The translations under genes were made by a program, and so were the position numbers. Positions 1 through 64,000 of a DNA stretch of 64,000 nucleotides are shown one piece after another. Positions within the stretch are counted from its first letter, which is position 1. Each line of letters starts with the position of its first letter. The notes under the pieces were generated by a model, which did not search any database, had not been told where the DNA came from, and saw only the letters and a list, made by a program, of their open reading frames with translations. Source of the DNA: Eledone cirrhosa (Eukaryota); NCBI GenBank assembly GCA_964016885.1, contig OZ024749.1, positions 45,074,001 through 45,138,000 of the forward strand. The letters run 5' to 3'.

Positions 1-14052: not shown

Positions 14053-14529
14053 TCAGTTTTAATATTATTCTGTTAAAAGACAAAATTGACCAAGTGACAT
14101 TTATCTATTTATACATGAATCACAGAAACTGGTGCGTCGAAAGTATAATCCCCTTATCAAACATCCGGTGTCACTGACTCTAGTTGTTTCTCGAAGAAAA
14201 TACCTTAGGGTATTCTGAATTTACAATTTCTGTGCGTTTAATGGATCGACCTCGTGTTACTTGCTATTTGTTTACATCGGAACTATGAAACTCATATTTT
14301 GCTAAATCGATTAAGACCACATAATAACCTAGCTCAGCTGGATGGCTTACATATTGACACTGTCAATAAATTGATCACATTGTGTATACATCCAACTCTC
14401 TCATAGTCTATTCGAGTGAGATGGGGGCGTATTGTTGGTGCTACAGTTGTTATTTAAACTCATGTTTGTAATATCATTACACACTCATTTCATTCGAATA
14501 TAATACTACGCTATACAATGAAGTCTAAG

Positions 14530-14620
14530 AAAGGCATGCCAAACAGAGTATTCCCCAAGGGCCGCATGGGTAACATATATTTTATCTGAGGGCCGCACAC
14601 GACAACTAATTGTGCACATT
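14530..14620 (+). mobile_element. hAT-type MITE, left-end fragment
   Basis: aggcatgccaaac...gagggccgcacacgacaactaattgtgcacat, homologous to 36829-36907. Confidence 0.65.
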
Positions 14621-15076
14621 ACAACTAATTAAATTAATTTAACAGTCAGATAAAATTTATTGCAGAAAAATGTGTTACTTTGATTTAGATACATACAATG
14701 TTCATACAAATATTTTAGCGGCATTCATGAACACAAAGTAATGAAGTGGTTTGACAAATAACTAAAATGTTAAATGGCAATATATACTTGCAGCTTGCAA
14801 CAGCAACAGATACAATGTACAAACATTTCAACAGTTCAAAATTGAACAACAAAACTGAATAGAGAGAGGAGGGGGAGAAATGAAGTGTGACAGAAATGAA
14901 ACAGGTTAAAATATAGTCTAGTTAGATGAGAAACAAAACGAGGATGTAGCTTATGGAACACCCAAATGATTTAGATGTCGACCTTAAGCAATAACATTAA
15001 GAAAGACATGAACATTATTTTGTATTGAAAATTTTGAAAGTAGGTTTATAAGAATGAATTTAGAGTAGATTTCGTA

Positions 15077-15167
15077 GCTGTCTCCGTGGTCTAGTGGTAG
15101 GTACTAGAGACGGTGGAGATCCTGGTCCTGGGTTCAGTCCGAGTCTAGAGGTACAAGTAAACTTTTT
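15077..15167 (+). ncRNA. tRNA-His-like Pol III unit (pseudo-tRNA)
   Basis: A box tggtctagtgg, GTG at the anticodon position, B-box-like ggttcagtccgagtc, T5 terminator; stems are imperfect, so not a canonical tRNA. Confidence 0.5.
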
Positions 15168-15199
15168 CAGTTTTTAATTTACATCCCATAGAAAAACTC

Positions 15200-15296
15200 A
15201 AAAAGGTCTACCGGGAACCCTACTCCCGTCCAGGATCGAACTTCAGACCACGATCACCACGGTCTATGATCCTTCCAACTAGGCCACTGAGACAGC
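15200..15296 (-). ncRNA. tRNA-like Pol III unit, convergent partner
   Basis: Minus strand gctgtctcagtggcctagttggaagg...ccgtggtg...gttcgatcc...ccttttt. Confidence 0.5.
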
Positions 15297-15552
15297 TTCA
15301 AAAGTGTAATGAAAATTAATAATTATAAACCTACTTTCAAAATCAAAGTTTAAAAGATGTGGTGTCGTTCATGGCTTTCCTAGAGCTATTAGTCATATTT
15401 AGGGTCGACTTGTCGATCTTCTGGCTCTTTGATAACAACCTTATTATTCCTATATGTTTGACTGTTGAGTTAACTTAATTTGATTATTTTAACAAACAAA
15501 TATCATATATATATAATGCCAACATTGTAAGTTTAAATATGACATGCAAAAA

Positions 15553-15618
<66 letters not shown>

Positions 15619-15656
15619 TAAGGTATGCCCAAATCCTACTTGATTAATATATCACT

Positions 15657-16240
15657 GAGAGAGGGGGGAATGGGGTGTGACAGAAATGAAACATGGATTA
15701 CAGGTTAAAATATAGTCTAGTTAGATGAGAAACTAAACGAGGATGTAGCTTATGGAACACCCACATGATATAGATGTCGACCTTAAATAGGAGCAATAAC
15801 ATTAAGAAAGACATGAACATTATTTTATATGAACATTTTGAAAGTAGACTTATAAGAATGAATTTTCAGCATATTTCCGTCGCTGTCTCCGTGGCCTAGC
15901 GGTAGGTACTAGAGACGGTGGAGATCCTGGTCTTGAGCTCAATCTTGATCAAGATGTACATGTAATCTATTTCAGTTTTTATTTTACATCCCATAGGAAA
16001 AAAAAATACTGAACATGTTTACCGGGAACCCTACTCCCGACCAGGATCGAACTTCATACCACGATCACTACCGTCTACGATTCCTCCAACTAAGCCACTG
16101 CGACAGCTATAAACGAATAGTGAAAATTAATAATTATAAACCTACTTTCAAAATCAAAGTTTAAAAGATGTGGTGTCTTTCATGGCTTTCCGAGAGCTAT
16201 TATTATATAGTTAGGGTCGACTTGTCAAACTTCTGGCTCT
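15657..16240. repeat. Copy 2 of the duplicated twin-tRNA-like palindromic unit
   Basis: Same order of motifs; palindrome 15776-16221; tRNA-like heads start at 15882 (+) and 16107 (-). Confidence 0.9.
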
Positions 16241-17211
16241 GGCTAAGTAATGTATTCTCTGAGAGCATCTTGGTCAGGCTATGAACATCACAGACTATGA
16301 ACCTCTGAGCCGACCCACGTACAATGAAGATGAAAAGCCTTTAGCGAGCTGCAGTATAAAGAAGATAGTAATTGTTTGGAGGAGAGGTCCCTGTTGTATT
16401 AAAGTAAAGATAACTGATAGAATATTGAGAGTAATTGTAAAGATTGTCTTTCTGAATATGTTGCTTTTTTTTCGATAGGTTCATGAAGCAAAGTGAAGGT
16501 AACTGGATTCAGCAAGGAATTGAAACCGCTTCGTTAAATCAAAATCATCACAAAACCTACATCCAGCACGTAGTAGCTCATAAATGAATAAATAAAAGTT
16601 TTAATACAATTAAGCAATATCAGATATTTCTCTAAATTTCCCTATCTTCTATCATTACTTATAATTATAAAAGAAGGAGAAATTGATATTTGTAAAATGA
16701 AATATAAAAAAAAAATTCAATATTAATTGAAAATACACATCTTTGTGATTGAATCACATTAAAAAAGAATCATTATGAAGATTATGATAACCATTCGAAA
16801 TGTCTTTGTTGTTTAGCCTTTAAATTAGAAAACTTTTCAAAAATATTTATGATAAATATCACATAAAATGTTTTCTCATTTTAACCAATTAAAACGGCCA
16901 ATGGTTAATAAAAGTTTAAAGGAAAAAATATATAATAAACGTAGGATAATATTTTTTTGCATAACAACAACCACGAACATATTTACGAAAATTATGGTGA
17001 TTCCTTTATAATTCTTTAAATAATATCTATTGAAATGGCTTCAAATTAATCCTTGGCTCGAGTACCTTCTCCAATTTATGAATAAAAATGTCTTAAAATA
17101 CAGATAATTTTTTTTATTCCAAATTTAAATAAGCTTATTACCAAAAGTAGATCAGATGAATTACATATTGTAAGAATCAAAATATTGATTAAATATTATA
17201 TGTATATATAA

Positions 17212-17246
<35 letters not shown>

Positions 17247-17248
17247 CA

Positions 17249-17309
<61 letters not shown>

Positions 17310-17341
17310 TTATATATATATATATATACATGTATATATAA

Positions 17342-17376
<35 letters not shown>

Positions 17377-17378
17377 CA

Positions 17379-17441
<63 letters not shown>

Positions 17442-17533
17442 TTATATATATATATATATACATGTATATATAAGTGTGTGTGTGTGTATATATATATATA
17501 ATATATAGGTTACGTTTGTGTGATGGAATATTA

Positions 17534-17570
<37 letters not shown>

Positions 17571-17594
17571 TTAAGTTTGTGTGATGGAATATTA

Positions 17595-17644
<50 letters not shown>

Positions 17645-18042
17645 TAATACTGATGAGAGAGGTGATATCGAGTTTAAAATTATTCTTGGGCTTTAAGGGT
17701 TTTCATCTTCTTTGCTTTTAGTTATAGGTAAATCCCCCTACACCTCCTCATTCTCTTTTTCGTCATTTGTGCATTTTATTCTACGTCTCTTTACTGATTT
17801 TTTTTCTTTTCTGCTTATCATATTTCTCCCATTACATAACATATGCGTTTTAATAATGCCACCGAACAGAATATCGATTTATGCAGCGATTCAGACAATT
17901 TCTCTCAAGTATTAATAAAATCATGGAATATACAGTTCGTTAGAACGACTCTATATATATATATGTATATACTTATATTCATATACATGTACATATATAT
18001 ATATATATATATATATACGTATTGATACATGTAACGTGTAAG

Positions 18043-18130
<88 letters not shown>

Positions 18131-18886
18131 GCGTGCATGTGTGTGTAGTGTATGCGTGTGTGCTTGTAGGGGCGAGTACTTTATGAACACTAGTACATAG
18201 AACGGTCAATCCTTAAATAAATGAGTACATGGTTTATTTTCAGAACAAATTTCGCAGTGACTTCGGAATATTTAAGCTGGTGCCTCCTTCGTTATTATAT
18301 ATTAATCAAATCTGTCCGGTTAAAGCCCAACTCCATGCATTTCGAATATAGATTTGTTTTTCAGAGTTTGCAACCAGGTTTCGATTCCAGTTCTCGGTCA
18401 TCTGATTTCTTTCAATTGTTCTACCTACATTATTGACAACGAATAAACCAAATATCCCCCATTTCCTTGTATATTTTCGTCCAAATCATACACCAATCGT
18501 CAATGATGACATATTGTTCGAATTAGCCATTCCAGCCATTTAAGGACATATAATACCCTAGCAATGAAGTAGACAAAGTCAATGGACTAAGAATGGAAAA
18601 ACAGTAAAACTCACCATATGTATTTACACATAACTTCATCTTATAGAGCCCGCAATCCGGACTCTATAAGTCATTATAGATATTTCATATCTTTTATTTA
18701 CCATATATTTAATTACACGCAGGAGACAACACACTGATGACACTGCACTAAAAAACACATCATTATTTTTACGAGATACTATAATGCGTACGAGCTTTGT
18801 TATTTAAATTTGTATAATAAAAAATATATCTAACGATAAACCGAAACACAAAGCCTCGCTTTCTCTATATATTTATATGTATTTAT

Positions 18887-19016
<130 letters not shown>

Positions 19017-19031
19017 TATATATGTATGTAC

Positions 19032-19081
<50 letters not shown>

Positions 19082-19085
19082 GTAC

Positions 19086-19152
<67 letters not shown>

Positions 19153-19668
19153 GTACATACATACAACATCTAAAAGAGTTCATGGGAAAATTGTGGAGAA
19201 AAGATACTCTACATATTTAGCTTGATGGCGTATCCCAGCAAAAACTCCCTTCCCATTCACACACAAAATTACGAAAACATCTCAGTGGAGAACAGACAAC
19301 GAAATCCCCTGTATCCCAAATTTCCAATTCTGGGGCCCATTCGTCTGACGCAATGACGTTGTAAATATGTGTCGGAAGAAAACAACCATCATGTTTCCAG
19401 TTCAGCAATGGAGATATCAACGGAAACCAACATAAATAGAAGACGGTCAGTAAATACCCACATCTGACCCTTATGTTTGTGAGCGGTAGATGAGTCTTGG
19501 TGTTGATTGAAAAATAACTTTTTTGATTATTGTAAAAAAATGGTCAACTTCTTTCATATAAACTGTTACCTTCCCCATTGTATTTGTGTTGCCATGATTT
19601 TAATAATCAACCAATCAATACATATATATATACATATACACACACACACACACACACACATATATATG

Positions 19669-19726
<58 letters not shown>

Positions 19727-19730
19727 TATG

Positions 19731-19762
<32 letters not shown>

Positions 19763-19769
19763 CATATAC

Positions 19770-19808
<39 letters not shown>

Positions 19809-19838
19809 AGTGTGTTTGTGTGTGTGTGTATATATATG

Positions 19839-19918
<80 letters not shown>

Positions 19919-19924
<6 letters not shown>

Positions 19925-19970
19925 TAACCCATGCTAGCGTGGAAGAACGGACGTAAAACGGTGATGATGA
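19919..19970 (+). mobile_element. 3' tail fragment of Meta-type SINE
   Basis: ccgtctaacccatgctagcgtggaagaacggacgtaaaac + (TGA)n, matching 25840-25905. Confidence 0.7.
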
Positions 19971-20042
<72 letters not shown>

Positions 20043-20176
20043 AAGTGTTTCAAAAAACGTCGCAAATGCAATAAATGAAAAACATCATTTCACAACTACA
20101 CCAGGCTGGATTGTTTGAAGTATTGTCTTTATACGTCTAGTATATTATCTACATACATATATACATATATATATAC

Positions 20177-20317
<141 letters not shown>

Positions 20318-20328
20318 CATATATATAT

Positions 20329-20443
<115 letters not shown>

Positions 20444-20569
20444 AACATATATATATATAAGTTTATAATTACCATTTTGCACCGTTGGTATTCGTTGGTA
20501 TCCGTTGCCTATAACAATAGAGACGATATCCCTCATCAGAAGGGCTTTTTTTATTTTATTTTACTCCAT

Positions 20570-20765
<196 letters not shown>

Positions 20766-21001
20766 ACATGATGCATTGTTTTAAACAGATATTTTATTTG
20801 TTGTAAAGCGCAGTGAGTAATATTCCGACGTTTTGGGCTTTCACGTGTTTCAAAGTGTCTATTGTTCTTTGCCAAATAGTTTCAGTAGAACAATATGAAA
20901 TAAATTTTCATGTAGGTGGCTATCATGTGTGTTAGGCTGGCAGATTGAACGCGTCTTTGAAGCTGGGCATGGTAGATTTCATGCACTATCTGACACCTTA
21001 C

Positions 21002-21079
<78 letters not shown>

Positions 21080-21095
21080 TATGTATATATATATA

Positions 21096-21142
21096 TTATG
21101 GAATACTGTTGGCTTTTCGCTACAATGTTTTCTATACCTTTC

Positions 21143-21147
<5 letters not shown>
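21096..21147. mobile_element. Short TA-embedded element, family D
   Basis: attatggaatactgttggctt...ctatacctttcattt recurs at 53667-53718, also within TA. Confidence 0.7.
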
Positions 21148-21217
<70 letters not shown>

Positions 21218-21232
21218 TTCATATATATTCAT

Positions 21233-21279
<47 letters not shown>

Positions 21280-21282
21280 AAT

Positions 21283-21340
<58 letters not shown>

Positions 21341-21828
21341 AAGAAAGAGAGAGGGTTAGATATAGATATAGATATAGATATATATAGATATATATAGATA
21401 GATATATAGATATATACACATAGTAAATGAGTGAAGAATACTACAGATATATGTGAATGTATATATATATATATATATATGAAGCTTGTCGTCGTTATTA
21501 TGATTATGATCATGATGATGGTGTAGATGAAAATGGTGATTACGACAACGACTATTCGGAAGTTAGACTAATTTGCTATGTTTATTTAAATGTTAGTAAA
21601 ACGTTATAATATATTACAAATTATTCTCATGTGTGTCTCTCTTTGGTTTATGTTTCCAGTTCTCTATTTGTCTGTATATTACTCTATATTTTATGAGATA
21701 ATCTTTGCTGAAAAAAATAAATTAAATTTCTTTATATTTCGTACACGATTCTTTTTTCCCCCTGATAATAACTCTTAAAAACGAAAAACCTAATAAAAAA
21801 ATCTAATAATAGTAACTAACATAAAATG

Positions 21829-21930
<102 letters not shown>

Positions 21931-21943
21931 TGTGTGTGTGTGT

Positions 21944-21980
<37 letters not shown>

Positions 21981-22075
21981 CGTATGTGTGCGTGTACGTA
22001 AATAGAGAGAGAGAGAAAGAAATTAAAATTCAATTTAATAATAAATAAATGGTAATAATAACGAATATAGGATAT

Positions 22076-22170
<95 letters not shown>

Positions 22171-22785
22171 AGTGTGTGTGTGAGTGGAGGGACACGTGTG
22201 TATGTGTGTATGTATATATATTTATATATAAGTATATATATATATATATATATATATAAATATATATATATACATATATGAAAATAAAAATAAATACCTA
22301 AATCTTAATGCCAATTCGTTTCCTTCGATTTTCTTTGAATAAGGAAGATTCCTCAACGTTTCCTTCAGGACTAAACGTTCGTCCTTTATTAAAAACTCTA
22401 TGATAATTCATCTCACACAACATAGCCAATCTTGATCTCTTTCTGCTTAAGGTTATAGTTTCTTATATGAAAAATAAAATAATTGCGAAAATCTCCGTCA
22501 CTATAGAAATAAATATTAATATCTCCCTCTGAGCAATTCCATTTTAATATTATTATTAGTATTATTTTTTTAATATTGCTATATTATTGATTTTTTCATG
22601 GTTATTATTATTGTCATTATTATTTATTTATTTCATTCTTATAATCTTCTTGCTGACCTATCACGAGATTTTGAATTTGAAAAAAAGGAAAAATTAAATA
22701 ATGATAATAATATCAGTGATAATAATGAGGTCGGTGCTGATGTTGATGGATGATAATGACAACGATAATGATGATGATGACGACG

Positions 22786-22916
<131 letters not shown>

Positions 22917-23580
22917 ACTATTTTTTTGCGGCGTAACGGAAGAAATCTTGAAGTCAGCCATACTGAACGTTTTCATGGTACATACAAAGCTCTTGACACG
23001 GATCCCTTAAAACTATGTTATTGAATAAAAGAAACAATTTTAAGTCGGAGGGCATGTCCCGAAATTTATAGGGGCCGATTGAAGGATTGAAAGGAGCGAT
23101 AAACGTTATGACCGCGTCAAGGGTATATTGTTAGTAGCTTGGGGGTATTAAGTGTGCTGAACTGATCGAGGGAAACTTTGTGTTAAAATTGGTTTCTGAA
23201 ATTTTACGCGTACCTCATGAACACTACAGCACATGCAAAAATGTATTTTAGCTGTCCTGAGTAATCCCATGCAGGGTCAACTTTAATGGTATTCTAGTGC
23301 TATTGGTGTTTTAGTAATTATTTCTTTGGCCCTAGGTTAAAACTGAACTAATAGATATTCGTGATCATGATTTGTATATTTATATAATGTGTGAAATTGC
23401 AGTCTTGCCGATATGTCCTATATTATAAAGAGTCGAGACCCGACGGCTAATCTCTTACCGTTTCAAAAGCTTGTTCCAGACTGATTGCCGAAGGGCTTGG
23501 CGGTTTATTGGCTGCACCATCATCATCATCATCATCATCATCCTCATCATCATCATAGTCATTATATATATATGTAAAAG

Positions 23581-23770
23581 GGCGGTGGATTGTCAGTATC
23601 GGTAGAGGGTCGGATGCCATGCTATGACGCATAGAGTTACGGTCCTGGCCATTCTGAGTTCAAGTCCCGCCGTGTCAAACTTTGCCTTTCATCGTTACGG
23701 GGTCGATAAAATAAAGTACCAGTAATGCACTGGGTAATTGCTGGCCTTGTGCCAAAAGTAGAAACAATTA
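23581..23770 (+). mobile_element. Nin/Deu-type SINE
   Basis: Full-length consensus match. Confidence 0.9.
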
Positions 23771-24210
23771 TATATATATGTATTAATCATGATAGATTCA
23801 GTTTGAAACTGGTTGGACCATATTTATATATATATATATATACGTATGTATGGAGATATTATACCGTCATATACGAACACAATTTAAGGTATCTTCGCTG
23901 ACACTGTGATTTTACTAAGGTATATTCGATAAACATCTTCCTTTTGAAATGTTTTACAAACTTTCTTTCCATATTTTTCTTGTTAATATGTACGTAAACG
24001 CTAAAACCTTGAAGCAAAAAGCAGTTAGATGTCAACACCAAAACACAAAATCTAATACAATCACTGCAATAATCGAGGAAAATACATTATTTAGAGAAAG
24101 ACAAACAAAAGCAAAACGAAATTACATCGAAACAAATATTCGAAGAAAAAGTCAGATTAATTTGCAATCTCCTGTCGAAAACTGATAGTTTTCGAAACAT
24201 ATATATATAT

Positions 24211-24461
24211 ATAGTAATAATAATAAAATTGAAGACTAAAATCCAAAGAGGGCACGATAAGGAAAATATATATCAAATATATAAGAACCGTAGAGCAAAT
24301 ATTTATTAAAATAACAGATTAAAGTTTAAGCAAAGAATCGCTGCTTTCACCCTTAACGGGATCTTCTGAAACTAACAAAGTCAATCTCTTTGTTAGTTTC
24401 AGAAGATCCCGTTAAGGGTGAAAGCAGCGATTCTTTGCTTAAACTTTAATCTGTTATTTTA

Positions 24462-24469
<8 letters not shown>
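24211..24469. mobile_element. TA-tract element family B with a perfect 82-bp-arm palindrome (Penelope pLTR-like)
   Basis: Arms 24299-24380 / 24388-24469, loop tcaatct; contains CAGAAGA-tccc-gttaa-gggt-GAAA; other pieces at 41250, 55586 and 56411. Confidence 0.8.
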
Positions 24470-24523
<54 letters not shown>

Positions 24524-24528
<5 letters not shown>

Positions 24529-24660
24529 AAAAGAATCAGGAACCCGACGGTTGAGCTCCGGCTGTTTCAACAGTTAGATCCTAACTAAGTCACCAATATC
24601 AGAACGGCGGGAAACTACCTGAACTTATAAAATGGTACAGTCTATATATGTCCATGCAGT
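24524..24660 (-). mobile_element. Family A related fragment without fold-back
   Basis: ataggaaaagaatcaggaacccgacggttgagctccggctgtttc matches 6096-6140; continues through the hairpin agttag-atc-ctaact. Confidence 0.65.
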
Positions 24661-24713
24661 CAAAGCCCAAAAGTATATATATATATATGTATGTATATAT
24701 ATATATATACATA

Positions 24714-24798
24714 CAGGGTGTCCCCCCCCCCCCCCCCAAGTGTATACATCTTTATTAGAATGCTGCTGAAGTGTGTATACATTTTGGGGGACATCCTG
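24714..24798. mobile_element. Very short Tc1/mariner-type MITE
   Basis: TA|cagggtgtccccc...gggggacatcctg|TA, with TIRs extending to tgtataca. Confidence 0.8.
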
Positions 24799-25059
24799 TA
24801 TAAAATATATTCAACAGAAATAGCAAAATAGTTGCACCCACTGACAATTTCCTGCAAAGTCACCTAGATCAATTCCATGTATGTAGAATCGGGTGTTCTT
24901 TTGTGAGGGTGGGGGTATATTGTTACTGTACTGCATAAGTTTTCATATTGGGTTCAGCGTGTTATTTCTTGTGATATTTCAGTGTTTATTCTCTGCTGTA
25001 GGACCCAGAATTTACAGGTCTGGAGACTCAAGTAAGCAACATTACTATTAATAATAGAT

Positions 25060-25250
25060 GGCGGTGGATTGGCAGTATCGGTATAGGGTCGGACGCCATG
25101 ATTTCCAGCATAGTTACGTCCCTTTACGATCTGAGTTCAAATCCCGCCGAGGTTGACTTTGCTTTTCATCCTTACGGGGTCGATAAAATAAAGTACCAGT
25201 AATGCACTGGGTAATTGCTGGCCTTGTGCCTAAAGTAGAAACAATTATTA
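25060..25250 (+). mobile_element. Nin/Deu-type SINE
   Basis: Full-length consensus match. Confidence 0.9.
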
Positions 25251-25629
25251 TTTATAATAGTAATAATATTAACAATATTAAAAAAATTCCAACACACTGA
25301 ATGACACAGCCTGGATTCTGCAAACTCTGTCGTTCTTTATATTATATATTAATCAATATTTACAAAGTTGCCTGACACTCACATGCACACATACACATAC
25401 AAACACATATGCGCAAACATCCACACACACACACAAACAAACACACACAGACGCGAAAACATCCACACACAAACATATTCGTACACAGATACACGCACAC
25501 ACGTATACATAACTACAAACATACATACATATCTATACCCCCCCCCCCACACACATATATATATATATATATATAATTATATACATAAACACATTTATAT
25601 ATATTTTATTTATTTATTTATGTATATAC

Positions 25630-25669
<40 letters not shown>

Positions 25670-25671
<2 letters not shown>

Positions 25672-25907
25672 CGCCAGACAGTCCACGCTGTAATGAGGCC
25701 GTGTAGGCAACACGGTAAAAACCTCCCAGCCCCACACTATAAATGTGGTCGGTGTTAGGAAGGGCATCCAGCTGTAGTAAACCCGCCAGACAGTCCTATG
25801 CGAGCAAGTTAACCACTCTTGCCTCAAGTGGGAAAACCCCCGTCCAAACCCATGCAAGCGTGGAACACGGACGCTAAACCTGATGATGATGATGATGATG
25901 ATGATGA
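25670..25907 (+). mobile_element. Meta-type SINE, 5'-truncated, with (TGA)n tail
   Basis: ggtgttaggaagggcatccagctgta resembles the Meta domain; 3' ccatgcaagcgtggaacacggacgctaaac + TGA repeats. Confidence 0.65.
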
Positions 25908-25961
25908 TATATATAATTATATACATAAACACATTTATATTTATTTATTTATGTATATACG

Positions 25962-25998
<37 letters not shown>

Positions 25999-26044
25999 TA
26001 TACATAAACACATTTATATATATTTATTTATTTATGTATATACG

Positions 26045-26113
<69 letters not shown>

Positions 26114-26495
26114 GTGTACGCAAAACTATATTAATCGTTTGCATAGGTATACAAAGGAAGCAGATAGTTTGATGTGATAACATTGTGTTTCTTCACATGG
26201 CCTTATCTCGTTAAACTTCAACGGTTCCTTAGTTAGTTGACCGCAAAGATACCACTTCATATTTGACCGACAACGTCTACATTGTCTCCAGCTTTGCAAC
26301 GTAGGAGGCCGACGTGTACGTCTTTCTAACACACACGTACATGCACATATACGCTCCACAAACGCACGCAAGCACACATACACACACAAACACTCATTCT
26401 CTCTCACCCACTGTCTCACATCCATCTCTCTCCTTCTCGTCTTCTATCTATGTATATGTATATAACTATATATTTATATGTGCCTTGGCTTGTGT

Positions 26496-26533
<38 letters not shown>

Positions 26534-26584
26534 CAGTGATTTTATTATACATACGCATAGATATACATATACATATGCACGCGT

Positions 26585-26639
<55 letters not shown>

Positions 26640-26760
26640 GTTATATATATAAATGCACACACATATATATATACTTACAGACACACATACACACACATAT
26701 ATATATATATATATAAATATATATGTATATATACATATATACATACACATATATATATAT

Positions 26761-26794
<34 letters not shown>

Positions 26795-26798
<4 letters not shown>

Positions 26799-26998
26799 CA
26801 AAGGAATTGTGGTAAGGAACCAAATGGACAATAACGCACCAGAGTACTCAATACTTAGGGTAGTAGAGTGGGAAATAGGGAAAAGTATGACCCCGACGGC
26901 AGAGCTCAAGCCGTTGCGACGGCTATTTCTGGACGTAATATTCAGACATAGCCGTCAAAGCGGGTTGAGCTCCGTCGTCGGGTCATACTTTTCCCTAT
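26795..26998 (-). mobile_element. Family A copy with fold-back palindrome
   Basis: Longest central hairpin gacggctatttctggacgtaatattcagacatagccgtc; TA on both sides. Confidence 0.8.
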
Positions 26999-27026
26999 AT
27001 ATATATATATATATATACATACATAA

Positions 27027-27062
<36 letters not shown>

Positions 27063-27066
<4 letters not shown>

Positions 27067-27238
27067 CGAAGGAAATGTGGTAAGGAACCAGGTGGACCAT
27101 AACGCACCAAAGTACTCAATACTTGAGGTAGTAGAGTGGGTAATAGGAACCAGTAAGACCCCGACAGCTGAGCTCAAGCCGTTTCGACGGCCGTCGAAAC
27201 GGCTTGAGCTCAGCTGTCGGGGTCTTACTGGTTCCTAT
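27063..27238 (-). mobile_element. Family A copy with a perfect 96-bp spacerless palindrome
   Basis: 27143-27190 is the exact reverse complement of 27191-27238. Confidence 0.85.
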
Positions 27239-27521
27239 ATATATATATATATAAAGCCATACATATTTTGTACATAAGCAAACTCGCATAATTACATGTA
27301 GGTCTTTGAGTCGGGTTGAAGTATGTGGTATTAACCTATCAACAGACAATAGATATACACCATTTCCTTACGGCCTCCTCTTGTGTAAATGTCTGTACGG
27401 AGATCTACCAACGTAAGTAAAAGGAAGAATGGAAGATAGAAATAGAACCACTGTTACATAGATAAATAGAGGGAACGAGAAGGAATGTATGTTTAGATTT
27501 ATTCGAGAGCAAATGTGTAAT

Positions 27522-27635
<114 letters not shown>

Positions 27636-28471
27636 TGTGTGTGTGTGTGTGTGTATGCTTGCATGTGTGAGTGGGTCGATGTATGTTTGTTTGCGTGTGT
27701 ATGTGTGTGAGTGCATTTGTGAGTGGTTGGGTGTATGTATGTTTATGTGTGTGTCTGAGTGTGTGTGTTTGTGATTGTGTATGTGTGTGTGTGTTTCTAG
27801 ATGCATGTGTTATTCAGTGAGTGTGCGTGTGTGGGGGTTTCTGTGTGTGTTTGTGTGTGTTTATGTATAGATGCATATGTGTGTTTTGGTATATGTGTGT
27901 GTGTATGTGTGTCCTTCCATGTCTGAGGGGGTGAATGTGTGTGTGTGTGTGTGTGTATGTGTGTGTGTGTGTGTGCAGGTGGGTGTGTATGTGTGCGTGC
28001 GTGTCTTTGGAGATGTATGTTATAATTCAGTAGAACATCTTATCTACATGGCTGAAGGATTACATATACAATAACAAAAATGAAGAAAGAAAAAAGGGAA
28101 AGAAAATGAAAAATGAAACAACGAAAAACAGATACAAAGAAAGAAAGAAAGGCAGAAAGAAACAAAGAATGAAAGAAAGAAGACAGAAAGAATGAAAGGA
28201 AGGAAAGAAATAAACAAACGAGGAAAAGCACAATGGGTCTGAATGGGTGAATGAAGGGGTAAATAGTGTTGGATAGTGAAATAAATGAAGAGAATGAGCC
28301 ACATCCAATATGTATAGACATACATGTATATATATATATACGTATATACATGTATATATATATACGTATATACATGTATAAACATTTAAAACATATAGCT
28401 ACATATATAGATGTCCTCATATTCTTTATGTCTATATAAGTTAATGATACTTTCTTCAGAAACAAAAATTC

Positions 28472-28518
<47 letters not shown>

Positions 28519-28676
28519 GTATGTAGATAGTTTAGATCAAAAATTAATTTTGGAAAGCATAAGAAATGCGCAACCGGTAAAAACTTAAAACTAAAACTGA
28601 ATACTAACTAATACTTATTCTTAATTTAACTATTTTCCACTGAGAAAAATTTGTCAGCATTTTCTTTTCCTTTTTA

Positions 28677-28730
<54 letters not shown>

Positions 28731-28813
28731 CATATATATACAAAGATATATATAGATTTTACCGACAAGTTATTGTAGGTTCACACTATATATTATAGTC
28801 TGTATGTGAAGAC

Positions 28814-28930
28814 GCAATCGAGAAGTTGTGAGTTCGATTCTTGAGCAAGAAACTTTATTTCGTGTTGCTTCTCTCAGCAGTAGAAATGAGTTGTAACGTC
28901 GCTGGTGCAATTGCCTTTCTCTTGCATCGG
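28814..28930 (+). mobile_element. CORE-type SINE fragment
   Basis: gcaatcgagaagttgtgagttcgattcttgagcaagaaactttatttcgtgttgct aligns to 10722-10802 with an internal deletion. Confidence 0.65.
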
Positions 28931-29901
28931 AAAGGCCTAAGACTTACACTCCCCAAGATTATTATAGAGCTATCATCGAGCCTCATGTATGTGTTCTAAT
29001 ATTGATCCAGCAATTATATATAAGACAACCGACTTTGTTTATTTAGTGATATTAGATAACATGTTTCTGATCGTCTCTGGCCGAGAAAAGATTGCTAAAT
29101 CATGATTAGTACACTTTAGATCATATCTCTGATTCATAAAGCTGATGTAAGTGTGTCATAAAATAATATAAAATGACAATTTGCAGAACCTTTTAATATT
29201 TCATACAACCAGAAACCGGTATACAATGTTGAAGCTAATAATAAAAAAAATGTTTTAAAATATACACTAAAAAAATATCTCCTAAAAAAATAAACTGACG
29301 ACTGTGACAGAAGTGTTTGATCCACCTACTAGATGCATCCGCTTTATCATGCATCAAATCAATCATTATAATCTGCTTTCCTTAAAGATATCTAACATAA
29401 AAAACAACTGAACAAGAATTTGTTACGGCTGAACTGCCTCTGATCATGGGTGTGCCCAATCACTGTCAATCTGTGCCTCTACAATAGGAGCAATAAAAAT
29501 ATTCATATGGAAAATACCTGCACTAAACCACCATGCAACAGGGTGTACACTACTATTACATAAGCATATTTGTGTTTGAAACTGCACGAAATAGTTGCCA
29601 AATATCCGTCGAAAATACCTCTTACAATTTAAAACCGAGAGTATCATTTACAATGTAAAGCTTACATGATTCAAAATTTGTTCTGAGGCTTCACTATATT
29701 TTCTCCATTTTGCACATTCGTTCAAGTGATATGATCCTCATAAACAAACAAGGAAACTCAAATATATGCATTGAGTATCCTTTCTCTTGTTTGTATAATT
29801 TGATACATTTATATCTGCACGTGTTATATATTATACTATATTATTCAGTGTGTAGATATGTACCGACATATTGTGTATACACACAAGTTAAACATATAAT
29901 A

Positions 29902-30092
29902 GCTCTTTCTATTTTTGGCACAAGGCCATCAATTAGCTCAGTGCATTACTGGTATTTTATTTCATCGAACTCGTAAGAATGAAAGGCAAAGTTAACCTCG
30001 GCAGGATTTGAACTCAGATCATAAAGGGCCGTAACTCAATGCTGCAAAGCATGGCGTTCGACCCTCTACTGATTCTGCCAAGCCAACGCCCT
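29902..30092 (-). mobile_element. Nin/Deu-type SINE with 17-bp TSD
   Basis: Reverse-complement consensus; aagttaaacatataata on both sides. Confidence 0.88.
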
Positions 30093-31024
30093 AAGTTAAA
30101 CATATAATAACGAACGAATTTTATAGAATTTATTACTCTTTTTCTCACACAGATTGCTAGAATGATCAGCTAGGTGATCTACCGTATGACTAAAAAGATT
30201 TTTCTACATGTAAGCATATAGAAAGGTCGTCAGGTTTCAAAACATCTTCTTTCAAGTAAAAATTATTCATCTACCTAACACAACTATATACCAACAGACA
30301 GCGATTAGGCAGGCAGAAAGACAGACATACAGATATATAGATAGTTAGATAGATAGACAGACACATAGATAGATAGATGGATGGATGGATAGAGAGATAA
30401 AACAGATAGACAAACAGATAGATAATTAGATAGAAAATAATTGTTCCCGTCATACGCTCTCCCATCGCATACATTCCCTCTCTTTCTCATAAATCACTCC
30501 AACTGATTTTACAAAATATAAATATATATATCATCCATAGCAGGGCATCCTACCTGAAGAATTAATATATACTGACATTTCATTCTTTTTTGCATCTTCC
30601 AGACGCTTATAATTAACACTATATCGGTAACTATGTTTTATAGTAAAGATTCACAGAAACTCTAATACAACATCGGCTGAAGAAGTGATTAGCCACAAAA
30701 GCATTATTATTCTCCACATACCTTGAGCTAAACATACAGATTATATATCGATAGATATATGATGTAGATATATTCCACTCTTATTTTTCTTGTATATTTA
30801 TTTTCGATTCATATAAATATTATAAAAATAACTAATTTTTAATTAGTTATGCCTTATGGGGTTCACGAGCCCAGTTACCACAGAAAGACACAGAGGCCCA
30901 CACGCACGCAAACACATATACATACAAGTATATATACATTTAACTGGGAAATTGTTATTTATATGGTGTGTATTTGGCTAATTTGGGCTTGTTGTAGTTA
31001 GATGTTGGCTAAGGTTGTTTAAAG

Positions 31025-31095
<71 letters not shown>

Positions 31096-31333
31096 ATGTG
31101 TGTGTGTTGTGTGTTTATATATATATATATATATATATAAATATGTGTGTGTGTTTATATATATATATATATATATAAATATGTGTGTGTGTTTATATAT
31201 ATATATATATATATTTGATATGATTAGTTTGTATGAACTAATGACAGATTGATAGATACGTTCATGGAAGTAATTTGTGAAAACATGATAATTTATATAA
31301 CTACATTTGCCTTAAGCTAAGGGTGTTATCTAT

Positions 31334-31379
<46 letters not shown>

Positions 31380-33900
31380 ATATTATATATATATATACAT
31401 ATATATATATATACATATATATGGTATAGCTAGAAATGTTTGCTTTTATACAACTAAAATTCGCCTTCGGTAAAATGAGTATACTGTTTATTTATTTCTC
31501 CGCGTGCAAACACATACAAAAACCTACACACACGCACGCACGCACACACACACACGCACGCCCCCACAGACGCCCCCCCCCCCCCCCACACACACACATA
31601 CACACACACACACACACACATAGGAGTGTTTAAAAGACCATATTACATACATTCATATTGAATGTGTCTACACATGCTTCCTTGTAGTGCGCGCTTGCGC
31701 GCGCGCGCGTGTGTGTGTGTGTGTATATGAGTGTGTACAGTGAAAAGGCAACACAGGTAGACCGATAGTCACTTGGGTAAATTGATATATAAATGGATGG
31801 AAGGATGAAGGATTGGATGGATGAATATAGATATTTGATTTCTTTCATCGATTGCTTGCTCAATTGATTGATAGTTCTTATATATTTTGGCATATATTTT
31901 TTAGGTATCTGCAACGTGATCAAATTCGAAGAGGCCAATTTCGCAAAGATTGCCACAGCTGAGATCAACCGTTTTTGAGTATCGTCTCTTTACAACCTTT
32001 CTATCGTCATCGTCGTTCCAGTAGTTTCATTTCGCTCTGGTTTTCTCTAGGAAAGGCATCATTTCAACCTTCACCCATACCACATCTGTCTCATCAATAA
32101 ATCTAGTTCTCCGTACCCAATTAAGAAATTACCATTTCAATACAAAGATGAATAATTATAACTAAAGCAATAAACATATTTTTTTTTCTCATATTTTCCT
32201 TCATTTCTTTTTATTTTTATTTTTCTTTCGCCAACTCGAAGAGCAAATATTTAGAGAAACTCGGTAGCTATATTGTGTTAGCATATTTCAATATATTATT
32301 GGAGTCTTTTTGCTGTTTTGTTTTGTTTTTATTCGCGTATCTATTTATTATATATTTCTAATATCCGGTCTGTCATTGTGCGTGTCATACACATAACAAA
32401 CGAGACAAATACAAAATATTTTTTTTCGCTTGTATTTTATTTTATTCTGATTTATTTGCTATTATCAAGAACGATGGATGGCAAAATTAGTAGCAAGACG
32501 GGAAAATGGCTATGTAGTTGTTAGATACAGTTATTTACATTCTGAGTTCAAATTACGCCCAGCTATTTACACATTACATCCAGATTCAATCGAATCATAC
32601 GGCTCTCCTGATCCCCCTGTTATCCTTCCTATATCCCAACAATAACGAATGGTTTAACCCCCCTCAAATATCACTTTTCTTAGAATATGACATGTGAGAC
32701 AATATACATATAGTGTCCCTGAACATAGGCAACAGATGAGAGAATCCTAACTCGAATGTTATTAATTACACCTCTGCTCATTCAAAGCTGACCTGAGTTC
32801 TGACAAGACTCTCCTAAATAAATTTAAATCATTCAGGCCCCTACACTAAACGCTCCACATTCTCCAACTGCATTACAACCCGCTTGATTTACCTAATATA
32901 GAATTCTCCCATCCAAACTTTTCCTATCCAGAATTTACCCTAATTCACACTTTGTACCATAGTACACAAGTGGCGCATCAACAGCAACGGTTTAACCAGT
33001 AAGATAACAGAAGAGCTGTGCTAATAAGGTCATGTGTACTCTCTCTACTCCACAGAATTCGTTATAAAATTATTTAAAATGACTGATGCTACATATAATT
33101 TTATAACACTTCGATCAATATCATTGAAAAATATATATACATTAAATAGTCTCATTTTTTTCATTTGCTATAAATCATTGTCTTCTTCGAAAACAGGAAA
33201 TCAATATAACATTAAATTCTTTAAATTAGATTTTTTTTAAATCTATCTACGACTCAACATAGTATATATCGTTATATCGTAGCAATTATTTATTTATTTC
33301 CCTTGCTTGCTTTTACAATGTTGCTACTGTCCTGCAAATATCCCTTGACAATTACATTCGTTTAAGTCTGAAAGAAAAAAGAAAAGAAACAGGGATACTA
33401 CAACACTCTTATACCTAACCACACTTAAAAAGCTGTTTTCTATACTACAGTTTGTTTTAGGCATCAAATATGAATATAAAGAAAAGAAAACACAGGATTA
33501 TTATGTCCACCTTTCATAATATATCTTTCTGCTTGACGAGGATTGACATATAGCCTTTTTGACAACAAGACCAGCAACCATTTATTTGTTTCTCTTTAGA
33601 TAATATTTTATCTGAGTGCTTTGAATTCGCAGAAAATGTATACTACCAGATTAAATGGAGTTTATTGTTTAGATCTAGTTATCGAATGGTATCAGTTCAA
33701 ATCCTGGTGAAGTCAAATTATACTTATATCTTCTTCTGGTCTAAGAAAAAAACATCAGTTATTTACTGGGTGAATTGCATTGCAAAAAGGTTGCCTTTAC
33801 GCATTCCTGCCTCTGTTACTGTATACGTCTTCTTTTATTTTTCTCAGTACTGTACTACACATCGATATATCATTTTAATGAATCGGCTAAACATAGAAAT

Positions 33901-33990
33901 CACGAGCTGGAACGACTCTCCCTGCGCGTCTCCCTCACCATCCTTCGGAGAAATGTTTTCTCTACTCTGTCCGCCGGGGCCGCGGGGTGA
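33901..33990 (+). mobile_element. Second CRE-like retrotransposon 3' fragment
   Basis: HELERLSLRVSLTILRRNVFSTLSAG aligns with RELEWLFQRISLTILRGHAFSILSTG of the 13.8-kb fragment, and also aligns at DNA level. Confidence 0.7.
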
Positions 33991-34324
33991 CAATTCGTGG
34001 GTCCCCATTTTCTCATAATAGTGAGAGAGATGGGGAGAGCCGAAGAGACGGAGGCAATGGCAGCGGGAGTTTGGTTCATTTGTGATCGGATCTTGCGTCT
34101 ATGTATGTTTCACGGCCTCTCTCTTCACACATACAGACTCTTACAACCACATCATATGTATTAATATACAACTTTACTATCTGCTGAATCTCAATCAAAT
34201 AAGTAAAGAACACATTGCATAATACAGTCGCACACATTTCCTCAACTTAGGAGAAGGTCACAATTGGAATTTATTTGATCATCGGTCTCGATCAGAGTGG
34301 ACTTAGCTAGATGAGATTCTAGCT

Positions 34325-34839
34325 GAGAGGTTCTCAAAGTGGGCGCTACTGCCCCCCGGGGAGTGTTGAGAATGTCCAGAGGGCGCCGAGGCCTCAGAGG
34401 ACAGCGGGTGTTCGGTAGAGATGATATAATATATTAAATATCAAATGATAAATATCATATATGAATATATGGTGGTTGATTGTCAGTATCGGTAGAAGGT
34501 CGGACGCCATGCTTTGCAGCATAGAGTTACATCCCTTTACAGTCTGAGTTCAATTCCTGCCGAGGTCAACTTTGCCTCTCATCCTTACGGGGTCGATGAA
34601 ATAAAGTACCAGTAATGCACTGGGTAATTGCTGGCCTTGTGCCAAATGTAGAAACAATTATATATAAAAATAGTATAGTATTTATTTATATATAGTATAT
34701 ATTATATTATTTATCATATATAATTTAATGATTTTATTTATTATTTATTATTTACAATTTGTGTGTAGACAGGTCTTTCTGGAAATAGGGTTGAGTGGCC
34801 ATGAGGGAAGGGTAGCCCAAAAAGGTTTGAGAACCTCTG
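34325..34839. mobile_element. hAT-type MITE interrupted by a SINE
   Basis: TIR gagaggttctcaaa / tttgagaacctctg; 8-bp TSD ttctagct / gtctagct. Confidence 0.8.
34471..34660 (+). mobile_element. Nin/Deu-type SINE nested in the hAT MITE
   Basis: Full-length consensus match. Confidence 0.9.
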
Positions 34840-35390
34840 GTCTAGCTAAACAACAACACTATTTTCATACTGTAAATCTCTTAAGTCATCATTGATACTC
34901 CCTTTACCTTACTTCCCCCTCCCTAAGCCCTTTACATTTTACGTCTCTAAGTCAACCAGTTTCATTCGTTAAAACAATATCTCCCCCCCCCCCCCTCATC
35001 TCATCATAGCCATCTGTTTAATTTTTTGGTTCTTTACGTTTATTTTATTATTTTATTTTTTTATTTTGCTCCTCTTTCTCTCTACCTCTGCTCTTCCACC
35101 TCTTTCAGTGCTACCTCCCCTTCCCAAAATTTCTGATCTTGATTAGGGTAATAGTTTCGGCGTATGACAGTATAATACCTTAATCACCACACAACCATCT
35201 CTGCGGTCGAACTTAGGGAAGAATTTTATAAAAAACGAAATGTAGAAAAAGATACAGAGCCTAAAAAACAATAAATAACGGAGGCATATTTTAACCCCCC
35301 CCCTCCATTTCTCTCTCTCTTCTTCTCTGTATCTCTTTCTCTCTCTCGCTTTCTCTCTCTCACTTTCTCTCTATCTATCTATCTATATGC

Positions 35391-35426
<36 letters not shown>

Positions 35427-35440
35427 ATATATATATATAT

Positions 35441-35581
35441 ATAACGAAGGAAATGTGGTAAGGAACCAGGTGGACCATAACGCACCAAAGTACTCAATAC
35501 TTAGGGTAGTAAAGTGGGTAATAGGAACGAGTAGGACCCCGTCGAAACAGCTTGAGCTCTGCCGTCGGGGTCCTACTCGTT

Positions 35582-35586
<5 letters not shown>
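35441..35586 (-). mobile_element. Family A copy with a partly collapsed palindrome
   Basis: ataggaacgagtaggacccc pairs with ggggtcctactcgttcctat; the rest of the left arm is missing. Confidence 0.8.
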
Positions 35587-35673
<87 letters not shown>

Positions 35674-36194
35674 AGTGTGTTTATGGGTGGGTGGGTTGAA
35701 TATGGGCATATTTCATATATATGTGTATGTGAGTATGTGTGGGGGTGTTTGTCTGTGAGTCTGTAAGTATATGTGTATGTGAGTATGTGTTTACGTGCCT
35801 CAGTGTGCGTGCGTGCATGTCTGCATGATATCACGTTTATAGTATCAGAGTCCCATCACCCCAACTAAATAGGTTTTGATGAGGCTATTTAAGTCCATCG
35901 CAGTGGTTTACTGGATTACACTTCATTAATTTTCAGAATCTCTTTTCCTTGTTGTTGTTGTTCTTATTGCAGTTGTTTCATGTATTTTTTTTTATTGTTG
36001 TTAATGTTGTTATTTTTGTTGTTTTTTTTCTGCTTGTTGTTGACATAGTGATTGCTGATATATTTCTCTGTTGTTCTTCGTTATTAATTTTGTTATTGGG
36101 TGTTAGCCCACTGCTCAGTGTTTGCTGAAAGGCGTTACTACCGCGCCCATCTCACCTTATTTTCTGAGACACATCATTATTATTAGAATCAGTA

Positions 36195-36622
36195 GGGCGG
36201 TGGATTGGCAGTATCGGTAGAGGGTCGGACGCCATGTTTTGCAGCATAGAGATACGGCCTTTTATGATCTGAGTTCAAATCCCGCCGAGGTTAACTTTTC
36301 CTTTCATCCTTAAGGGGTCGATAAAATAAAGTACCAGTAACACACTGGGGTTGATTTAATCGACTTTCCCCTCTCCCAAAATTGCTGGCCTTGTGCCTAT
36401 ATAAGAAACCATTATTATTAGAATCAGTAGCGGCGGTGGATTGGCAGTATCTGTAGAGGGTTGGACGCCATGCTTTGACGCATAGAGTTACGTCCCTTGC
36501 CATTCTGAGTTCAAATCCTGCCGAGGTTAACTTTGCCTTTCATTCTTACGGGGTCGATACAATAAAGTACCAGTAATGCCCTGGGTAATTGCTGTCCTTG
36601 TGCCAAAAGTAAAAACAATTAT
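36195..36622 (+). mobile_element. Two tandem Nin/Deu-type SINEs (36195-36410 long form; 36433-36622 short form)
   Basis: Two consensus matches; ttattagaatcagtag occurs before, between and after them. Confidence 0.9.
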
Positions 36623-36828
36623 TAGAATCAGTAGCCAAATTTCATTCAAGTGACACCTTATAAAAGACGGTTTGACTTATGTGGGCCTCTGGTAACTACA
36701 CATAGGATATCGACAGGATGTTCACGACTAGATCTCTTTTGCTCAAAGGCGCCTGTTCGATCACAGCGACAACTGCACCTTCAGTATATCGTCTATATTT
36801 TGTAGACAATCTTGTTTGTCGTTTAGAA

Positions 36829-37036
36829 CAGGCATGTCAAACTGAGGGTCCCCTAGTGCCACATGGTCCACATATGAGGGCCACACACAACAACTAATTG
36901 CGCACATAAAAACATTTTTTTTCTTTTATATTACGAAGATAAAATATTCACGCGCTGGAAAAAACCTTTGTGTGGGCCGTAGGTGTACTTGCAAAGGGCC
37001 TCATGCAGCCCACGGGCCGCATGTTTGACATGACTT
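36829..37036 (+). mobile_element. hAT-type MITE
   Basis: TIR caggcatgtcaaac / gtttgacatgactt; perfect 8-bp TSD gtttagaa (36821-36828, 37037-37044). Confidence 0.9.
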
Positions 37037-37947
37037 GTTTAGAAGATATATGACTGTTATTTCTAGCTGAAGAAGAATCACATAGAAACCCCATCATTCA
37101 TGTAATTTTTTTTTTTTTAATATATATAAGGGATTCCAAAGGTAATCATTCCATGTTTCCTTCATGCGTTGTATATCAAATATTAGGCTTGTCCATTTCA
37201 ATCTTAGCTATCAGTTTTATAATGCGATAGGGAGTGATATATAGGAAATATAGTTGTTATTTCTAGTGAGTATAATGACCACATATATACTCCCATTATG
37301 GCCTGGTTGCTGAGTTTTTTGTTTTTGTTGCTAGCGTCGTCGTCCTCGTTATTATGGCTGATGTTGTTATTGCTGATTTAGCTGCTTTGGCAAGAAGATA
37401 AAAGCAAGACAAAATAAATACATAAATAAATAACAAAATAAAAAAAAACATACGTTATCTCATAGCAGCCGCGAAATTTATAGTCTCTTGCATGTTACCC
37501 GCTGGATTAAAAGGAGGATTATAGGATTATGTCGTCTTCATAGATCACCGTTAAGCCTTTTTAATGCTGTTTCATGCCCTATCATATAAACGTTTGCATA
37601 AACAGCATAATTCTAACATTATTACTCCGCATAGAATCCTGTCCATGTATATATAATTGACAGTTATTTATACGAGTCGTCGAAATCTCATTGATATTGA
37701 GTTGATAGCTGATGAAGGGGTTTTCCTTGATAACGTCTTTTTGGGGCGCGGGGGGGGGGGGGTGACTCTGTTATTTATTTATATATTTATTCATTTGTTT
37801 TGTTTTGTTGGTTTTTCTTTACAAATGATAGGAATTTGAAATGAAAATATGACAGGTAACACAGCAAAATATCAAAGCTATGATAATTTCTGTTGTTTTA
37901 ACAACTCATTATCTTACGCAATGTATGTTACACATCCATTTATTTTA

Positions 37948-38150
37948 GATTTGGCAGTACCGATAGAGCGTCGGATAACACGCTTTGCAGCATAGAGTTG
38001 CGGCCCTTTACCTTCAGAGTTCAAATCCCGCTGAGGTTAGCTTTACCTTTCATCGTTACGGGTTCGATAAATTAAAGTACCAGTAACATACTGGGTCGAT
38101 TTAATCGACTTGTCCCTCCCCAAAAAATGTTGGCCTTGTGAAATCAGAAA
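37948..38150 (+). mobile_element. Nin/Deu-type SINE, long form
   Basis: Consensus match, moderately diverged. Confidence 0.85.
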
Positions 38151-38634
38151 CCCTTATCTTACACATAAATTTAAGTTTAACATATATACATTTTAGGTCA
38201 ATGTTAGCAACTTCAACACACTTGTTATTTAACTACTTGGTTTAACGCTGTGGATTTCTTTAGGTTAAAGTGTTCATATTAAACATTTGCCATAATAATT
38301 TCATGTAAATTGCTCTGTTAATATATGCTCCAAATATTAGCTTAATAACGGGAAAGTTAATTATGCAACTAAATCCATTCTAGGTCTTGATTGTTTTGAA
38401 AATAATTTAGGAATCATAGAGTGGTTAAAATGACTCAGGAAAGGGCTGCAGGGCAGATACTACGAGCAAAAACAACTGGTAAGTAGACCCAGTGGAAAAT
38501 AGCAAGCATGATGGTTAAATAATATCTGTAATCTCGCTTGTCCTGGCCTCATCCAGGCAGATTATTTCAGACAGTTGCTTCTGATATGACCCTTAGGCAG
38601 TCATATCTGAGAACTTTGACCCCACAACCGTCTC

Positions 38635-38775
38635 AAGAAGAAGAAGAAGAAGAAGAAGAAGAAGAACAACAACAACAACAACAACAACCACAACCACAAC
38701 CACAACAACAACAACAACAGCAATAACAACAACAACAATAGCAACAGCAACAACAACAGCAGCAGCACTAACCCT

Positions 38776-38806
<31 letters not shown>

Positions 38807-38935
38807 GCAGCAGCACTAACCCTAACAGCAACAACAAAAACAACAACAACAACAGCAGCAGCACTAACCCTAACAGCAACAACAACAACAACAACAGCAG
38901 CAGCAGCAGCACTAACCCTATCAGCAACAACAACT
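38635..38935. repeat. Compound (GAA)/(CAA)/(CAG) repeat with periodic cactaaccctaa inserts
   Basis: Four higher-order units, each containing ACTAACCCTA. Confidence 0.9.
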
Positions 38936-39436
38936 AGGGATCTTCAAACGAAAAACATTTGACTCCCTGGGGAGGTATTTCAAATCCCAGGAGATGAATG
39001 TTAACCAAGGAAGAATCTTTCGATTATATTAGTCAGGGGAGGAATACACACTGGGAAAGAATTGTATTAGTTGGGTATTTATATTAAATAAAATACAACT
39101 ATAACTAACTATAAGGGCTATCATAAATTAAAAGTTGCAGCTTCAGGAAATTGTTAATTTCTAAACAAAGGCACTATCGAACGCTTTTCGAGAGTTTTGT
39201 CGTTGAAATTCTAGTGAGATGGACTTGTGATGTTCAGGGTCACCGAAGCATCTGACTATTCACTGTTATTTCACAAGAGATATTACCGCAGGTTGAAATG
39301 GCTTATTGCAATACAACTCCCTCAATATTCTCCGGCGAAACGTTTTCTCCATGGTGCCCGCCGGAACCATGTAATGGCTTGCGCCTGGGATTTGTTTTTT
39401 ACGCCGGAGAGCATTCTGCAACATTAGCCACCTGTT

Positions 39437-39469
<33 letters not shown>

Positions 39470-39559
39470 ATATGTAGGTATGTTTGTATGTGTGCATGTA
39501 TGTACGTATTATGTGTAGGTATGTATATATGTATGTATCTACATATGCATGTATATTAC

Positions 39560-39697
39560 ACACCTGATGGAAGATTTTTTTGTCAGTGTGCGAAGAGGAT
39601 CAAGTCTCTAGCAGGCTTGAGAAGCCATATCCGAGCGTCACACACCTGAATCTGACAAGCGATTGCAATACTCTTAGCGTGAGTTTACAGCTTCATA
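39560..39697 (+). mobile_element. 3' end of an RTE-like LINE (terminal C2H2-like finger plus short UTR)
   Basis: FCQCAKRIKSLAGLRSHIRASH-stop; similar to the finger on the minus strand at 53905-53985; adjacent to (TATG)n. Confidence 0.6.
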
Positions 39698-40128
39698 TTA
39701 CACACACTCACTCCTCTAATATGGAAACAAAGTATGCTAGGATGAATTCCCAATAAATCTACTTAGCTGCTGCTATATATCTTACTAATCAATCAGAAAA
39801 AGGCTTGATGGTGAAGACGTTTCATGGATGATTTTAATAGCCGTTTTCATTATTATTTGGGCGGCATTTTGTGTTGCTTGAGAAAAGAATATAGAAAAAG
39901 AAAAAAAAAACAGGCACAAAAAGTAATATAATTAAAATAAACAAATATGATGCTCAATATATAAATAAATATTTAAACAAATAAATAAAGCTTTGTGGAA
40001 TGTCAACAGAGTAGAAACTTAAGCTAAGAGTGACACCCAAATTTTCATTATTTCATTTGTTTGTCTTATAGTTGTCTTATCTTGAAGAAAGATTATATAT
40101 ATATATATATATATATACTTATATATAC

Positions 40129-40162
<34 letters not shown>

Positions 40163-40258
40163 GTGTGTATATATATATATATATTTATTTATACATATAT
40201 GTATACATGGTATATGTATGTTTGCATATGAATATATATATATATATATATACACACA

Positions 40259-40355
<97 letters not shown>

Positions 40356-40377
40356 TATATGTATATATGTATTTATG

Positions 40378-40437
<60 letters not shown>

Positions 40438-40842
40438 TATGTCTATATATATATGTATGTACATATTTACCGGTTCTTATAAAGAACATTAATATTATTA
40501 TTATCATCATCATCATCATCATTATCATCATAGTCACCGCGGTCGTCTTCGCCATCATCATCATTATTATCATCATGATTGCTATTATGCAGAGTAATAC
40601 ACAAGTATTGTGTATGGGTGTGTATATTTATGAAGGTCTTAGAAGTATATGCCACTGTGTATGTAAATATGTATTAAAATGGTTCTGTTTGCTCATTTGA
40701 TTACTCACCTTTCGTTCTTGCTAAGTAAACTTTCCTTATTCAAACAACTATACATATATAGCATTCCTGAATTGGTTTATTTACAAATGTTATATTTACA
40801 GACATACTTAAATACACACATAAATACATACTTATGTATGTA

Positions 40843-40985
<143 letters not shown>

Positions 40986-40991
40986 ATATAA

Positions 40992-41127
<136 letters not shown>

Positions 41128-41167
41128 TGTATGTATATATATATTATACATATATATATTTGTTATA

Positions 41168-41244
<77 letters not shown>

Positions 41245-41249
41245 ATATA

Positions 41250-41315
41250 TTTATTAAAATAACAGATTAAAATTTAAGCAAAGAATCGCTGCTTTCACCC
41301 TTAACGGGATCTTCT
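41250..41315 (-). mobile_element. Family B fragment
   Basis: tttattaaaataacagattaaaatttaagcaaagaatcgctgctttcacccttaacgggatcttct matches 24302-24367. Confidence 0.8.
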
Positions 41316-41579
41316 TCATGATGGTTTATTTACAAATGTTATATTTACAAATGATAATTGATAAAGCACTGTTTATTATTTGGCTCTAAAAATATTATAA
41401 TCATATATGTATAATTTGAATCTAGCGCTTTCATCTTCTTCGAGACTTATGAATATAGTCGTTATTCAAATATCAATCAAACTGGACGTTCCTGTAATGT
41501 AGTTGCGCTTCTCCTTCAGTGAAACTCTTATAATTTACTCTGGTTGAATTTGCTTATAAATATTTTTGTTTATTACTTT

Positions 41580-41650
<71 letters not shown>

Positions 41651-42251
41651 TGTTCGTTTAAATGGGGTTTCCTTCATTCTGGCTTTCGTATTTGTACTTT
41701 TTGAGCTCTGTCTCCTTCTCACGAAGACTTACGAATGTAGCCAATACAATCCAAATTTTAGCTGAGATCAACTATAAAATATATCATATACTTTTGTTAT
41801 TGTGAAATTGCGGATCATTTGTAATTAAGCAGATATTTTCCAGGCATTCACATTCTATATTTCTTCTCATAGCTGGAAGATCTTGATTAGAATGGTATTA
41901 TTAGAAGCCTAGCCCACAAAATACAAGGTTCTTCGTGGGCTTATATGTAGAATTGCATATATAGAAATTTAAAATTCGTGATTAAATGATTTACTGTCAC
42001 CTGTCTACAGTTTCAGTTAAACTCCATTCAGCTCTAAATTTCTATCTTACATAACACGGATTTGTGACTTTACAAACCATAAACTGGGGTCAGTTTCATA
42101 GATTTCTCATTTTTTTTTCTCAGAAAATCAATAATATGTATTGATTTTATTTCATGAGTGAAAATGATTTCATAATTTAAAGAATGGGGTTGGAGAATAT
42201 GAACTGCTTTCGTGATCGATTAATGTCTGCACGGCATGATTTATTTGTATA

Positions 42252-42445
42252 TTTTCATGTCAAATATGCGGCCCGCAGGCCTGCGACCCGCACAAATGTG
42301 TTTACGGCGCGAGCATATTTTATCTGCGTAATATAAAATTTAAAAACGTAGTTGCAATATACGAAAATAGTTGTCGTATGTGACGCTCAGACAGTACATA
42401 TGGGAACCACGTGGCCCTCGGAGGACCCTCAGTTTGACATGCCTG
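42252..42445 (-). mobile_element. hAT-type MITE, same family as 36829-37036
   Basis: catgtcaaatatgcggccc ... gaccctcagtttgacatgcctg. Confidence 0.75.

Positions 42446-64000: not shown

What the first reader, a model, noticed from the sequence alone, without database searches (positions are those of the whole stretch)
14977..15409. Twin convergent tRNA-like Pol III units inside an old palindrome
Seen: two diverged tRNA-like units face each other (15077 +, 15296 -). Each has A and B boxes, GTG at the anticodon-like position and its own T-run terminators before the centre. Each also has an identical upstream 20-mer, ttttgaaagtaggtttataa, placing TATAA near -30, and outer gtcgacc motifs. The promoter-like 20-mer is better conserved between the arms than the RNA bodies are. 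The + unit resembles tRNA-His (tagtggt..gtact...gtgg...ggttc..tccgagtc), judged from memory. Inference: either a bidirectional small-RNA cassette or a palindromic mobile element built from two Pol III genes. It does not fit the usual SINE or MITE layout.
Basis: partly seen in the sequence, partly recalled or inferred. Interest (0 to 1): 0.75.

Follow-up and report, generated by a model that had tools for sequence, protein, structure and literature searches.

The report
DNA transposon carrying twin RNA genes
The two facing units are a pair of small genes, likely descended from an asparagine tRNA gene, that sit inside a cut-and-paste DNA transposon spread to many hundreds of sites; stray promoter-less copies suggest their RNAs were once made, but the spread copies appear to decay like passengers and no function is shown.

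Summary
The palindrome is real, but it is cargo of a larger element. It is the inner module of a non-autonomous hAT-type DNA transposon (14-bp terminal repeats, 8-bp target duplications). The window holds two end-less tandem copies. The genome has 395 cassettes with both promoter 16-mers exact, so roughly 1,700 in all. The units likely come from tRNA-Asn, not His: one real Asn gene shares their 10-nt leader. Relatives lie outside this transposon with the same promoter block, terminator and a stub of the partner, so the facing layout likely predates capture. Four promoter-less solo copies of the cassette's own types stop at or before the terminator or join other retro-element ends, which points to past Pol III transcription. 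After insertion the copies mutate evenly, and no RNA fold is supported by covariation. This scan noted the gene family earlier on other DNA of this genome, including that some copies ride in a DNA transposon. Verdict: an unusual cargo-carrying MITE, probably with passenger genes; interest 0.45.

The parts
14861..15501 (+). Copy 1 of the internal module of the hAT-type element; the element's termini are absent from the window
   Evidence: 84% identical to the interior of full element L043 and continuous with L026's right interior; no terminal repeat in the window at 2 mismatches
14977..14983 (+). Outer gtcgacc motif, left arm; part of the gene's upstream flank, also seen in relatives outside the transposon
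15032..15051 (+). 20-mer upstream block ending in TATAA (15047-15051), unit A
   Evidence: kept in relatives
15074..15167 (+). Unit A: predicted 94-nt Pol III transcript with 6-nt leader, A box, damaged B box and T5; second T-run ends at 15175
   Evidence: solo copies L225 and L229
15176..15191 (.). Centre spacer between the terminators, homologous to the 3' flank of relatives outside the transposon
15200..15299 (-). Unit B: predicted 100-nt Pol III transcript with A box, intact B box and T5; second T-run at 15192-15196
   Evidence: solo copies L223 and L224
15323..15342 (-). 20-mer upstream block ending in TATAA, unit B
15356..15373 (-). 18-mer that is identical between arms in most copies (partly deleted on the A arm here); its distance to TATA is not fixed in relatives, so it is probably not a PSE
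15403..15409 (-). Outer gtcgacc motif, right arm
15515..16240 (+). Copy 2 of the internal module, head-to-tail with copy 1 across an AT-rich junction; contains an expanded (TA)n tract at about 15555-15615
   Evidence: 85% identical to copy 1
15879..15980 (+). Unit A of copy 2; B box and first T-run damaged; 20-mer variant at 15836-15855
   Evidence: read
15998..16110 (-). Unit B of copy 2; first T-run damaged; 20-mer exact at 16134-16153
   Evidence: read

Best explanation
The palindrome is the inner module of a non-autonomous hAT-type DNA transposon, and it likely consists of two complete, once-transcribed RNA polymerase III genes, likely derived from a tRNA-Asn gene, that the transposon likely captured as a ready-made tail-to-tail pair and likely spread as passengers. 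Steps: (1) Inferred: an Asn gene with its TATA flank and pre-tRNA leader founded a family of ~100-nt mini-genes. (2) Inferred from shared flanks: one gene was duplicated in inverted orientation before the lineages split. (3) Shown: the pair lies between the element's ends, inside (TA)n tracts, at 395 or more sites. (4) Inferred: a hAT transposase moved it in trans. (5) Inferred from solo copies: Pol III read each unit from 28 nt behind TATAA to its own T-run, and the RNA kept its leader and trailer, so it was not matured like a tRNA. (6) Shown: rare mutations fall evenly across the inserted copies. The window's two copies are end-less tandem remnants, likely made by unequal exchange in the (TA)n tracts.
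For: Carrier: terminal repeat CAGTGGCGGACTGG at both ends. In 20 two-ended, cassette-bearing elements the flanks match at 7 or 8 of 8 bases in 13; mean match is 0.75 at length 8 against 0.40 for mismatched pairs; the other lengths from 2 to 12 stay within about 0.1 of control. 29 of 40 cassettes taken along C1-C2 have a terminal segment on the same strand within 2 kb. 17 of 32 elements picked by their 5' end carry a near-whole cassette. An intact 4,465-bp hAT with an 883-aa DUF4371/hAT-dimer ORF shares the first 10 terminal bases. Origin: Asn gene L171 has the same 10-nt leader and the same 9 bases starting at TATAA as unit B; the search pattern did not ask for the leader. Outside relatives: units in 9 regions of 10-30 kb without this element's ends; 10 of 11 also match the cassette centre (0 of 500 shuffles as high). 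Transcription: of 13 promoter-less relatives, 8 begin at the predicted start, 5 are clipped by up to about 10 nt or unclear, and none extends upstream. Solo copies of cassette type: 1 of 1 hit and 3 of 6 hits; none has other cassette sequence within 1.5 kb. L224 ends in the second T-run. L225 is fused to a repeat tail found 23 times in 1.38 Mb. L223 groups with B units at 100/99. Neutral decay: rare variants 0.035, 0.037, 0.034 and 0.034 per site in A, B, left and right flank (57 copies).
Against: No RNA reads were seen, so transcription rests on inferred retrocopies. The four cassette-type solos were found by patterns that demand a junction at the start, so only their 3' ends and missing flanks are independent evidence. 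A non-transposon source gene of A or B type could exist unseen. By body alignment alone tRNA-Phe scores slightly above Asn (z 4.2 against 3.5 for A), and His, Arg, Tyr and Cys genes were not fetched. The direct autonomous parent was not found (0 of 30 short and 0 of 20 long DUF4371 loci match). The outside relatives lie in another repeated module, so 'host gene' is not proven. 7 of 20 two-ended elements have a poor target-duplication match and 11 of 40 cassettes have no terminal segment nearby. There is a weak shortfall of changes in the 20-mer (0.63 of expected, p 0.025, 17 unselected copies) and B box (0.73, p 0.027; 0.63, p 0.12), uncorrected for 13 regions.
Confidence: 0.7

Rival explanations
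1. The pair helps the transposon: Pol III/TFIIIC loading on two facing genes would keep the element open or shield it from silencing, or the RNAs would act as decoys, so cassette-bearing source copies out-transposed the others.
For: About half of the 5'-end-selected elements carry the cassette (17 of 32). Spacing is kept. Common variant columns number 2 of 123 in promoter-type parts against 18 of 415 elsewhere. Shared variants are higher in the RNA bodies (0.05-0.06) than in flanks (0.02), as if source copies were transcribed or free to change in the body. Cassette-type solos exist.
Against: 2 of 123 against 18 of 415 is not significant (about p 0.1, hand calculation). Cassette-less elements also spread. 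Only 17 of 57 A units and 12 of 57 B units pass a strict promoter test, both in 2. GC-rich bodies inflate shared variants by repeated C>T and G>A changes, and no strand asymmetry was seen.
Confidence: 0.12
2. The RNAs are functional host small RNAs (like rodent 4.5SI or primate snaR), and the transposon raised their gene dose.
For: The architecture matches such genes (TATA-like box near -30, A and B boxes, about 95-100 nt; PMC10137851, passages). The promoter block is kept across diverged lineages. A 5' hairpin is possible in 84% of cells.
Against: RNAalifold finds only 4 pairs at -0.74 kcal/mol for 29 relatives. The 5' hairpin has no pair changed on both sides and the whole model does no better than shuffles (306 of 500 as high). 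Single-unit fold z-scores are -0.84 to +0.92. Bodies change faster than flanks among shared variants.
Confidence: 0.1
3. The unit is a simple SINE, and the palindrome came from two SINE insertions or a fold-back inside a MITE; the shared blocks come from arm-to-arm conversion.
For: Solo retroposed copies exist. At sites where the arms differ, 241 of 572 variants equal the partner's base against 133 expected. Read-through RNA would fold back strongly (z -6.8).
Against: A SINE insertion would not carry about 130 bp of upstream flank, yet both arms and the outside relatives do. A and B are separate clades at 100/99, so conversion has not merged them. The 20-mer is kept in unpaired relatives too. 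The excess can also be ancestral alleles kept in older subfamilies.
Confidence: 0.08

Closest known systems
MER6/MER6A MITE carrying a V-SINE fragment (Luchetti et al. 2019, PMC6887750; abstract and section 2.4 read)
   Same: A non-autonomous DNA transposon spread a piece of a Pol III-type element through a genome as cargo.
   Different: MER6 is Tc1/Mariner and carries one SINE body and tail without the tRNA head. Here a hAT-type element carries two whole units with upstream TATA flank, boxes and terminators, tail-to-tail, with signs of transcription.
Rodent 4.5SI and 4.5SH RNA genes (PMC10137851; passages)
   Same: 94-98-nt Pol III genes with A and B boxes plus a TATA-like box at -31/-24; 4.5SI is tRNA-derived; 4.5SH genes lie in tandem repeats.
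   Different: Their RNAs are detected and abundant; they are not described as DNA-transposon cargo in the passages read. No RNA is shown here, and I made no sequence comparison with them.
Primate snaR family (PMC3045588; passages)
   Same: Pol III mini-genes spread both by retroposition and by duplication of a larger DNA segment.
   Different: Alu/7SL-derived, about 30 genes, spread by segmental duplication rather than by a transposase; expression and a protein partner are known.
TRIMp3 elements Cassandra, Helenus, Ajax (PMC10886601; passages)
   Same: Mobile elements that hold tRNA- or 5S-derived Pol III promoters in two copies.
   Different: LTR retroelements with direct repeats and 5-bp duplications, where the promoter is thought to make the transposition RNA. 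A cut-and-paste element needs no such RNA, and here the units are inverted and self-terminating.
Twin SINE of Culex pipiens (Feschotte et al. 2001; title seen only in the reference list of PMC3272025; layout recalled)
   Same: Two tRNA-related units in one repeat.
   Different: Recalled as a head-to-tail retroposon made from one dimeric transcript; here the units face each other, keep upstream flanks and move as DNA.

Membership tests
hAT superfamily, non-autonomous element (carrier) | Short terminal inverted repeats (5-27 bp; PMC4316626 passages) | tested here: met
   14-bp repeat at both ends of family members; absent from the window's truncated copies
hAT superfamily, non-autonomous element (carrier) | 8-bp target-site duplication | tested here: met
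   13 of 20 two-ended elements match at 7 or 8 of 8; peak only at length 8
hAT superfamily, non-autonomous element (carrier) | Autonomous partner with matching ends | tested here: inconclusive
   L282 hAT shares the first 10 terminal bases only; no parent among 30 short and 20 long DUF4371 loci
hAT superfamily, non-autonomous element (carrier) | No coding capacity, dispersed high copy number | tested here: met
   0.6-1.8 kb without nested inserts; no transposase-like ORF recognised by eye among ORFs of 150 aa or more in 20 stretches of 9.5 kb; 395 exact-pattern cassettes, control 0
Functional tRNA gene (His or Asn) | Cloverleaf recognised by tRNA finders | tested here: not met
   ARAGORN 0 in the window; relaxed runs give changing isotypes; no Rfam tRNA hit
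Functional tRNA gene (His or Asn) | Mature ends (leader and trailer removed) | tested here: not met
   Solo copies keep the 6-nt leader and run to the T-tract; indirect
Type-2 Pol III gene with upstream TATA-like box (4.5SI-like) | A box, B box, T-run and TATA-like box near -30 at fixed spacing | tested here: met
   at 27-29 nt in 14 of 19 lineage rows
Type-2 Pol III gene with upstream TATA-like box (4.5SI-like) | RNA detected; Pol III dependence | not testable with these tools
   No reads could be laid; only indirect support from solo copies
Type-3 Pol III gene (U6-like) | Upstream element shared with U6 genes | tested here: not met
   The motif at about -78 to -58 of 9 U6 loci viewed is not seen in the arms (by eye)
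tRNA-derived SINE | Copies begin at the transcription start, lack upstream flank and spread by retroposition | tested here: not met
   Not met for the cassette, which keeps its flanks and lies inside a DNA transposon; met only by the few solo copies
Vault RNA | Rfam RF00006 match and 5'-3' end pairing | tested here: not met
   No vault hit; the 5' end pairs with positions 34-41 in most predicted folds
Two-hairpin RNA family of earlier scan notes | Conserved two-hairpin fold supported by covariation | tested here: not met
   In my 29 sequences; the earlier notes may concern other subfamilies

The most novel reading that the evidence does not exclude
A cut-and-paste transposon keeps two facing Pol III genes because they help it spread, as a chromatin shield or as decoy RNAs against silencing. 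That would be a DNA transposon with its own small-RNA genes, scattering a thousand or more Pol III/TFIIIC sites through an animal genome.
Probability: 0.12. Interest if true: 0.8.

Novelty: new variant of a known kind. Interest (0 to 1): 0.45.

Why it matters
SINE-type copying loses a gene's upstream promoter; copying as DNA keeps it. This element is a route by which whole Pol III genes, with TATA flank and terminator, were spread to about 1,700 sites (range about 800-5,800 from 4 of 17). Even as passengers they would seed many potential Pol III/TFIIIC sites and are a source of new SINE-like heads, as the solo copies fused to other repeat ends suggest. The family offers a natural test of whether Pol III cargo changes a transposon's success, because cassette-bearing and cassette-less versions coexist. 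It also warns annotators that such tRNA-like calls in this genome are repeat cargo.

Tried and rejected
RNA evidence: the look-up of sequencing runs listed no RNA holder, so no reads were laid. Viral origin (VA/EBER-like pair): one 20-base pattern found 0 matches in viral contigs. TA (2-bp) duplication and Tc1/mariner: rejected by the length scan. U6-type upstream element: not seen. Vault RNA and tRNA: no Rfam hit; one search was swamped by microsatellite hits, and 60 of its 210 rows were not shown. The MIR841 hit only reflects the palindrome. Isotype by body alignment: not decisive. Two-hairpin and remnant-cloverleaf models: no covariation; searches had the T-arm helix shifted by one column, one search is the corrected two-hairpin run, and the acceptor helix (89% paired, 1 of 5 pairs changed on both sides) is unaffected by the shift. 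Transcription-linked strand asymmetry: none. Arm-to-arm conversion: inconclusive. Autonomous parent: not found. One search used wrong coordinates and is not used. One solo copy (C10_22037373) slipped into the 19-row lineage alignment; it lowers the 20-mer score rather than raising it. The 16 module units were sorted by a loose match to the 20-mer, which biases that score upward somewhat. L019 was dropped as a duplicate of L018. Neighbouring genes: none evident from stop-to-stop ORFs in 4000-28000 (read by eye, not searched). Literature: 10 searches showed no listing that describes this element or a DNA transposon carrying a facing Pol III pair; repeat databases and the supplements of PMC13282606 were not seen and may hold it as an unnamed consensus.

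Full report
Observation. The inverted arms are real: 144 of 200 columns match, far above 500 shuffles. The 20-mer is identical in both arms and the bodies match at 65 of 94 columns. A second copy of the whole cassette follows about 805 bp downstream at 85% identity. No tRNA finder or Rfam model recognises the units.

The cassette is a dispersed repeat. A search of the own genome gave 2,651 first-look candidates, and the 39 best other copies were 86-89% identical. A pattern demanding both promoter 16-mers, facing each other 260-290 bases apart, matched 395 sites; the reversed control matched none. Four of 17 copies chosen without regard to these motifs pass the pattern, which gives about 1,700 cassettes with a wide range (about 800-5,800). 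Copies differ from the majority by 6.9% on average (57 copies).

The carrier. Flanks of the copies share a terminal inverted repeat, CAGTGGCGGACTGG. In 20 elements with both ends and a cassette, the flanks match at 7 or 8 of 8 bases in 13 cases; the match peaks only at length 8 (0.75 against 0.40). Short terminal repeats with 8-bp duplications mark hAT elements (PMC4316626, passages). The element has internal (TA)n tracts, many deletion forms, and in its long form a duplicated right end upstream of the cassette, a layout that would fit capture of neighbouring DNA (inference). Of 40 cassettes taken along C1 and C2, 29 have a terminal segment on the same strand within 2 kb and 14 run straight into the right end; 15 have a second whole or partial arm nearby, so the window's tandem pair is typical. 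The window itself has no terminus. I did not find the parent element. An intact 4,465-bp hAT with an 883-aa transposase shares the first 10 terminal bases and carries no such unit; its family is a candidate helper only.

Origin of the units. A pattern built on the units' first bases and a paired acceptor stem returned 205 matches; the 100 listed are all tRNA-Asn-like. One true Asn(GTT) gene, L171, shares the 10-nt leader and the first 9 bases from TATAA with unit B; none of the other 11 leader types seen matches that far. Body alignments alone do not separate Asn from Phe, and no His gene was fetched, so Asn is likely rather than proven.

Relatives outside the transposon. Searching with a divergent solo unit gave 41 matches. 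Sixteen units in those loci keep the 20-mer block and lie singly, in tandem or back-to-back in 9 regions of 10-30 kb that lack this element's ends. Many sit in a module with a degenerate satellite and an antisense reverse-transcriptase fragment. They share the upstream gtcgacc and 18-mer region at a variable distance from TATA, so the 18-mer is probably not a fixed promoter element; the U6 upstream motif is different. Ten of 11 also match the cassette centre, and most run on into the first bases of the partner's tail. The tail-to-tail layout therefore likely predates the hAT element. A and B units form separate clades at 100/99, apart from the module units (bootstrap not fully settled, midpoint root for drawing only). 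Across 19 rows the 20-mer (0.95) and B box (0.96) are better kept than the spacer (0.81), middle (0.80) and tail (0.77) (columns are not independent).

Was the RNA made? No RNA run was listed, so this is indirect. Of 13 promoter-less relatives, 8 begin at the predicted start, 5 are clipped or unclear, and none extends upstream; most end at the T-run or join another repeat. Four solos are of the cassette's own types: L223 and L224 (B), L225 (A) and L229 (A/B mix with a deletion). L224 ends in the second T-run; L225 stops just before the first and is fused to a common repeat tail. These look like retrocopies of primary transcripts that kept the 6-nt leader and the trailer. The other 3 of 6 hits were ordinary cassettes.

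Is it selected? Rare variants are equally frequent in both bodies and both flanks (0.034-0.037). Small deficits in the 20-mer and B box do not survive 13 tests, and the A box shows none. A strict promoter test passes 17 of 57 A and 12 of 57 B units. Shared variants are higher in the bodies, which may reflect faster change in source copies or base composition. No fold is supported: single units fold no better than shuffles, the consensus of 29 relatives has 4 pairs, and the two-hairpin model does not beat shuffles. A read-through transcript would fold back on itself (z -6.8), but that follows from the palindrome.

Comparison. The nearest printed case I found is MER6, a MITE that spread a SINE fragment without its tRNA head (PMC6887750; abstract and section 2.4). 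The genes themselves are built like rodent 4.5SI (PMC10137851, passages) and spread in two ways like snaR (PMC3045588, passages). TRIMp3 elements use such promoters for retrotransposition (PMC10886601, passages). The Octopus vulgaris repeat paper (PMC13282606; first third and passages) does not describe such an element in what I read; its library was not seen. Earlier scan notes describe tRNA-derived mini-gene families elsewhere in this genome, one with an Asn origin, retrocopies and copies inside a DNA transposon. Those notes gave me the lead for the Asn and retrocopy tests; my calls agree with them except on the two-hairpin fold.

Verdict. A real and unusual composite: a non-autonomous hAT-type element whose cargo is a tail-to-tail pair of whole Pol III mini-genes. 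Passenger status is the best reading (0.7). New variant of a known kind; interest 0.45.

Noticed in passing
L282:2722-7186 (G000:C28, about 45.34 Mb): Intact 4,465-bp hAT with an 883-aa ORF (DUF4371 and hAT dimerisation domains) and a perfect 8-bp target duplication; related ends in L280 and L283.
   Followed up: partly
L125, L127-L135: Dispersed tRNA-like family with a shared long upstream flank and varying anticodon (GGC, AGC, GAC, GTC, GGT); may be another DNA-borne Pol III cargo.
   Followed up: no
G000:C19:31.78-31.84 Mb (L033-L042): Tandem array of about 30 U6 genes; in some repeats a SINE-like insert replaces the upstream element but TATA remains.
   Followed up: no
G000:C4:117.36-117.53 Mb (L141-L168): Long tandem array of tRNA-Asn and tRNA-Phe-like genes, period about 1.26 kb.
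   Followed up: no
L208, L209, L217, L219, L220, L221: Repeated module that joins a degenerate satellite, one unit of this family, a stub of its partner and an antisense reverse-transcriptase fragment; its ends and mode of spread are unknown.
   Followed up: partly
L004, L010, L011, L022 (left part of the element): Another MITE ends at the same TCTAGA site inside the element in four independent copies, a possible insertion hotspot.
   Followed up: no
L073: Two long ORFs (445 and 551 aa) that look Helitron-like by eye lie a few kb from a carrier copy.
   Followed up: no
window 3536-3748 and about 20 other sites; window 994-1199 and 5 other sites: Two abundant short repeats fill the window; neither matches the cassette.
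   Followed up: no
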